Under the pieces are notes generated by a model. The model was not told the origin of the DNA. It saw only the letters and a program-made list of their open reading frames with translations, and made no database searches. Positions 1 through 64,000 of a stretch of DNA of 64,000 bases are shown here, in pieces. Both the position numbers and the translations under genes were made by a program. The DNA lies in the NCBI GenBank assembly GCA_944376795.1, contig CALWDW010000015.1, positions 2,127-66,126 of the forward strand, given 5' to 3'. Position 1 is the stretch's first letter; each line of letters begins with the position of its first letter. The stretch is from an uncultured Christensenellaceae bacterium (GTDB taxonomy: Bacteria; Bacillota; Clostridia; Christensenellales; UMGS416).

Positions 1-148
1 CACATTGTAAGATTTGCGTTGATTTCTGCGATCCAGGCAGAAAAGTTCGCTAATTATAATCCCTTTTTCCAAGTGAACTCCCTGACACATAGGGTCCCAA
101 CGCCAAAGGGGTCCATTTGTATCATAATTAGGGCCATTTACCCTACTG

Positions 149-192
149 GAAGCTACATTTTAGTCTTCAAAAAACGACTGAAATGTAGCTTC
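149..192. repeat. 17-bp inverted repeat (hairpin) inside a low-GC non-coding block
   Basis: GAAGCTACATTTTAGTC (149-165), a 10-nt loop, then GACTGAAATGTAGCTTC (176-192). The arms are complementary except at one T.G position, which is a wobble only on + strand RNA. There is no adjacent U-tract. Confidence 0.6.
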
Positions 193-511
193 TCCTTTAG
201 AAAACTGCGAGATGAAACTTCCGATTTTATACTTCTCATGAAATCATGTATTATGTAGTGGATTTAAGTTCTTCCCATGGGCACTGCTTTTTTCTGATAC
301 AAAACATCGATTTCAACCGCCTCCTTTCAAAGAAGCACCGCAATTTTGAGCCAATGGAAATCAGGCTTCCGATGCTTTCCCTTTGGAGCCCATGCTTGCA
401 AAGCCAACGTCATGTGGCTGCAGCGCCAAGAAAACAGATATTAGAAGACCAAATTAAAATGAAAGAGGCAGAGTCCTAATGACCCTTCCCAAGAAAAAGT
501 CTGATTTGGGT

Positions 512-536
512 ACGCCATAGACGGGGATGGCGTTTT
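512..536 (+). terminator. Possible intrinsic terminator
   Basis: ACGCCAT (512-518), an 8-nt loop, ATGGCGT (527-533), then TTT. The stem is short and no convincing upstream CDS is present. Confidence 0.35.
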
Positions 537-623
537 CTCCTTTGATATGCCCTTGCACAATTTATAGACCCATGTTTAATGTAGGAAAGCTATAAATCAA
601 CCGCGATAGGAAGGAGGCCCTCT

Positions 624-1313
624 ATGGACAAAAAATACTACGAGGCCTATGAAAACCGATATAAACAGGTCCATGCAAAAAACCTTTCTTGGTTTTCATC
701 GGACGCCAGTCCCATTGTTCTGGATACCATCAAGAAATATTTTCACGGAAAACATCCTAGAATCCTCGATGTGGGTTGCGGCGAAGGCAGGGATAGCGTT
801 GCCCTGTTGGAAAGAGGGTATGACGTTACCGGCATAGACATTTCTGCAGAGGCCATAAGATATTGCAAGCGTAAGGCCAAGCAAAAGGACCGGCACCGAT
901 TTTGGGTTGTGGATGTCTGCACACAAAATATGCCCCAACGCTTCGACTTCATCTATTCTGTCGCAACCCTGCACATGCTTCTCAAAGATGACGACAGAAA
1001 AAGCTATCTTGCCTTTATTTTGCACCACCTGGTGCCAGGCGGCTACGGACTGATTTTAACGATAGGCGACGGCACGGAGGAGTCGCAAAGCAATGCGGAA
1101 ACAGCTTTCGAAAATGTGAAAAGAAGGCACGGAGAAACCGGGCTGGTGATGGAGATCGCGGCCACCTCATGCAGAAAAGTCAGTTTTCAAACCTTTGAAA
1201 ACGAACTGTCGGACGCCGGATTTGGTATGGTTGACAGCGGGTTAACCCATATCGGGCTGGATTTCCCAACGATTATGTATGCGGTTATAAACAAGCCGTC
1301 TCCTTTTCTGTAA
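624..1313 (+). CDS. Class I SAM-dependent methyltransferase
   Basis: 229 aa. Motif I is ILDVGCGEGRDS, followed by an acidic loop (DVTGIDIS). The RBS AGGAAGGAGG lies 7 nt upstream of the ATG. GC is clearly lower than the rest of the window. Confidence 0.85.
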   Translation: MDKKYYEAYENRYKQVHAKNLSWFSSDASPIVLDTIKKYFHGKHPRILDVGCGEGRDSVALLERGYDVTGIDISAEAIRYCKRKAKQKDRHRFWVVDVCTQNMPQRFDFIYSVATLHMLLKDDDRKSYLAFILHHLVPGGYGLILTIGDGTEESQSNAETAFENVKRRHGETGLVMEIAATSCRKVSFQTFENELSDAGFGMVDSGLTHIGLDFPTIMYAVINKPSPFL

Positions 1314-1389
1314 AACGCTCCCCTTTTCGCCGTCAAAGCGCCGCACTTTGTCTGCATTCTTTCACGCCAAGAGGGGCCTTGCGCCGCAG

Positions 1390-1425
1390 GAAGGATGGCG
1401 TCCGCCGAATCGGACGCCATCCTTC
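1390..1425. terminator. Perfect 15-bp hairpin between convergent genes (terminator-like, no U-tract)
   Basis: GAAGGATGGCGTCCG (1390-1404), loop CCGAAT, then CGGACGCCATCCTTC (1411-1425). It lies between the methyltransferase stop (1313) and the vWA stop (1477). Confidence 0.4.
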
Positions 1426-1476
1426 GCTCCATGCAGAGCCTAGAGAGCCTTCGCCTGGAGGAGGCAGCCGGTCTTG

Positions 1477-2136
1477 TCAGCGGCGCTGGCTGCCGCCTCG
1501 CCGCTGGAAATCCTCCTCAATGGCGTCCTTCCAATGGGCGTCAAGCGGTGCGCTGCAGCGCACAGAGGCCACCGCATCGCTGACCACATCATAGTTGAGC
1601 CGCGTTCCCTCTGCGTCGTTGTGGAAGTTCACCGCCCGGTCGGCGCCAATCCCCATCTGTCCCGCCGTTCCCACGGCGTCGATATTCGCCCCCAGGAAAA
1701 GGAATTCCCATCCGAACTCCGCTTTCTGCCGCTGGATCATGCGCCGTACTTCCTCCAGGGTATAGCGGCGGCTGGCATTCTCCATCCCGTCGGTGGTGAT
1801 GACAAACATCGTGTGCTCTGGGATGTCCTCCCGCCGGGCATACTTGTGGATATTGCCAATGTGATGGATGGCGCCTCCCACAGCGTCCAGCAGCGCCGTG
1901 CAGCCACGGACAAAGTACTCCCTCTCCGTAATGGGGGCTACGTCTCGAATGTCCAGCCGGTCATGGATCACCTGGGTGGTGTCGTCAAAGAGAACGGTCG
2001 AGATATAGGCCCCCCCGGGCTCCCGTTTCTGCTTGGCCAGTAGGCTGTTGAAGCCGCCAATGGTGTCCGCCTCCAGCCCGCACATCGAGCCGCTGCGGTC
2101 CAGGATAAATACCAACTCCGTCCAATTCCTACGCAT
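1477..2136 (-). CDS. von Willebrand factor type A (vWA) domain protein
   Basis: 219 aa. The N-terminal MIDAS motif is LVFILDRSGSM (DxSxS), with the later TTDG typical of vWA folds. There is no signal peptide. Confidence 0.85.
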   Translation of the reverse strand: MRRNWTELVFILDRSGSMCGLEADTIGGFNSLLAKQKREPGGAYISTVLFDDTTQVIHDRLDIRDVAPITEREYFVRGCTALLDAVGGAIHHIGNIHKYARREDIPEHTMFVITTDGMENASRRYTLEEVRRMIQRQKAEFGWEFLFLGANIDAVGTAGQMGIGADRAVNFHNDAEGTRLNYDVVSDAVASVRCSAPLDAHWKDAIEEDFQRRGGSQRR

Positions 2137-2236
2137 ATGAAAATCCTCCTATCCTGTGGTACGGGGTTCTCCCCTATGTCCACAGTATAGGAGGATGAGC
2201 CGGACAAAAGGTCGCTTGGAAAGCGACATCGCATGG

Positions 2237-3228
2237 CTAGCCCCCCAGCAGGCTTTGGTCGAAGGCGAACAGCGCCTCGTTGATCTCAAAAATATTGTAG
2301 TTGCCGTGGGCAATGAAGTACTCTACAATAATGTCAAACTTACTGGCGTGAGAGAAGGCAAAGCCCGCCTTCTGCAGCAGCTCCCGCGCCTCTTCCAGCG
2401 GCAGTTCCAGGGCCACGGCAAAGGCCATGGCGGTGGGCTTGGAGGGCCGGTAGTGGATGTCCGAGCGGATCTTGGAGAAGAGCTTACGGTCAATGTTGGT
2501 TTCTTGTAGCATTGGGCATCGGTCATGCCCAGCTGGTCAATCTTACGCAGCAGCATCTGAGAAAAGCTCTCATCCAACCTCCCCAGCGCCTCATCCAGGC
2601 TACCGGCAGCTGCATACGGCGCCGCATCCACCGCGTCCGGAATGCCGAGTGCGGCCATCTCGGGCAGCCGGCGCCTCACCGCCTCCAGGGAGTCATGCGC
2701 GTCCACATAGCGGTCATCAATATAGGCCGCGATGTGGGCAAAAAGGCTGGCCCCGATCTGGTAGGACGCCCGGTCATAAATCGCCAGGTAGACCGTCATG
2801 TCATGCCGGAGAAGAAAGTCCCCTAGGGTATGGACCGCCACCTGAAGCGCCTGGTCCTTGGGGTAGCCGTAGCTGCCGGAGGAGATCAGCGGAAAGGCTA
2901 CGGATTCGCACCGATACGCCTGGGCTAGCGCCAGTGAAGCCCGGTAGGCAGAGGCCAATAGTTCCCGTTCCCCATGCATCCCGCCGCGCCAGACCGGCCC
3001 CACGGCGTGGATCACATAGCGGCAGGGCAGGCGGTATCCGCCTGTAATCTTGGCGCTGCCCGTCCTGCAGCCTCCCAGGGTGCGGCACGCAGCCAACAGT
3101 TCCGGTCCCGCAGCGCGATGGATGCTGCCGTCCACCCCGCCGCCGCCCAGCAGGGTCTCGTTGGCGGCGTTCACGATGGCGTCTACCTCCATGACGGTAA
3201 TATCCTGGCGGACAATGTGAAGGGGCAT
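2237..3228 (-). pseudogene. Macro domain (ADP-ribose binding/hydrolase) plus C-terminal HTH protein, split by a -1 frameshift near 2498-2505
   Basis: ORF 2323-3228 begins with a macro domain (VDAIVNAAN...[10 protein letters not shown]...VIHAVGP...[15 protein letters not shown]). It runs into ...[24 protein letters not shown] and then Pro/Ser/Trp-rich junk. ORF 2237-2512, in another frame, continues with ...[46 protein letters not shown]..., the rest of an XRE-like HTH domain. No SD precedes the second ORF. Confidence 0.75.
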
Positions 3229-3369
3229 GCTTCCACCTCCTTGTCTTGCGTGATTTTATGATATCATATCCGTCCATAGGTGACAACCGCCAACGGTTTT
3301 GCTATAATGGGGAAAATTCCTGCCAAAAGCCGCCAATAAGAAGGCGCTGCCCCGCCAAGGAGGCAACCT

Positions 3370-3720
3370 ATGACAGACTTGACTCATTTTATGGATGCCG
3401 AAGGCCGGTTGGTCATGTTCCCCGCCAAGCGGAAAATGAAGCTGCAGGCTCTCCTGTACCTGGCCGGCAAGTTCGAAAAAGACCGCATCTACACGGAAAA
3501 AGAGGTCAACGCACTTCTCAGCCGATGGCATACCTTTGGGGATCCCGCCACCCTGCGCAGGGAGCTCTACCATCACCGGCTGCTGAATCGGGAGCCCTCC
3601 GGTGCGTCCTACTGGCTGGAGCCGGTGCAGCCCGACCTGGCGGCTCTCATGGACAAATACAGCGGCCGCCGTCAATCCCCCTCTCCCGACGTTCCATCAT
3701 CGGATGGGTGTGAACCCTGA
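3370..3720 (+). CDS. DUF2087 domain protein
   Basis: 116 aa. FMDAEGRLVMFPAKRKMKLQALLYLAGKFEKDRIYTEKEVNALL...DPATLRRELY matches my recollection of the DUF2087 family pattern. The RBS is AAGGAGG. Confidence 0.7.
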   Translation: MTDLTHFMDAEGRLVMFPAKRKMKLQALLYLAGKFEKDRIYTEKEVNALLSRWHTFGDPATLRRELYHHRLLNREPSGASYWLEPVQPDLAALMDKYSGRRQSPSPDVPSSDGCEP

Positions 3721-3819
3721 CCCGCCTCAGAAAGAAGGGAGCAACACGCCCGCCACAGCCGGTATCCTGAGGGAACCCATGCGTCACGGAACGAACCCTA
3801 AGAAAAGGAGGCATGTCCC

Positions 3820-4449
3820 ATGGACGCTTCTGGTCTGGATCTGTTTATGATGTGCGAAGCGCTGCGGCGCAGCGCCTTTACATCTCCCCCGCCGGGCTAT
3901 CACTGCCGCCTCTGCCGAAGGGATGAACTGGCAGTCTGGAAAAATCTCTGCGTCCCTGATCCACGGTTTACTTTCGTACTGGACGACTACTTCACACAGG
4001 TTTACGCGCCAGAGGGCGATCTTTTTTTCCACCGCTGCACCTTCCTCTGTGATGAAACCGACCAACCCGTTGGGACCTGCTTCCTGTGGAAGGCATACGG
4101 CCGGATCCTAACCCTGCATTGGCTGCGGGTGCTTCCGGCGTACGAAGGTCGCGGGCTGGGCCGGGCGCTGCTCTCGGAGGTACTGCGTCCGGCGGCGGAT
4201 GCGGCCTGCCCGGTGTTCCTGCATACCCATCCTGCCAATGCCCGGGCTATACACCTATACTGCGACCTTGGCTTCCGGTTTCTGGATGCGCCTGCGTGGA
4301 TCGGCTATCGCCCCAACGGCTATCAGCAGGGATACGCCTACCTCCGCGACGTCATGCCGCCGGAGCTCTTCGCTGCGCTTCCCTCGCCGCGTCCTGCGCC
4401 GCCTACGCTGCTGGAAGCCGCCGCCTCCACCCGGTACGAGCAGTTTTAG
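3820..4449 (+). CDS. GNAT family N-acetyltransferase
   Basis: 209 aa. The acetyl-CoA binding motif is LRVLPAYEGRGLGRALLSEVL (Q/RxxGxG/A). Confidence 0.8.
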   Translation: MDASGLDLFMMCEALRRSAFTSPPPGYHCRLCRRDELAVWKNLCVPDPRFTFVLDDYFTQVYAPEGDLFFHRCTFLCDETDQPVGTCFLWKAYGRILTLHWLRVLPAYEGRGLGRALLSEVLRPAADAACPVFLHTHPANARAIHLYCDLGFRFLDAPAWIGYRPNGYQQGYAYLRDVMPPELFAALPSPRPAPPTLLEAAASTRYEQF

Positions 4450-4486
4450 GCAGCTTCTCCCCCTGGCTCCTTTCGCTGTATATAGA

Positions 4487-4532
4487 AATCCCGCCGCCGG
4501 CAGAACGATAAACCGGCAGCGGGATTCCTTTT
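4487..4532 (+). terminator. Intrinsic terminator after the GNAT gene
   Basis: AATCCCGCCGCCGG, a loop, then CCGGCAGCGGGATT (one mismatch), followed by CCTTTT. Confidence 0.6.
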
Positions 4533-4591
4533 GAAGGCAGTTTGACGGACAATTCCCCAGGCTCCGGCACTGCGGCTTCCCCTTTCCTGCG

Positions 4592-5095
4592 TTAGGTATC
4601 CAGCTCACAAAAATACAGCGTATCCGTATCTGTATCATAGAGGCCCAGCGTAAAGTTGAAGGACCCTCTATTGAGAATGTCCGGGCCGGTTGCCTTTCCG
4701 GCCGCCGCCTGCCTGTCAATGAGCCGATAGTAGCCGTTCCGGATTTCGGGCACGCACGGCTCCCCGTTCTCATCCGTCAAAAAAGGCCCCGTCTTGCTGG
4801 AGGCGTCCTCTACGCCGTAAACCAAAGTCCGCACAGTTGGGTCCAGGGGAAAGGCCTTCCATTCCGGGCTGGCCTGGATTTCACGCAACACCCCATTGCC
4901 GTGAAAGTGCAGAACGGCGCATGTGGTTCCGTCGCCATTTCCGCTGTGCGTATCATAGCAGGACGCCAGGCTGCCGCTTTCGGCATCGATGCCCAGCGCT
5001 TTGGAAACAACCGCCTGCGTACCAGAGGCGCTGCAAGCCGCTAAAGGGATGAGCAGGAGCAGAACTGTCAGCAAAAACGCAATGGATTTCTTCAT
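4592..5095 (-). CDS. Hypothetical lipoprotein
   Basis: The start is trimmed to the internal ATG at 5095, preceded by AGAAGGGAA. MKKSIAFLLTVLLLLIPLAACSASG is a signal peptide plus lipobox (LAAC). I recall no family for the mature part. Confidence 0.7.
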   Translation of the reverse strand: MKKSIAFLLTVLLLLIPLAACSASGTQAVVSKALGIDAESGSLASCYDTHSGNGDGTTCAVLHFHGNGVLREIQASPEWKAFPLDPTVRTLVYGVEDASSKTGPFLTDENGEPCVPEIRNGYYRLIDRQAAAGKATGPDILNRGSFNFTLGLYDTDTDTLYFCELDT

Positions 5096-5351
5096 GGAAC
5101 ATTCCCTTCTCATATTGCCCTCGCCGGCAAGAGAGGCTGCAAGCTTTGGTCCCTTACCCGGAGGATTTGCCTTTTCTTCTCTATAGACGCAAATCGCGCC
5201 GGAAAGTTTCCATAACGCCGCACGAATGGACGACCCCTGCCCGCAAAGCCAGCGGACAGAGCGCCCCCAAGGCCTCCCCAGAAAAAGTCCTTGCACATTC
5301 TGGGCTTTTACGCTATACTAGGATGAATTATGGTAAAGGAGGATGGTCCCT

Positions 5352-5930
5352 ATGTCAGATGAACTCAAAATGGTAGCCCTGCGCATCCGCGACGTGCGCG
5401 AGATCCATGATCTCACCCTGGAAGAGGCTGCTGAGAAGGTTGGGGTCGACGCTGCAACCTATCGTCTTTACGAAAGTGGCACGGTCGATATTCCCGTGGG
5501 CTTTCTCTATCAGCTTACCCGCGTCTTTGGAGTTGACCTGACCGTCCTTCTCACCGGGGATGAGCCGCGCACCAAGGCCTATTTCGTGGTGCGTAAGGGA
5601 AAAGGTATCTCGGTGGACCGCCGCAAGGACTATGGCTATGAGGCCCTGGCCTACGGCTTCCAGCACAAGATGATGGAACCCTTTATGGTCACCGTGGACA
5701 AAAAGGACACCGAGGCCAACAAGTACTGCCACGAGGGCCAGGAATTCGTCCACGTGGTGGAAGGCACTCTGCGCGTGGCCTTTGAGCGGTACGACGTCAC
5801 TCTGCACGAGGGAGACAGCATCTATTTTGACGCCTCCCATCCCCATGGGATGAATGCCGTGGGTGGACGGACCCGTTTCATGTCCATCATCACCAACCAT
5901 GCCGCGCCCCAGGAGGATTTCCCACAATGA
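5352..5930 (+). CDS. XRE-family HTH plus cupin domain transcriptional regulator
   Basis: The N-terminal HTH is LRIRDVREIHDLTLEEAAEKVGVDAATYRLYESG. The C-terminal cupin is HEGQEFVHVVEGTL...GDSIYFDASHPHG. The start was chosen at the ATG 9 nt after AAAGGAGG. The gene overlaps the next gene by 4 nt. Confidence 0.85.
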   Translation: MSDELKMVALRIRDVREIHDLTLEEAAEKVGVDAATYRLYESGTVDIPVGFLYQLTRVFGVDLTVLLTGDEPRTKAYFVVRKGKGISVDRRKDYGYEALAYGFQHKMMEPFMVTVDKKDTEANKYCHEGQEFVHVVEGTLRVAFERYDVTLHEGDSIYFDASHPHGMNAVGGRTRFMSIITNHAAPQEDFPQ

Positions 5931-7615
5931 ACCTCATTGATCGGTTTACCCGGGCTGACTATGCGGATATGGCGGACTTTGCGGCCAACTGTCATATCCA
6001 TGTACCGGAGAATTTCAACTTTGGCTACGATGTGGTGGACGAATACGCCCGCCTCTGTCCCCAAAAGCGCGCCCTGGTGTGGCTGAATGACAAAGGGGAC
6101 GAAAAGATTCTGGATTTCGGCGACATCAAGCGCCTCTCCGACCAGACGGCCAACATGTTGGCCGCTCTGGGTGTGCACAAGGGCACCAAGGTAATGCTGA
6201 TCCTCATGCAGCGGTATGAATACTGGTATATTTCTATCGCCCTGCACAAGATCGGCGCCGTGCTCATCCCCGCTACCTACCAGCTGGCTGCCAAGGACAT
6301 CGCCTATCGCATCGATGCAGCCCATGTGGATATGGTAATCTCCGTGGGAGACGCCCACGTGGTGCAGGAGATCAACCTATCGACCGAGAAGACCTCCCGC
6401 CCCTTCCAGCGGATCTGCCTGGGAGACGCCACACCCGAAGGCTGGCTGAACTTCCACGCCCTGGCCGACCAGGCCTCCACCCAATGGACACGCCCCACTG
6501 GCATCGAAGCCACCCACAACAAGGATATGATGCTCATGTACTTCACCTCTGGTACCAGCGGCTACCCCAAAATGGCCGTGCATGACTTCACCTATCCGCT
6601 AGGGCATATTGTGACTGCCGCCTTCTGGCAGAATGTACAGGACGACGGTCTCCACCTGACAGTGGCCGATACCGGCTGGGCCAAGTCCTCCTGGGGAAAG
6701 ATCTACGGTCAGTGGATTGCAGGCACCGCCCTGTTCGTCTACGATTACGAGCGCTTCCACGCCCAGGATCTGGCTGAGAAGATTACCACCTGGGGCGTGA
6801 CCACTTTCTGCGCTCCGGCGACGGTCTACCGCTTCATGATTAAGGAGGATCTTTCCGCCTACGACTTCAGCAAGCTCTGCTATGCCGTAGTGGCGGGAGA
6901 GCCCCTCAACCCCGAGGTGCAGGCCCAGTTTACCGCGGTCACCGGCGGCATCCGCCTCATGGAGGGCTACGGCCAGACTGAATCCACCATCATCGTGGGC
7001 ACCTTCCGGTGGATGCAGCCCAAGCCGGGTTCCATGGGAAGACCCAATCCTAATTACACCATCGCCCTTCTGGACGAGGACGGCCAGCCTGTCCCCTACG
7101 GCGAAGAGGGGGAGCTCTGTATCGACACCCGCCACGGGAAACCTGTGGGACTCTTTACCGGCTACTATGAGTCTCCGGAAAAGACCCAGGAGCTTTGGCA
7201 CGATGGGTACTATCACACCGGCGACGTAGTCTGGCGGGATGAGGATGGGTTTCTTTGGTTCGTAGGCCGCGCCGACGATGTTATTAAGAGCTCCGGCTAC
7301 CGTATCGGCCCCTTTGAGGTAGAAAATGTATTGATGGAACATCCCGCCGTGCTGGAATGTGCCGTCACGGGGGTTCCTGACCCCATCCGTGGGCAAGCAG
7401 TCAAGGGTACCATCGTCCTCGCCCCGGGATATTCCCCCAGCGAGGCCCTGGCAAAGGAGCTGCAGGTCTATGTAAAGGGCAATACCGCCCCCTACAAGTA
7501 TCCCCGGGTCATTGAATTCGTGGAGCAGCTTCCCAAGACCACTTCGGGGAAGATCCGCCGTAAGGACATTGTAAAGGCCGACCGGGAGAAATACGCCCAA
7601 CAGAACAAAGGGTAA
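5927..7615 (+). CDS. AMP-binding acyl-CoA synthetase (medium-chain/acetyl-CoA-synthetase-like)
   Basis: 562 aa. The AMP-binding signature is MLMYFTSGTSGYPKM, with YGQTE, TGDVVWRDEDGFLWFVGRADDVIKSSGYRIGPFEVE and the C-terminal PKTTSGKIRR. Confidence 0.9.
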   Translation: MNLIDRFTRADYADMADFAANCHIHVPENFNFGYDVVDEYARLCPQKRALVWLNDKGDEKILDFGDIKRLSDQTANMLAALGVHKGTKVMLILMQRYEYWYISIALHKIGAVLIPATYQLAAKDIAYRIDAAHVDMVISVGDAHVVQEINLSTEKTSRPFQRICLGDATPEGWLNFHALADQASTQWTRPTGIEATHNKDMMLMYFTSGTSGYPKMAVHDFTYPLGHIVTAAFWQNVQDDGLHLTVADTGWAKSSWGKIYGQWIAGTALFVYDYERFHAQDLAEKITTWGVTTFCAPATVYRFMIKEDLSAYDFSKLCYAVVAGEPLNPEVQAQFTAVTGGIRLMEGYGQTESTIIVGTFRWMQPKPGSMGRPNPNYTIALLDEDGQPVPYGEEGELCIDTRHGKPVGLFTGYYESPEKTQELWHDGYYHTGDVVWRDEDGFLWFVGRADDVIKSSGYRIGPFEVENVLMEHPAVLECAVTGVPDPIRGQAVKGTIVLAPGYSPSEALAKELQVYVKGNTAPYKYPRVIEFVEQLPKTTSGKIRRKDIVKADREKYAQQNKG

Positions 7616-7672
7616 ATGTTCCATAATATAAGTCGCCCTTATATCGTTCCCTTCAATTTCAAATAACCAAAA

Positions 7673-7700
7673 GGCCAAAAACAGCTTGTTTTTGGCCTTT
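7673..7700. terminator. Bidirectional intrinsic terminator after the acyl-CoA synthetase
   Basis: GGCCAAAAAC (7673-7682), loop AGCTT, then GTTTTTGGCC (7688-7697). It is flanked by AAAA upstream and TTT downstream. Confidence 0.7.
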
Positions 7701-7714
7701 GCCTATGCTATGAT
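7686..7714 (+). promoter_or_regulatory. Sigma70-like promoter with extended -10
   Basis: TTGTTT (7686-7691), a 17-nt spacer, then TGcTATGAT (-10 at 7709-7714). It would start transcription near 7721, at the head of the non-coding unit. Confidence 0.4.
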
Positions 7715-7720
7715 GCAGAC

Positions 7721-8613
7721 AAGGAAAGATACCTAGAGAGGAAAGGGGTGATACCAATGTACAACGCAGAAGCGGAAACGCAGCCGCAATCCTCGGGCTG
7801 TGAGGAGAGTCCACTGGTATCATTACAGGCTGATTGACAGGAACCCCCCTGAAGAAAGCTGATTCGAAAGGCTTCCCAGGGAAACATAAGGTAGTTCCCC
7901 ATAAGCCCATTCACAATGGCGAAAGCCAAACCAGCACTTTCCCCACACAGTCCGGCCTGGATAAGAGCGTCCCAAGGCCTTATTTGGGTACTATGGAAGC
8001 GGTTCTCAGTATCGGTTCCGGGATGTTTAGGTAGCAGATGATGGATGGGTTCAGCTACAAGTTCCCGCGTTTCATTCCCGCAAATCCACTGCCATGCAGG
8101 GCGCGTGAATTGGAAGAGAAAGGACAGTTGGAACTGCAGTCGCTGTTGCATGATTGGATTCCAGATCCTGGCAGTTGGATCGCTGATCCCCTTCCCCCGT
8201 GACAGGAACGGATGACTGGGATTCCAACGGAAGCTGGCCACGCCAAACGTGTACAGCCAACGGACGGAATGCAGAGGATAAAGAATCAATCCGCAGGACG
8301 GAGTCAGATTCTTGGCCCTCGCAGCAAAAGAGGGCATACCTCCCATGGCCGTGCAAATACGAAGCAAAGACTGCACAGCATGTGGAGATGGATAGAGAGG
8401 CATTCTTCTCTCCCTTTCCTGGAGAAGATTCGCCGTTTACGGATAAGGTATGCACAGGACAGTACAAATCCCGTTCCCTATCCATAGGTGAGGCCGCCAA
8501 GAACCAAAGAGCGACCTCAGAGAGAAAAACCAATCGCTGTGAGAAAGTTCTTTTCAGGAAGAAAGCTCTCTCTCGAGGGATGGCATCCACGTCAAGGAGT
8601 GCCATCCCTTTTT
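7721..8613 (+). ncRNA. Candidate large (~0.9 kb) structured non-coding RNA, class unknown
   Basis: The unit runs from the promoter at 7686-7714 to the terminator at 8577-8613. Hand counts on sampled 60-nt lines give 43-55% GC against 60-68% in neighbouring genes. The + strand is purine-rich (75% in the first 60 nt). No ORF looks protein-like. GNRA-capped helices are GCG-GAAA-CGC (7772-7781) and TGGC-GAAA-GCCA (7917-7928). Further helices lie at 8031-8035/8054-8058, 8315-8320/8330-8335, 8404-8411/8421-8428, 8440-8447/8477-8484 and 8516-8524/8566-8575. Confidence 0.45.
8577..8613 (+). terminator. Intrinsic terminator (+ strand only)
   Basis: GGGATGGCA (8577-8585), a 14-nt loop, TGCCATCCC (8600-8608), then TTTTT. 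There is no U-tract on the opposite strand. Confidence 0.7.
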
Positions 8614-8813
8614 AGTGTCCCAAAGCTGTCTCCCGCCGGCAAGCCCTTCGCTCCATCCGTACACCCCCGCGGCCCTTATGGGGAAGTTCCCATGCAGAGA
8701 AGCAGAGTTTTTTGCACGGCGCCTGCAATGGCTCACAACGCTTGGCGGCCAGGCCCTCCCAGCGCCTCTCCCCTTGTCCCCATCCGCCTGTTCCGCCTGA
8801 TTGCAATACGGAA

Positions 8814-8850
8814 AAGGATCCCCGCAGGCAGGCTTCCCGCGGGGATCCTT
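8814..8850 (-). terminator. Intrinsic terminator of engB
   Basis: A perfect 12-bp stem, AAGGATCCCCGC (8814-8825) with GCGGGGATCCTT (8839-8850). The A-run on + gives a U-run on the - strand, directly after the engB stop. Confidence 0.7.
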
Positions 8851-8873
8851 GTATGGTTTTGGGGGGCCAAAAT

Positions 8874-9479
8874 TTACGTTTGGGACGACTCGGCCAAGAT
8901 TTCATCCAGCCGGCTGCCCAGGGCCTGCTTGGTGGCCTCCGCCGCCTGGGTGGAGACGATCACAGTGGGCGTGCGGAAGGTCATCCCTACCTTATCGGAG
9001 AGCTTAGCCGCGGCGCTCTTTCCCGCCGAGCGGCTGAGCTTGTCCGCCTTGGTGGCCACAATGGTGCAGGGGATATTATAGTGCTGCAGGTAGTAGGCCA
9101 TCTGCTTGTCATCGGCGGTGGGATCATGCCGGATGTCCAGGAGCAGCAGCAGGTGCCGAAGCTGCCGGGACTGGGACAGATACCCCTCGATCATGGCGCC
9201 CCAGCGCTCCTTCTCCGCCCTGCTCACATTGGCAAAGCCATAGCCCGGCAGATCCACCAGGTAGAAGGCATCGTTCACCAGGAAAAAGTTCACAAGCCTT
9301 GTCTTTCCGGGGGTAGAACTGACCTTGGCCAGCTTATTTTGGCCGCAGAGGGTATTGATCAAGGAGGACTTCCCCACATTGGACCGGCCAACCAGCGCAA
9401 TCTCCGGTAGAGGCGGATCCATGTGGATCCGGGACGGATCGGCAGCCGACCGGACAAACATTGCTTTTTTGATCTGCAT
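8874..9479 (-). CDS. engB: Ribosome biogenesis GTP-binding protein YsxC/EngB
   Basis: The start is trimmed to the ATG at 9479 (GGGGG SD 7 nt upstream). G1 is LVGRSNVGKSSLIN, G3 is DLPGYG and G4 is TKADK. Confidence 0.9.
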   Translation of the reverse strand: MQIKKAMFVRSAADPSRIHMDPPLPEIALVGRSNVGKSSLINTLCGQNKLAKVSSTPGKTRLVNFFLVNDAFYLVDLPGYGFANVSRAEKERWGAMIEGYLSQSRQLRHLLLLLDIRHDPTADDKQMAYYLQHYNIPCTIVATKADKLSRSAGKSAAAKLSDKVGMTFRTPTVIVSTQAAEATKQALGSRLDEILAESSQT

Positions 9480-9527
9480 ATTATAACCCCCATGGCGGGG
9501 CGCTCCGTCGGGAGGCCCACAGTCTCT

Positions 9528-9559
9528 CAAAACCAAATCGGGAACATGCATCCGTTCCC
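9528..9559 (-). terminator. Possible (leaky) terminator between lon and engB
   Basis: On the - strand, GGGAAC-GGATGCAT-GTTCCC is followed by GATTTGGTTTT. Confidence 0.35.
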
Positions 9560-9670
9560 AGCAGCCCGGCAAAAGAACCTGGTCCATTCGCCTGGCACAG
9601 GATATACAATGGCGGAAAAGCGCGCGGAATGCGAACTTTTCCGTCATACTGCGTATAAAGATTTTCACCA

Positions 9671-12073
9671 CTATCCGCGAGCCGACACGGGCCGAGGCGC
9701 CTTATCCTTCGCCTCGCTTATCGCTTTAAAAGGAACGGGCCGAGGCTGACTCTTGCCGTTGCCCTCCACGAAGGCCACCGAGAGCACCTCTTCCAGCGTA
9801 CGAACCGGTACGAAAGAGACTGCCTGCCGTACCACGGGGTCGATCTCCTCCAGATCCCGCAGATTCTCCGCCGGGAAGATCACAGTACGGTAACCCTCCC
9901 GGTGGGCCGCCATGGATTTCTCCTTCAATCCGCCAATGGCCATCACCCGGCCACGGATCGTAATCTCTCCGGTCATAGCCACATCCCCGCGGACCGCCTT
10001 CCCGGTCAGAGCCGAAAGTAGAGCCGTGGCCATGGTGATGCCCGCCGAAGGGCCGTCCTTGGGGGTTGCGCCCTCTGGCAGGTGGATGTGAATGTCCATG
10101 GACTTATAGAACTGGGGATCCAGCCCATATTCCTGAGCGTGGGCACGGATGTAACCCAGCGCCGCCGAAGCCGACTCCTTCATCACGTCTCCCAGGGAAC
10201 CCGTCAGTTCCAGGTGGCCGGTGCCGGGCATGGTATTGACCTCTACGGCCAAAGTCACGCCGCCGACGGCTGTCCACGCCAGTCCGGCAACCAGGCCCAC
10301 CGTATCCTCATGAGAGGTAGCCTCTTCCCGGAACTGGGGAATTCCCAGGTACTGCTCCAGATTCTTGGGCGTTACCCGAAGAGACTTTTTGCCGCTCTCC
10401 ACCAGGATGCGGGCGGCACGGCGGCATACCCGGCCGATCTCCCGCTCCAGGGAACGAACTCCCGCCTCCCGGGTATAGCCCCAAATGATGGCCTCCATCC
10501 CCTTATCGGTGATGGCCAGCTGGCTCTTCTTCAGGCCATGGAGCTTGAGCTGCTTGGGCAGCAGATGGTTCCGGGCAATGCGTAGCTTCTCCTGGTAGGT
10601 GTAGCCTTCCAGCCGAATGACCTCCATACGATCCATTAGGGGCTCTGGGATCTCCTCCAAGGAATTGGCGGTAGCCAGGAACATCACCTGGGACAGATCG
10701 AAGGGTACGTCCAGGTAATGGTCCCGGAAGGTATTGTTCTGCTCGCTATCCAACACCTCCAGCATGGCGGATGCAGGATCCCCGCGGAAATCATGGCTCA
10801 TCTTGTCCAGCTCATCCAATAGGAAGAGGGGGTTTGCCGTACCCGCCTGCTTGATCCCCGCGATGATGCGGCCGGGAATGGCGCCAATGTAGGTGCGCCG
10901 ATGGCCGCGGATCTCCGCCTCATCCCGTAGGCCGCCCAACGACATCCGAACAAATTTCCGTCCCATAGCCCGGGCTATGGACTTGGCAATGGAAGTCTTT
11001 CCTACTCCCGGCGGGCCCACTAGGCAGAGGATGGGGCCCTTTAGGGAATGGGTCAGAGAAAGTACCGCCAGGTACTCCAGCACCCGGTCTTTCACCTTCT
11101 CCAAGCCGTCGTGGTCCTCGTCCAGCACCTTTTTGGCATAGGCGATATCCTCTTTGTCCTGGGTATACTTCCCCCAGGGCAGCTCCAGGATCCACTCAAT
11201 CCAGTTCAGCAGCACGTGATAGTCTGGGGAAGACTCTGGCAACCGCTCCAGGCGGCTCAATTCCCGCAGCACTTTCTCCTTGGCTTCCTCCGGCAGCGGA
11301 AGTTCTTCAGCCTTTTCCCGATAGGCCTGGGCCTTCTCCTGGCCGTCCTCCCCCAGTTCCTGATAAATAGCGCGGATCTGTTCGTGGAGGAAGTGTTCCT
11401 TCTGCTGCTCGGTCATGGAGACCCGTACCCGGTTCTGGATGCTCTGCTCCAGGGTGACGATCTCCAGCTCCTGGTGCAGGATCGTCATAATGGTCTCCAG
11501 GCGCTGCTCAGGCTGGATGATCTCCAGCACCCGCTGCCGGTTCTCCAAGCCATGAACCGCATAGCTTGCCACCAGGTCTGCCAGCTTCCCCGGAGCATTG
11601 GCGCCAATAACCGTTAGAAGCACCTCCGGGGGAATCCGATTGGTGGCCTGGGCAAACTCCTGGAAGAGCTCCACCGCTCCCCGCATGGCTGCCTGTACCT
11701 GGGGATCCACAGCCGGCTCGGTAGAATCTTCCACCACCTCCACCAACGCGGTAAAATAAGGATCCCGCTGGGGGAAGGCATGGATGATGGCACGGCTGAC
11801 GCCCTCCACCAATACACGGATACCCTCCGCCGGATGGCGCACCAGCTGTTTAACGCGCACCACGGTGCCCATGGTAAAGAGCCCCTCTTCCGTAGGATCA
11901 TCCTGCTCGGTATCCCGCTGCGCAGCCAAAACCAGCAGCTGATCGTGGGCCATCGCCTCATCCACTGCGGCCTGGGAACGCTCCCGACCAATATCAAAAG
12001 TCATGCTCATCGTGGGGAATGCTACCATCCCACGCATAGCCACCAAGGGCATGATTTTCATTTCTTGACTCAT
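9671..12073 (-). CDS. lon: ATP-dependent Lon protease (endopeptidase La)
   Basis: 800 aa. It has the N-terminal LON domain, the Walker A motif GPPGVGKTS, and the protease motif [15 protein letters not shown] with the catalytic Ser. Confidence 0.95.
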
Positions 12074-12234
12074 TCAATCACCAGCCTTAATCATTGGGCG
12101 CGGTTTCCCGCGCCTCTCCCTCCGCCCATAGGCGGAAGAATATTTCAATTTAAAATTATACACGTTCATGTCAAGTTTTGCAATGGAACAAAATATGACA
12201 ACATCTCCGGGCAAGAGAAGAAGGGCCAGCCGCT

Positions 12235-12263
12235 CTTGACACCCCGCCGCCGTTGGGGTATGA
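12235..12263 (+). promoter_or_regulatory. Sigma70-like promoter of the GH16 gene
   Basis: TTGACA (12235-12240), a 17-nt spacer, then TATGAT (12258-12263). Confidence 0.45.
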
Positions 12264-12317
12264 TCCTGGCATAGTCAGAATAGAATTTCCGATCCATGCC
12301 TGCTAGGAGGAAACCGT

Positions 12318-13070
12318 ATGAAATCGCCGTTCTTTTCGATTCTGATCGCCGCCATCCTTACCGCCGGAATAGCCCTCTCCCGCGGTGGGCCTCAGGTACT
12401 CTTCTATGATGATTTCAGCGGGGATACCTTGGACGAGACCAAGTGGTCCAAATGCCCCCGTCAGGAGAGGCATGGCGGCTCCTACTGGGTAAGTGAAAAC
12501 GTATACCTGGATGGCAGCGGCCACCTGGTCCTGGAAATCAGCGACTCCGCCATGGAGAACTACGCCAACTGCGGCGCCATACGCAGCCGGGGGAAGTTCG
12601 AGCATACCTACGGCTACTACGAGGCTTCCATCTGCTTTCCGCAGGTCCGCGGTGCATGGGGCGCTTTCTGGCTCTACGGCGACTGCGTCAATTCCGAGGC
12701 CGACGAGGGGCGGGACGGCACCGAGATCGACATCATCGAATCCATCTACAACGAAAGCTGCACGGGGAACTCAGCGCTGCACTGGGACGGCTACAATGCG
12801 GCGCACCAGACCGTCAGCAAAACCTATCAAAACATGGACATCTATGATGGCGCATTCCACAAATTTGCCCTGGAGTGGAGCGAAACGGAATATGTATTCT
12901 ATGTGGATGACGTAGAAATGTGGCGTACCGACGCAGGCGGCGTCTGTCAGGTCCCTCTCTATATGAAGCTCAGCATGGAGGCCGCTCCCTGGGCCGGCTT
13001 CCTGGACGACGACAGTCTCCCCAAACAAATGCTGGTGGATTACGTGCTGGTTACCGACAGTAAGCCTTAA
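12318..13070 (+). CDS. Secreted glycoside hydrolase family 16 (beta-glucanase/laminarinase-like)
   Basis: 250 aa. It has an N-terminal signal or anchor (MKSPFFSILIAAILTAGIALS) and the GH16 catalytic motif GTEIDIIES (ExDxxE). Confidence 0.85.
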   Translation: MKSPFFSILIAAILTAGIALSRGGPQVLFYDDFSGDTLDETKWSKCPRQERHGGSYWVSENVYLDGSGHLVLEISDSAMENYANCGAIRSRGKFEHTYGYYEASICFPQVRGAWGAFWLYGDCVNSEADEGRDGTEIDIIESIYNESCTGNSALHWDGYNAAHQTVSKTYQNMDIYDGAFHKFALEWSETEYVFYVDDVEMWRTDAGGVCQVPLYMKLSMEAAPWAGFLDDDSLPKQMLVDYVLVTDSKP

Positions 13071-13097
13071 GCTGCCGTTTCCACGCGGCAGACACAA

Positions 13098-13129
13098 ACG
13101 CACCGCAGGACATGCGCCCTGCGGTGCGT
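13098..13129. terminator. Bidirectional terminator between GH16 and clpX
   Basis: A perfect 12-bp stem, ACGCACCGCAGG with CCTGCGGTGCGT, and an 8-nt loop. T-rich sequence follows on both strands. Confidence 0.6.
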
Positions 13130-13163
13130 CTTCACTTTCTATGGGAGTAAGTTCCTTCCGAAA

Positions 13164-14474
13164 TCAGGAGACCGAATCGGCCGGAGTACCATCCTCCAGA
13201 AGCTCGTCATCTTCCAGCCCGTTGACCACTGAGGCCGGCAGGCTATGCTTCCGCGTCACCAAGAGAGGTTCCTTTCCATCACGAATGGTCTCCTCAGTAA
13301 TGATGCAGCGCTCCACATCCTCCCGGGAGGGGATATCATACATAATCCCCATGAGCGCGGACTCCATGATGGAACGAAGCCCACGGGCGCCGGTCTTACG
13401 TTCCATGGCCATATGAGCCACTTCCCGGATGGCGCTCTCCTCAAACTCCAGATCCACATCGTCCATGCTAAGCATGTACTGGTACTGACGCACCAAGGCA
13501 TTCTTGGGCTTGGTGAGGATATCCACCAAGGCATCCTCATCCAGACCGTGGAGCGTAACCACAACGGGAACACGGCCTACGAACTCCGGAATCAGCCCGT
13601 ACTTCAGCAGGTCTTCAGGAAGGATATGGGTCAGCACCTCGCCCACATCCAGCTCCTTCACGCTGCTCACCTGGGCGCCAAAGCCCATAGTCTTCTTCCC
13701 GATACGGTTCTCAATGATCTTCTCGATTCCACCGAAAGCGCCGCCGCAAATGAAGAGGATATTGGTGGTATCGATCTGGATAAACTCCTGGTGAGGATGC
13801 TTGCGTCCGCCCTGGGGCGGCACACTGGCCACCGTCCCCTCCAGAATCTTCAGCAGCGCCTGCTGCACGCCTTCGCCAGAAACATCACGAGTGATGGAAG
13901 GATTCTCGCTCTTGCGGGCGATCTTGTCGATCTCATCAATGTAAATGATCCCCCGCTCGGCCCGGGCCACGTCGTAGTCGGCGGCCTGGATCAGCTTGAG
14001 GAGGATATTCTCCACATCCTCGCCCACGTAGCCGGCCTCCGTCAGCGATGTGGCGTCGGCAATGGCAAAGGGGACATTGAGAATTCGGGCCAGGGTCTGG
14101 GCCAGCATGGTCTTGCCGCAGCCGGTGGGCCCCAGCATGAGGATATTGCTCTTCTGCAGCTCCACGTCGGCCTTCTTCTCATCGTGGAAGATGCGCTTGT
14201 AGTGATTGTATACGGCCACGGCCAGGGAACGCTTGGCCGCGTCCTGCCCCACCACGTACTCATCCAGCACAGCCTTAATCTCAGCCGGCTTGAGGATCTT
14301 AATGTCAGCGCTCTCCGGTGTCTCGGTAAAGTCCTCGTCGATGATCTCCTGGCAGAGCTCCACGCACTCATCACAGATATAGACGCCAGGGCCAGCCACC
14401 AGCCGGCGGACCTGCTCCTGGGTCTTTCCACAGAATGAGCACTTGGGCTGCTTTTTATCGTCAATCTTGGGCAT
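13164..14474 (-). CDS. clpX: ATP-dependent Clp protease ATP-binding subunit ClpX
   Basis: 436 aa. The N-terminal zinc finger is CSFCGK...CDEC and the Walker A motif is GPTGCGKT. The pore-loop and IGF-region context is typical of ClpX. Confidence 0.97.
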
Positions 14475-14499
14475 ACGTTACCTCCCTTGGTTGATGGTC

Positions 14500-15084
14500 T
14501 TATTGACGGTGGACGTAGACTTCATCCACCAGGCCATAGTCCTTGGCCTGCTGAGCGGTCATATAGAAGTCGCGCTCCACATCCTGGCCGATGCGCTCCA
14601 GGCTCTGCCCGGTCATTTCGGCGAGGAGTTCGTTCATACGGGCTTTGGTGCGCAGGATATTCTCCGCCTGGATGGCAATATCGGTGGCCTGCCCCCGGGC
14701 CCCGCCGGAAGGCTGGTGGATCATGACCTCTGCGTTGGCCGTGGCCTTGCGCTTGCCCTTGGTCCCTGCCGCCAGGAGGAAGGCCCCCATGGAAGCAGCC
14801 AGGCCCACCACAATGGTGGAAACATCACAGCGGATATAGCGCATGGTATCAAAAATGGCCATGCCCGCCGTCACGGAGCCGCCGGGGCTGTTGATGTAGA
14901 GCATGATATCCTTATCCGGATCCTGGGCTTCCAAGTACAGCAGCTGGGCCACCACCAGGTTGGCCATTTCGTCCTCGATCTCGCCGCCCAGGAAAATGAT
15001 CCGGTCATTGAGCAGCCGGGAATAAATGTCGTAGGAGCGCTCGCCGCGGTTGGTCTGCTCCACTACCATGGGAATCAAAGGCAT
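14500..15084 (-). CDS. clpP: ATP-dependent Clp protease proteolytic subunit ClpP
   Basis: The start is trimmed to the ATG at 15084, after [36 protein letters not shown] is the canonical ClpP N-terminus, with the catalytic-Ser context [11 protein letters not shown]. Confidence 0.95.
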
Positions 15085-15229
15085 TACTTTCACTTCCTTT
15101 TTCACTCAATACTTGAGGAAACCCGGAGGCACCGGCACGATCGACGCCGGGCGCACCAGGTTTCCCGCTTCATACCATCATTCTAGCAGGCACAGCCTGC
15201 CCCGTAAAGGGGGGAGAACTGTTGTGCCG

Positions 15230-16513
15230 CTACTGGAGGACCGCGCTGTCCACCAGGATCTTGAGGGTCTTCTCGGTGAGGACCTTACCCCGCATGTAGT
15301 CGATATCCTCGGGGCGCATATCCTTCTTGAGATCCTCCAAAGTGCGGGTCTCCGTGGCCATCTTCCCGATCTCGGCGTCTATATCCTCCTCGGTGGCCTC
15401 CACGCCTTCCGCCTTCTGGATGGCTTCCAGCACCAGCTGGTTCTTCACGCGGCGAAGGGCCTCTTCCCGGTTCTCCTCCCGGAGCTGATCCATGGTCATA
15501 CCGGTCATCTTCAGGTAGTCCTCCATGCGGATGCCCTGGAAGGACATGCGGTACTGCATCTCCTGGATCATGTAGTCCTGCTGGCGGCGGATCATGCACT
15601 CGGGCACCTCCAGCTGGCTGGCCGCCACGGCGACCTCCAGAAGCTTGGTCTCCAGCTCATTCTGGGCGCGCTCCTGGGCGGCTTTTTCCAGGTTCTCCCG
15701 GATGGAAGCCTTATAGGCCTCCAGGGTGTCGTACTCGCTGACGTCCTTAGCGAAGTCGTCGTCCAAAGCGGGGACTTCCTTGGCCTTGATCTCATTGACC
15801 TTGCAGTGGAACACGGCCTCCTTACCGGCCAGTTCCTCCGACTGGTAGGGATCGGGGAAGGTCACAACCACGTCCTTCTCCTCGCCCAGGGCTACGCCCA
15901 CCAGCTGGTCCTCAAACCCTGGAATAAACCGGCCGGAACCAATCTCCAACGGCTGGTTCTGGGCGGTGCCGCCGTCAAAGGCCACGCCGTCCACCGTACC
16001 GGCATAGTCCAGCATGATCCGGTCGCCCTGCTGCACGGGGCGGTCCTCCACCACGTTCCACCGGGCCACACGATCCTGGGCGCGGGCCAGCTCAGCGTCC
16101 ACCTGATCGTCGGTTACATTATACTCAGGCTTAGCGACCTCTATACCCTTGTACTGGCCTAAGGTCACCTCGGGCTTCACGGTAACCACAGCGGTAAAGA
16201 CCAGATCCTTGCCGCCGCCAACTTCGACCACATCCACCTCGGGGCGGTCCACCGGGTAAAGATCCATCTCCTCCACCGCGGCGTCATAGGCGCCGGGCAT
16301 CACCATATCAATGGCCTCCTCATAGAAGACGGCCTCGGAATACATCTTCTCAATGAGCTGACGGGGGGCCTTACCCTTGCGGAAGCCGGGGATATTGATC
16401 TGGCCGCGCAGCTTCAGGTAGGCCTTCTGCATCGCCGCGTCAAACTCCGCGGCAGGTACGGTAATGGTCAGCTTCACTTCATTGACCTGGGTCTTCTCAA
16501 CGGTACAACTCAT
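15230..16513 (-). CDS. tig: Trigger factor
   Basis: 427 aa. It has the ribosome-binding motif GFRKGKAP, a central FKBP-type PPIase region and a C-terminal chaperone domain. Confidence 0.95.
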   Translation of the reverse strand: MSCTVEKTQVNEVKLTITVPAAEFDAAMQKAYLKLRGQINIPGFRKGKAPRQLIEKMYSEAVFYEEAIDMVMPGAYDAAVEEMDLYPVDRPEVDVVEVGGGKDLVFTAVVTVKPEVTLGQYKGIEVAKPEYNVTDDQVDAELARAQDRVARWNVVEDRPVQQGDRIMLDYAGTVDGVAFDGGTAQNQPLEIGSGRFIPGFEDQLVGVALGEEKDVVVTFPDPYQSEELAGKEAVFHCKVNEIKAKEVPALDDDFAKDVSEYDTLEAYKASIRENLEKAAQERAQNELETKLLEVAVAASQLEVPECMIRRQQDYMIQEMQYRMSFQGIRMEDYLKMTGMTMDQLREENREEALRRVKNQLVLEAIQKAEGVEATEEDIDAEIGKMATETRTLEDLKKDMRPEDIDYMRGKVLTEKTLKILVDSAVLQ

Positions 16514-16584
16514 TTCTTATCCTCCTATCCAGATGGCTCTGGAATCCCAATGCCCAACATGCCGCAATACGGCACAATGGTTGA

Positions 16585-16613
16585 ATTGTACCACATAAGG
16601 ACTTTTATTGCAA
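16585..16613 (-). promoter_or_regulatory. Sigma70-like promoter of tig
   Basis: On the - strand: TTGCAA (16608-16613), a 17-nt spacer, then TACAAT (16585-16590). Confidence 0.5.
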
Positions 16614-16724
16614 GGGATTCCCCGCCATTTCCGGGGGATTTTTTACGATATGTATGCCCCTTTGCCTTTCCCCGCGGCAGCAGGGTGTGCTATACTGGAA
16701 CCAAGCAAGATATGGAGGTGCGCC

Positions 16725-18608
16725 ATGGCTGTAGATTTTTTGCCCATCACTTTAGAAGACATGCGGGCGCGAAACTGGGACAGGCCGGACTTCGTATTTG
16801 TCACGGGAGACGCCTACGTGGATCATCCCTCTTTTGCTCACGCCATACTCAGCCGCGTACTGGAAAAGGAGGGCTTTCGCATTGCCATCCTGTCCCAGCC
16901 CGCCTGGCGCACGGCAGAAGACTTCACCCGTTTTGGCCGGCCCCGGTATGGGTTTTTGGTCTCGGCGGGGAATATCGACTCCATGGTCTGTCACTATACC
17001 GCCGCGAAAAAGAGACGCCATGACGATTACTATTCCCCCGGAGGCAAGGCAGGCTTCCGTCCCGACCGAGCTACCATCGTCTACTGCAACCGCATCCGGG
17101 AGGCCTACGGCCGGGACGTCCCCATTCTCATCGGCGGCTTGGAGGCCAGCCTGCGCCGGTTTGCCCATTACGATTACTGGGACAACGCCGTCCGTTCCAG
17201 CATTCTGGCCGACAGCGGCGCCGACCTGCTGCTTTACGGCATGGGCGAGCGGGTCATCACCCGGGTCTGTAACCGTCTGCGCGATGGAGAGCCCATTGAC
17301 CGTATCACTGACGAGCCGGGCACCTGCTACCTAACCTCCCGCCTAGAAAGCATTCCCCAGCACCTGCTCCTTCCCAGCCTGGAAGCCGTAAAAGCCGACA
17401 AAAAGGCCTATGCCCAAGCCTTTGCCCTGCAGTATCGGGAGCAGGATCCCATCCGCGGACGAAGGCTGGTGCAGATGCATGGGCCCCGGGCCCTGGTCCA
17501 AAACCCTCCCGCCATGCCCCTCTCCCGGGAGGAGCTGGACGCGGTCTATGATCTACCTTATGTCCGGGACTACCATCCGGTGTATCGCCCGGCCGGCGGG
17601 ATCCCGGCCATTGAAGAGGTCAAGTTTTCCATCACCTCCACCCGCGGCTGTTTCGGCGAGTGCGCTTTTTGCGCCCTGACCTTCCACCAGGGGCGCATCG
17701 TCACCTCCCGGAGCCATCGTTCCATCCTCCGAGAGGCCGAGCTTCTCACCAGGCTCCCCGGGTTCAAGGGCTATATCCACGACGTGGGCGGCCCCACGGC
17801 CAACTTCCGCCGCGCCGCCTGCGACCGGCAGCTGAAGGAGGGCGCCTGCCGGAACCGTTCGTGCCTCAGTCCCACCCCCTGCAGGAACCTGGTGGTGGAT
17901 CACAAGGAATTCCTATCGCTGCTGCGGAAGCTCCGGGCTGTGCCTGGGGTGAAGAAGGTCTTCATCCGCTCCGGTCTCCGCTACGACTACATCATGCTGG
18001 ACCGGGACGACGCCTTCCTCACGGAGCTGTGCCGCTATCACGTCAGCGGGCAGCTCAAGGTCGCGCCCGAGCATATGGCCCCGCAGGTACTGCAGGCCAT
18101 GAACAAGCCCGGGAACGGCTCCTACCGCGCCTTTGTGGAGCGGTTCACCCGCATCAACCAGAAGCTGGGCCTGAAGCAGTACATCGTCCCCTACTTTATG
18201 TCCAGTCATCCCGGATGCCGGGTGGAGGACGCCATCACCTTGGCCGAGTATCTCCACGAAATTGGGCACATTCCCGAACAGGTGCAGGATTTCTACCCCA
18301 CCCCGGGCACCCTCTCCACCTGCATGTTCTATACGGGGATCCATCCCTTGACCATGGAACCCCTGCACATCCCCCGGGACCCTGAGGAAAAGGCCACCCA
18401 ACGCGCCCTGCTTCAGTACAACCGTCCCGCCAACCACGCCCGTGTGCTGGCCGCCCTTCGGCGCTACGGCCGTGAGGACCTCATCGGCTTCGGAAAGCGT
18501 TACCTGGTGCCGCCGCGGCCCTATGGAGCCGCCAAGAGCCAAGAGCGGTCCCACCCCGTCTCCTGGATGGGGAAGCGTCCCCCAACCGGCAAAAAGCGCC
18601 GGTCTTAA
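16725..18608 (+). CDS. YgiQ family radical SAM protein (UPF0313)
   Basis: The start is trimmed to the ATG at 16725, after GGAGG. The N-terminus [33 protein letters not shown] is typical of YgiQ, and the radical-SAM cysteine cluster is [12 protein letters not shown]. Confidence 0.9.
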
Positions 18609-18628
18609 TCCCGGCAAACAGCGCACAA

Positions 18629-18670
18629 AGTCCGGCGTCCCTTCGAAAAGGAAAGGACGCCGGACTCTTT
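18629..18670. terminator. Terminator hairpin between ygiQ and the GNAT gene
   Basis: A perfect 12-bp stem, AGTCCGGCGTCC (18629-18640) with GGACGCCGGACT (18655-18666), then CTTT. Confidence 0.55.
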
Positions 18671-18741
18671 CACGCCGGGCCTTCTCCCCCCTTCGCACAA
18701 CCCCCAGGGGAGATCCGGCGGAGGACAGCCCGCAAAGCCCG

Positions 18742-19575
18742 TCAGCACTCCAGCACCCAAACCGGCTCTGCCACGGTAAAGCCCAGCCGCCGGTAAAGGG
18801 AAAGCGCAGCCTGGTTGTCACAGTGGACAGTCAGCGTGGGGACGCGGTCATTCTCCCAGATATAGCGGCACATTTCCGCCACTACCTTGGAGGCATAGCC
18901 CCGTCCCTGATACTCCCGCAGGGTGGCCACGCCGCCGATATGGGCGTATCGCGCCCCCCAGGCCTGGATATGGCACTGGGTCACCATGCGGGCTCCTTCC
19001 ATGCCCACCAGGTAGATCTCGCTGGGACTGCGTTCCCGGGTGCGCTTGCTCATAATTTCGGGAGGGGTTTTGTGTCCGAAGCACTCCCACAATACCCGCT
19101 GGACAAAGGCTGACACCTGCGGATCGTCCGGGCAAAGCCGGACGTCGCGGTAGGTCAGAGGCTCCTCCGCCGGAACGGCGCAGGGTGCCGGCTGCGTCAT
19201 GAGGAAATGCGGCTGGCAGATGTAACGGATCTGAGGCAGCTCCTCCATCAGCTGGCAGGTCTGCCTGCGGCTCATCCCAAACCCCCAAAGCGTGTGGAAA
19301 TTCCACTGCCCCACCACCCGGGTGAAGGCGTCCACCGCCTGCTGCGCCTGGGTATAGACCATCATGTTCCCGTCATTAAAGAGGGCAAGTACCCCGTCCG
19401 CCGGCCCTTCCGGCTCCTGGGTATGGAGGTAATAGCGTCCGGCCCGCAGACGGGATCCATCGTATCCAAAGCCTACCGCCAAAGCGTTGCCCAAAATGGG
19501 CAAACAGCTGATCTCATGCTCCAGCATATATTCCCTGCATGCGCGGCGGCGGCGCCAAGCAACCCGATGCACCAT
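18742..19575 (-). CDS. GNAT family N-acetyltransferase
   Basis: 277 aa. The C-terminal acetyltransferase motif is VATLREYQGRGYASKVVAEMC. The start abuts the murI stop, so the two appear operonic. Confidence 0.7.
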   Translation of the reverse strand: MVHRVAWRRRRACREYMLEHEISCLPILGNALAVGFGYDGSRLRAGRYYLHTQEPEGPADGVLALFNDGNMMVYTQAQQAVDAFTRVVGQWNFHTLWGFGMSRRQTCQLMEELPQIRYICQPHFLMTQPAPCAVPAEEPLTYRDVRLCPDDPQVSAFVQRVLWECFGHKTPPEIMSKRTRERSPSEIYLVGMEGARMVTQCHIQAWGARYAHIGGVATLREYQGRGYASKVVAEMCRYIWENDRVPTLTVHCDNQAALSLYRRLGFTVAEPVWVLEC

Positions 19576-19577
19576 GG

Positions 19578-20390
19578 CTATGTCCCCGTCCGCGCCAAGT
19601 CCAGGAAACGGCGCAGCAGCGCCTCATCCTGGGCGTTCTCCCGGCTGGGCAGGATCCGCACCCGTCCCTCGGGAAAAGACAGCGGCTCCCGCGCCAGAAG
19701 GTCGGCCGCCGCCAGCTGACGCTCCAGTTGCCGGATGGTTCCCGCGTTTCCATCGTAGAGAGCCACTTGCTCCCCCAGCACCGCGCGGATATCCGCCTTC
19801 AAAAAGGTATAGTGGGTGCAGCCCAATACCACCGCGCCGATCTCCTCCCGATCCATGGGGTCAAAGAGCTCATGCAGGTAGCTCCGCACCGCCGGGCTGC
19901 CCGGCCCCTCCCGCTCCACCATGAGGGAAAGCCCCGGGCAGGGCGCCTCCAGCACCTGCTCCCGGCAGTCGGCATATCGGTCCAGCAGTCTTTGGAATTT
20001 GTCCAGCCGCAGGGTCGCAGGAGTAGCCATGACCACAATCTTTCTCCGGGGCTGACCGTGCTCGATAGCCGGCTTCAGCGCGGGTTCCATCCCGATAACC
20101 GGGAAGGGGAACCGCTCCCGCAGTTCCTCAATGGCCGCGCTGGTGGCGGTATTACAGGCCACCACCAGCGCCTTGATCCCCTGGCCGGCCAAGCGCTGGG
20201 CGGCATTGCCCGCCAAGGCGGCGATTTCCTGCCGGCTTCGCCCGCCATACGGGGCGTGGGCCAAATCCCCCAGAAAGCAGAAGCGCTCCCTGGGCAGCCG
20301 CGCCAATGCCTCCGCCAGTACGCCAATCCCTCCCACGCCCGAGTCCAGCACCCCAATGGGCGCCTGCCACGCGGTGTCCTTGTCCAACAT
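19578..20390 (-). CDS. murI: Glutamate racemase
   Basis: 270 aa. Motifs are IGVLDSGVGG, VVACNTATS (catalytic Cys) and LGCTHY (second catalytic Cys). Confidence 0.92.
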   Translation of the reverse strand: MLDKDTAWQAPIGVLDSGVGGIGVLAEALARLPRERFCFLGDLAHAPYGGRSRQEIAALAGNAAQRLAGQGIKALVVACNTATSAAIEELRERFPFPVIGMEPALKPAIEHGQPRRKIVVMATPATLRLDKFQRLLDRYADCREQVLEAPCPGLSLMVEREGPGSPAVRSYLHELFDPMDREEIGAVVLGCTHYTFLKADIRAVLGEQVALYDGNAGTIRQLERQLAAADLLAREPLSFPEGRVRILPSRENAQDEALLRRFLDLARTGT

Positions 20391-20482
20391 GCTGCCAACC
20401 GTCCTTCGTATCCGCGTTCCCGCGGTCTATTCCGGACTTATATTCTACAGCCGGGAAACGGTTCCTGCTTGACGGCCGTTCC

Positions 20483-21481
20483 TTACTCCATTCCCATCTC
20501 CGTCACCTGCTGGATGGCGTCTGCCAGGTACGGTACGGTGTGTAGGGCCTGGGAAAGAGTATTGGCGTTGTGACCCATCTCTACTAGGATATTCCAGTCC
20601 CCAATATGCTGGTTATACCGCCCGGTCTTCAAGGAAATCCCCCGCACCAGCTGGGGATCCACGGTACCCAGCTGCTCCAGCAGGCTCTGGGCCAGGGCGT
20701 AATTTTTCTCGTAGTCCGGTCGTACCGAGAATTGATTTCCTTCCGTTCCCTCCCCGCTGCCTATAACAAAGAGAATGCGCGCCAGCTCTTCGCCATCCAC
20801 CGTGACGCAGGCAGGATCGATCCCCGTATTGTAGGCATCCCGGTGGAGATCCAGGAAGAGCAGCGGCTCCGTATGCGCAGCGGCGATGGCTTCAATGGTC
20901 TCCAGCGAACGCACATAGGCTGTCCCCAGCTTAGGCGGCTCGTGGTCGGTGGTATCATGGATGACAGTAAAGCCTTTTTCCTCCAGCGCCTGGGCCAGAG
21001 CCTCTCCCACGGCCATAATGTTGTAGGCGGGATCCGCGGTGCGCTGCTCGCCGGTGGGCACGTAGCTTTGCCCCTCTTCCAAGGTATAGGCCTCATGGGA
21101 ATGGGTATGGTAGATGACAATGGTGGGCCGCTGGCCTTCGGTGGTAAATTCCGGTAGGGATTCCACCTCAATGCGAATATCGGACTCCGGATCTTCCTCC
21201 TCCCCGCCCCATTCTTGGGCCGTAACGATGATGGCATCCTGCGGCGGCTCGGCGTTTTCTCCCTCTTCCACTCCATACAGCCAGTGTTCCAAGGTGCCGG
21301 CAGGATCTTCCGGCACAATTCCTGTCAGCTTTTCCTCCAGCCACGACAGCAGGCTGGTATCCTGGCGGGCATGGCTCTCCCCCAGCAGGCGCGCTCCGGT
21401 CAGCACCGCCGCCCAGACTGCGAGGAAAAGAAGGGCCCCCAGCAGGCCCTTGATGGGAAACTTTCCGCGGCGCGGTTCCAT
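20483..21481 (-). CDS. spoIIP: Stage II sporulation protein P
   Basis: 332 aa. It has an N-terminal membrane anchor and the SpoIIP motifs IVIYHTHSHEAY and FLDLHRD. It lies directly downstream of gpr, as in Bacillus and Clostridium. Confidence 0.85.
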   Translation of the reverse strand: MEPRRGKFPIKGLLGALLFLAVWAAVLTGARLLGESHARQDTSLLSWLEEKLTGIVPEDPAGTLEHWLYGVEEGENAEPPQDAIIVTAQEWGGEEEDPESDIRIEVESLPEFTTEGQRPTIVIYHTHSHEAYTLEEGQSYVPTGEQRTADPAYNIMAVGEALAQALEEKGFTVIHDTTDHEPPKLGTAYVRSLETIEAIAAAHTEPLLFLDLHRDAYNTGIDPACVTVDGEELARILFVIGSGEGTEGNQFSVRPDYEKNYALAQSLLEQLGTVDPQLVRGISLKTGRYNQHIGDWNILVEMGHNANTLSQALHTVPYLADAIQQVTEMGME

Positions 21482-21528
21482 GGCTCGTCCTCCCTTCCTC
21501 CCTTCATGGATATGCGCGTTCCCGCGGC

Positions 21529-22476
21529 TTAATGCATAAAGTCCTGGATTTCTTCCACCGAAAGTCCGTCATGGGCCCAAAGGTTGATGCCCAGCGACAA
21601 GACCGCCGCCGCCCGGCGCACCATCTGGTCCACATCCTTGGGCGTCACCACCAGGCTGTTCAGCGGCGGCGGCAGAATATGGGAGACCACCTGGTCCATT
21701 TCCTCCTCACTCTTGCCCGAGGGAGCGTCGTGGGCCCGGTCCATGGCCAGCATGGCGTCCCGCACAATGGTCATAGCGTAGACCACCGTAGGTACGCCCA
21801 GAGCCAGCACCGGCGCGCCCAAGGTTTTCCGATTCAGCTCCATCCGACGGTTCCCCACCCCGGCCCCCGGACGGATCCCCGTATCGGTCAGCTGAAAGGT
21901 ATTGCCGATACGATGGGTGTTGCGGGAGGCCAGGGCATCCACCGCCACCACGCAGGCGGGCTTGACCCGGTCCATCACGCCCCGGATCACTTCCGCCGTC
22001 TCCAGACCTGTGACGCCCAGCACGCCGGGAGCCAGGGCGCACAGGGACCGCACCCGGGCATCCACCCCTTCGGGCATCACCGAAAGGATATGCCGGGAAA
22101 CCATGACCCCGTCCACGGTCATGGGACCTAAGGCATCCGGCGTAATACTTCGGTTTCCCAGGCCGATCACCAGAACCGGCGCAGTCCTGCTGGGCGGGGG
22201 CATCAGCGCCCGGAGCTCCCGGGCCAGAAGGCTGGACACCCGTTCCTGCCCCTCTCTTCCCTCCTGGGAGAGGTCCTCAGCCTCCAGCGTCACGTAACAG
22301 CCCTGAGCCTTTCCCAGCCGCTGGGCCGCCTCCTGGGATACGATGCGGATACGGGTGACGGCACAGCCGTCCTCCCTCCGGTTCTCTTCCTCCACCCCAG
22401 GCAGGGAAGGACGCCGGCCTTCTCGGAAAAAGCTATGGGCCTCCAGAGCCAAATCGGTATAGACGCAGTGATCCAT
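21529..22476 (-). CDS. gpr: GPR endopeptidase (spore germination protease)
   Basis: 315 aa. It follows the B. subtilis Gpr pattern along its length: TDLALEA, YVTLEA, VIGLGNRSITPDALGP, APGVLGVTGLET, AVDALASR, TDTGIRPGAGVGN and LGVPTVV. Confidence 0.9.
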   Translation of the reverse strand: MDHCVYTDLALEAHSFFREGRRPSLPGVEEENRREDGCAVTRIRIVSQEAAQRLGKAQGCYVTLEAEDLSQEGREGQERVSSLLARELRALMPPPSRTAPVLVIGLGNRSITPDALGPMTVDGVMVSRHILSVMPEGVDARVRSLCALAPGVLGVTGLETAEVIRGVMDRVKPACVVAVDALASRNTHRIGNTFQLTDTGIRPGAGVGNRRMELNRKTLGAPVLALGVPTVVYAMTIVRDAMLAMDRAHDAPSGKSEEEMDQVVSHILPPPLNSLVVTPKDVDQMVRRAAAVLSLGINLWAHDGLSVEEIQDFMH

Positions 22477-22583
22477 AAAAAAACGCCTCCATCGGTTTCT
22501 GCCCTTTAGGCTGATCCGATGGAGGAAGACTTATGCGTCCGCGCCGCCCCGCGGCCAAGGAAGCTTTTGAGGAGGCGTTCCCG

Positions 22584-23765
22584 CTACCGCCCTTCGTGGA
22601 AGACCTGCAGGATGGCGCACTTGAGATACTGCGTCTCCGGGGACGCAGGAAGGATGGGATGATCCTTCCCCTGGGTACGGAACTCAACCTGCCGGAGAAT
22701 GCAGTGGGCGTCCCGGGCTGCCTGTCCAATCACCTTTTGGAACGCCTCCGGCCCCACGTGATGGGAGCAGGAGCAGCTGACCAGATAGCCGCCGTCTTCC
22801 AGGAGCTTCATGGCCCGGAGATTGATCTCCTTATATCCCCGCAGGGCGCCGGGCACCGCCGCCCGGGACTTGGTGAAGGCAGGCGGGTCCAGAATGATGG
22901 CGCCGTAGCGTTCGCCGCGCTCCCCGGCCTCCCGCAGGAAATCAAAGCAGTTGGCCTCCAGAAAACGCACCCGGTCCTCCAGGCCGTTCATGCGGGCATG
23001 CTCCTGGGCCATGGCCACGGCCTCGGCGGAGATGTCCACGCCGGTAACCTCTTGGGCGCCATACATGCCGGCGTGCAGGGCAAAGGCCCCTACATGGGAG
23101 AAGCAGTCCAGCACCCGCCGGTCCTTGACGAAGGGAGCAATGGCGGCGCGGTTCTCCTTCTGGTCCAGAAAGTAACCGGTTTTCTGTCCATTCTTTACGT
23201 CCACCGACAGGGACAGTCCGTTTTCCCGGAAGGAGACCCGGTCAGGCACCTCGCCATAGAGCAGACCCGTGCGCTGGGGCAGCCCCTCCAGCCGGCGGAC
23301 CGGAACGTCGCTGCGCTCATAAATGCCCGTGGGATGCAGGGCGTCCACCAGGGCGCGCACCACGTCCTCCCGGAACCGGTCCATGCCCAGGGACAGGAAC
23401 TGAACCACCAGCACGCTGCCAAAGGCGTCCACAATCAGCGCCGGCAGGAAATCCGACTCGGCGAAAACCATCCGGCAGGAATGCATATCGGCAAACCCGC
23501 GCCGGTACTCCACCGCCCGGGCGATCCGCGCCGCGATGAAGGCGCCGTCCACCGGCTCGTCCCGATAGGTCATGACCCGCAGCGCGATCATGGAGGCGGG
23601 ATTGTAGTAGGCCTTGGCCAGGAAGCGGCCCCGGCCGGAGACCACATCCACCACATCGCCGGGAGCAAACGCCCCTTCCACCCGGTCAATTTCGGTACGA
23701 TAGATCCACGGATGCCCCAAGGCCGTCTTTTTTTCTTTTCCGGGGAGCAATACCACCTGCGCCAT
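22584..23765 (-). CDS. Class I SAM-dependent rRNA methyltransferase (PUA domain, RlmI/YwbD-like)
   Basis: The start is trimmed to the ATG at 23765, after GGAGGAGG. The N-terminal PUA-like region is GHPWIYRTEI and the SAM motif is VLDCFSHVGAFAL...DPPAF. Confidence 0.85.
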   Translation of the reverse strand: MAQVVLLPGKEKKTALGHPWIYRTEIDRVEGAFAPGDVVDVVSGRGRFLAKAYYNPASMIALRVMTYRDEPVDGAFIAARIARAVEYRRGFADMHSCRMVFAESDFLPALIVDAFGSVLVVQFLSLGMDRFREDVVRALVDALHPTGIYERSDVPVRRLEGLPQRTGLLYGEVPDRVSFRENGLSLSVDVKNGQKTGYFLDQKENRAAIAPFVKDRRVLDCFSHVGAFALHAGMYGAQEVTGVDISAEAVAMAQEHARMNGLEDRVRFLEANCFDFLREAGERGERYGAIILDPPAFTKSRAAVPGALRGYKEINLRAMKLLEDGGYLVSCSCSHHVGPEAFQKVIGQAARDAHCILRQVEFRTQGKDHPILPASPETQYLKCAILQVFHEGR

Positions 23766-23864
23766 GTTCGTTCCTCCTCCAGCGTGATGGGATGAGTGTA
23801 CCAGCTTTGGCCCAGCAATGCAAGGCGCGCCGTGGAACAAAACGTGTTTTTTTGGAAATAGGAC

Positions 23865-23893
23865 TTGCAATCCCACTCCATCCATGGTAGAAT
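23865..23893 (+). promoter_or_regulatory. Sigma70-like promoter of rpsT
   Basis: TTGCAA (23865-23870), a 17-nt spacer, then TAGAAT (23888-23893). Confidence 0.45.
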
Positions 23894-23944
23894 TGATCCG
23901 TTCGCGTGGTACGCGAAGTTTGTTTTTGTCAGGAGGTGACAAAC

Positions 23945-24205
23945 TTGCCGAATATCAAGTCTGCCATGAAGCGGGTCGAAATTGGCGAAAAGAACAACCT
24001 GCGCAATCGTTCCATCAAGTCTGGCATCAAGTCGGTGACCAAAAAGCTCGACGCCGCCGTGGACGCTAAGTCGGCCGATGCGGCTGCCATCATGAGGGAA
24101 GCCGCCAGCACCGTCGATAAAGCAGCCTCCAAGGGCGTCATTCATAAGAATGCTGCCAACCGGAAGAAGGCGCAGCTTGCCCGCAAGCTCTCTAAGGCCC
24201 AGTAA
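23945..24205 (+). CDS. rpsT: 30S ribosomal protein S20
   Basis: The TTG start at 23945 lies 7 nt after GGAGGTG. (M)PNIKSAMKRVEIGEKNNLRNRSIKS is the canonical S20 N-terminus. 86 aa. Confidence 0.9.
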   Translation: MPNIKSAMKRVEIGEKNNLRNRSIKSGIKSVTKKLDAAVDAKSADAAAIMREAASTVDKAASKGVIHKNAANRKKAQLARKLSKAQ

Positions 24206-24222
24206 TCATTGGCACAAGAGAT

Positions 24223-24256
24223 CCCCGCAGAGAACTCTCCTCTGCGGGGCTTTTTT
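24223..24256 (+). terminator. Intrinsic terminator of rpsT
   Basis: CCCCGCAGAG (24223-24232), a 7-nt loop, CTCTGCGGGG (24240-24249), then CTTTTTT. Confidence 0.8.
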
Positions 24257-24279
24257 GTCCACAGGAAGGACCCTCCGCC

Positions 24280-25614
24280 ATGTACCATGATCTTACCCAG
24301 GGGAATATCCCCAAAACGCTCATCCGCTTCGCACTGCCCATGATCGCAGGCAACCTGCTGCAGCAGTTCTATAACATCGCCGATACCTTGATCGTGGGCC
24401 AGTACCTGGGCCGGGACGCCCTGGCTGCCGTCGGCTCCGCCTTTACCCTGATGACCTTCCTGACTTCGGTGCTCCTGGGGCTGTCCATGGGCGCCGGAGC
24501 CCTCTTTTCGATCCTCCGGGGAAGGGGGGACACATGGCGGCTGCGCACTGCGGCCGCCCAATCCTTCTGCCTGATCCTGGTCATTACGGCGCTTCTCTAC
24601 GCCGCCGTCTATCTCTGGATCGATCCCATCCTGGCCCTGCTCCAGGTTCCGCCGGAGGTCTACGGACTCATGCGAACCTACCTCTGGGTGGTTTTCGCTG
24701 GCATTGCCGCCACCTTTTTGTATAACTTCTTTGCCTGCGCCCTCCGCGCCATGGGCAATTCCGCCATACCCCTGCTCTTTTTAGGCATTTCTGCCCTGCT
24801 CAATATCGCATTGGACCTGCTCTTCGTCCTGGTCTTCTCCTGGGGCGTAGGCGGCGCGGCCCTGGCCACGGTACTGGCCCAGTACGTAGCGGGAATCGGC
24901 ATTGCGGTATACACATGGATTCGCTGCCGGGAGCTGCGGCCCCATCGGGACAGCCTGCGTTGGGACGGCAGCATCCTGCGGGAGATCGGCAGTCTCTCCC
25001 TCCTGACCTGCGTACAGCAGTCGGTGATGAACTTTGGCATTCTCATGGTACAGGGACTTGTCAATAGCTTTGGCCCCGTAGTGATGGCAGCCTTCGCCGC
25101 CGCCGTAAAGATCGACGCCTTCGCCTACATGCCCGTACAGGACTTTGGCAACGCCTTTTCCACCTTTGCGGCGCAGAACTATGGCGCAGGCCGTCAGGAC
25201 CGCCTGCGGCAAGGGATCCGCAGCGCCCTGCTGACCACCATTGTCTTCTCCGCGGCCGTATCCGCGGCGGTCATCCTGCTGGCCAAACCCCTCATGCTGA
25301 TCTTTGTCCAGCCCCAGGAGACGGCCATCCTGGCCGCCGGCGCGGAATACCTCTGGGTGGTGGGCCCCTTCTACGCGGGAATCGGCTGTCTTTTCCTCCT
25401 CTACGGCCTGTACCGCGCGGTAAAGAGGCCGGGCATGTCGGTGGTACTTACCGTCATCTCCCTGGGAACCCGGGTGGCGCTGGCCTACCTGCTGGCGGGG
25501 CCGGCGGGCCCCATCGGCATTTGGGCCGCCATCCCCATCGGCTGGGTTTTGGCAGACGCCTTCGGCCTCCTCTACTACCGGCGCCATCGCCTATCCCTCC
25601 TGCAGCCCTCCTAA
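24280..25614 (+). CDS. MATE family efflux transporter
   Basis: 444 aa and polytopic. The N-terminus GNIPKTLIRFALPMIAGNLLQQFYNIADTLIVGQYLG is typical of MATE/NorM-like pumps. Confidence 0.9.
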   Translation: MYHDLTQGNIPKTLIRFALPMIAGNLLQQFYNIADTLIVGQYLGRDALAAVGSAFTLMTFLTSVLLGLSMGAGALFSILRGRGDTWRLRTAAAQSFCLILVITALLYAAVYLWIDPILALLQVPPEVYGLMRTYLWVVFAGIAATFLYNFFACALRAMGNSAIPLLFLGISALLNIALDLLFVLVFSWGVGGAALATVLAQYVAGIGIAVYTWIRCRELRPHRDSLRWDGSILREIGSLSLLTCVQQSVMNFGILMVQGLVNSFGPVVMAAFAAAVKIDAFAYMPVQDFGNAFSTFAAQNYGAGRQDRLRQGIRSALLTTIVFSAAVSAAVILLAKPLMLIFVQPQETAILAAGAEYLWVVGPFYAGIGCLFLLYGLYRAVKRPGMSVVLTVISLGTRVALAYLLAGPAGPIGIWAAIPIGWVLADAFGLLYYRRHRLSLLQPS

Positions 25615-25654
25615 GGAAAACGGCCGCTAGCTTGGGAGACAAAGCCCATCCTGC

Positions 25655-26695
25655 CTACCGTCCCGACGCCATACTGGCCAGCCGCTGCACCACGCTGCGC
25701 ACCGCTTCCTCATCCGAAAGCTTGCCCTGCTTGAAGTCCGCGTCCGCCCTGGCGCAAAGGCGGCACAATTCCTTCCACTGATCGGGGGACAGCACGCTGC
25801 GCTGGCGCCGGGCTTTCTCCAGCATGTAGGAGCTCTTCATGCCCAGGGCCTCCGCCGCTTCCTTGGTACCCATCCGAGAAGCCGGCAGCGCCTCCAAATG
25901 CATGCCCGCGCGAATCCGCGTGCCCAGAAGCGCCAAAAGCATTACCGGAGACTCCCCGTCCAAAAGAAGCCGGTTGAAGCCCCTGAGTCCAGCATCCACC
26001 CGCCCGGAAAAGAGCTGATCCAGCATATCGAAGACCTTATACTCCACCGAAGGGATGGCCACCGTCCGAATCACGTCCTGGTCAATCACGCCGTTCTCTC
26101 CCACATACGCCGCCAGCTTCTGCATCTCCGTCCAGACGCTCTGGAGCATACCGTCTCCGTACTCGTGGAGGAACATGGCATCAGAGCGCTCCATAGTAAC
26201 CCCCAGACGATGCGCCATGCGCAGGATCCACGGTGCGGCGTCCTTGGGAGGCAGGGGATCAAAGGACACCACCTGCCCCTCCTTGGCAAGGAATTTCACC
26301 CAGGAGAGGCTGCTCTTCACGGTCCCATGCTGGACGAAGACCAGGCACACGCCATCGTGCAGATGCGCCTTAAGCCGATCCATCTCGGCTTTGGCCGCTT
26401 TTCCCACGGCAGCCTCCTCTTCGCTCTTGCCGGAAAAGCGCGGGTCATCCCAGACCACCACCAGCCGCCGCGGCGCCAGCAGAGGCGCGGTGTCCAGGTG
26501 CCGGCAGAGTTCCTCCATCGATAGCCCCGCCCCCTGGAGTTCTTCGCCGTCCAGCAGTGCGGAAGCTTCCGGAATCAACTGACGGCGGATCTGCTCCACC
26601 GTCTGCTCCACCAAATATCGCTCCGGACCGTAGAACAAATAGAGCCGCCCGATCTCTCCCTTTCCGATCTGCTGCATACAGGTCCTGCTGTCCAT
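25655..26695 (-). CDS. holA: DNA polymerase III subunit delta
   Basis: 346 aa. The N-terminus is LYLFYGPERYLVEQ and overall length fits. It sits directly downstream of comEC, the conserved comEC-holA order, with stop and start abutting. Confidence 0.88.
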   Translation of the reverse strand: MDSRTCMQQIGKGEIGRLYLFYGPERYLVEQTVEQIRRQLIPEASALLDGEELQGAGLSMEELCRHLDTAPLLAPRRLVVVWDDPRFSGKSEEEAAVGKAAKAEMDRLKAHLHDGVCLVFVQHGTVKSSLSWVKFLAKEGQVVSFDPLPPKDAAPWILRMAHRLGVTMERSDAMFLHEYGDGMLQSVWTEMQKLAAYVGENGVIDQDVIRTVAIPSVEYKVFDMLDQLFSGRVDAGLRGFNRLLLDGESPVMLLALLGTRIRAGMHLEALPASRMGTKEAAEALGMKSSYMLEKARRQRSVLSPDQWKELCRLCARADADFKQGKLSDEEAVRSVVQRLASMASGR

Positions 26696-29002
26696 CTATC
26701 CTCCTCCTCCCAAGGGCAAGAGCCGCGCTGCGCCATCCTGCGCCCGCAGCAGCAAAGCACCCAGGGCATTCGTATTATAGAGCGCCGTCCGCCCCGGCGC
26801 GCTGGGCTGGGCACCGTCCGCCAAAATGCAGGCTGGAATCGCCAATCCCTCCGCGGTTTCCCAGCGGGACGCAGACCAATGGCTGGCTATCATCCCTTGG
26901 GCGCCCTCCAGAAACGCCTCTTCCCCGGTAAGCCGCCACGGATCCAGATAGATCCACCGGCTCCCTCCGCTTTCCAGCAGCAGCGCGTCATGAAGCAGAG
27001 AACCCGGACTCTTGGCCGAAAAAGAAGCAAAGGTAAGCGTATATTCGCCCCAGACAATGGCGTCCCCTTCCTGCTGTACCGTCATGGGAAGCGCCATGCG
27101 CCGGGACAGCGCCTGCAGCTCGCTGGGATAGGCTTCCGCCAGACGGCTGCTGACCGTCACGCTCTCCAATACGGCACAGTCCTGCAGCGTCTCCACCCAT
27201 TCCCGCAGGGTTTCCGGGTCATCCCCCGTGTAGTAGAAGGTTTCCAGTCTGCCGGCTCCCATAGCCTCCAACGCTTCCGCCGCCTGGTACATGGGCGTAT
27301 CGCCTGCCATGGCCCAGCCGTCCTCGCTCCGAAGCACAACAGCGGTCTGCGTCCCGCCGCCAAGGCAGAGCACATCCCCGGAAGAAATTTGGGAAGGCCA
27401 GCCCGGTCCCAGCACCGCAATGGCCGTCACCAGAAACAGTCCCCCCAACGTAACCGCCCGGTAGCGCCGAGATGCCGACAGCAGCCGCGGCGACAGGCTG
27501 GCCATCATGCCTACTGCCAGCACCGCAGCCCAGCCCTCCCGGAGTGCCAGCGTCATGCTGGGGAGCCAGCCTGACAAAAGCGACAGCAATCTTTCGTAAA
27601 ACGCCAGCAACGGTTGCAGCACCGGGAATAGGACGGCAGCCAGCCATGGCAGCAGCAGGATTCCCAGCGCATAAAGCAGCCCCACCACCAGAATCAGCTC
27701 CACCATGGGAATCGCCACAAGATTTGTCAGAAAGGATAGCACGGGGAGGCGGCGAAACGCATACAGCGTCCACGGCCAGGTGCTGCCCATGACAGTCCAG
27801 GTGATCCGCACCGGGCCCGGGCAGCGCAGCCCCCTGCGTTCCCCGCGAAGGGAGCCCAGCAATACAATGGCGCCGCTGGAAGCCATGGACAGCTGAAAGC
27901 CTGTAGAAAACAATTCCAAGGGCGAGAGCGCCGTAAGGATCAGAAAGGCCGCTGCCCAACCTTGGATGGAGCTATAGCCCCGGCGACTGTAGCCCGACAC
28001 ACTGCGCATTCCAAACATGATCACAGCCCGGCCGATGGATGCCTTCCAGCCTGTTAGCACAAGAAAAGCACCCAGCAACAAAAAGCTGAGGATCTGCTTG
28101 TCATTGTAATATACCGCCGCCTTGCCGCGCCGGAGCTTCCGCCAAAGTGCGGGCAACGCCGCGGCTGCCGAGAGCAGGATATCCACGTGCAGGCCTGAAA
28201 CCGCCAGCAGATGGGAGATTCCCAGGCTGGCATAGGTGTCCCGCTGGGTATCCTCCATACTGCTGCTGTCACCCAGCAGCAGGGCCCGGAGCAGCGCCTG
28301 CCCTTCCGCCGGAAAATCATGGCGGAGGGCGGCCGCCACCTGATACCGGATCCGATCCACCCAGGACAGGCTCTGGGCCGGTTGGGCCACCTGTGCTCCC
28401 TCCCAGCCTGCGCTGCCCTCCATGCGGATCCCCTGCACCATGGCGGCAATGCGCCGGTCAAGCCCCAAGGGATAAGGAGAGGCCGCCGGTACGGAGAGCT
28501 CCATGGGCGTCAGCACCACCGCGCCGCGCTGCAAACCACTGCCCTCGGTTTCCTTCACCCACAGACGGATCCGCCCCTCCATGGGCGTGGCCTCTCCCGT
28601 CTCGTCATAGAGGAGCACGTCCTCCAGGATAACCGAATCACTGTCCGGATAAACGAGACTGGCCACCCGTCCCTGGACCATGGCGTGTGTCCCCGCCAGC
28701 GGATCCTCACCGCCGTACCAATCAGGAACCGCCAGGCACATGGTCAGGCAGCCCGTCATGGCCGCGGCCAGAAGGATGGCAGCGGCCTTCCCCCGGCGGT
28801 ACCGCCAGCAGCAGAAGGCCAAAAACAGCAGAACGACGCCAGCGGATCCCAAAAGAACCGCCGCGCCGTCATGACCGATCCATCCGCACCAAAGCCCCGC
28901 GCCCCAAGCCGCCGCCAAGAGCAGCAGCGGATACCGCTCCCACAGGGGAGACGCATCCACGGCCATGCCGCGGGCTGTCTGGGTATCGGATCGGACCGTC
29001 AT
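26696..29002 (-). CDS. comEC: ComEC/Rec2 family DNA internalisation channel protein
   Basis: The start is trimmed to the ATG at 29002, after GGGGGAGG. It has a polytopic competence domain (GISHLLAVSGLHV) followed by a C-terminal region of about 260 aa lacking HxHxDH. Confidence 0.85.
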   Translation of the reverse strand: MTVRSDTQTARGMAVDASPLWERYPLLLLAAAWGAGLWCGWIGHDGAAVLLGSAGVVLLFLAFCCWRYRRGKAAAILLAAAMTGCLTMCLAVPDWYGGEDPLAGTHAMVQGRVASLVYPDSDSVILEDVLLYDETGEATPMEGRIRLWVKETEGSGLQRGAVVLTPMELSVPAASPYPLGLDRRIAAMVQGIRMEGSAGWEGAQVAQPAQSLSWVDRIRYQVAAALRHDFPAEGQALLRALLLGDSSSMEDTQRDTYASLGISHLLAVSGLHVDILLSAAAALPALWRKLRRGKAAVYYNDKQILSFLLLGAFLVLTGWKASIGRAVIMFGMRSVSGYSRRGYSSIQGWAAAFLILTALSPLELFSTGFQLSMASSGAIVLLGSLRGERRGLRCPGPVRITWTVMGSTWPWTLYAFRRLPVLSFLTNLVAIPMVELILVVGLLYALGILLLPWLAAVLFPVLQPLLAFYERLLSLLSGWLPSMTLALREGWAAVLAVGMMASLSPRLLSASRRYRAVTLGGLFLVTAIAVLGPGWPSQISSGDVLCLGGGTQTAVVLRSEDGWAMAGDTPMYQAAEALEAMGAGRLETFYYTGDDPETLREWVETLQDCAVLESVTVSSRLAEAYPSELQALSRRMALPMTVQQEGDAIVWGEYTLTFASFSAKSPGSLLHDALLLESGGSRWIYLDPWRLTGEEAFLEGAQGMIASHWSASRWETAEGLAIPACILADGAQPSAPGRTALYNTNALGALLLRAQDGAARLLPLGGGG

Positions 29003-29036
29003 TGCGCAGCCTCCCCCTGCTTCGATCAAAGATGCC

Positions 29037-29552
29037 CTATTTGCGAAGGGACGCCACCTGGGGCACCCGATGCAGCACCAGGATGAAGGGCTCAGCAATC
29101 ACTACGCCGGCCACTGCCTGCACCAGGTTGAAGGGTACGCCGCCAATCGCCGAAGCATAGCCATAAAGTACCAGTTCATAGAGGAAATACCCCAGCACCA
29201 TCAGGAGGCTGGCCGCCGACATGGCCAGGATGCGGGGAAGCATTTTCCCTGCAAACCGTGCGCACACATATCCCACCAGCAGCCCCATGGCCGCCTTAAT
29301 TATCAGCGTTCCCGGTGCAAAGGTCGCGTACCCGGAAAGCAAATCGGCCAGCGCCGAACCCAGGCCCCCAATCACCGCGCCCCACGGCCCGCCCAAAAGC
29401 CACGCCGAGGCATAGATCATGGCGTCCCCTGGATGGATGTACCCACTGTTCGGTCCCGGAACCTTGATACTGACGAACATGGTCATAGCCGTCACCATAG
29501 CCATCAGCATGGCGGCCAGTACCAGTTTACGCACCGATGGCGTTTTTCGCAT
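29037..29552 (-). CDS. ECF-transporter S-component-like small membrane protein
   Basis: 171 aa with about 5 TM segments. The composition (GDAMIYASAWLLGGPWGAVIGGLGSALADLL) resembles ECF substrate-capture subunits. No A/T module is adjacent. Confidence 0.6.
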   Translation of the reverse strand: MRKTPSVRKLVLAAMLMAMVTAMTMFVSIKVPGPNSGYIHPGDAMIYASAWLLGGPWGAVIGGLGSALADLLSGYATFAPGTLIIKAAMGLLVGYVCARFAGKMLPRILAMSAASLLMVLGYFLYELVLYGYASAIGGVPFNLVQAVAGVVIAEPFILVLHRVPQVASLRK

Positions 29553-29589
29553 ACGACAAACCCTCTTTCCAGGATGGATTCTCTTGCCT

Positions 29590-29619
29590 ATTATAGGCGG
29601 CACAAGGGTATTTTGTCAA
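29590..29619 (-). promoter_or_regulatory. Sigma70-like promoter of the S-component gene
   Basis: On the - strand: TTGACA (29614-29619), an 18-nt spacer, then TATAAT (29590-29595). The leader of about 30 nt is too short for a riboswitch. Confidence 0.5.
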
Positions 29620-29664
29620 TCGGGGCTGTACTTTTGTCCATGCGTCTGGAAAAATCGTCCATAT

Positions 29665-31149
29665 TTAGCCCTGGAAAAGATCTTCCGTAGCATAAACGGG
29701 CTGTGCTGTGTAGCGGATCCGCAGCTTGCGGAGAATCTTCTCATCAGCCTCCCCCAGGATGACCGAGGAGTGGGCCTCGCAGTCGGCCAGCTCGGTGAGC
29801 TTGTCCATGGCCACCTCCACCATCGGGTTGGTGGCAGTGCTGATGGACAGGGCAATCAGCACCTCCTCCAGATTCAGGACCGGGTTTCGATCGGCCAGGG
29901 TGGACGCCTTGAGCTTAAAGATGGGCCCCAGCACAATGGGCGAAAGCAGATGCACATCGTCCGGAATGCCGGTCATATACTTACAGGCGTTAATGATGGT
30001 GGCGGCAGCGGCATTCATAATGTCCGAATTCCGGCCGGTGATAATCTTGCCGTCCCGGAGCTGGAGCGCCATGGCAGGCTGGCCGCTGGCCCGGGACTTC
30101 TCCAGGGCCGGCCCCACCACCGGCAGGTCCTGGGGCCAGATATCCAGTTCCTTGAGAATCAGATGCACGGTCTGGGCCGTCTCCGCATCGCCCCGTCCGC
30201 TGCGGTGGTCGCACTGGGCCTTAAAATACCGGCGGATGACCTCCATTTTGGCGGCCTGGCAGCATGCCTCGTCATCAGTAATGCAGTAACCCGCCATATT
30301 GACCCCCATATCGGTGGGCGATTGATAAACGCCGGCGTCCCCGGTAATCCGCGCCAGTATATTCTTCACAATGGGGAAGGCGGCAATATCCCGGTTATAG
30401 TTTACCGCGCGAACCCCATAGGCCTCCAAATGGAAGGGATCGATCATATTGACATCCCGCAGGTCAGCGGTAGCCGCCTCGTAAGCCAGGTTCACCGGGT
30501 GCTTCAGGGGAAGGTTCCAAATGGGAAAGGTCTCAAACTTGGCGTAGCCCGCCTTGATGCCCCGCTTGGACTCGTGATAGAGCTGCGACAGGCAAGTGGC
30601 CAGCTTACCGCTGCCCGGGCCGGGCGCCGTAATCACCACCAGCGGACGGGTCGTCTCCACATAGGGATTCTTTCCGTAGCCTTCGTCGCTGACGATCGTA
30701 TCCACGTCGGTGGGATAACCTTTTGTATAGGTGTGAATATAGACACGGATCCCCAGCATTTCCAGCTTCTGCTGGAAGACGTCGGCCGAACGCTGCCCTT
30801 GGTACTGGGTAATGACAACGCTCCGCACCAGCAGGCCCCACTCCCGCAGGTGGTCGATGAGCCGCAGTACGTCCCGGTCATAGGTAATGCCGAAATCGGC
30901 GCGGATCTTATTCTTTTCGATGTCGCCGGCACTGATGCAGAATACGATCTCCGCATGATCTTTGAGCTTTTGCAGGATTTTTATCTTGCCATTGACGTCG
31001 AAGCCGGGCAGCACCCTGGCGGCGTGATAATCGTCAAAGAGCTTCCCGCCGAATTCCAGGTAAAGCTTATTCCCAAACTTCTCAATGCGCTCGATAATAT
31101 GCTGGGTTTGCTTCTCCATATACCGCGCCGCGTCAAAGCCAATCTTCAT
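29665..31149 (-). CDS. DUF1846 (UPF0371) family protein
   Basis: The start is trimmed to the ATG at 31149, after GGAGGAAG. MKIGFDAARYMEKQTQHIIERI...LYLEFGGKLFDDYHAARVLPGF matches my recollection of the UPF0371 N-terminus. 494 aa. Confidence 0.8.
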   Translation of the reverse strand: MKIGFDAARYMEKQTQHIIERIEKFGNKLYLEFGGKLFDDYHAARVLPGFDVNGKIKILQKLKDHAEIVFCISAGDIEKNKIRADFGITYDRDVLRLIDHLREWGLLVRSVVITQYQGQRSADVFQQKLEMLGIRVYIHTYTKGYPTDVDTIVSDEGYGKNPYVETTRPLVVITAPGPGSGKLATCLSQLYHESKRGIKAGYAKFETFPIWNLPLKHPVNLAYEAATADLRDVNMIDPFHLEAYGVRAVNYNRDIAAFPIVKNILARITGDAGVYQSPTDMGVNMAGYCITDDEACCQAAKMEVIRRYFKAQCDHRSGRGDAETAQTVHLILKELDIWPQDLPVVGPALEKSRASGQPAMALQLRDGKIITGRNSDIMNAAAATIINACKYMTGIPDDVHLLSPIVLGPIFKLKASTLADRNPVLNLEEVLIALSISTATNPMVEVAMDKLTELADCEAHSSVILGEADEKILRKLRIRYTAQPVYATEDLFQG

Positions 31150-31333
31150 CAAAAGAGCTTCCTCCCCATTCCTGCAATCCGTTTTCACACAGGGGAAATG
31201 ATACCACATCCCGATATAGGTTTCAAATCTTTTTGGGCAGCCCTCAAAATTAGCTTCTTGTCGAGGTTCCCCGGCCAGGCATGCGTCTTCCCGTCCAGGG
31301 CATACACTCCTTTCAGAAAGGAGGCGTATCTTC

Positions 31334-33157
31334 ATGAGCGGGATTGCGGGAATCCTGGAATTTGGGGCCAACCTGGCCCAACAGGTTCCGGTGCTGGAGC
31401 GCATGCTGGGCACTCTCTCTCACCGCGGCGAGGACGGCGCTGGGCTGTGGGCGCAGGACGCCATTGCCATGGGCCACCGCCGCACGGTGGTGCGCGACAA
31501 GGACGGCGGCGTACAGCCCATGGTGATCACCCAAGGCGGCCGCACCTGTTCGGTGGCGTTCGACGGCCGCATCACAGAACCAGAACGGCTTCGGCAGGAC
31601 ATAGGTACCCGGCATTTCACCACACAAAGCGACGCGGAGGTGGTGCTGCGCGCCTACCTTGCCTGGGGCATCGACTGTTTCCGCCGGCTGACCGGCGCCT
31701 TTGCCCTGGCGCTCTGGGACAGCCGGGCCCATACGCTCTATCTGGCCAGAGACCGCTTGGGAATCAAGCCCCTCTTTTTTTGGCAGAGCAAGGAACGCTT
31801 TCTCTTCGGTTCGGAGCCCAAGGCCATCCTGGCCCATCCCCGGCTGTGCGCCGTCCTGGACGAGGAAGGCGCCACCCAGCTCATGGCCCTGGGCCCGGCG
31901 CGGTTGCCAGGCAGCACGCCCCTTTCCGGCATTCAGGAGATACTTCCCGGGCATTACCACGGCGTCAGCCTGCAAAAAAGCTGGCGGCAGTGCTACTGGC
32001 AGTTTACCAGCCTCCCGCATCGTGAAAACCTCATGGAAACCGCACAGCATCTGCGCTTCCTCACCCAGGAAGCCCTCCGCGTGCATCTGGAGCCCGGGAT
32101 GGACATAGGCTGCATGATCTCGGGTGGGTTAGATTCCAGCGTGCTGGCCCTTTTGGCCCAGCGCCGCCTACAGGAAGCAGGGCAGTCCTTGTATACCTAT
32201 GCCGTGGATTACCGGGACAACGCCCAGTATTTTACCCCATCCCACCTGGAACCCAGCCAGGATACGCCTTGGATTGGCCGCATACAGAGCCTACTAGACA
32301 GCCGGCACCAGACGATCACCCTCACCTCGCTGGAGCTTGTCTCCAGCCTGGAGGAAGCCATGCGCCTGCGGGACCTCCCCGGCATGGCTGATATCGACGG
32401 AGCCCTGCTCCTGCTGGCACGCCGCATGCATAATGAGGTCCGCATCGTCCTCTCAGGAGAGTGCGCTGATGAAATGCTGGGGGGCTATCCCTGGTTTGCC
32501 CAGTCTCAAAACCAGGCACTCTTTCCCTGGTCTCAGGACATGGCCCGCCGCACCCAGCTGCTGCAGCCCCGTCTGCGCAGTCGCCTCCCTCTGGAGAGCT
32601 TTGCCCATACCTGCATGATTCAGACGCTCTCCGAGGCCCCCACACTAGAAGAAGACAGCGTGGAAGAAGCCCGCCTCCGTCGGCAGACCTACCTAAATAT
32701 TCGCTGGTTTATGGCCTGTCTCCTGGAACGTTCAGACAGGATGGCACCGGGGATGGAGATCCGCCTGCCTTTTTGCTACGAACCGCTGGTGGAATACATG
32801 TGGAATATTCCCTATGCCATGAAGCGCGCCCGTGGCCATGAAAAGGGCATCCTACGTCTGGCAATGGTAGGAGATCTGCCCGACGACCTGCTCTGGCGTC
32901 AGAAGAGCCCCTTCCCCAAAACCCACCATCCCGATTATGGAGAAACAGTGCGGCAGCAGCTAGCCGCCCTCCTGCGAAAAAAAGAGGCCCCCCTCTGGGA
33001 GCTGGTCGACCGCAAAACCATCCGGGAGTTCTGCAGTCAGCCCCTGGCTACCGGAAAACCCTGGTACGGACAGCTGATGTCCGGGCCGCAGCTGGGCGCC
33101 ATGCTGCTGCAGATGAACGCCTGGCTCGTCGGGTATGACGTGGATATACGGCTTTAA
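31334..33157 (+). CDS. Asparagine synthase (glutamine-hydrolysing)-like protein with Ser at the nucleophile position
   Basis: 607 aa. It has an N-terminal class II (Ntn) glutaminase-like domain and the C-terminal synthetase PP-loop CMISGGLDSS. The N-terminus reads MSGIAG (ATG AGC) where the family has MCG. The RBS is AAAGGAGG. Confidence 0.85.
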   Translation: MSGIAGILEFGANLAQQVPVLERMLGTLSHRGEDGAGLWAQDAIAMGHRRTVVRDKDGGVQPMVITQGGRTCSVAFDGRITEPERLRQDIGTRHFTTQSDAEVVLRAYLAWGIDCFRRLTGAFALALWDSRAHTLYLARDRLGIKPLFFWQSKERFLFGSEPKAILAHPRLCAVLDEEGATQLMALGPARLPGSTPLSGIQEILPGHYHGVSLQKSWRQCYWQFTSLPHRENLMETAQHLRFLTQEALRVHLEPGMDIGCMISGGLDSSVLALLAQRRLQEAGQSLYTYAVDYRDNAQYFTPSHLEPSQDTPWIGRIQSLLDSRHQTITLTSLELVSSLEEAMRLRDLPGMADIDGALLLLARRMHNEVRIVLSGECADEMLGGYPWFAQSQNQALFPWSQDMARRTQLLQPRLRSRLPLESFAHTCMIQTLSEAPTLEEDSVEEARLRRQTYLNIRWFMACLLERSDRMAPGMEIRLPFCYEPLVEYMWNIPYAMKRARGHEKGILRLAMVGDLPDDLLWRQKSPFPKTHHPDYGETVRQQLAALLRKKEAPLWELVDRKTIREFCSQPLATGKPWYGQLMSGPQLGAMLLQMNAWLVGYDVDIRL

Positions 33158-33204
33158 TCCCTTGCAGAGGAGCTGCGCCCCCATGTGGCAAGGCTTCCTA
33201 CACC

Positions 33205-33240
33205 AAAGGACCCGGTGAAAACTCTTCGCCGGGCCCTTTT
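33205..33240 (+). terminator. Terminator after the asnB-like gene
   Basis: AAAGG(A)CCCGG, a loop, then CCGGGCCCTTTT. The stem is imperfect and a T-run follows. Confidence 0.5.
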
Positions 33241-33296
33241 CCGCATCTCGCTCACGCAGTGCTTTTTGTTCCCCGTACCACGCTTTCGGCCTCGCC

Positions 33297-34790
33297 TTAC
33301 GACTGGATAATCCCCGGATTTCTCCAGAGAGGCGCGGTCAAATCCAGCGCGCCGCCCAGCGAATCCACGTAGGCATCCTCGACCAGGAACTGCACCTGGT
33401 TAATATTCTCAATTTCAGTCAGGGTGTTGACGATGGAATACACCATCATCCGTTCGGCCTGCACAGTCAGGCCCTGGCAGGCCTCATAGAACGCTTCACT
33501 GAAGCTGACGTAGGCACAATATCCCGAAACGTATACCCCCAACAGGTCCTCCGTTCCTACTTCAAGCGGGAACGCATAAGTGATTCCAGATGAATCCGTG
33601 CTGCGCGGACCCACCAGGAGCTCCTCCACCCGGGTGCTGGCAAGACGTGCGTCCTCCTGGCTCACGGCCCGCATGACGCCAACCATGGCCGTCCCGTTGC
33701 GGTTAGGAAAGTACAGCTGCACCAGATCCCCAATGTCCCCCTGGAATTGATCCCATCGGAATGTACCGTCTTCGGAGAATACCCGCCCGGGCAATGAGGT
33801 CAGGGGCTGTCCGTCCAGGCTGATCCGAACATAGCTGATATCCGGGATATTGTACATCAGGCTCAGGGTAATGGCACCGCAGAGCAGCCACATACTGGTG
33901 GCGTCCTGCGCCTCTGAACGACTGCCGGCCAGGCTGACATTGACATAGCGCGTCACGCCGTCTTCTGCCGTCTCAATGGTGGGACTGGGGGTCAGAGTCA
34001 TATTCCGCATGACCGAGGAAAGCTGGGCACTGTTTCCCGGCCCCTGCATGAGGGCACGCAGCACCTCCACCGCCGTATTCTCCGCCGTGGTACGCTGGGT
34101 TTGCACCTCCGGCAGAAGATACGCCCCCGACACATCCTTGAAAAACAGGACAAGCGGCGGCGTCATCCGCTGAAGGATGTTGCTGCTGGGCACGTTCTCC
34201 GTGTCCAGCGCCGCCTGGTGCATGAGCCAGAGAACCTCTAGGGACAGAGTCTGTTTCTCCATAGGGCTAACTAAGATGCCCCGTCCGGCTATCGGCTGCC
34301 CTCCCAGGAGCACGGCCACATACTCCACTCCATCAATCTCGGTAATCGTATTCACCAAGGCCAATACCCCCGAAAAGATCTCGGCCTCCGTATAGATCTG
34401 GGGATTGATGTCTATGTCCACAGTCACCAGGCTGCGGCTCTTGGTGATGGAGGTCAGCTTTCCATTGCCCCGAAACACCGCCTCTAGGTCGTTGGAATTC
34501 TCCGGCGCCTCCAGCAAGCGCTCCACGACAGCTTGCGGCATCCACGTATCGTCCGTGCGGCTGATCTCCACCACCTGGCGCACCAGCTGGGTACCCTCCT
34601 TATTGGGATAGTAGAGCACGGATGGGACATTTTGTACCGATACATTCCCCTCCGGGGCCATATCGAGCAGAGGCGTCTCCGACACCGTAGGGGTTGGCGT
34701 AATCTCCGGCTCCTGTGCAGATGGGCTGCATCCCACCACCAGCATGGCCACCGCAAGCAATACGGCCCACAGGCCTCTCCACATGCGCAT
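33297..34790 (-). CDS. Lipoprotein with three GerMN-like domains (GerM family)
   Basis: The start was chosen at the ATG at 34790, 5 nt after GGGAGG. The signal and lipobox are WAVLLAVAMLVVGCS. The repeated GerMN pattern (LYY/LFF/LYF ... L..GP) occurs three times. Confidence 0.75.
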   Translation of the reverse strand: MRMWRGLWAVLLAVAMLVVGCSPSAQEPEITPTPTVSETPLLDMAPEGNVSVQNVPSVLYYPNKEGTQLVRQVVEISRTDDTWMPQAVVERLLEAPENSNDLEAVFRGNGKLTSITKSRSLVTVDIDINPQIYTEAEIFSGVLALVNTITEIDGVEYVAVLLGGQPIAGRGILVSPMEKQTLSLEVLWLMHQAALDTENVPSSNILQRMTPPLVLFFKDVSGAYLLPEVQTQRTTAENTAVEVLRALMQGPGNSAQLSSVMRNMTLTPSPTIETAEDGVTRYVNVSLAGSRSEAQDATSMWLLCGAITLSLMYNIPDISYVRISLDGQPLTSLPGRVFSEDGTFRWDQFQGDIGDLVQLYFPNRNGTAMVGVMRAVSQEDARLASTRVEELLVGPRSTDSSGITYAFPLEVGTEDLLGVYVSGYCAYVSFSEAFYEACQGLTVQAERMMVYSIVNTLTEIENINQVQFLVEDAYVDSLGGALDLTAPLWRNPGIIQS

Positions 34791-34800
34791 GAACGCCTCC

Positions 34801-35808
34801 CTATTCCGCATTATTGAGCAGCAGCTCCAAGGACGCGTAGCTCAGCTTCCAAATGCCATCCTCCCGGAGCAGCCGTAGGGGGATGGCCGTACTGTCCACG
34901 GTGGCCCCCGCCTTATTGCGCAGCTGCACATCCACCATGACGGTGGCGCTCTGCCCATCCACCGAGACGTGCTCGGAATTCACTTTATAGCTGAGTACCT
35001 GGGGATTGCTCAGGGTAAGCTGGGTCACAAAGTTATCCTTGTCCGGGCGGGCAGCATCGGTCTGCGCGTCATACTGGGCGCAGAACTTCTCCACACGTTC
35101 CCAGTTCTTCTCCACCAAAGCTTTGAGCAGCGTATCCATGGTATTGAGGGGATTGAGGATCAAGCTGTCCATCCGGGAAAGGGTGCTGACCAACGTATCG
35201 GCCTCAGGATCCCCCGGTGCAGCAAAGCCCAGCATGGACTGCGTGGGCCGAGTACCTTCTCCCGAATTATCATAATCAATCAGGATCTGCACCCGGCTGT
35301 AACGGCCCAATTCCGTTACAGTATTGACGATGGAGTAGGTGGCTAGCTGCATCATGCGCATCTGCAGCTCCTGCTGGCGCTGGGCCGTCAGCGTCTCATC
35401 GGTCACCGGCAGCACCGGCTCCAAAAACTCCCGGGACAGCGTAATGTACAGATAGTCTCGACTCTCCTCCACCCGGATGATACGGGTGTTGGGATTGATG
35501 ACGCTGATCAGCGCATTGGTAGAAACAGCCGGACCCTTAATCAGCGCGGCCACCAAGGCATCCTCCACGCGCCCTCCCTGAGATACGGCGATCAGACGTG
35601 CTTCCGACGTAAGATAGGCCTCGTCACTGAGACCAAAGTACAGGGTATACTGCTGCTGGGTTTCCCCCGGCGCATCCGGGGAGAGGGGCATATCCTCGTC
35701 CTGCATCGTGGGCACCGGATCGGGAATATTCCCCGGTCCTACGCTGCAGCCCGCCAGCAGTGCCAAAAAGGCTGCCAAAGCCGCCGCCATGATTTTTTTC
35801 CCAATCAT
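34801..35808 (-). CDS. Lipoprotein with a GerMN domain
   Basis: 335 aa. The lipobox is LALLAGCS. The GerMN signature is YTLYFGLSDEAYLTSEARLI...EDALVAALIKGP. The start overlaps the kinase stop (ATGA). Confidence 0.7.
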   Translation of the reverse strand: MIGKKIMAAALAAFLALLAGCSVGPGNIPDPVPTMQDEDMPLSPDAPGETQQQYTLYFGLSDEAYLTSEARLIAVSQGGRVEDALVAALIKGPAVSTNALISVINPNTRIIRVEESRDYLYITLSREFLEPVLPVTDETLTAQRQQELQMRMMQLATYSIVNTVTELGRYSRVQILIDYDNSGEGTRPTQSMLGFAAPGDPEADTLVSTLSRMDSLILNPLNTMDTLLKALVEKNWERVEKFCAQYDAQTDAARPDKDNFVTQLTLSNPQVLSYKVNSEHVSVDGQSATVMVDVQLRNKAGATVDSTAIPLRLLREDGIWKLSYASLELLLNNAE

Positions 35809-37487
35809 ACCAAATCCTCCGATTCTTGGGGCTGGGCGGGCGCCTCCTCACTGGGAACAGGCGCCATCGGCAGCAGCACCTCCATCGACGTCCCTTCCCC
35901 CAGCTGGCTCTTCACCTGGATGGAGCCGCCATGGGCCTGCACGATGCCCTTGACAATGGACAGGCCCAGCCCTGTGCCCCCGGTGTGCCGGGAACGCGCC
36001 TTGTCCACCCGATAAAACCGGTCAAAAATCTTGGTGATATCCTCCTGGGCGATGCCGATGCCGTTATCCTGCACCACCAGCTGTACCTGGGTATCCGCCC
36101 GGTGGACGCTAACCATTACATGCCCCTTCTCCTGGGTGTATTTGATGGCGTTATCTACCAGGTTTGTGATCATCTGCTCCAGCATCATCCGGTCGCCCAG
36201 GACGTAGAGATTCCGCGCAATATCGGTCTCCAACACAATGCCCTTTTCACTGGCCAGCTTCCCCAGCTTCAGCGTAACCTCCATAGCTAGGCTGGAGATA
36301 TGCACCTCCTGGGTATAGATGGCGTCAGCCTCATCCTGCTTTACCAGCGCCAGCAATTCGCTGATCAGCTGGCTCATCCGATCGATTTCCGAATTGATAT
36401 CCCCCAAAAACTCATGGGCCATGGCGGGATCCAGGTTCTCCTCATGGAGCATGGTCTCCACCAGGATCTTCATGGAAGCCAGCGGCGTCTTCAGCTCGTG
36501 GGATGCATTGGAAACGAATTCCCCTCGGGACTGATCCAAGTTCTCCAGTTTCTCGGTTACGGCGTTGAAGGTCGCGGCCATTTCAGCCATTTCACTGCGC
36601 CCCCGCACCTTCACCCGGTGAGAAAAATCCCCCTGCCCAATCAGGCGAATACTCTCGGTCAGAGACCGGAGCGGTTTGATCAGCGCCCCAGATACCAGAA
36701 TATTGAACAGCATGGCCACCGCCGCCACCAGCAGAGAGACCAGGGACATCTGGAGGCTAATATTCTCAATCTGGTCCATCAGCGACTGAATGGAAATGGA
36801 AAGCACCACCGCCCCAGCGATGGCGTTATCGGCCATAATGGTCGCCGCTCCATACACCACCGTCTCCTCGCCGCGACTGCCTGCCGTCAGCCAGCGCTGC
36901 AGCATACTAACAAGACCGGTGCCCGAGGCCTCGGTCTTGTTGGTACTCGCCGTAAGGGTATGCATCCCCCACGCAAAGCTCTGCTGTCCGGAGAGCACCG
37001 CTTGGGTTTCCAGGTAGGGAAGGCGCCGTCCGTTATACTGAGAATACGCGTCCATCAGCACCGTGCCGCTGGGATTGACCACCAGCAGGGCGGCGCCCAG
37101 GCTATTGGCCTCGCTTTTTAGGTAGCTGTAAAGCCCCTCCGCATTGTGTTGTGAGAGATAGGGAGCCGCCTCCACGGCAATGCGCTCGGCCTGGGTGCGG
37201 ATCTGCTGGATCTGCTGATCCATGAAATAGCTGCGCACCACTTGGGATACCCAGAACTGAAAGGCGCCAAAACAGATGAGTATCAGCACCAGATAAAAGC
37301 CGGCAATCCGCCAGCGGATGCTGAATATGCCCGGCCTATTGCCCTTAGCTGCACGCAGTACGCTACTTATCCGTGAAATAATAGCCCACTCCCCATTTAG
37401 TGAAGATATATTCCGGCTGCCCGGGGTTGGTTTCGATCTTCTCCCGTAGGCGGCGGATATGAACGTCCACCGTCCGCAGATCGCCAA
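35805..37487 (-). CDS. Sensor histidine kinase (2 TM, HAMP, HisKA, HATPase_c)
   Basis: The H-box is SHELKTPL, the N-box is DNAIKYT and the G-boxes are DNGIGI and GGTGLGLSI. The 5' end is uncertain. The only canonical in-frame start is TTG at 37487, which overlaps the regulator gene by 125 nt. Confidence 0.85.
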   Translation of the reverse strand: MAICGRWTFISAAYGRRSKPTPGSRNISSLNGEWAIISRISSVLRAAKGNRPGIFSIRWRIAGFYLVLILICFGAFQFWVSQVVRSYFMDQQIQQIRTQAERIAVEAAPYLSQHNAEGLYSYLKSEANSLGAALLVVNPSGTVLMDAYSQYNGRRLPYLETQAVLSGQQSFAWGMHTLTASTNKTEASGTGLVSMLQRWLTAGSRGEETVVYGAATIMADNAIAGAVVLSISIQSLMDQIENISLQMSLVSLLVAAVAMLFNILVSGALIKPLRSLTESIRLIGQGDFSHRVKVRGRSEMAEMAATFNAVTEKLENLDQSRGEFVSNASHELKTPLASMKILVETMLHEENLDPAMAHEFLGDINSEIDRMSQLISELLALVKQDEADAIYTQEVHISSLAMEVTLKLGKLASEKGIVLETDIARNLYVLGDRMMLEQMITNLVDNAIKYTQEKGHVMVSVHRADTQVQLVVQDNGIGIAQEDITKIFDRFYRVDKARSRHTGGTGLGLSIVKGIVQAHGGSIQVKSQLGEGTSMEVLLPMAPVPSEEAPAQPQESEDLV

Positions 37488-38049
37488 GGTAATCGTATTT
37501 CCACACGGTCTCCAGCAGCTTCTCCCGGCTGAAAACCTTACCTCGGTTGGTCATAAAGAGCTTCAGCAGGTCAAATTCCTTGGCCGTCAGATTGATCTGA
37601 CGGTCACCGATGGTGACCGAGCGGCTGTCCAGATTCATCCGCAGATCCCGCATGACCAGCACTTGAGGCTCGGCGGGCGCGGCCGCCTTGGCCCGGCGCA
37701 TGATGGTCTTAATCCGGGCCTTGACCTCCAGGATATTGAAGGGCTTGGTCATGTAATCGTCCGCGCCATACTCCAGGCCCAGGATTTTGTTCATATCCTC
37801 GCCCTTGGCGGTCAGCATGATGATGGGCACATCGCTGCTCTGCCGAACCTGCTGGCAGACCTGCATGCCGTCTACCTTGGGCAGCATGACATCCAGCAGG
37901 ATCATATCATATTCATGGGCGCCGATCTTTTCCAGGGCCTCTTCCCCGTCATAGGCTGCGTCCACGGCGTAGCCGTCCTGCTCCAGGCTGAACTTGAGTC
38001 CCTTGACAATCAAGGGCTCATCATCGACGATCAGAATCTTCTTGGGCAT
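37363..38049 (-). CDS. OmpR/PhoB-family response regulator
   Basis: 228 aa. The receiver is ILIVDDE...LLDVMLPKVDG...TAKG...KPF, with a C-terminal winged helix (VDVHIRRLREKIE...GVGY). Confidence 0.92.
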   Translation of the reverse strand: MPKKILIVDDEPLIVKGLKFSLEQDGYAVDAAYDGEEALEKIGAHEYDMILLDVMLPKVDGMQVCQQVRQSSDVPIIMLTAKGEDMNKILGLEYGADDYMTKPFNILEVKARIKTIMRRAKAAAPAEPQVLVMRDLRMNLDSRSVTIGDRQINLTAKEFDLLKLFMTNRGKVFSREKLLETVWKYDYLGDLRTVDVHIRRLREKIETNPGQPEYIFTKWGVGYYFTDK

Positions 38050-38252
38050 AACGCACCCTCCTTTTCGTACCTTCTATTAAACCATGAAAGCTAAGATTTT
38101 GCAACTGCGGCCGGCTGGCTTCGCTAGGGCCGCGGCCAGCCCCTTTTACAGAAAAAGGAAAGAATTTGTCAGGGAATCCATTGGAAGGGGTGCAACGGTT
38201 CCTAACTTATGGTATAATGGCTGGGTACTATGGAAAAGGAGGCGAACTCCCG

Positions 38253-39806
38253 ATGAAAAAAGGCATGGCCTTGCTGCTTGGCCTGATGCTGGCGCTATGC
38301 ATATGGGGCAATTCCGGAGCCCTTGCCGATACCGTTCCCACCATTACCCCGCACCCCACCCTGCCCAGCAGCCAGGTGGACGGCACCACCTTCAAGGACA
38401 GCGCCCTGCACTGCCGCAGCGCCATCCTGGTGGACCAGACCACGGGTACCGTGCTGTATGAGCTGGACGCCGACAGCAAGCAGTACCCTGCGTCCATCAC
38501 CAAGATCATGACCTGCCTGCTGGCCCTGGAGTACAGCGAGGGTACCGCCGACGGCCTCCAAGAGAAGGTGACGGTGGCTCCCTTTGATCCAATGCGCAGC
38601 GACTATACCCAGATTGGCATGGTGGAGGGTGAGGTCTACACCCTGGAGCAGCTCCTCTACGGGCTGATGCTTGCCTCCGGAAACGACGCAGCCGTCGCCA
38701 TTGCCGACCATATTGCAGGCAGCATCTCCAACTTTGCCGACCTGATGAACGCCCGCGCCCAGGAGCTGGGCATGACCGGCACCCATTTCGTCAATCCCAA
38801 CGGCATCCATGACGATGATCACTATACCACCGCCCGGGATATGATGCTTCTCACCCGGGAGGCCATGCGCAACGAAACCTTCCGCACCATTGTGGCCACC
38901 CGTACCTATACCTGCCCCGCCACCAACAAGAACCCAGAGCGCAAGTGGATCAATACCAACCGTTATTACGGTATCCGGTATCCTGAATACGAATGGGAAC
39001 CCGCCATCGGCGTCAAAACCGGCTACACCAACGCGGCCCTGAACACCTTCGTATGCGCCGTATCCTACGAGGGCCGGGAGCTGATCGGCGTTACCATGGG
39101 CTTTCCGGACACCGACAGCCGCTTTAACGAGACCAAGACGCTGATGCGCTACGGGCTGCGGTACTTTGACAATATGGACCTGCGGGCCGTCGCCCAGAAG
39201 CAGCAGCTCACCCTTACCATACCCAATGCGGAGAGCGGCGGGCCTGTCGCCGTTTCCATTGCTCCGGGAGACCCCGTCTACGCCACGCTTCCCGTAGCCG
39301 ATACCGATGCTCTGACCCTGGATCCAGGAAAGCTTACCGTGCAAATCACGCCGGTGGAGAATCTCAGCGCCCCTGTAACCCAGGGCAGCGTGGTAGGCAC
39401 AGCAGAGCTCAGCTATAACGGCACCGTCTACGGCACCGTGGACGTCACGGTGAACGAGAATGTCGCTGTCAGTCCCACCGCGCTTCTCACCCCTGATCCA
39501 GCTGCCACCCAGGCTCCTGAGGGAACGTCCCTTTCCAATCCCAACAATACCCTAGCGCCCGCCACGCCCCCCTCCAGCACCTGGAGCAAGCTGCGGCAGA
39601 CGCTGCTGGTGGTCATCGGGATTCTCCTGGTTCTCATCGCCGGCGCGGTCATTTATCTGAAGCTCATTCCTGCCATCACCGGACGGAACCGCCGCTCCCG
39701 TGCACGCATGCAGCACTCCGCCAGCGTGGCCGCCCGGCGCACCTATTATGACCAGCGCGGCCGCCGTTCTTCCGACCCCTATACCCGCGGCCGGCGCAGA
39801 CGATAG
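38253..39806 (+). CDS. Serine-type D-Ala-D-Ala carboxypeptidase (PBP5/DacB-like, peptidase S11)
   Basis: The start is trimmed to the ATG at 38253, after AAGGAGG. It has a signal peptide and the motifs SITKIM (SxxK), SGND (SxN) and KTGYT (KTG). The C-terminus carries a TM segment and an Arg-rich tail. Confidence 0.9.
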   Translation: MKKGMALLLGLMLALCIWGNSGALADTVPTITPHPTLPSSQVDGTTFKDSALHCRSAILVDQTTGTVLYELDADSKQYPASITKIMTCLLALEYSEGTADGLQEKVTVAPFDPMRSDYTQIGMVEGEVYTLEQLLYGLMLASGNDAAVAIADHIAGSISNFADLMNARAQELGMTGTHFVNPNGIHDDDHYTTARDMMLLTREAMRNETFRTIVATRTYTCPATNKNPERKWINTNRYYGIRYPEYEWEPAIGVKTGYTNAALNTFVCAVSYEGRELIGVTMGFPDTDSRFNETKTLMRYGLRYFDNMDLRAVAQKQQLTLTIPNAESGGPVAVSIAPGDPVYATLPVADTDALTLDPGKLTVQITPVENLSAPVTQGSVVGTAELSYNGTVYGTVDVTVNENVAVSPTALLTPDPAATQAPEGTSLSNPNNTLAPATPPSSTWSKLRQTLLVVIGILLVLIAGAVIYLKLIPAITGRNRRSRARMQHSASVAARRTYYDQRGRRSSDPYTRGRRRR

Positions 39807-39832
39807 CTTACCGCCAAGGAGCGTGATCTGCC

Positions 39833-40804
39833 ATGTCTGAGAATCTCTTGCTGCAAGCCATGAACTATGCCCACCCGGCCCGCCTTCCTGTACTGTGCGG
39901 CATACTGCCCGCCGCCTGGATCCGCCACGGTGAGGAGCTCATCCGCCTGGCACAGGAGTATCCGGACATCATACCCAGCGTGCCCGACCTGGATCAGATC
40001 CATACCACCATGCCCGACAGCTACCATGCAGGCAGTTTCACCGACGAATGGGGCTGCCGTTGGGAAAACCTGGAGGAGGGCATGGAATCCATTGTAACAG
40101 GCCACCCCCTTCCTCACAGGGAAGATATCCGCACCCTCCAGATCCCGTCCAACCGGGACGGGCGTCTGCCTCATGGCTTTATGTACCTACGCCTCTTGGA
40201 TCTGCGGGGCTTCGAGGAAGCCATGATTGACTTCGCCGAGGAGTGTGAAGAGCTGCAAATTCTCATTGATAAGGTCCTGGAGTACAATCTCTACCAGGTA
40301 GATGCCGCCCTGCCCCGCACGGGAGAAATCATGTACTTTGGCGATGATCTGGGTATGCAGAACGGCCTGGCCATCGGCGCTCCCAAGTGGCGCAAATATC
40401 TAAAGCCCTGCTACAAGGCCCTGTATGACCGGGTTCACGCCACCGGGCGGTATGTCTACATGCACACCGACGGCCTGATCTACCCCATCATCCCCGACCT
40501 CAAGGAGTGCGGGGTCAACATGGTCAATCCCCAGTACCGGGCCAACGGCCTGGATAACTTGGTTCGGGTCTGCCGGGGAAAGATGCCCGTCTGTTTGGAT
40601 CTGGATCGGCAGCTTTTCCCCTTCGCCACTCCTTCGGAGCTGGACGATCACGTCCGGGAGTGCGTAGAAGCCCTCTATCTGCCGGAGGGCGGCCTGGCCA
40701 TCAATCTGGAGCTCAACTATGAGATCCCGCTGGAGAACATAGCGGCCCTGCTGGCGGCCGTCCGCAAATACCGGGAATACAAGGGGCCCTATGTCCGCCT
40801 GTAG
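39833..40804 (+). CDS. Uroporphyrinogen decarboxylase (URO-D) family protein
   Basis: 323 aa. The central-to-C-terminal pattern YFGDDLGMQNGLAIGAPKWRKYLKPCYKALYDRVHATGRYVYMHTDG...MVNPQ resembles URO-D/MtaA-like TIM-barrel proteins. The substrate is unknown. Confidence 0.65.
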   Translation: MSENLLLQAMNYAHPARLPVLCGILPAAWIRHGEELIRLAQEYPDIIPSVPDLDQIHTTMPDSYHAGSFTDEWGCRWENLEEGMESIVTGHPLPHREDIRTLQIPSNRDGRLPHGFMYLRLLDLRGFEEAMIDFAEECEELQILIDKVLEYNLYQVDAALPRTGEIMYFGDDLGMQNGLAIGAPKWRKYLKPCYKALYDRVHATGRYVYMHTDGLIYPIIPDLKECGVNMVNPQYRANGLDNLVRVCRGKMPVCLDLDRQLFPFATPSELDDHVRECVEALYLPEGGLAINLELNYEIPLENIAALLAAVRKYREYKGPYVRL

Positions 40805-40880
40805 CCCCGCTGCATGCCCCCGCCCCGGCAATCCCGCGCCGGGGCGCTTTTTATCCGCCACCCCAAGATCGGAGGAACCC

Positions 40881-41177
40881 ATGGAAAAAGACCCGTCCAA
40901 AGAAATGAAACAGGCCTATTTTTTCCGCCACACGGCGTGCGAATATTTTCCCTGCCATGCCACCGCACATCCGGAGTCGTTTAACTGCCTTTTCTGCTAC
41001 TGCCCCCTGTATGCCTTGGGGGCGGACTGCGGCGGCCGCTTTGCCTACACGCCCAAAGGGATTAAGGACTGCAGCGGGTGCCTCCTGCCCCACCGGCAAG
41101 ACAGCTATTTTCTCATAGCAGAGAAATTTCCCAAGCTGGCCGAACTGGCCAAATCACAGGGGAAGGATTCACCTTGA
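40881..41177 (+). CDS. Cysteine-rich small domain protein (putative metal-binding)
   Basis: The start is the ATG at 40881, 5 nt after GGAGG. 98 aa with 9 Cys: ACEYFPCH...FNCLFCYCPLY...DCGG...DCSGC. Confidence 0.65.
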   Translation: MEKDPSKEMKQAYFFRHTACEYFPCHATAHPESFNCLFCYCPLYALGADCGGRFAYTPKGIKDCSGCLLPHRQDSYFLIAEKFPKLAELAKSQGKDSP

Positions 41178-42194
41178 TAGGACGTCTCCCTTTTCGATAT
41201 GGGCGGCCGTCCAGGCCTCCAGCCGGGGCAGCGCCTCCCGTATCGCGCTGACGCGGCGCTCCGCTTGCTGTGGCGTCCCCACTCCCAGTTCCATGAGAAA
41301 ATCTTCCAGCACAGGAAGCGCGTCCGCATAGGCCTCAGGTGCATCGGCCCGAAGGATCCGCAGGCAGCGCTCATAGGTTACGGCAATCCAAAACACGGCC
41401 TCCCGATGGTTCCCCTCTTCCACAAGGGCACGGCTTCCCCCGATGGCCACCTGCCGGGCTTGGGGGGTGATATCCCCTTGGAAGGGGAATGCCGTCCGCC
41501 GGACCTGGGCTGCCAGGTCAAAGATGGGTTCCAGCCGGTCCAGATAATCCTGGATCGGTTTTTTTTGCATGCCCTCGCAGCCCAATAGGGACAGAAGTTC
41601 CTCATACCGTTCCCCTTCTCCCCACTCCGCCAGCGCCTCCCGGGCCCGCAGATACCGCAGGCGCACCGTCGGATTCCGCAGGCCGGCCACCAGCACGGCA
41701 TGCGCGCAGATCCCCGCCGGAAAGAGCCAAGGGTTCACGGTATCCAGCAGCGACGCATCCTCCCGAAACCCGTCCAATCCTCGGCGGATCTTGGAGAAGA
41801 CCGCCTGGCATCGGGCCCCTGCCCAGCGAGGCTGGGCAAACCGCTCCGCCACGTAATCCGTCAGCGCTCCCAGCTCCCCTGTAGCGTCATAGAGGGGCGG
41901 CCGCCGGAAAGCGCCGGCAATTTCATAGGTCCGCAGCACCCGATCCCAGGGGCGCAGCCAGTCCGGGGACAGAAAGCTCACATCCAGCAGTACGCCCCGG
42001 TACGCAATCTTACCCGGCTTGTCCCCTTCCGGCGCCTCCGCAATGAGGTTGATATCCACGTCGGACGCCGGCCCCAGCTCTTCGTCCCCGCCCTCGGCTG
42101 CCGAACCATTGATCACGGCTCCCCACAGCCGGTGTCCTCTGGCATAGTCTCGCACCCATGCGGCCGCGATCTCCCGGGCGCTGCTTTTTTTCAT
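41169..42194 (-). CDS. Nucleotidyltransferase-fold protein (possibly DUF4037-type)
   Basis: The start is trimmed to the ATG at 42194, after AAGGAGA. It has the minimal NTase motif GSAAEG...SDVDINL, and the remainder is helical. The family assignment is tentative. Confidence 0.55.
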   Translation of the reverse strand: MKKSSAREIAAAWVRDYARGHRLWGAVINGSAAEGGDEELGPASDVDINLIAEAPEGDKPGKIAYRGVLLDVSFLSPDWLRPWDRVLRTYEIAGAFRRPPLYDATGELGALTDYVAERFAQPRWAGARCQAVFSKIRRGLDGFREDASLLDTVNPWLFPAGICAHAVLVAGLRNPTVRLRYLRAREALAEWGEGERYEELLSLLGCEGMQKKPIQDYLDRLEPIFDLAAQVRRTAFPFQGDITPQARQVAIGGSRALVEEGNHREAVFWIAVTYERCLRILRADAPEAYADALPVLEDFLMELGVGTPQQAERRVSAIREALPRLEAWTAAHIEKGDVLSR

Positions 42195-42256
42195 GGGCCC
42201 CGTCTCCTTTCCCTTTTTCGGGACAGATAGCAAAAGGCGCGGTAACGCGCCCTCCC

Positions 42257-42898
42257 TTATTTTTTCTTTCGTCTCCACGATCTCTTTTTGGCCACGACCA
42301 ATTCCTTTTCCTGTCCCAGGAAGAGGCGTTTGATGTTCTCCCGATGCAGGAAGAGCACCAGGATGCCTGCGCCCACGCCAAACCATGGCAGCGCCGGATC
42401 AGGCACATCCAGGAAAAAGAGCACAATGGGGTAGATCAAAAAGGCCAGCACCGATCCCACCGACACCCGCCGGGTTATGATCATAATGATGATGGCGATG
42501 ACGATGACAACGGCCGTGGCCAAGGGATTGAGCACCACAAACACCCCCGCGCCGCTGGCCACGCACTTTCCGCCCTTAAAGTGGGCGTATGCCGGAAAGG
42601 CATGCCCCAGCAGCACACAGCCGCCTGCCACATAGGCCGCCGCATAGGGGAAACCAATCTTGGGACCTATCCAAAGTCCCAGAAGCGTGGGCAGGGCGCC
42701 TTTCAGGAAGTCCACTACAAAGGTGATAATCCCCATTTTCCAGCCCATAACCCGGAGCATATTGGTGGTTCCCGCATTACCGCTGCCTTTTTTGCGGATA
42801 TCAAACCCGCCTACCACGCGGCTCATCAGTACCGATGGAGACAGGCTTCCCAACGCATAGCTGCCCAGGCCCAGCAGAATCAGCCACACCCAGTTCAT
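42257..42898 (-). CDS. plsY: Glycerol-3-phosphate acyltransferase PlsY
   Basis: 213 aa and polytopic. It carries the signature SGNAGTTN and the HAFP motif. Confidence 0.92.
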   Translation of the reverse strand: MNWVWLILLGLGSYALGSLSPSVLMSRVVGGFDIRKKGSGNAGTTNMLRVMGWKMGIITFVVDFLKGALPTLLGLWIGPKIGFPYAAAYVAGGCVLLGHAFPAYAHFKGGKCVASGAGVFVVLNPLATAVVIVIAIIIMIITRRVSVGSVLAFLIYPIVLFFLDVPDPALPWFGVGAGILVLFLHRENIKRLFLGQEKELVVAKKRSWRRKKK

Positions 42899-44232
42899 TA
42901 CGCCTCCTCCTTTTCCTGCCGCGAGCGGCAGACCAGCCGGATGGGCGTCCCCGTAAAGTCAAAGGACTTACGCAGATGATTCTCCAGGTACCGCTCATAG
43001 CTGTAGTGCATCAGCGCAGCGTCATTGACAAAGAGCACAAAGGTGGGCGGCAGCTCCTTGGCCTGGGTGGCATAGTAGATCTTCAGCCGGCGTCCGCTGG
43101 CAACCGAGGGCGCCTGGAAAGCCGTGGTTGCGTCCCGGAGCACATCGTTGAGCACCCCGGTGGAGATCCGCCGCCGTGTATTCTCCACCACCTCCCGCGC
43201 CAAGGGCAGCAGCCGTCCCAGCCGCTGTCCGCTCTTGCAGGAGATAAAGAGGATGGGGGCATAGGTCATAAAGGAGAGGGTGTCCCGCACCTTTCGCTCG
43301 TAGGCAGCCATGGTGCCCGTGTCTTTTTCCACCAGGTCCCATTTGTTGACCACAATGATCACCGGCTTGCCTTCTTCGTGGATGTAGCCGGCGATTTTGG
43401 CGTCCTGCTCGGCCACGCCGGCATCCGCATCGATCATCAGGAAGCATACATCGCAGCGCCGGACCGCCGTCAGGGCCCGCAGCACCGAATAGCGCTCCAG
43501 GGAGTCCTGTTCGATCTTGCTCTTGCGGCGCATGCCCGCGGTATCAATCAGGACATAATCATTCCCTTCCGCATCGGTAAAGGGCGTATCGATGGCGTCC
43601 CGGGTCGTCCCGGCAATATCGCTGACAATGACCCGGTCCTCCCGCAGGATGGCATTGACCAAAGACGACTTCCCGGCATTGGGGCGGCCCACGATGGCGA
43701 TCTGAACGGCCTCTGCAGCCCCCTCCTCTTCCTGGGCCGGCGGAAACTCGGCAATGACCGCGTCCAGCAGGTCGCCCAGGCCCAGCCCCTGTACCGAGGA
43801 GACGGCATAGGGCTCCCCCATGCCCAGGGCATAGTAGTCATACCGGGTATCAGCCTGGGCGGCCGAGTCCAGTTTATTGACCACCACGAGGGTCGGCTTG
43901 GCGCAGCGGCGCAGGTAGTCGGCCACATCATAGTCCTCGGCGGTCAGCCCCTGCTGCCCGTCCAGGAAAAACAGGATCACGTCGGCCGTCTCCGCCGCCA
44001 GGGTAGCTTGCTCTCGCATGTGGCTGTAGAGGACGTCGGTGCTGAAGAGCTCCAGGCCGCCGGTATCGATGAGGGTAAACGGACGCCCCAGCCACTCGCT
44101 GTCGGCATAGATCCGGTCCCGGGTCACGCCGGGGGTATCCTCCACAATGGCAATCCGCCGCCCTACAATGCGGTTAAAAAAGGTGGACTTGCCCACATTG
44201 GGCCGGCCCACAATCGCGACCAAAGGTTTCAT
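42898..44232 (-). CDS. der: Ribosome biogenesis GTPase Der (EngA)
   Basis: 444 aa with two tandem GTPase domains (GRPNVGKST and GRPNAGKSS) plus a KH-like C-terminus. Confidence 0.95.
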   Translation of the reverse strand: MKPLVAIVGRPNVGKSTFFNRIVGRRIAIVEDTPGVTRDRIYADSEWLGRPFTLIDTGGLELFSTDVLYSHMREQATLAAETADVILFFLDGQQGLTAEDYDVADYLRRCAKPTLVVVNKLDSAAQADTRYDYYALGMGEPYAVSSVQGLGLGDLLDAVIAEFPPAQEEEGAAEAVQIAIVGRPNAGKSSLVNAILREDRVIVSDIAGTTRDAIDTPFTDAEGNDYVLIDTAGMRRKSKIEQDSLERYSVLRALTAVRRCDVCFLMIDADAGVAEQDAKIAGYIHEEGKPVIIVVNKWDLVEKDTGTMAAYERKVRDTLSFMTYAPILFISCKSGQRLGRLLPLAREVVENTRRRISTGVLNDVLRDATTAFQAPSVASGRRLKIYYATQAKELPPTFVLFVNDAALMHYSYERYLENHLRKSFDFTGTPIRLVCRSRQEKEEA

Positions 44233-45551
44233 CTCTCCATCCCCTCACAATCCGCAAGCCCCGTCAGCGCCATCAGCAACGCGGCCCCGTCATTCTCCAC
44301 CGGGAGTACGGGGAAGCCCACCGCCTCCGCAAAGGCTTCCAGCGTTATATCGTCTAAAAATACATCCTCTCCGTCCCGAAGGCAGACCTGCGGAATCAGC
44401 AGCACATCGGCCTGCAAGCCCTGGATGGAATGCAGGATATCCCGCGCGGTCAGCAGCCCCGCCACAGTAATGGTGTCGCCAAAAAAGCGGTTTCGCACCG
44501 TGACCACCTGGCAGGAGAGTTCGGGGTACCGGTCCATCAGGCCGCGCGTCAGTTCCTCCATGGTGGAAGCCGCCGAAACACCGGTGGCCAGCAGCACCCG
44601 CCGCGGCCCATCCAGGCGGGGGGGAAGCTCCTCCAGCGCCGCCTCATATTCGGTGAGCAGATCATGGAAGAGCCCCACGCCGTTGCTCAGCTGGGGGGTG
44701 TGGCATCCATCCTCATACCGGGGCCAGGGCCGCCCCGCAAGCTGATAGCACTCGTCTGAGGCGTAGCAAAAGTGCTCCTGCTTTTCCTCCAGACAGCGAC
44801 GGGAAAAGGCTTCAATGGCATCGATGGTGCGGCCCATTTCCTCGGCAGTGGGGAGCCGCAGCCCTTCCAGGCCCTCCCGGAACCGGGTCAGCCCCACGGG
44901 CACCACCGCCACCGACTGGGCGGCCGGATAGAGGCTCCAAAGGTCCTCCAGCGTTCGCTGCAGCACCGGGCCGTCATTGTGCCCAGGGCAGAGCACCACC
45001 TGGCAGTGGAACTGGATTCCTCCCGCCTGCAGCCGACGCAGCTGCTCCATAATGGACGCGGCCCGGGGATTGCCCATCATAGCGGCGCGCACCGCGCCAT
45101 CGGTGGCGTGGACCGATATGTTCAGCGGCGAGACTCCCCGGTCAATGATGCGCTGGAATTCCCGGTCCCCCAGGTTGGTCAGGGTGACATAGTTTCCAAA
45201 AAGCAGGCTGTACCGCCAATCGTCATCCTTTCCGTAAAGGGATGGCCGCATATGACAAGGCATTTGATCCACAAAGCAGAAAATGCAGTGGTTGGCGCAC
45301 TGCCGCTCCGGCGGATAGACGGCATCCTCCATCTCCAGCCCCAGGGGGGTGTACGCCGGCTTGCGGATGACATACTGCCGCTCTACCCCATTCTCCCGGG
45401 CCAGAAGGGTCAGCTCGGCCATGCTCTCAAAGTATTCCAGGTCAATAAAGTCCCGAAAAGTTTCCCCATTGACCGATACCAGCTCCATCCCCGGCCGAAG
45501 GCCGGCACGGCCGGCAGGGCTCCGAGGCGCCACCGAGACGATGCGTATCAA
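44229..45551 (-). CDS. DUF512 domain protein (PDZ plus radical-SAM-like plus DUF512)
   Basis: The TTG start at 45551 follows GGAGGGAGG. The N-terminal PDZ-like region is SPAGRAGLRPGMELVSVNG and the Cys cluster is CANHCIFC. It sits upstream of der, as in many Clostridia. Confidence 0.8.
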   Translation of the reverse strand: MIRIVSVAPRSPAGRAGLRPGMELVSVNGETFRDFIDLEYFESMAELTLLARENGVERQYVIRKPAYTPLGLEMEDAVYPPERQCANHCIFCFVDQMPCHMRPSLYGKDDDWRYSLLFGNYVTLTNLGDREFQRIIDRGVSPLNISVHATDGAVRAAMMGNPRAASIMEQLRRLQAGGIQFHCQVVLCPGHNDGPVLQRTLEDLWSLYPAAQSVAVVPVGLTRFREGLEGLRLPTAEEMGRTIDAIEAFSRRCLEEKQEHFCYASDECYQLAGRPWPRYEDGCHTPQLSNGVGLFHDLLTEYEAALEELPPRLDGPRRVLLATGVSAASTMEELTRGLMDRYPELSCQVVTVRNRFFGDTITVAGLLTARDILHSIQGLQADVLLIPQVCLRDGEDVFLDDITLEAFAEAVGFPVLPVENDGAALLMALTGLADCEGMER

Positions 45552-45582
45552 TCGAACCTGCCTCCCTCCGTATAATAGAAAT

Positions 45583-45611
45583 ATTATCCCGGATTTACCT
45601 GGGATTGTCAA
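45583..45611 (-). promoter_or_regulatory. Sigma70-like promoter of the DUF512-der-plsY operon
   Basis: On the - strand: TTGACA (45606-45611), a 17-nt spacer, then GATAAT (45583-45588). Confidence 0.5.
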
Positions 45612-45976
45612 GGTTTCCCGAGGCTTTTGCCCTCTGTCCTATTTTGTTTACAAAACAGTCAAAAATCCGGCAAGCGCAGAAAACGCTCGCCGGAAGCTGC
45701 CAGCCCCGTGCCCAACAGGGGAAGCCGAATGCCGTCCTTTGCCAAAGGCAAGGAAAAACTTGAAGGGGGGTTCGGGGAGATGGCTTCGAAAGAACCGCGT
45801 ATCTCCCCGGCCTGCCGTGAGGGAAGCCTTTGAAAGCCGGCGCTTTACCCGTCTTCGGCAAGCGCAGGAAACCGGTTCCGCCTTCCCCGCCTTAGGGATA
45901 TCCGCCGCCGGGCCTTTTCCTCCCGCTGGGGGAAACCGGTTCTTTCAGGAGTCCCCGGACGGGAAAGGCCGCGGCG

Positions 45977-47173
45977 CTATGTGTGCCCGCCGTCGTCCCG
46001 ATGATGGCCTGTTCCGGTTAATTCACGGAAAAAGCCGCCGGCCGTACCGCCTCCGTCCCTGGCGAAGAACAGGAAGTAGCCCACCCCCAGCACAGCCAGC
46101 ACGCCCAGGATCAGGGCAATGGAGCCCCAAGCGCCTCCGCCTCCTTCCCCTCCCGTATCCGTGCCGGTCTGGGAACCGCTGGGCGGCGTGGAGGTCACAG
46201 CTGGCGAGGCGCTGCCACGGGGAGCAGCCGTGGAGGTCCCGCCCGTGGCGCGCGGTGTCTCCCCGCCATCCGGAGCGGGCGTAGCCTGGCTCGTGGCGGC
46301 GCCCAGCACCTTGGCAATCACCTCCGCCAGGTAGGGGGTGCTGGCGATGGCCAGTTCCTTATCGATGGTATGCGTTCCCATCTCAAAGAGCACGGCCTGG
46401 GGCATCAGGTCTTGGTTGTAGGAACCCTTGCCGATATAAATATCCTTAATCAGCCCGGGATAGAGTTCATCGGCCACCGTCTTAATGGTCCAGGCAAAGG
46501 ACTCGTTAGCCTGGCTATTCTGGTTGCTGCGCCCCACCACCATGCGGACCCCGGAAACCGGTTCTCCCTCCACCTCCCGGGCGTATTCCTCGGGCGGCAC
46601 GCCGTCGCGATGCACATCGATCAGCATTACGGGGGCGGTTTCCTTCATCAGCTCCACGGCGGTCTGGCGGGAGCGGCGGTAGGCCCCGGCATCATGGGGC
46701 ATATGGTTGGTATCGTCCACGACGGTCTGGATTCCCTGCTCTTCCAGCGCCGCCCCCAGAGACTGGGCCACGTCCAAAATGCCGCCGTTTTCTTCACTCT
46801 CTACGCCGTCAGTAGGAATATAGGACTCGTCGGTATGGGTGCAATAAATGGCGACCCGAAGGTTGGATGCGGCCGTCTGGGCAGCGGTATATCCCGGCTC
46901 GGCAACCAGCTGCTCCACAAAGGCAGCCACGCCCTTCCGAGAGATGGTGTCCACCTCCACAATGCGATAGCGCTTGTTATCCTCGCTGATGTAGGAGTCA
47001 TCCACCGTCACCTCACCTGCGTGCATGAAGAGTATCGCGCCCTGGGTATCATACACAGTATAGTAACCCTGCGCATCGGCAAACCAGTCATCCGCCAACG
47101 CCGGCCCGGCAGGTATCCCCGTCGTCAGAATTAACATGGCCAGCAGGGCCGGCAGAACCTTCTTAATGGTCAT
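45977..47173 (-). CDS. SpoIIP-family protein (second paralogue) with a low-complexity linker and C-terminal TM segment
   Basis: 398 aa. It has a signal peptide and the SpoIIP motifs VAIYCTHTDESY and LIDVHRDG. The C-terminus has a T/P/G/S-rich stretch, then WGSIALILGVLAVLGVGYFLFF. Confidence 0.75.
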   Translation of the reverse strand: MTIKKVLPALLAMLILTTGIPAGPALADDWFADAQGYYTVYDTQGAILFMHAGEVTVDDSYISEDNKRYRIVEVDTISRKGVAAFVEQLVAEPGYTAAQTAASNLRVAIYCTHTDESYIPTDGVESEENGGILDVAQSLGAALEEQGIQTVVDDTNHMPHDAGAYRRSRQTAVELMKETAPVMLIDVHRDGVPPEEYAREVEGEPVSGVRMVVGRSNQNSQANESFAWTIKTVADELYPGLIKDIYIGKGSYNQDLMPQAVLFEMGTHTIDKELAIASTPYLAEVIAKVLGAATSQATPAPDGGETPRATGGTSTAAPRGSASPAVTSTPPSGSQTGTDTGGEGGGGAWGSIALILGVLAVLGVGYFLFFARDGGGTAGGFFRELTGTGHHRDDGGHT

Positions 47174-47837
47174 GGCCTTCCACCCCCTTTGTCGTATCCG
47201 TTACAAACTCGCCCTTTTCGTAGTGCTGGTGGGGATGGTCTCCTCCTCGGATGCGTTCCCAGAGTTCACCCACCGTTTCAGCCAGAATCACAGCCAGCAG
47301 GCCGGAAATCACCACGGCATCCAGTACGCCTCCGGTTCCAAGCCGGATCGGCACGTCGTAGCCGCTGGCCCGTGTCAGGATGCCCTGGGTCACGTCCGCC
47401 AGGATCACCCCCAGCACGCCGGCAATAAACGCCGCGCGGCGCGACCGTCCCAGCAGATAGGCAATCGCCCCTGCCGCCAAGCCGTAGAGATAGTTGATAT
47501 CAAAAAACATGTTCTCCGGTTCGGCAGGCAGATAGCGCCCCAGCAGGAAAATCACCGTCCCCGACGCCACAGCGGCTATAAGAGCGCGGACCCTCTCCCA
47601 CGCCGTATCGGCTTTGACTAAGAGCATGATGCATAGGATCAGCGGAACCACCGCGCCGCCTAAGTTGACCGATACAGGGCCCAGGGGAATATCCGGAATC
47701 CATCCGCCCACCAAAATGGCGGCTACAAAGAGCAGTGCCTGCCGGTCGGTGAGCCGCATCCGATCCAAAACCCGCTGGGCCGCGCCAAAGAGGATCAGCA
47801 GCCCTACGGCCAACAGCAGTATGAAACCTATGGACAT
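47163..47837 (-). CDS. DUF1614 family membrane protein
   Basis: 224 aa and polytopic. LFGAAQRVLDRMRLTDRQALLFV...VNLGGAVVPL matches my recollection of DUF1614. Confidence 0.75.
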   Translation of the reverse strand: MSIGFILLLAVGLLILFGAAQRVLDRMRLTDRQALLFVAAILVGGWIPDIPLGPVSVNLGGAVVPLILCIMLLVKADTAWERVRALIAAVASGTVIFLLGRYLPAEPENMFFDINYLYGLAAGAIAYLLGRSRRAAFIAGVLGVILADVTQGILTRASGYDVPIRLGTGGVLDAVVISGLLAVILAETVGELWERIRGGDHPHQHYEKGEFVTDTTKGVEGHDH

Positions 47838-47964
47838 TCTACACCTCCCAATTCATCTACCGCTATTGTCCCAAACGCAGCCCATTCTATACAGAGACCG
47901 CCGCCGTGACTATCTTTCCTCCTCCGCGCATATACTGCATCATCACGCAGAGGAGGCGCACGCC

Positions 47965-48225
47965 ATGGCTTCGCAGACCGATATCCGGCAAAAAGAAATC
48001 ATCAATATCACCGATGGCCGCCGTATGGGCGCGGTGGTGGACATGGAGTTCACCCAAGACGGACACATCCGCACCCTCACGGTCCCTGGGCCCTTCCGCA
48101 TCAAGGACCTGTTCAAAGGGGAAAAGGGCGGCATCGTCATCCCCTGGGAAAAGGTCCGCTCCATCGGGGTGGACGTAATTCTGGTGGAGCTGGATCCTCA
48201 GGCGCTCCGCAGCGCCAGGGGCTAG
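47965..48225 (+). CDS. YlmC/YmxH family sporulation protein (PRC-barrel)
   Basis: The internal ATG at 47965 lies 8 nt after GGAGG. 86 aa. KEIINITDGRRMGAVVDMEF...PWEKVRSIGVDVILVE is typical. Confidence 0.8.
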   Translation: MASQTDIRQKEIINITDGRRMGAVVDMEFTQDGHIRTLTVPGPFRIKDLFKGEKGGIVIPWEKVRSIGVDVILVELDPQALRSARG

Positions 48226-48283
48226 ACACTCTTCCTGCTTCATGGTATACTAAGCTGTCAGTATGCCAAAGCGAGGGAATAGT

Positions 48284-48736
48284 ATGCGGTGTATTTATTG
48301 CAATCATACCGAAAGTAAGGTGGTGGATTCCCGTCCCACCGAGGACGGCATGGCCATCCGCCGCCGCCGGGAATGCACCCAGTGCGGCAAACGCTTCACC
48401 ACCTATGAAAAGATTGAGAATCCCATGGTGATGGTGGTTAAGAAGGACGGCCGGCGCGAGCCCTTCGACGGGCAGAAAATCAAAAACGGCCTCATGCGGG
48501 CCTGTGAGAAGCGCCCCATTCCCATGACCGATATCGACCGCATCGTGGCGGAAGTGGAGAAAATGATGTACAATACCCTGGACCAGGAGATCACCTCCGC
48601 CCAGATCGGCGAAATGGTCATGATGAAGCTCAAGGATCTGGATCAGGTGGCCTATGTGCGCTTCGCTTCGGTGTACCGCCAGTTCCGGGATCTGAACACT
48701 TTCATCGCGGAACTGAACCAGCTTCTGGATTCCTAG
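48284..48736 (+). CDS. nrdR: Transcriptional repressor NrdR
   Basis: MRCIYCNHTESKVVDSRPTEDGMAIRRRRECTQCGKRFTTYE contains the zinc ribbon, followed by an ATP-cone. 150 aa. Confidence 0.93.
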   Translation: MRCIYCNHTESKVVDSRPTEDGMAIRRRRECTQCGKRFTTYEKIENPMVMVVKKDGRREPFDGQKIKNGLMRACEKRPIPMTDIDRIVAEVEKMMYNTLDQEITSAQIGEMVMMKLKDLDQVAYVRFASVYRQFRDLNTFIAELNQLLDS

Positions 48737-48748
48737 GAGGGCGGCGCC

Positions 48749-49555
48749 ATGTTTGCCTTTGTGCCGGGGGACGTCCCCTATTACCGTATTCCCCTGCTGG
48801 AAGACACCGGCCTGGTGCAGGCGGTGTTTACCACGCGACTGGGAGGCGTCAGTCCCGCCCCCTACGCCAGCCTCAACCTCTCCTGGAACCGGGGCGACGA
48901 CCCCTCCCATACCCAGGCCAACTACCTGCGAATCTGCCAGGCCTTGGGCTGGGATCCCCAGCAGGTGGCCCAGTGCCACGCCGTCCACGGGACCCAGGTG
49001 CTGGAAGCCAGTGAAGCGGATACCGGTCGCATTCTGGCCCCCGACCATAGCCCGGCCCGGGAAGGCGATGGGTTTATGACCCACCGGAAGGGGCTGATCC
49101 TGCGGCAGACCTTTGCCGACTGTGTCCCCATCTTCCTTTTGGATCCGGCGTATCCCGCCATTGCCATGCTCCATGCCGGCTGGCGGGGCACCGTGGCCGG
49201 TATGGCCGCCCAGGGCGTCCGCGCCTTGGTTCAGCGCTACGGTTCCCGCCCGGAGAACATCCTCGCCGCCATTGGTCCTTCCATCCACAGCTGCTGCTTC
49301 GCCATCCGGGAGGACGTGGCCGGCCCCCTGGAACGGGCCTTTCCCGGCGAAGGGCTGGTCCGTCAGGAGAAAGACGGCCGCCTCTACGGCGATCTGCAGC
49401 GCTGCAATTTCCTCTATCTCCGCGCCCAGGGCGTGCTGCCCCATCATATCGTCTCCAGCGGCCTGTGCACCGCCTGCCATACGGAGACCTTCTTCTCCCA
49501 TCGGGCGGAGCAGGGCCGCTGCGGCACCATGGCCGGTATGATCACATTGATTTAA
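48749..49555 (+). CDS. pgeF: Peptidoglycan editing factor PgeF (YfiH/laccase-domain family)
   Basis: 268 aa. It has the DCVPI, HAGWRG and C..C..FFSHR motifs of the family. Confidence 0.88.
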   Translation: MFAFVPGDVPYYRIPLLEDTGLVQAVFTTRLGGVSPAPYASLNLSWNRGDDPSHTQANYLRICQALGWDPQQVAQCHAVHGTQVLEASEADTGRILAPDHSPAREGDGFMTHRKGLILRQTFADCVPIFLLDPAYPAIAMLHAGWRGTVAGMAAQGVRALVQRYGSRPENILAAIGPSIHSCCFAIREDVAGPLERAFPGEGLVRQEKDGRLYGDLQRCNFLYLRAQGVLPHHIVSSGLCTACHTETFFSHRAEQGRCGTMAGMITLI

Positions 49556-49649
49556 GCCCCAGCATTTTTGAAACCATGCAGCAAACAGCCCGCCGTGAGA
49601 ACCTTTCGGTTCCCGCGGCGGGCTGTTTTTCTATGGTAGGCAGACCGGA

Positions 49650-52088
49650 CTAGGCGCCAATGTTATAGACACTGCGCACCCGAAGCTCCTGCGGCTCCCC
49701 GGCCAGCAGCTTCACCCGGACTTCTCCGGCGTTCATGTCAAAGTAGTTGTCCGACAGCTTCAGGTCGGCATCGGGGCTCATGATCTCCACCCCCTTGGCG
49801 TAGGCCCGGGCGGTCACCACGATCTCGTCCCCCTCCCGGCGCACCGTAAGCTTGGGATCGGCAAAACGGAAATGCTTGGGCGGGCAGAAGAGCACCGTCC
49901 CCCCGGAAACCCGGGTGTCCCCCTCGTACATCTCATAGCTGACGTAGTTGTCAAAAAGCCCGGCCTCGGGAAGCTCTACCTTCTCCAGGAAGCGGCTGGA
50001 CAGGGCAGGGACGGTCACCATCTCTTCTCCCCGCTTCAGCACCTCCGACTGAGGATTCCGCAGCGTCCAAACCACCCGGCGGGTCACCCCCGCCATGGTC
50101 TCGTTGGCCACGTTCAGCCGGATGCTCTTTTTCACCACATAGGGCTCGGCGTTCACATCGGTATCTTGGGTCAGGATCCCCTCCTCCTCGCAGGAGAGCA
50201 GCACCGGGGCAAAGAAGCGCTTGGCGGCGTAGTGCAGGGCCTTCCACCGGCCAAAGTAGTCAATGCTGGACCAGGAAGCCACCGGCCAGCAGTCATTGAG
50301 CTGCCAATAGATGGCCCCCATGCAGCGGCCGCGGTTCCTCCGCCAGTGCTCCACACCGTAGCGGATGGCGTCGGCCTGCAGAAGTTGGGAGGTGTAGAGC
50401 AGGTGATCAAAGTCCTTGGGATAGAGGTAGTTGGCCGCGACATAGGTCATGATCTTCCCGTTGGCGGCGTCATTGCGCTGGTGCCGCTCCATGATGTAGG
50501 AGAAGACATTGCGGTCCTCCGGCAGGGTGAAGGACTCCACCGTCTTCAAACAGGGGAAGGACTGGAAGCCAAACTCCGAGGCGTACCGGAAGAAATACTT
50601 CCGATATGCGGTAAAGGGCAGTCCGCCGTGCCAAACCTCCCAGTAGTGGACGTCGCCGCGGTCGGGGGCGTTGGGCTCGTCAAAGCCGCCGCCGCAGGAG
50701 GGGCTGGCCGGCCAATAAAAGGTCGCGGGATCATACTCCAGCAGCACACTGGGGATGAGGTACTCATACATCCGGATGTAGTCGGCCTTCTGCTTCGGGG
50801 AGGAGACCCACTCGCCCTGGTCCACGAACATCTCCATTTCGTTATTGCCGCACCACAGGCCCAGGGAGGCATGGTGCCGCAGCCGGGTCACGTTGTCAAT
50901 GACCTCCTGCCGGATATTCTCGGCAAACTCCCGGGTGAGCTCGTAGACCGCGCAGGCAAACATAAAGTCCTGCCAGACGATCAGCCCCAGCTCATCGCAG
51001 ATGTCATAGAAGAAATCATGGGGGTAGAATCCCCCGCCCCAGACCCGGATCGCATTCATATTGACGGCAACGCACTGCTCCAGCAGGGCGCGGGTGCGCT
51101 CCGGCGTAATGCGGGAGAGAATATTGTCCTCGGGAATGTAGTCCGCACCCATGGCGAAAATCTTCACCCCATTGACCACGTGGCAGAACTCGCTGCCATA
51201 GGCATCCTTCTGGGTGCTCATGGTCATGGTACGCAGGCCGATGCGGCGCTCCCACACGTCGATAACCTCTTCCCCGTCCCGGAGTTCCACCCGGACGGTA
51301 TAGAGCGGCTGCTCCCCATAACCATGGGGCCACCAGAGCATGGGATCGGGGATCTCCACATCCCCCATCTCATCCCCGGCATAGACCTTTCCCGTGGGGG
51401 AGACGGCCTCTACCGTGCAGGTTACGCCCTCCATGTCCCCTTCGCCAAAGTCCTCCACCTGGATATCGGTATGCAGCGTCACCTTCCCCCCGGCATGCTC
51501 CTGGGTCACATAGACGCTCTGGAGGCGGTACTGCTCCAGCCCCAGCAGGGAGATGTCCCGCCAAATCCCCGCGTCCGGGAGCCGGGGACCCCAATCCCAG
51601 CCAAACATGCAGTGGGCCTTCCGCAGATGGGGGAAGCCTACCATGGCGTCGCAGGATCCCTCCGCCTTACAGGCGGCATAGGCCTTCTTGATGAAGCGTG
51701 TCGGCGAGCGAAACACAATGGTCAGGGTATTCTCCCCGGCCTGGATCAGGGAGGATACGTCAAACTCCCAGATCCGGTGCATGTTCTCGCAGTGACCCAG
51801 TTCCTCCCCGTTGAGGGTCAGGTCGGCTACGGTGTCCAAGCCTTCGCACCGCAGGAGAATCACATTCTGATCCAGCATTTCATCGGATACGGTGAAGCTG
51901 CGGGTGTAGGTGAAGTCCTGGTCCATCAGGGCCAGGGCAGCATCCTCATTGTCTCGCCAATAGGGATCTTCCATGCGTCCGGCGGCCAGTAGGTCATTGT
52001 AGACCGAGCCGGGAACGGTGGCGGGAATGGGTTGGGGCTCCCCCGCCATGTGCAGCTGCCATGCGCCGTTCAGCGTTTCCTTTATCAT
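49650..52088 (-). CDS. Glycoside hydrolase family 2 beta-mannosidase
   Basis: 812 aa. The N-terminus is LNGAWQL...VPGSVYNDLLAAGRMEDPYWRDNE. The catalytic region is WCGNNE with the downstream nucleophile-region context. There is no signal peptide. Confidence 0.88.
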   Translation of the reverse strand: MIKETLNGAWQLHMAGEPQPIPATVPGSVYNDLLAAGRMEDPYWRDNEDAALALMDQDFTYTRSFTVSDEMLDQNVILLRCEGLDTVADLTLNGEELGHCENMHRIWEFDVSSLIQAGENTLTIVFRSPTRFIKKAYAACKAEGSCDAMVGFPHLRKAHCMFGWDWGPRLPDAGIWRDISLLGLEQYRLQSVYVTQEHAGGKVTLHTDIQVEDFGEGDMEGVTCTVEAVSPTGKVYAGDEMGDVEIPDPMLWWPHGYGEQPLYTVRVELRDGEEVIDVWERRIGLRTMTMSTQKDAYGSEFCHVVNGVKIFAMGADYIPEDNILSRITPERTRALLEQCVAVNMNAIRVWGGGFYPHDFFYDICDELGLIVWQDFMFACAVYELTREFAENIRQEVIDNVTRLRHHASLGLWCGNNEMEMFVDQGEWVSSPKQKADYIRMYEYLIPSVLLEYDPATFYWPASPSCGGGFDEPNAPDRGDVHYWEVWHGGLPFTAYRKYFFRYASEFGFQSFPCLKTVESFTLPEDRNVFSYIMERHQRNDAANGKIMTYVAANYLYPKDFDHLLYTSQLLQADAIRYGVEHWRRNRGRCMGAIYWQLNDCWPVASWSSIDYFGRWKALHYAAKRFFAPVLLSCEEEGILTQDTDVNAEPYVVKKSIRLNVANETMAGVTRRVVWTLRNPQSEVLKRGEEMVTVPALSSRFLEKVELPEAGLFDNYVSYEMYEGDTRVSGGTVLFCPPKHFRFADPKLTVRREGDEIVVTARAYAKGVEIMSPDADLKLSDNYFDMNAGEVRVKLLAGEPQELRVRSVYNIGA

Positions 52089-52301
52089 CGTATATCACTC
52101 CATAGGGCCGCGGCCCGTATTTCTACCGCTAACGCTACCAGATTTCCGCAGCGAATGCAAGAGGATTCCTGTTTCCTTCCCCGCCGCAGCCGATAAATTC
52201 TCCGGAGGCAAGTTGTTTTTTCCCAATCCATGTGCTATAGTGAAAACGCTTGCAAAAACCGCCGCGCCCGGCGCGGACAGCATAGAACAGGGGGATAGAG
52301 A

Positions 52302-52865
52302 ATGGATAAGTTTTACGAAATCGACGTCAAAGGCGTACGCCGCCAGCTGCCGCTGTGCAAGGTCTCCGATGACCTGTATATCGGCGCCTTCGTGATCTTC
52401 GGCGATGTGGAGATGACGGTCAACGCCGCCGCCGAGCTGCTGAAAATCGCGCCCAAGCACGACATCATGATCACCGCCGAGTCCAAGGGAATTCCCCTGG
52501 TCTACGAAATGGCCCGCCAGTCGGGAGAAAGCACCTATCTCATCGCCCGCAAGGCTCCCAAACTCTATATGAAGTCCCCGGTCTCCACCGAGGTGACCTC
52601 CATCACCACAGCCAAGAAGCAGATGCTCTACGTCGACAGCGATGACATTGCCAAGATGAAGGGCAAACGCGTGTTGATCATCGACGACGTCATCAGCACC
52701 GGCGAAAGCCTCCGGGCCGTAGAGAAGCTGGTAAAGCAGTCGGGCGGGGAAATTGTGGGCCGCATGGCCATTCTGGCCGAGGGCGACGCCAAGTACCGCG
52801 ACGACATCCAGTACCTCCAGTACCTGCCCCTCTTCAATGCCGACGGCACCCCTAAGGACGCCTAA
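52302..52865 (+). CDS. Phosphoribosyltransferase family protein (adenine PRTase-like)
   Basis: 187 aa. The PRPP-binding loop is VLIIDDVISTGES. Confidence 0.8.
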   Translation: MDKFYEIDVKGVRRQLPLCKVSDDLYIGAFVIFGDVEMTVNAAAELLKIAPKHDIMITAESKGIPLVYEMARQSGESTYLIARKAPKLYMKSPVSTEVTSITTAKKQMLYVDSDDIAKMKGKRVLIIDDVISTGESLRAVEKLVKQSGGEIVGRMAILAEGDAKYRDDIQYLQYLPLFNADGTPKDA

Positions 52866-52941
52866 GCCGCCGCTCCCAAAGCAAAGCTCCCCCGCCGCAG
52901 CCCATGTGCCTCCGGCAGAGGAGCTTTTTCTGTGAATCCTG

Positions 52942-53796
52942 TCACTCCGGAAGCTGCGCCAGGTATTCCTCCAGGCAGAGACCGTTCTCCATGATGTATC
53001 CCGCCACCTCCGGCGACCCCACGTAGCGGAAGTGCCAGGGCTCGTAGACCACCCCGGTTACCGACTCCTTGTCCGCGGGATACCGCAAAATGAAGCCGTA
53101 TGCCGCACAGTGGCGCAGCAGCCAGATCCCCTGGACCGTGGCGGCAAAGTCCTCCTCCAGGGACTCGTAGCCCTGGATGGTCAGATCCACCGCCAGGCCT
53201 GTGGCGTGCTCGCTCACATAGGGCGGCATCACCGCCACAGGATGGGCATAGGGGTCATCGGCATAGTGGGGATCCTGCTCCAGCTTGCGTTCGTACAGCC
53301 GGCGCTGGTAGTCATGATCCCGATAGCCACTGCTGAGGATCCAGCCGTCCACGCCCTCGTCCCGGGCTGCCTCCAGCATATCCGCCAGCGCGGCAGCGCA
53401 TCGGGCGTCCAGCCAAATGCCTTCCCGCGCCACCGTCAGCACCCCGGCCAGCGCCGTGTCGGCGCATACCATTCCTCCAGGGATGACGTCAGGGCACGGG
53501 TTCTCAAAGTTCACCAAAATCAGCGGATCCATAGGTTCTCCTTCCACAGCGGACGGCAGAGCGGACGCAGAGGCCGCAGCCGATTCTCCGGGGGACGGCA
53601 GAGCGGACGCAGAGGCCGCAGCCGATTCTCCGGGGGGCATGGTTCCGGCAGCAGGTACGGCCGCTCCATGTTCCCGGTGCAGGAGCGCGTACACAATGCC
53701 GGCCAATAGGGCGGCGGACAGGAGCAGAAGCGCTCCGGCGCACCGCCATAAGGATCGGTTCGTATCCCGTGGCCCTCTCTTTGCGTAAAAAGTCAT
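52942..53796 (-). CDS. M15 family D-Ala-D-Ala carboxypeptidase (VanY-like), membrane-anchored
   Basis: The start was chosen at the ATG at 53796, 6-7 nt after GGAGGTG. It has an N-terminal TM segment. The catalytic region is SGYRDHDYQRRLY...SEHATGLAVDL...EPWHFRYVG (zinc ligands H-D-H). Confidence 0.85.
   Translation of the reverse strand: MTFYAKRGPRDTNRSLWRCAGALLLLSAALLAGIVYALLHREHGAAVPAAGTMPPGESAAASASALPSPGESAAASASALPSAVEGEPMDPLILVNFENPCPDVIPGGMVCADTALAGVLTVAREGIWLDARCAAALADMLEAARDEGVDGWILSSGYRDHDYQRRLYERKLEQDPHYADDPYAHPVAVMPPYVSEHATGLAVDLTIQGYESLEEDFAATVQGIWLLRHCAAYGFILRYPADKESVTGVVYEPWHFRYVGSPEVAGYIMENGLCLEEYLAQLPE
53551..53634. repeat. Perfect 2 x 42-bp tandem duplication inside the VanY-like gene
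   Basis: Positions 53551-53592 are identical to 53593-53634. In frame, this duplicates the 14-aa unit PGESAAASASALPS in the linker between the TM anchor and the catalytic domain. Confidence 0.95.
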
Positions 53797-53884
53797 ATGC
53801 ATCACCTCCGCGGACAAGCTTACGCCCGCTCTGTACCCAAGCCGTATCCTCCATGTATCCAGTTTGCATACAATGCCCAGGACG

Positions 53885-54769
53885 TTATTCCCCGTACGCC
53901 GCCTCCTCCGGTATGGGCGTAACATCCGGTTCCACCGTAGGAAGTGCCTCCTGCCGGGCGGGCCCGGGAAGCACAGACAACTGCAGCAGGGCGTCCGCCA
54001 CGTACTCGACCCGAATCCCCACCTGCCCCTCCAGCACATAGCTTGTCCCACTATAGGTATCCCCGTAGCCCGACGCCTCCTGATCCCGGCCGGTAATGGG
54101 GCCCAGGCCGTAAAGCTGGGCATATCCTTCCGCCATGGTCCAGGGCTCGGCCTGCCACAGGAGATCCCTCCAATCCAGCCCGATTCCCACCTGGTCCAAG
54201 ACGGCCTGGACCGACACAGGATCAGCAAACTCCAAGCCATAAATGCACCCCGTATCCAGATCCAGCATCACGCGAAGCAGCAGAACCCCCTTGTCCTGGG
54301 CAACCAGCTCCAGGACATAGACGCTCATGGGATACGGCGTTTCCCGATCGTAGTCAATGGCCGCCAAGGGATAAATGTTGTAAGTAAACGCATCAAGTAT
54401 CTCCTCATACAGCCGGATGTCCAGGCCCACCGGAAGAAGCCCTGCCTCCATCCAGCGGCCCAGCTCCTGCAGCGCCATGCTGGCCACCTCGGGATACTCC
54501 TGCTGTCCTTCCCGCAGCGCGGATTCCTCGTACCAATAGGGGATCTCGAAGAACCTGTCCATAAGACGGGTAAAGGCCAGGATCTGATCGGCATATGTGG
54601 GCTCGTAGATAAAGGCCTCCGGCTCCGCCGCTTCCGTCGCATGGACCGTGCCCAGATAGGAGTCATCCCAATGCCGTGCAGCCACCGGCGGCAGAAACAG
54701 CGCCGCGGCCACCAGGCCCCCACAGAGCACGCACGCCAGGATACAGCCCAAAACGGTTCTCCACCTCAT
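53885..54769 (-). CDS. Hypothetical membrane-anchored protein, translationally coupled to the kinase
   Basis: 294 aa. It has an N-terminal TM segment (VLGCILACVLCGGLVAAALFL) and an acidic, aromatic-rich extracytoplasmic part. I recognise no family. The ATG overlaps the kinase stop. Confidence 0.6.
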   Translation of the reverse strand: MRWRTVLGCILACVLCGGLVAAALFLPPVAARHWDDSYLGTVHATEAAEPEAFIYEPTYADQILAFTRLMDRFFEIPYWYEESALREGQQEYPEVASMALQELGRWMEAGLLPVGLDIRLYEEILDAFTYNIYPLAAIDYDRETPYPMSVYVLELVAQDKGVLLLRVMLDLDTGCIYGLEFADPVSVQAVLDQVGIGLDWRDLLWQAEPWTMAEGYAQLYGLGPITGRDQEASGYGDTYSGTSYVLEGQVGIRVEYVADALLQLSVLPGPARQEALPTVEPDVTPIPEEAAYGE

Positions 54770-56193
54770 GCCGCGCCACCTCCCCGGCGGCTCCGGCGCT
54801 GGCGCTGGGCCATCCGCAGCACTATGCTCACCTGGGTACCCTCACCTAGGCGGCTGGCAAACTCCAGCTTTGTCTGGTGCGCCTCCGCAATCTGCTGGCA
54901 GAGCGCCAGCCCCAGCCCCGCCCCGTTCTGGGCCCGTGCGCGGGACTTATCCACCATATAAAAGGCCTCGGTAATCTTGCTCAGTTCCTCCTGGGGGATG
55001 CCCCTTCCGTGGTCGGTCACCGTAACCCGATAGCCCGATGCCTCGCGGCCGCCATGGATGTCGATCTCGCTGCCCGGTTCGCTGGCCTTGCGGGCATTGT
55101 CCACCAGGTTCATCAGCAGAGTCTTAATCAGGTCAGGATCCACGTAAACCCCCGCCTCCTCCACCGTGCAGACCAGGCGCATCCCGTACTGCTCCATTAC
55201 CGGCTCCAAAAAACCCTGAATACCCTCTATAAGCCAAACCGTACTGGTCCAGCGGAAGGAAAAATCCTGCCGGCGCATCACCGTCAGCTCCAGCAGCTTC
55301 AAGGAGAGGGATTCCAGCCGCCGGCCTTCGGTAAAGATATAGTTGGCGGCACGGAAGGCCTTCTCCGGATCCATCTGCTGGGACCGAATCATATCCGCGT
55401 AGCCGATCATGGCGGTGAGGGGGGTCTTAAGCTCGTGGGCAAAGCTGGCCACGAACTCCTCCCGCTGCCGCGCCACCTGCTCCAGCGCCTGGATCTTCTC
55501 CTCCAGGGCCTGGGCCATGGCGTCAAAGTTCTCGGTCAGCTCGCCGATCTCGTCGTGGCCGCGCACCTTCACCCGCTGGGCGTATTCCCCCCGGGCCATG
55601 CGGCGGGCGGCGGCGGAAAGCTGCCGGACAGGCCGGGTCACGCCGTAGGACAGCAGCCCCATCAGCAGGGCCCCGCCCAGCAGCGCCGCAGCCATCACCC
55701 ACCGCAGGGTGGCAAACTGGGCCTGCCGCGCAGCAAACAGGCCGCTGACATCCCGGGTGGTTTCCAAGGTATACCGGTCCTCCCCTGCGGTGAACGCCCG
55801 GGCGACCTGGAGATAGTACGCCTCTTCCTGCTGGAAAATCCGCCAAAGGCAGCCCCCCTCCAACGGTCCCAATCCCGAAGCGTCCGCCGTGGCGCCGCCT
55901 TCCCAAACCGTCTGGCCGCCGTCATCATACAGCCGCAGGCTCCAGCCGTCCTGGGCGCTCTGGACCAGGGCAGCCCCTGCCTGCGCCATGGCGCTCCGGG
56001 CCGCTTCCGTGCCGGCGCTGGCCGCCGCCGTTATAAGGACGCTGGAAAACAAGAGGTTCTCCTCCTGGGCGGAGGCAGCCTCTTGATCCCGGATTGTCGC
56101 AAAGTTCCGCAGAACCAAAATCGTCCCTCCCGTCCCCAGGGACAGGACGATGACCAGCAAAGTGCAAAGCAGCACCTTCCAACCAAACCGCAT
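54766..56193 (-). CDS. Sensor histidine kinase (2 TM, HAMP, HisKA, HATPase_c)
   Basis: 475 aa. The H-box is AHELKTPL, the N-box is DNARKAS and the G-boxes are DHGRGI and GAGLGLAL. Confidence 0.9.
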   Translation of the reverse strand: MRFGWKVLLCTLLVIVLSLGTGGTILVLRNFATIRDQEAASAQEENLLFSSVLITAAASAGTEAARSAMAQAGAALVQSAQDGWSLRLYDDGGQTVWEGGATADASGLGPLEGGCLWRIFQQEEAYYLQVARAFTAGEDRYTLETTRDVSGLFAARQAQFATLRWVMAAALLGGALLMGLLSYGVTRPVRQLSAAARRMARGEYAQRVKVRGHDEIGELTENFDAMAQALEEKIQALEQVARQREEFVASFAHELKTPLTAMIGYADMIRSQQMDPEKAFRAANYIFTEGRRLESLSLKLLELTVMRRQDFSFRWTSTVWLIEGIQGFLEPVMEQYGMRLVCTVEEAGVYVDPDLIKTLLMNLVDNARKASEPGSEIDIHGGREASGYRVTVTDHGRGIPQEELSKITEAFYMVDKSRARAQNGAGLGLALCQQIAEAHQTKLEFASRLGEGTQVSIVLRMAQRQRRSRRGGGAA

Positions 56194-56846
56194 CAGACCT
56201 CCAGGCGGTAGCCCACCTTGTACACGGCCTTGATCTTGTCGTTCCAGCCCAGCTTGCGCCGCAGCCGCTGGACGTGCAGATCCACCGTCCGTGTATCCCC
56301 CATGTACTCGCTCTCCCAGACCTTCTCAAAAATCGTCTCCCGAAAGAGCGCGATGTTCTTATTGTGTACAAAGAGCAGCAGCAGCTCGTATTCCTTCTTG
56401 GTCAGCTCCACCTGCTGCCCACCTTTCTTCACCAGGCGGGACTCGGTATCGATCACCACGTCCTCCACCGTGATGCGCTTCTCACTTTTGTTATAGCGGC
56501 GGAGGACCGCCTCCACCCGGGCCAGCAGCTCCACAATGGCAAAGGGCTTGACCAGGTAATCGTCGGCCCCCAGCTGCAGGCCCTTCACCCGGTCGGCCAC
56601 CGAGCTCTTGGCCGTAATAAAGATGACGGGGATATTCATGGGACGGATGTATTCCATCAGCTCGTAGCCGTCGATCTGGGGGAGCATGATGTCCAGCAAA
56701 ATCAGATCATAGGTATTTTCCTCCAGCAGGTCGGCAGCCCGCATCCCATCGTACGCGCAGGTACACTGGTATCCCCGGGAGCTTAAGTTCATATCAATCA
56801 GGTCGGAAATGGGCAGCTCGTCCTCTACCACCAAAATTTTAATCAT
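56193..56846 (-). CDS. OmpR-family response regulator
   Basis: 217 aa. The receiver is ILVVEDE...LLDIMLPQIDG...TAKS...KPF, with a winged helix (VDLHVQRLRRKL...GYRL). Confidence 0.92.
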   Translation of the reverse strand: MIKILVVEDELPISDLIDMNLSSRGYQCTCAYDGMRAADLLEENTYDLILLDIMLPQIDGYELMEYIRPMNIPVIFITAKSSVADRVKGLQLGADDYLVKPFAIVELLARVEAVLRRYNKSEKRITVEDVVIDTESRLVKKGGQQVELTKKEYELLLLFVHNKNIALFRETIFEKVWESEYMGDTRTVDLHVQRLRRKLGWNDKIKAVYKVGYRLEV

Positions 56847-57045
56847 TCTTCCTCTTCCAGCGCCTTTCCCATCAGACTTGCAACCACTTTATCACAAAAA
56901 CCCATCAAAATTGCATCCCCAAGATGGTTTCCAGAAAGCTATACTGTATTGGACGAGAATATCTAAGGCGTTGGTTCCCTGCAGCGGCGCTACGGCCTTC
57001 CACCGGAGGGGAAAATAGGCATCTTATCTTTTTGCCCCGTCCCGG

Positions 57046-57074
57046 TTGCATTGGACTCCCAGCACGCCTATAAT
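57046..57074 (+). promoter_or_regulatory. Sigma70-like promoter of the EamA-dgoD unit
   Basis: TTGCAT (57046-57051), a 17-nt spacer, then TATAAT (57069-57074). Confidence 0.5.
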
Positions 57075-57109
57075 GGGGAAGGTATCCCGGAACGAAAAGA
57101 GGCTTCCCC

Positions 57110-57523
57110 ATGTGGATCGTGTTCGCCCTGCTCTCGGCGGTCTTTGCAGCCGCCACTTCGCTCCTGGCCAAGGTCGGCATTCAGAACGTCAACTCCAACC
57201 TGGCCACCGCCATCCGTACCGGTGTAGTGCTGCTGCTCTCCTGGGGTATCGTGCTGATAACAGGTTCCCTTCGGGGCATCCATGCCATTTCCGGAAAAAG
57301 CTGGCTCTTCCTGGTGCTTTCGGGCATTGCCACCGGTCTTTCCTGGCTGTGCTACTACCGCGCCATCCAGCTGGGGGACGTAGCCCGGGTGGCAGCCATT
57401 GACAAGTTCAGCATTGTGCTGACGCTGGTTATGGCCTACTTTTTTCTCCAGGAGCCTTTGACCGTCAAGACCGCCATCGGCGGTCTTCTCATCACCGCCG
57501 GCACGCTGCTCATGGTCCTGTAA
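57110..57523 (+). CDS. EamA-like (DMT superfamily) half-size transporter
   Basis: 137 aa with 4-5 TM segments. The pattern is LLSAVFAAATSLLAKVG...AIDKFSIVLTLVMAYFFLQEPLT. Confidence 0.8.
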   Translation: MWIVFALLSAVFAAATSLLAKVGIQNVNSNLATAIRTGVVLLLSWGIVLITGSLRGIHAISGKSWLFLVLSGIATGLSWLCYYRAIQLGDVARVAAIDKFSIVLTLVMAYFFLQEPLTVKTAIGGLLITAGTLLMVL

Positions 57524-57556
57524 ACGGCGTGCTTTCCCGTCCGACAGGAGGATCGC

Positions 57557-58711
57557 ATGAAGATTCAATCTCTGGAAACCTTTCACCTGCGCCCACGGTG
57601 GATGTTTCTCAAAATCACCACCGACGAAGGAATCAGCGGCTGGGGCGAACCGGTGCTGGAGGGCCGCGCCCAAACCGTGGAGACCGCCCTCCGGGAGATG
57701 GCGCCCCTGCTCATCGGCCAAGATCCCCTGCGCATTGAACACCTGTGGCAGACCCTCTATCGCAGCACGGCCTACCGGGGCGGGCCCATACTCACCAGCG
57801 CTCTCTCCGGCGTGGAAATGGCTCTTTGGGACATTAAGGGGAAGGCCTGCGGTCAGCCCGTCTACCAGCTGCTTGGTGGCAAGTGCCGGGACCGGGTTCG
57901 CATGTACGGCCACCTCAAGCCCACCGGACATCCTGGGGACTTCCCCATAGAAGCCATGCTGGAGATCACCCGCGGCCGGTTGGCGGAGGGCTTCACCGTG
58001 ATGAAGTACTCCATCATCCCCCCCATCCGCCCCATTGACAGTCCGGCCATGGTGGAGGCGGCGGTAGAGCGTTTTGCCGCCGTGCGGGAATGCATCGGGA
58101 AAAAGGTGGATCTGGCCATTGACTTCCATGGCCGGGTCAGCCCCGCCATGTCCCGCCGGCTGCTGGCGGCGCTGGAACCCTACTACCCCCTCTTCGTCGA
58201 GGAACCAGTACTCCCCGAAAACGTGGACGCGCTGGCCGCCGTGGCCCGGGGCACCTCCATTCCCATTGCGGCGGGAGAGCGGCTCTTCACCCGCTGGGGA
58301 TACCGGGAGCTCATCGAAAAGCAAGCCGTTTCGGTGGTACAGCCCGATCTGTGCCACTGTGGCGGCATCCTGGAGGCGCGCAAGATTGCCGCCCTGGCGG
58401 AAAACTACTACATGGCCTACGCGCCCCATAACCCGCTGGGCCCCATCTCCCTGGCCGCCTGTCTCCAGCTGGACGCCTGCGCTCCCAACCTGCTGGCCCA
58501 GGAGCATCCCGGTATGCCTGGTGGCCAAGACCTGGGCGTGGGCATTCTCACGAAACCCTTCGTCATTGAGAAAGACGGCTGCATCCGCATCCCCGACGGA
58601 CCGGGGCTGGGCATCGAGGTAGACGAGTCCCGTCTGGAGGAACTGGCATTCCCCGGCGCGTGGGACACCCCGCGTCTCTTCTTTGAGGACGGCAGCATTG
58701 CCGACTGGTAA
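57557..58711 (+). CDS. dgoD: D-galactonate dehydratase (enolase superfamily)
   Basis: 384 aa. It appears collinear with E. coli DgoD as I recall it: RWMFLKI.TDEG..GWGEP..EGRA, DFHGRVS, LFVEEPV, AAGER and QPDL.H.GGI. Confidence 0.9.
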   Translation: MKIQSLETFHLRPRWMFLKITTDEGISGWGEPVLEGRAQTVETALREMAPLLIGQDPLRIEHLWQTLYRSTAYRGGPILTSALSGVEMALWDIKGKACGQPVYQLLGGKCRDRVRMYGHLKPTGHPGDFPIEAMLEITRGRLAEGFTVMKYSIIPPIRPIDSPAMVEAAVERFAAVRECIGKKVDLAIDFHGRVSPAMSRRLLAALEPYYPLFVEEPVLPENVDALAAVARGTSIPIAAGERLFTRWGYRELIEKQAVSVVQPDLCHCGGILEARKIAALAENYYMAYAPHNPLGPISLAACLQLDACAPNLLAQEHPGMPGGQDLGVGILTKPFVIEKDGCIRIPDGPGLGIEVDESRLEELAFPGAWDTPRLFFEDGSIADW

Positions 58712-58728
58712 CCCGCCAAAATGGATTG

Positions 58729-58769
58729 AAGGCGCCTTGCTTCCGCCGTATTGGAAGCAGGGCGCCTTT
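58729..58769. terminator. Hairpin between convergent dgoD and metQ
   Basis: A 16-bp stem, AAGGCGCCTTGCTTCC (58729-58744) with GGAAGCAGGGCGCCTT (58753-58768), containing one T.G. The U-tract is weak. Confidence 0.5.
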
Positions 58770-58921
58770 ATGCTTCTTCCCTGGCCGCCAGCGTTCTGCA
58801 TGGCGTCCGTTTCCAAGCAGGGATGGCGGCCATCCGCTGGGCATGCAAAGGGAGGCGCTCCTCCGCCGGGAAACCGGCACCGGAGCACCTCCTGTTCTGT
58901 TATGCCAGCGGGGCCACCTGC

Positions 58922-59827
58922 TTAGAACACGGGGATTACGCTGGCTCCAAAGGTGGAGACTATATACTCCCGGGTCTCGTCGCTGGTCAGGGCCTCCGCC
59001 AGCGCTTGGATCTCTTCCCGGGACGCATCCCCCTCCCGGACAGCCAGGATATTGGCATAGGTCTGGGCCTGTTCGCCGGAAGCATCCTCGGTGGCGTAGA
59101 CGGTCTCTCCGTTCTCATCGGTCAGGGTGACGCTCCGGTCGGTGATCTCCGCCTCCAGGGCATAGTTGCCATTGGCCACGGCAAAGTCTACATCCTCCAG
59201 GGTACGGGGCACCTGGGCGGCTTCGGTCTCAATGATCCGCACATTGTGAGGATTCTCCAGGATGTCCTGGGCGGTGGCGTTCTCGGCCTCCGGATCCACC
59301 GTGAGGATGCCGTAGCGCTCCAGCAGCTTCAGCGCCCGGGCCTCGTTGGTGGGATCGTTGGGGACGGCAATCTCCGCTCCATCGGCAATCTGGGTCAGAT
59401 CGGAAGACCGGCCGGCGTAGATGCCCAAGGGCTCAAAGTGCACCGCAGCCGCCGAGATCAAATGGGTGCCACGGCTTTCGTTGAACTCCTCCAGGTAGGG
59501 GCCATGCTGGAAATAGTTGGCGTCCAACTCCCCGGCCTCCAGGGCCGTATTGGGCAGCACATAGTCGGTAAAAATCTCAATCTGCAGGTCAATACCCTGC
59601 TCCAGCAGCATGGGCTTTACAAACTCCAGGATCTGGGCATGGGGCGCAGGGGACGCGCCTACCCGGAGTACCTTCAGCTCCCCTTCGGTTTCGGGCGTCG
59701 TCTCGGCGGCAGGAGTTTCCTGGGCGGGGGCCGGGGTATTCCCGGCAGGGGCAGCAGAGCAGGCCGTCAGGGCCAGCAGCAGGATGGCGGCCAAAGCCGC
59801 AGCAAGCAGTTTTTTCATTGCATTCAC
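58922..59827 (-). CDS. metQ: MetQ/NlpA family methionine ABC transporter substrate-binding lipoprotein
   Basis: 301 aa. The lipobox is LALTACS. The mature domain has typical NlpA patterns (LRVGASP.PHA, ANYFQH, IAVPNDPTNEARAL). Confidence 0.88.
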   Translation of the reverse strand: MNAMKKLLAAALAAILLLALTACSAAPAGNTPAPAQETPAAETTPETEGELKVLRVGASPAPHAQILEFVKPMLLEQGIDLQIEIFTDYVLPNTALEAGELDANYFQHGPYLEEFNESRGTHLISAAAVHFEPLGIYAGRSSDLTQIADGAEIAVPNDPTNEARALKLLERYGILTVDPEAENATAQDILENPHNVRIIETEAAQVPRTLEDVDFAVANGNYALEAEITDRSVTLTDENGETVYATEDASGEQAQTYANILAVREGDASREEIQALAEALTSDETREYIVSTFGASVIPVF

Positions 59828-59891
59828 CTCATAATTTTTTCAAACCGGCGGTTTTCCACCGGATTGTGGACGAAATAAGGCAGAACGAAGG

Positions 59892-60560
59892 TTACCTTCC
59901 GCGTTTGTCGATGAGCTTGGCGGTCAGGGAGAACAGGGACTGGATCACCTGCACCAGGATCACCAGCAGCACGATGGTGATAATCATCATATCGTACTGG
60001 TAGCGATGGTAGCCGTAGCGGATGGCGATATCCCCCAGGCCGCGGCCCCCCACCGCCCCGGCCATGGCCGAGTAGCCGATCAGGGTAATGGTGGTGATGG
60101 AGCCGCCTCGGACCAGGGAAGGGATCGATTCCGGCAGGAGTACCTTATAGATGATCTGCCAGTGGGTGGCGCCCATGGTGCGGGCTGCCTCCACCACCCC
60201 CGGATCGATCTCCTTGAGGGAGGTCTCCACCATCCGGGCCACAAAGGGCGCCGCAGCCACCACCAAGGGCACGATCGCCGCCGTGGGGCCGATGGCCTTG
60301 CCCACAATGGCCCGGGTAAAGGGGATGATAGCCACCATCAGGATGATAAAGGGAATCGACCGTCCAATATTGATCACCCAGCCCAGCACGGCATTCAGCA
60401 CCGGCATGGGGCGGAGGCCCTTTTTATCGGTCACCACCAGGAGGATCCCCAGGGGCAGCCCCAATACATAGGCAAACAGCGCGGAGAAAAAGGTCATGTA
60501 CAGGGTCTCTCCCAGGCCCTCCAGCAGCATGGTTTGGTTGGTCATGAGCGTCTCGATCAT
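59892..60560 (-). CDS. metI: Methionine ABC transporter permease
   Basis: 222 aa with 5 TM segments. The EAA-loop region is VEAARTMGATHWQIIYKVLLPE. Confidence 0.92.
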   Translation of the reverse strand: MIETLMTNQTMLLEGLGETLYMTFFSALFAYVLGLPLGILLVVTDKKGLRPMPVLNAVLGWVINIGRSIPFIILMVAIIPFTRAIVGKAIGPTAAIVPLVVAAAPFVARMVETSLKEIDPGVVEAARTMGATHWQIIYKVLLPESIPSLVRGGSITTITLIGYSAMAGAVGGRGLGDIAIRYGYHRYQYDMMIITIVLLVILVQVIQSLFSLTAKLIDKRGR

Positions 60561-61303
60561 TGGATGCTCCCTCCCGTCTCTCCCAGCAGCAGCCGGGTAA
60601 TTTCGCTGGCAGGGTGCGCGAATACCTCCCGGGTATTCCCCTGCTCGATGAAGCTGCCCTCATTGATCACCGCCACCTTGTTGCAGATGGCCTTGACCAC
60701 GCTGATCTCGTGGGTGATGATGATGACGGTAACCCCCATTTTCCGATTGATGTCGGTGAGCAGTTCCAAGATGGAGCGGGTAGTGAAGGAATCCAGCGCG
60801 CTGGTGGGTTCGTCACAGAGAAGGATAGACGGGTGATTCGCTAGGGCCCGGGCGATGGCCACCCGCTGCTTCTGCCCGCCGGAGAGCTGAGAAGGATAGG
60901 CCCGCGCCTTGTCCGAGAGCCCCACCACCTCCAGCAATTCCTCAACCCGGGCCCATCGCCGGGCCTTGGGCATTCGTGCCAACTCCAGCGGGAAGGCGAC
61001 GTTATCCCGCACCGTCCGCTGCATCAGGAGGTTATACCCCTGGAAGATCACACCCACCTTTTTGCGCATCTCGATCAGCTCGCGGCCGCGCAGCCGGCTG
61101 ATGTCCGCCCCTTCCACCAGGATCCGTCCCTCGGTGGGGGTCTCCAGCAAGGAGATGCAGCGCAAAAGCGTGCTCTTGCCTGCGCCGCTCTTGCCGATAA
61201 TGCCGTAGATGTCCCCCGGCTCCACCTTCAGGTTGATGTGACGCAGGGCCGTCACCTCTTCTCCGCCGCGGAAGACTTTACTCAGGTTTTCCACCTGGAT
61301 CAT
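60557..61303 (-). CDS. metN: Methionine ABC transporter ATP-binding protein (no C-terminal NIL domain)
   Basis: The start is trimmed to the ATG at 61303, after AAGGGAGTG. Walker A is GKSGAGKST, the signature is LSGGQKQR and Walker B is ILLCDEPT. At 248 aa it ends shortly after the ABC domain. Confidence 0.9.
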   Translation of the reverse strand: MIQVENLSKVFRGGEEVTALRHINLKVEPGDIYGIIGKSGAGKSTLLRCISLLETPTEGRILVEGADISRLRGRELIEMRKKVGVIFQGYNLLMQRTVRDNVAFPLELARMPKARRWARVEELLEVVGLSDKARAYPSQLSGGQKQRVAIARALANHPSILLCDEPTSALDSFTTRSILELLTDINRKMGVTVIIITHEISVVKAICNKVAVINEGSFIEQGNTREVFAHPASEITRLLLGETGGSIQ

Positions 61304-61320
61304 GGATTCCCACTCCCTTC

Positions 61321-61600
61321 CCAGAAAAAAATCGCCCTCGGAAAAATCCGAGGGCGACAGCATGCGCTTCGCGTTACCACCTCTGTTCGTCCGCCCCTCG
61401 CGGGAACAGACCTCATCGGGTACGAACATACCCTATCGCTGTCACGGGCGACCCCGTCGTAGCCTTAGCCATGCCTCGGTACGCGGCTCCGGGACCATGT
61501 TCCCCCGTCCCTCCGTCACCCATTCACAGCTGCCTGGGCTCTCTGCGCACGTACGAACCGGGTACTCTTCCCTTCCTTGCCTTTCAAGGAGATATACAAT
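61321..61600 (-). promoter_or_regulatory. T-box leader (probable Met specifier) controlling metNIQ
   Basis: On the - strand: a Stem I AG-box (GCGCAGAGAGCC), a distal-loop-like GCTGTGAATGGG and a specifier candidate GGGGAAC-ATG-G (+ strand CAT at 61496-61498). The T-box sequence is AGAGGTGGTAACGCG (core at 61370-61381). The terminator is TCGCCCTCGG-loop-CCGAGGGCGA (61332-61357) plus 7 U. Confidence 0.8.
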
Positions 61601-61608
61601 TGCTTGTT

Positions 61609-61637
61609 ATTATAGCCGGGGCGAGCGAACCTGTCAA
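61609..61637 (-). promoter_or_regulatory. Consensus sigma70 promoter of the T-box/metNIQ unit
   Basis: On the - strand: TTGACA (61632-61637), a 17-nt spacer, then TATAAT (61609-61614). Confidence 0.6.
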
Positions 61638-61700
61638 GCCCCTTTTCCTGCCCGGCACCCAATTCCGAAAAAAGCTCTCCCAATTTGTCCGTTCTACGCA

Positions 61701-61729
61701 TTGGCAAAGCCAGCGTCCCATTGTATGAT
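61701..61729 (+). promoter_or_regulatory. Sigma70-like promoter of the GH30 gene
   Basis: TTGGCA (61701-61706), a 17-nt spacer, then TATGAT (61724-61729). Confidence 0.45.
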
Positions 61730-61786
61730 AGGTTTATACTTACATCTGCATAGTGAGGGCGGACATTCCCGCCCAAGGAGGTTCTT

Positions 61787-63580
61787 ATGGAAAAGCGCAC
61801 ACTCCGCATCACCCGCACCGACTACGCCGGCCGGCACATGCTCGCCGCCCTGGATCCCGTTCCCATGGTTCCCGCCACTGCGCCGGACGAGAATACGCTG
61901 GTGGTGGATCCCAGGGTGCAGCACCAGCCCATACTGGGATTTGGCGGCACCTGGACCGATACCGACGTATACAACCTGCTTCGTATGTCTCCGGCTCAGC
62001 AGGACGCGGTGCTCACCGCTCTCTTTGACCCGGTTCAGGGTGCAGGCTGGAACTTTATGCGTCTGCCCTTCGGGTCCACCGACTGGGAATCTCGCTATGA
62101 CTTCTACACCTACGACGACATGCCACGGGGTGAAAAGGACTGGGATCTGGCTCACTTTTCCATCCAGCGGGATATCGACCGCGGGCTCTTTCGCCTGGCC
62201 CGCCGGTGCCGGGAAATCAACCCCGATGTGATCTTCCTGGGCAGCGTCTGGGGCGTCCCCGGCTGGATGAAGGACAACGACGCCATCATGTACGGCATCT
62301 TTGATCCGCAATATACAGATGTATATGCCCGCTATCTGCGTATGACAGTGCAAGCCTACGCCCAAGAGGGCATCGAGCTCTACGCCATCACTCCCCAGAA
62401 CGAGTCCCTCATCTCCAACGATCGAGCCACCCCGGCCTGCCGCTTCACCTGGCGGCTGCAGCGGGACGTCATCCTGGCTCTGCGCCGGGAATTCAACGCC
62501 CACGAAATCCACACCCAAATCTGGTGCTACGATGATACTTTTTCCAAGGCGCCGTGGTTCGTAGCCCCTATGCTGGCCGACGAGGAGGCACGCGCCGCCC
62601 TGGACGGCGTAGCCTACCACAGCTACGGCGGCCGCATTGGCATCATGGGCGACCTGGCCCGGCAGTACCCGGATGTCCCCGTCTACATGACCGAGCGCTG
62701 TCCCCACAATATCCCCGCCTATCTGGACATCATCGAGCAGCTCCAGAACGAAGCCCGCAGCTACCTATCCTGGACCACCCTCTGCAATGAATTCGGCGGC
62801 CCCCACCAGGGTGGCGACGGCAAGCGCCCCTATACCCGGCGGGACGGAAGCACACACTACCCTTGCTTTATCATCAACGGCTGGCAAAATCCCGACCAAT
62901 GGAAGCTTACCCCCATGTATGGCATGTATGGGCAGTTCACCCGGTTCCTCCGCCGGGGCATGGTGCGGGTCGACTGTACCCCCGGCTGTCGGCAGTGGAT
63001 TATGGCCGTGGCCTTTCTGAACGTGTCCACAGGCGAGGTGACTGTGGTAGCAGGAAATCAGGCCGACAGCAGCCAATCCTTTACCCTGCGCTGCGGAGGG
63101 CTGCAGGCCGCTCTCACTTTGCCTCCCCAAACCTTGGAGACCTACCAATTTCTGCCGGAAGGAGAGCCCATCCCCATCACGGCCGCGCCGTCCAAGCGCA
63201 TCCCAACGCTGCTGGACTGGGATCTGGAACCTCGAGAAATTACCTGGGAAGGCGACCTCCGGGCCGGAGAAAAGCTCCTCCTTTCCTGCCGGGTGGCCAA
63301 CGTGGGGCAGCGCCCCACCCCGGAACGGGGGAGCCTGGTGGTACAGTTCAGCCTGGACGGGGACGATATGATTGCCCGAGCCGCCTATGACTGTCCCGTA
63401 TTGCAGCCCGGTGAAGCAGTGACCGTCACTGCCAACATCCCCTATGACAAGGACATCCGTTGGACCGCCACCGCCGGCTGGCATACCCTCCTGGCCCGGG
63501 TCACCATGGGAGGAGACACCTTCCCCGAGACCAACCAGCAAAACAATCTGACCGGCACAGAAATCTTCGTTCGAGAATAG
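61787..63580 (+). CDS. Glycoside hydrolase family 30 (glucosylceramidase-like) with a C-terminal CARDB-like domain
   Basis: 597 aa. GFGGTWTD and ITPQNES (acid/base Glu region) are typical of GH30. The last ~110 aa (LLLSCRVANVG...PGEAVTVTANIPY...NNL) resemble a CARDB domain. No signal peptide is evident. Confidence 0.8.
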   Translation: MEKRTLRITRTDYAGRHMLAALDPVPMVPATAPDENTLVVDPRVQHQPILGFGGTWTDTDVYNLLRMSPAQQDAVLTALFDPVQGAGWNFMRLPFGSTDWESRYDFYTYDDMPRGEKDWDLAHFSIQRDIDRGLFRLARRCREINPDVIFLGSVWGVPGWMKDNDAIMYGIFDPQYTDVYARYLRMTVQAYAQEGIELYAITPQNESLISNDRATPACRFTWRLQRDVILALRREFNAHEIHTQIWCYDDTFSKAPWFVAPMLADEEARAALDGVAYHSYGGRIGIMGDLARQYPDVPVYMTERCPHNIPAYLDIIEQLQNEARSYLSWTTLCNEFGGPHQGGDGKRPYTRRDGSTHYPCFIINGWQNPDQWKLTPMYGMYGQFTRFLRRGMVRVDCTPGCRQWIMAVAFLNVSTGEVTVVAGNQADSSQSFTLRCGGLQAALTLPPQTLETYQFLPEGEPIPITAAPSKRIPTLLDWDLEPREITWEGDLRAGEKLLLSCRVANVGQRPTPERGSLVVQFSLDGDDMIARAAYDCPVLQPGEAVTVTANIPYDKDIRWTATAGWHTLLARVTMGGDTFPETNQQNNLTGTEIFVRE

Positions 63581-63619
63581 AAGCTTCCATGCCGGAATCT
63601 ACGGAGGAAACCACCAAGT

Positions 63620-64000
63620 ATGACTGTCTATGCCCCAAGCCCAGCCCACGGCGGGCTGCAGCGCGTAAAAAAGCCGGAAGGCCCGGCCTATTTCACCATC
63701 ATGACTTCTGCTGAATTTCAGGAATGCCCCAGCTATGCGCCCTATCGCAAAGAGGTGCTGCGCAGCCTCCGTTCCGCCCGCTACTGCAAGGTGGAACGCT
63801 TCCATGGATGCATTGCGGGCACCCTGCGAATCCCACAGAGAAGCGAACAGAGCGCCGCCCTCTTCTCCTTCGGCTTCTGCGTCACGGAAGACTCCCTGGT
63901 GTGGATCGAGGATACCGGGAAGCTGGAACGCTGGGTAGAAAAGCACGCTTCCTCCCTCGCCGGATCCTCTACACCGGAGCAGCTCCTACTGGAGCTGTTG
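63620..64000 (+). CDS. Partial CDS (N-terminal 127 codons), CorA-family magnesium transporter-like
   Basis: The frame is open from the ATG at 63620 to the window end, and is absent from the ORF track because it has no stop. The pattern ...TSAEF...YCKVERFHGCIAGTLRIPQR....FSFGFCVTEDSLVWIEDTG resembles N-termini of clostridial CorA-family proteins as I recall them. The SD (GGAGG) lies 12 nt upstream, which is long. Confidence 0.5.
   Translation, partial: MTVYAPSPAHGGLQRVKKPEGPAYFTIMTSAEFQECPSYAPYRKEVLRSLRSARYCKVERFHGCIAGTLRIPQRSEQSAALFSFGFCVTEDSLVWIEDTGKLERWVEKHASSLAGSSTPEQLLLELL

Follow-up and report, generated by a model that had tools for sequence, protein, structure and literature searches.

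The locus

What occupies the interval between the acyl-CoA synthetase gene (acs) and engB in the 64 kb stretch of DNA considered here, which we call the window? The original prediction placed in it, at positions 7721–8613, a self-contained + strand transcription unit encoding a large structured RNA of the class of OLE, GOLLD and ROOL. The genes that neighbour the unit are acs, engB and lon. The starting observation, that no gene accounts for the interval, is sound, since no ORF with gene-like codon statistics lies in 7616–8873. This is the largest gene-free gap of the window; counted by such ORFs it ranks third, and the two larger gaps contain plausible genes that the filter missed.

The composition of the unit is also largely as described. 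Its GC content (51.7% in 7721–8613) lies below that of the adjoining genes (58–60%) and of the whole window (60.1%). A purine-rich + strand had been reported as well; this is true of the first 60 nt (75% purines) but not of the unit as a whole, for which the value is only 55%. Downstream of the unit is a GC-rich spacer (8614–8873), which varies more than any other segment of the locus and contains the terminator of engB (8814–8850, − strand).

Transcription signals and element-sized contigs

An extended −10 promoter is found on the + strand at 7686–7714, comprising TTGTTT (7686–7691), a 17 nt spacer with TG at 7706–7707 (TGc) and TATGAT (7709–7714). The predicted start of transcription is near 7721. 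A consensus promoter scan missed this site because its −35 element fits at only three of six positions. The homologous promoter of the sister species, L022, has the form TTGAAT-17-TG-TATGAT and was detected by the scan, so that both a direct reading of the sequence and conservation agree with the promoter first proposed.

At the opposite end, an intrinsic terminator on the + strand occupies 8576–8613. Its stem, 8576–8585 with 8600–8609, is a perfect 10 bp inverted repeat (I13) with a pair probability of 0.97, and is followed by a T-run at 8609–8613. The − strand lacks a T tail, in keeping with the earlier assignment of a + strand-only terminator to 8577–8613. A promoter and an intrinsic terminator on the same strand mark an independent transcription unit, and both are present here. 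Upstream, a bidirectional terminator hairpin (7670–7700; a 14 bp perfect inverted repeat, I2) follows the acyl-CoA synthetase gene. Its T tail is better on the − strand, where the scan calls a terminator, and its 3′ arm overlaps the −35 element of the unit promoter. In a more distant relative, L026, a hairpin terminator is found at the equivalent place, within an ancestral-like spacer.

Public assemblies hold at least 11 contigs of about the size of the unit (783–979 nt), three of which were read. L034 (898 nt, coverage 80) and L035 (886 nt, coverage 39) start at 7729, which is 8 nt past the predicted start, and end within 8613–8615; L036 (783 nt) spans 7830–8614. The eight further contigs of the cluster are 847–979 nt in length. 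The three that were read have their 3′ ends at the U-tract of the terminator (8613–8616); for four short contigs, all independent, the ends lie within 8611–8616. Contig P0130 runs into Illumina adapter at about 7746, and contigs P0126 and P0127 diverge into other sequence at about 7772. L034 carries 15 nt of different flank beyond the T-run, an extension that has 13 nt in common with a conserved 16S segment.

A further contig, L033, carries 7749–8585 at 99.5% identity, joined to two 42%-GC genes of Intestinimonas butyriciproducens. The unit is cut at 8585 and the junctions lie in two hairpins, one of them a fold-back; we treat L033 as a putative chimera. Its fold-back fits first-strand cDNA of a + strand RNA, because the geometry is that of − strand DNA folded back on itself and then extended at its 3′ end. 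The geometry of the contigs, taken by itself, leads us to infer a discrete RNA of some 890 nt from the + strand, with the element-sized contigs as its cDNA. The promoter, the terminator and the contig ends at 7729 and the U-tract together uphold the idea of a self-contained + strand unit. No paper citing the assembly accessions of the contigs (ERZ653160, ERZ652949, ERZ653194) was found in the literature. The flank of L033, which belongs to Intestinimonas, bears a weak resemblance to one unverified phage scaffold.

The same contigs might instead delimit a small DNA cassette, mobile or present in several copies, the element-sized, high-coverage contigs and the foreign context in L033 then representing repeat boundaries and horizontal transfer. 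The placement of a near-identical unit beside Intestinimonas genes would suit such a cassette, as would a GC content of 52%, intermediate between the two hosts, but hairpin junctions of which one is a fold-back are typical of chimeras. Similarly, the different flank of L034 and the divergence of P0126 and P0127 could speak for a cassette, yet terminal inverted repeats and a target duplication are both missing at 7729 and 8613, and there is no transposase, integrase or attC-like site. The boundaries coincide with the transcription start region and the terminator U-tract, homology with L022 is uninterrupted across the left 'end', and searches of plasmids, phages and IMG/VR returned no match. Metagenome contigs of 31–67 kb assemble straight across the unit without interruption, and it is therefore single-copy in this genome and not a repeat. 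We consider a cassette quite improbable.

The conserved 5′ domain

The sole part of the unit common to another species is a 5′ domain on the + strand at 7720–7842. In nhmmer and blastn comparisons with L022, positions 7627–7842 align and nothing beyond. Identity is ∼82% across the first ∼83 nt of the domain, with exact blocks of 9, 12, 23 and 16 nt; between the same two species only 48% of engB third codon positions are identical. Among the same-species contigs compared no variant occurs in 7616–7840, and one occurs at 7608 in the low-coverage L032. The conserved portion (∼110 nt) is carried by only two species, and a search of JGI metagenome contigs with a degenerate pattern gave no match to the leader.

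Within the 23 nt block identical in L022 is a Shine–Dalgarno (SD)-like stretch, GAAAGGGGTGAT (7741–7752, + strand), recognized on reading the sequence. It is 12 nt long, lies 4 nt upstream of an ATG and is, we presume, complementary to the 3′ end of 16S rRNA (the anti-SD sequence). The ATG opens an ORF of 26 codons plus stop (7757–7837, + strand), with the translation MYNAEAETQPQSSGCEESPLVSLQAD. The counterpart in L022 has 29 codons and is 60% identical. The peptide is acidic and hydrophilic and matches no protein family. Its sequence does not look selected, because nucleotide identity is flat over the three codon positions (72, 64 and 68% by hand count).

A helix between 7749–7762 and 7809–7822 (+ strand; inverted repeat I5) is present in the minimum free energy fold of both species. 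It takes in the spacer from SD to ATG together with the start codon and has a small GAAA/AGAA-capped hairpin inside, and it is exactly at this helix that the fold-back chimeras in L033 turn. L022 retains the 8 bp core, GTGATACC/GGTATCAC, with a single G–U to G–C change, the sole covariation-like change at the locus. In L022 the module sits ∼0.5 kb upstream of a gene of the aminoglycoside-nucleotidyltransferase (ANT) family, and a scan of the intervening stretch (∼500 nt) found no terminator. The first reading of the DNA overlooked this ∼110 nt domain, with its SD-like stretch and 26-codon ORF, which is the only conserved part.

The body of the unit

The remainder, 7843–8575, is a species-specific non-coding body on the + strand that displays neither DNA nor protein similarity and no codon periodicity. 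Similarity searches gave no homologue in L022 or at 18 other engB loci, and blastn found no match in plasmids or phages. An exact 24-mer of the body is absent from JGI metagenome contigs and from IMG/VR, a result that excludes only near-identical copies. Where 7843–8613 stands in this species, L022 has unrelated sequence plus the ANT-family gene, and in L026 the two flanking genes are separated by just 115 nt. The collection of homologues thus succeeded for the 5′ domain and failed for the body, and absence from close relatives over 7843–8613 weighs against the structured RNA originally proposed. As regards the relatives available, the GTDB representatives reached by EngB synteny are all too distant (51–61% identity), the protein database yields through EngB only one sister species (L022, 89%), and the other relatives found in this manner have different neighbours at the locus.

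A protein-coding origin is equally hard to sustain. The five frames other than that of the long antisense ORF discussed below, combined in one query, gave no match with E ≤ 1 in a set of 5.8 billion proteins, in a search sensitive only to relatives sharing five-residue words. No ORF matches Pfam or NCBIfam, Pfam searches of the frame translations were also empty, and the ANT protein of L022 finds nothing in the region by tblastn. Codon-position periodicity is absent from the unit. The statement that the unit has no protein-like ORF therefore stands, with no homologue in any of the six frames. The alternative offered alongside it, a badly decayed foreign gene, gains no support: translated searches of all frames produced nothing that tiles the region in shifted frames. 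The interval is non-coding on both strands, apart possibly from the 26-codon ORF at its 5′ end.

The antisense ORF

Antisense ORFs of 231 and 177 residues exist as described, and the longer of these (ORF231; − strand, 8403 to 7708) is called by gene finders. We weighed whether it could be a real young orphan gene, possibly for a membrane protein, in which case the + strand signals would be incidental or antisense. Its length is unusual (p = 0.003 against dinucleotide shuffles, 0.022 under a Markov-2 model), GGGAG is placed 6 nt upstream of the ATG as a good ribosome-binding site, and the stop codon abuts the − strand-competent terminator. The codon-position periodicity, however, has a chi-square value of 9.3 (p = 0.16), compared with 65–130 for pieces of real genes of the same size, and the composition is odd (3.5% Cys, 3.0% Trp, 1.3% Lys). 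The AlphaFold2 model has a pLDDT of 37 and is not usable. Only same-species proteins were matched among 5.8 billion sequences in a word-index search and 1.8 billion with HMMER, and Pfam, NCBIfam and PHROG gave nothing. Non-self matches were dismissed as artefacts, consisting of one WD40-like repeat summed over 11 repeats together with PKD proteins.

The SNPs in ORF231 at first appear to favour a gene, with eight of 11 on third codon positions. The apparent purifying selection (dN = 0, dS = 0.018) was rejected. Contigs L001–L010 could show only synonymous changes because they had been retrieved by exact protein identity, and the synonymous excess is largely an artefact of this retrieval. Nonsense and frameshift alleles do occur in the unbiased contigs, where the third-position fraction is 3/6, or 6/9 if L032, with 1.3× coverage, is counted. 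Four independent disruptive alleles are known: W81* (in L033), deletions at 7967 and 7882 (1 nt deletions being carried by L021 and L034–L036) and a +1 change in a C6 run (an insertion inferred in P0001). Moreover, the contig ends fit a + strand unit and not a − strand mRNA ending at 7670–7700. With no homologues, no periodicity and disruption in several strains, the earlier verdict that the antisense ORFs are not genes holds for ORF231; we judge it a chance ORF and its being a gene improbable.

Variation and folding

Within the species 19 sites vary in 887 nt of the unit, compared with ten in 258 nt of the spacer, and the unit is thus under mild within-species constraint. In 8404–8613, which lies outside ORF231, there are one to two differences per strain versus two to six in the adjacent spacer. 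The natural alleles of the unit include three 1 nt deletions.

These figures bear on the notion that the interval is inert leftover DNA, either spacer or a gene decayed beyond recognition, that gives no discrete transcript. Restriction to one lineage, lower GC content, the lack of homologues and periodicity, and the tolerance of indels would all be expected of such DNA. A conserved promoter, a strong terminator and polymorphism below that of the neighbouring spacer would not; neither would four contigs ending within 6 nt of each other at the terminator, nor 11 contigs of unit size. Compact bacterial genomes, in addition, rarely keep 0.9 kb of useless DNA. We find this reading very improbable.

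Whether the RNA is structured can be addressed through known families and through folding. Rfam produced no match at gathering score over the whole 64 kb window and none at E ≤ 10 in 7500–9000, the L022 locus likewise giving only noise. The covariance models of OLE, GOLLD and ROOL were among those without a match in either search. There was also no Rfam match to group II introns, RNase P or other catalytic RNAs; tmRNA is absent from the window and the window contains no tRNA. This Rfam scan had been suggested as the means to place the unit in a class, and it did not do so. Folding z-scores for 150 nt windows of the + strand in 7700–8600 range from −2.4 to +1.9, and flanking coding sequence behaves alike. 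The short helices noted along the + strand are therefore not above chance, and two of those listed are each broken by a natural variant (8483 C>A and 8575 G>A).

The whole ∼890 nt RNA might nevertheless function in trans as a large species-specific ncRNA, whether structured, protein-binding or, like RNAIII, of dual function. Discrete full-length molecules at 40–80× without flanks would be consistent with this, and the survival at full length of an untranslated 770 nt tail suggests protection; the body is, however, absent from L022. The variant density of about half that of the adjacent spacer, low also in 8404–8613, points the same way, but three 1 nt deletions are tolerated, and variants fall preferentially in predicted paired positions, where half of them break a pair. 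The fold of the whole unit has a z-score of −3.4, yet the value is equal on the opposite strand and local z-scores resemble those of the coding flanks. GGA and ANGGA motifs are mildly enriched, with z about 3. We rejected a CsrA sponge, for which GGA (z = 3.0) would be the signal, as the complement TCC is equally enriched (z = 2.6). Given the empty Rfam searches as well, we hold a trans-acting large ncRNA to be unlikely. The assignment to the class of OLE, GOLLD and ROOL is not supported: no covariance model matches, local folding is at the level of chance and the polymorphisms ignore the predicted pairs. Because only the first ∼110 bases are common to the nearest relative, we describe the product as an orphan transcript and do not propose it as a large structured RNA of a new conserved class.

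A model for the unit

The explanation we prefer, to which we give about an even chance, is that of a conserved module of promoter and leader to which a non-coding, species-specific tail is attached, the two forming an independent + strand transcription unit that yields an RNA of about 890 nt. It starts from what was observed, namely the transcription signals, the lack of any coding signal, the limited reach of conservation and the contigs of element size. The extended −10 promoter would start the RNA near 7721 and the strong intrinsic terminator would release it at 8613–8616. The functional, conserved part would be the promoter plus the ∼110 nt leader domain, in which the 12 nt SD-like stretch and the AUG would lie in a helix closed by the 3′ end of the short ORF. 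Such a module may act in cis, through translation of the short ORF and/or as an SD-sequestering switch. We favour a cis-acting promoter/leader because L022 has the same module ∼0.5 kb upstream of its ANT-family gene, although a leader-to-gene distance of ∼500 nt is long for a classical attenuator.

The cargo downstream of the module would then differ between species. Here it would be 770 nt of species-specific non-coding sequence, which is probably transcribed and probably accumulates as a discrete molecule, with no sign of a conserved fold. We infer a regulatory role for the leader and no separate function for the tail; the tail itself could be functional, given its accumulation at full length and polymorphism below that of the adjacent spacer. 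A less favoured variant, which we hold only tentatively and think rather doubtful, has an abundant, full-length RNA of ∼890 nt, unique to this uncultured Christensenellales-like gut species, acting in trans (as a dual-function, protein-sponge or ribosome-binding RNA), with the 5′ module as a new translation-control or 30S-binding element. The module would in that case keep 12 nt complementary to the 3′ end of 16S rRNA within a helix and could be combined with various downstream sequences.

If the contigs are cDNA, the unit is a clear example of how sequence alone can reveal a long, abundant bacterial RNA restricted to one species; that species is an uncultured member of the gut Clostridia whose lineage has no cultured member. 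Orphan RNAs of this type are invisible to covariation-based discovery. Otherwise, the contigs not being cDNA, the locus would simply be a lineage-specific non-coding insertion of little interest. There is also a warning on method, in that contigs retrieved by an identical protein show synonymous variation only and can make a chance ORF appear to be under selection.

Comparison with known systems

The likeness to ORFan genes of lineage-specific islands extends to lower GC content, restriction to one species and a 231-residue ORF with a ribosome-binding site that gene finders call. The unit differs from them in lacking codon periodicity, in its several natural knock-out alleles and in contig ends that fit the opposite strand.

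OLE, GOLLD and ROOL are large ornate bacterial RNAs with Rfam families and known structures (PMC12286853). The unit shares with them a size in the range 0.6–0.9 kb, its non-coding nature, a Firmicutes-type genome and transcription signals of its own. Unlike them, it has no covariance-model match, no excess of local folding and nothing conserved beyond one species in either sequence or structure; there is no tRNA in the window, and neither oapA nor prophage is among the neighbours identified.

With respect to dual-function RNAs, the unit resembles an abundant, terminator-ended RNA of several hundred nucleotides and lineage-specific sequence, in which a 26-codon ORF near the 5′ end precedes a long untranslated 3′ region. 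RNAIII of Staphylococcus aureus is such a dual-function RNA with a small ORF. The unit departs from RNAIII in that no agr-like or other quorum-sensing genes are among the neighbours identified, no C-rich anti-SD loops were identified, and the peptide is not a cytolysin and does not look conserved as a protein would be.

Inducible resistance genes (erm, cat and the integron aac/aad genes) use leader-peptide or SD-sequestering leaders. No Rfam leader family was matched in either species; the leader of L022 is ∼500 nt from its gene with no terminator found in between, and in this window no gene follows. What the module has in common with these leaders is a short ORF with a strong SD, a helix that would occlude the translation signals and, in L022, a position upstream of an ANT-family gene. 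Such features make it a candidate portable promoter/leader, in which a very long SD-like stretch is united with a short ORF and a putative sequestering helix and which in the sister species has a resistance-type gene downstream.

The acs–engB interval

The acyl-CoA synthetase gene acs ends at 7615 on the + strand and engB at 8874 on the − strand. The 1258 nt between them hold no ORF with gene-like statistics, and the observation behind the original prediction is confirmed. This is the third largest such gap in the 64 kb window, the two larger gaps containing plausible genes that were missed merely by a strict ORF filter. The GC content of the candidate transcription unit (7721–8613, + strand) is 51.7%, lower, as had been noted, than the 58–60% of the neighbouring genes and the 60.1% of the whole window. 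The purine richness ascribed to the + strand holds for the first 60 nt (75%) but falls to just 55% over the full unit.

A promoter consisting of TTGTTT (7686–7691), a 17-nt spacer, TG (7706–7707) and TATGAT (7709–7714) reads on the + strand as described. It was missed by a generic promoter scan because the −35 element has only 3/6 consensus matches. The intrinsic terminator is specific to the + strand, with a perfect 10 bp stem (8576–8585 with 8600–8609, pair probability 0.97), T residues at 8609–8613 and no T tail on the − strand. The hairpin at 7670–7700, identified by terminator scan and as an inverted repeat, is a bidirectional terminator.

Several features lie outside the unit. The 260-nt spacer to engB (8614–8873) is GC-rich (62%) and C-rich, includes the engB terminator (8814–8850) plus roughly 200 nt that no feature accounts for, and shows more polymorphism than any other part of the locus. 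The longest engB ORF (265 aa, GTG start, 8874–9671) runs past the lon stop; in other assemblies the product is 201 aa, starting at 9479, a length that fits its relatives. Positions 1–1300 of the window, at 39–50% GC, are far below the 60% average and possibly represent another foreign island; a 229-aa ORF at 624–1313 is methyltransferase-like by eye.

Coding potential

The longer antisense ORF, ORF231 (231 aa, 8403 to 7708, − strand), could be a young orphan protein gene. The main point in favour is its length, which exceeds expectation (p = 0.003 against dinucleotide shuffles; p = 0.022 under a second-order Markov model). Nevertheless, the ORFs of the unit gave no match in Pfam, NCBIfam or PHROGs, and relatives of ORF231 among 5.8 billion clustered proteins are from the same species only. 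Additional matches in a full HMMER scan (1.8 billion representatives) were rejected as an artefact in which the many repeats found in large WD40 proteins each added to the score of one 37-residue WD40-like stretch; some PKD proteins also matched. AlphaFold2 gave a pLDDT of 37. ORF231 has no codon-position nucleotide periodicity (chi-square 9.3, p = 0.16), against values of 65–130 for same-size pieces of lon, acs, engB and the cupin gene. Queries from the other five reading frames returned nothing at E ≤ 1, and nothing in Pfam.

Strong apparent constraint on ORF231 (dS 0.018, dN 0 in three diverged strains) was discarded as an ascertainment artefact, since the contigs concerned (L001–L010) had been retrieved for encoding exactly that protein. 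Protein-cluster members and contigs reached by other routes gave an unbiased view. In about 26 contigs there are four independent knock-out alleles: W81* (8162 C>T, contig L033), 1-nt deletions at 7967 (L034–L036) and 7882 (L021), and an inferred +1 insertion in a C6 run (cluster member P0001). Six more cluster members begin at Met85, as expected if the W81* stop is common to them. These alleles argue against a functional protein, and we consider such a gene quite unlikely; the earlier dismissal of the antisense ORFs stands.

Across 16 sequences, the 887 nt of 7729–8615 vary at 19 sites, including three 1-nt deletions; the adjacent 258-nt spacer varies at ten, from fewer sequences, and 7616–7840 at none. 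Small as these numbers are, they indicate mild constraint on the body (7843–8575) and strong constraint on the leader (7720–7842). That the unit is simply inert DNA is highly improbable.

Relatives and the conserved 5′ domain

The species is also represented by GCA_947852895.1, a MAG of an uncultured Clostridia bacterium. The closest EngB found in genome and protein collections is 89% identical (one Logan contig, the sister-species locus L022), the next 69% (Christensenellales) and the rest lower. A contig with an EngB of 65% identity (L026) has cupin, acs and engB in the same order with an acs–engB spacer of a mere 115 nt carrying a bidirectional terminator, which makes the entire interval an insertion specific to this lineage. 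The remaining relatives have unrelated genes downstream of engB. L025 and L026 have identical EngB and different acs genes, alignable as DNA (L025 8612–10369, L026 6295–7980); acs is intact in L026 (561 aa) and called as several small ORFs in L025, through either pseudogenization or assembly errors.

L022 aligns with the window over 7627–7842 and no further into the interval. In window orientation its acs is followed by a promoter (TTGAAT-17-TG-TATGAT), the leader it has in common with the window, an ORF of 29 codons, some 500 nt, an AadA_C/ANT-family gene (253 aa) and engB. The ANT protein had no tblastn match in our region. The roughly 500 nt (L022 2700–3200) contain no credible ORF and no terminator, a second long untranslated stretch after the same leader, without sequence similarity to the window's tail. 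L022 is about 46% GC against 60% here despite the EngB identity, a large shift between close relatives (window 7200–9700); its acs C-terminus is about 85% identical by eye.

From the −10 box onward, some 83 nt are 82% identical between the two loci, in exact blocks (TATGATGCA; CAAGGAAAGATA; GAAAGGGGTGATACCAATGTACA, 23 nt; GAAGCGGAAACGCAGC, 16 nt), whereas engB DNA is 76% identical and its third codon positions 48%. The 23-nt block contains a 12-nt Shine–Dalgarno-like stretch together with the start codon (ATG) of a 26-codon ORF (7757–7837). The short-ORF peptides are 60% identical, and nucleotide identity by codon position is flat (72/64/68%, hand count), where engB shows 85/93/48%. What is selected thus seems to be the RNA, or the act of translation, rather than the sequence of the peptide. 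The inverted repeat formed by 7749–7762 and 7809–7822 gives a predicted helix enclosing the SD-to-ATG spacer and start codon. Its 8 bp core is preserved in L022, where G-C replaces one G-U, two sequences being too few for a covariation test. We regard the unit, with about even confidence, as a promoter/leader module that is conserved, followed by a non-coding tail peculiar to this species.

Contigs suggesting a discrete molecule

A large share of the ORF231 protein cluster comes from contigs of 783–979 nt, three of which we aligned to the window: L034 (898 nt, coverage 80; 8613 to 7729), L035 (886 nt, coverage 39; 8615 to 7729) and L036 (783 nt, coverage 3; 8614 to 7830). With Logan contig L010, ending at 8611, four independent contigs end within 6 nt at the terminator U-tract, and two have their other end at 7729, 8 nt past the predicted start. 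The predicted transcript ends thus gained unexpected support. After the terminator T-run L034 has a 15-nt 3′ extension not matching the window (its positions 1–15, CGTTGCCAGCGGTCA), of which 13 consecutive nucleotides also occur in a conserved 16S rRNA segment. Chimerism with rRNA, and therefore a library made from RNA, is suggested by this match. Illumina adapter was entered at about 7746 in cluster member P0130. Metagenome assemblies place the unit within contigs of 31–67 kb, so that it is single-copy in this genome. A literature look-up found no paper citing the assembly accessions.

The 3.9 kb contig L033 matches 8585 to 7749 at 99.5% identity, the cut at 8585 falling within the terminator hairpin, and folds back exactly at the 5′ helix, with the geometry that − strand DNA takes when its 3′ end folds back and is then extended. 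All these observations would be expected if the contigs were cDNA of a + strand RNA, abundant and about 890 nt long. The rest of L033 (1–3042 and 3866–3938) is foreign flank and fold-back end. The flank carries two 42%-GC genes, present in about 60–70 contigs, whose close cluster members (≥90% identical) are NCBI hypothetical proteins of Intestinimonas butyriciproducens; one weakly resembles an unverified phage scaffold. Both junctions fall in hairpins, which suggests a chimera, the alternative being real transfer. A mobile cassette is very unlikely, as the unit lacks both terminal inverted repeats and a target duplication.

Folding and comparison with known RNAs

Rfam gave no family at gathering score in the whole window and noise only in a permissive scan of 7500–9000; the window has no tRNA gene or tmRNA. 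Taken as a whole, the unit beats shuffled sequence in folding by 3.4 standard deviations, its reverse complement equally so. In 150-nt + strand windows the folding z ranges from −2.4 to +1.9 and, terminators excepted, is indistinguishable from that of flanking coding sequence, which puts the short GNRA-capped helices offered as evidence of structure at chance level. Nor is there any avoidance of predicted pairs by natural variants: mean unpaired probability is 0.23 at the variant sites and 0.40 overall, and six of the 12 variants that fall in MFE pairs disrupt the predicted pairing.

A functional orphan large RNA would account for a discrete transcript, but we think it unlikely, the body lacking conservation and detectable structure and tolerating indels. 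By the same properties the unit differs from what the original prediction proposed, and its likeness to the large structured RNAs OLE, GOLLD and ROOL is not supported.
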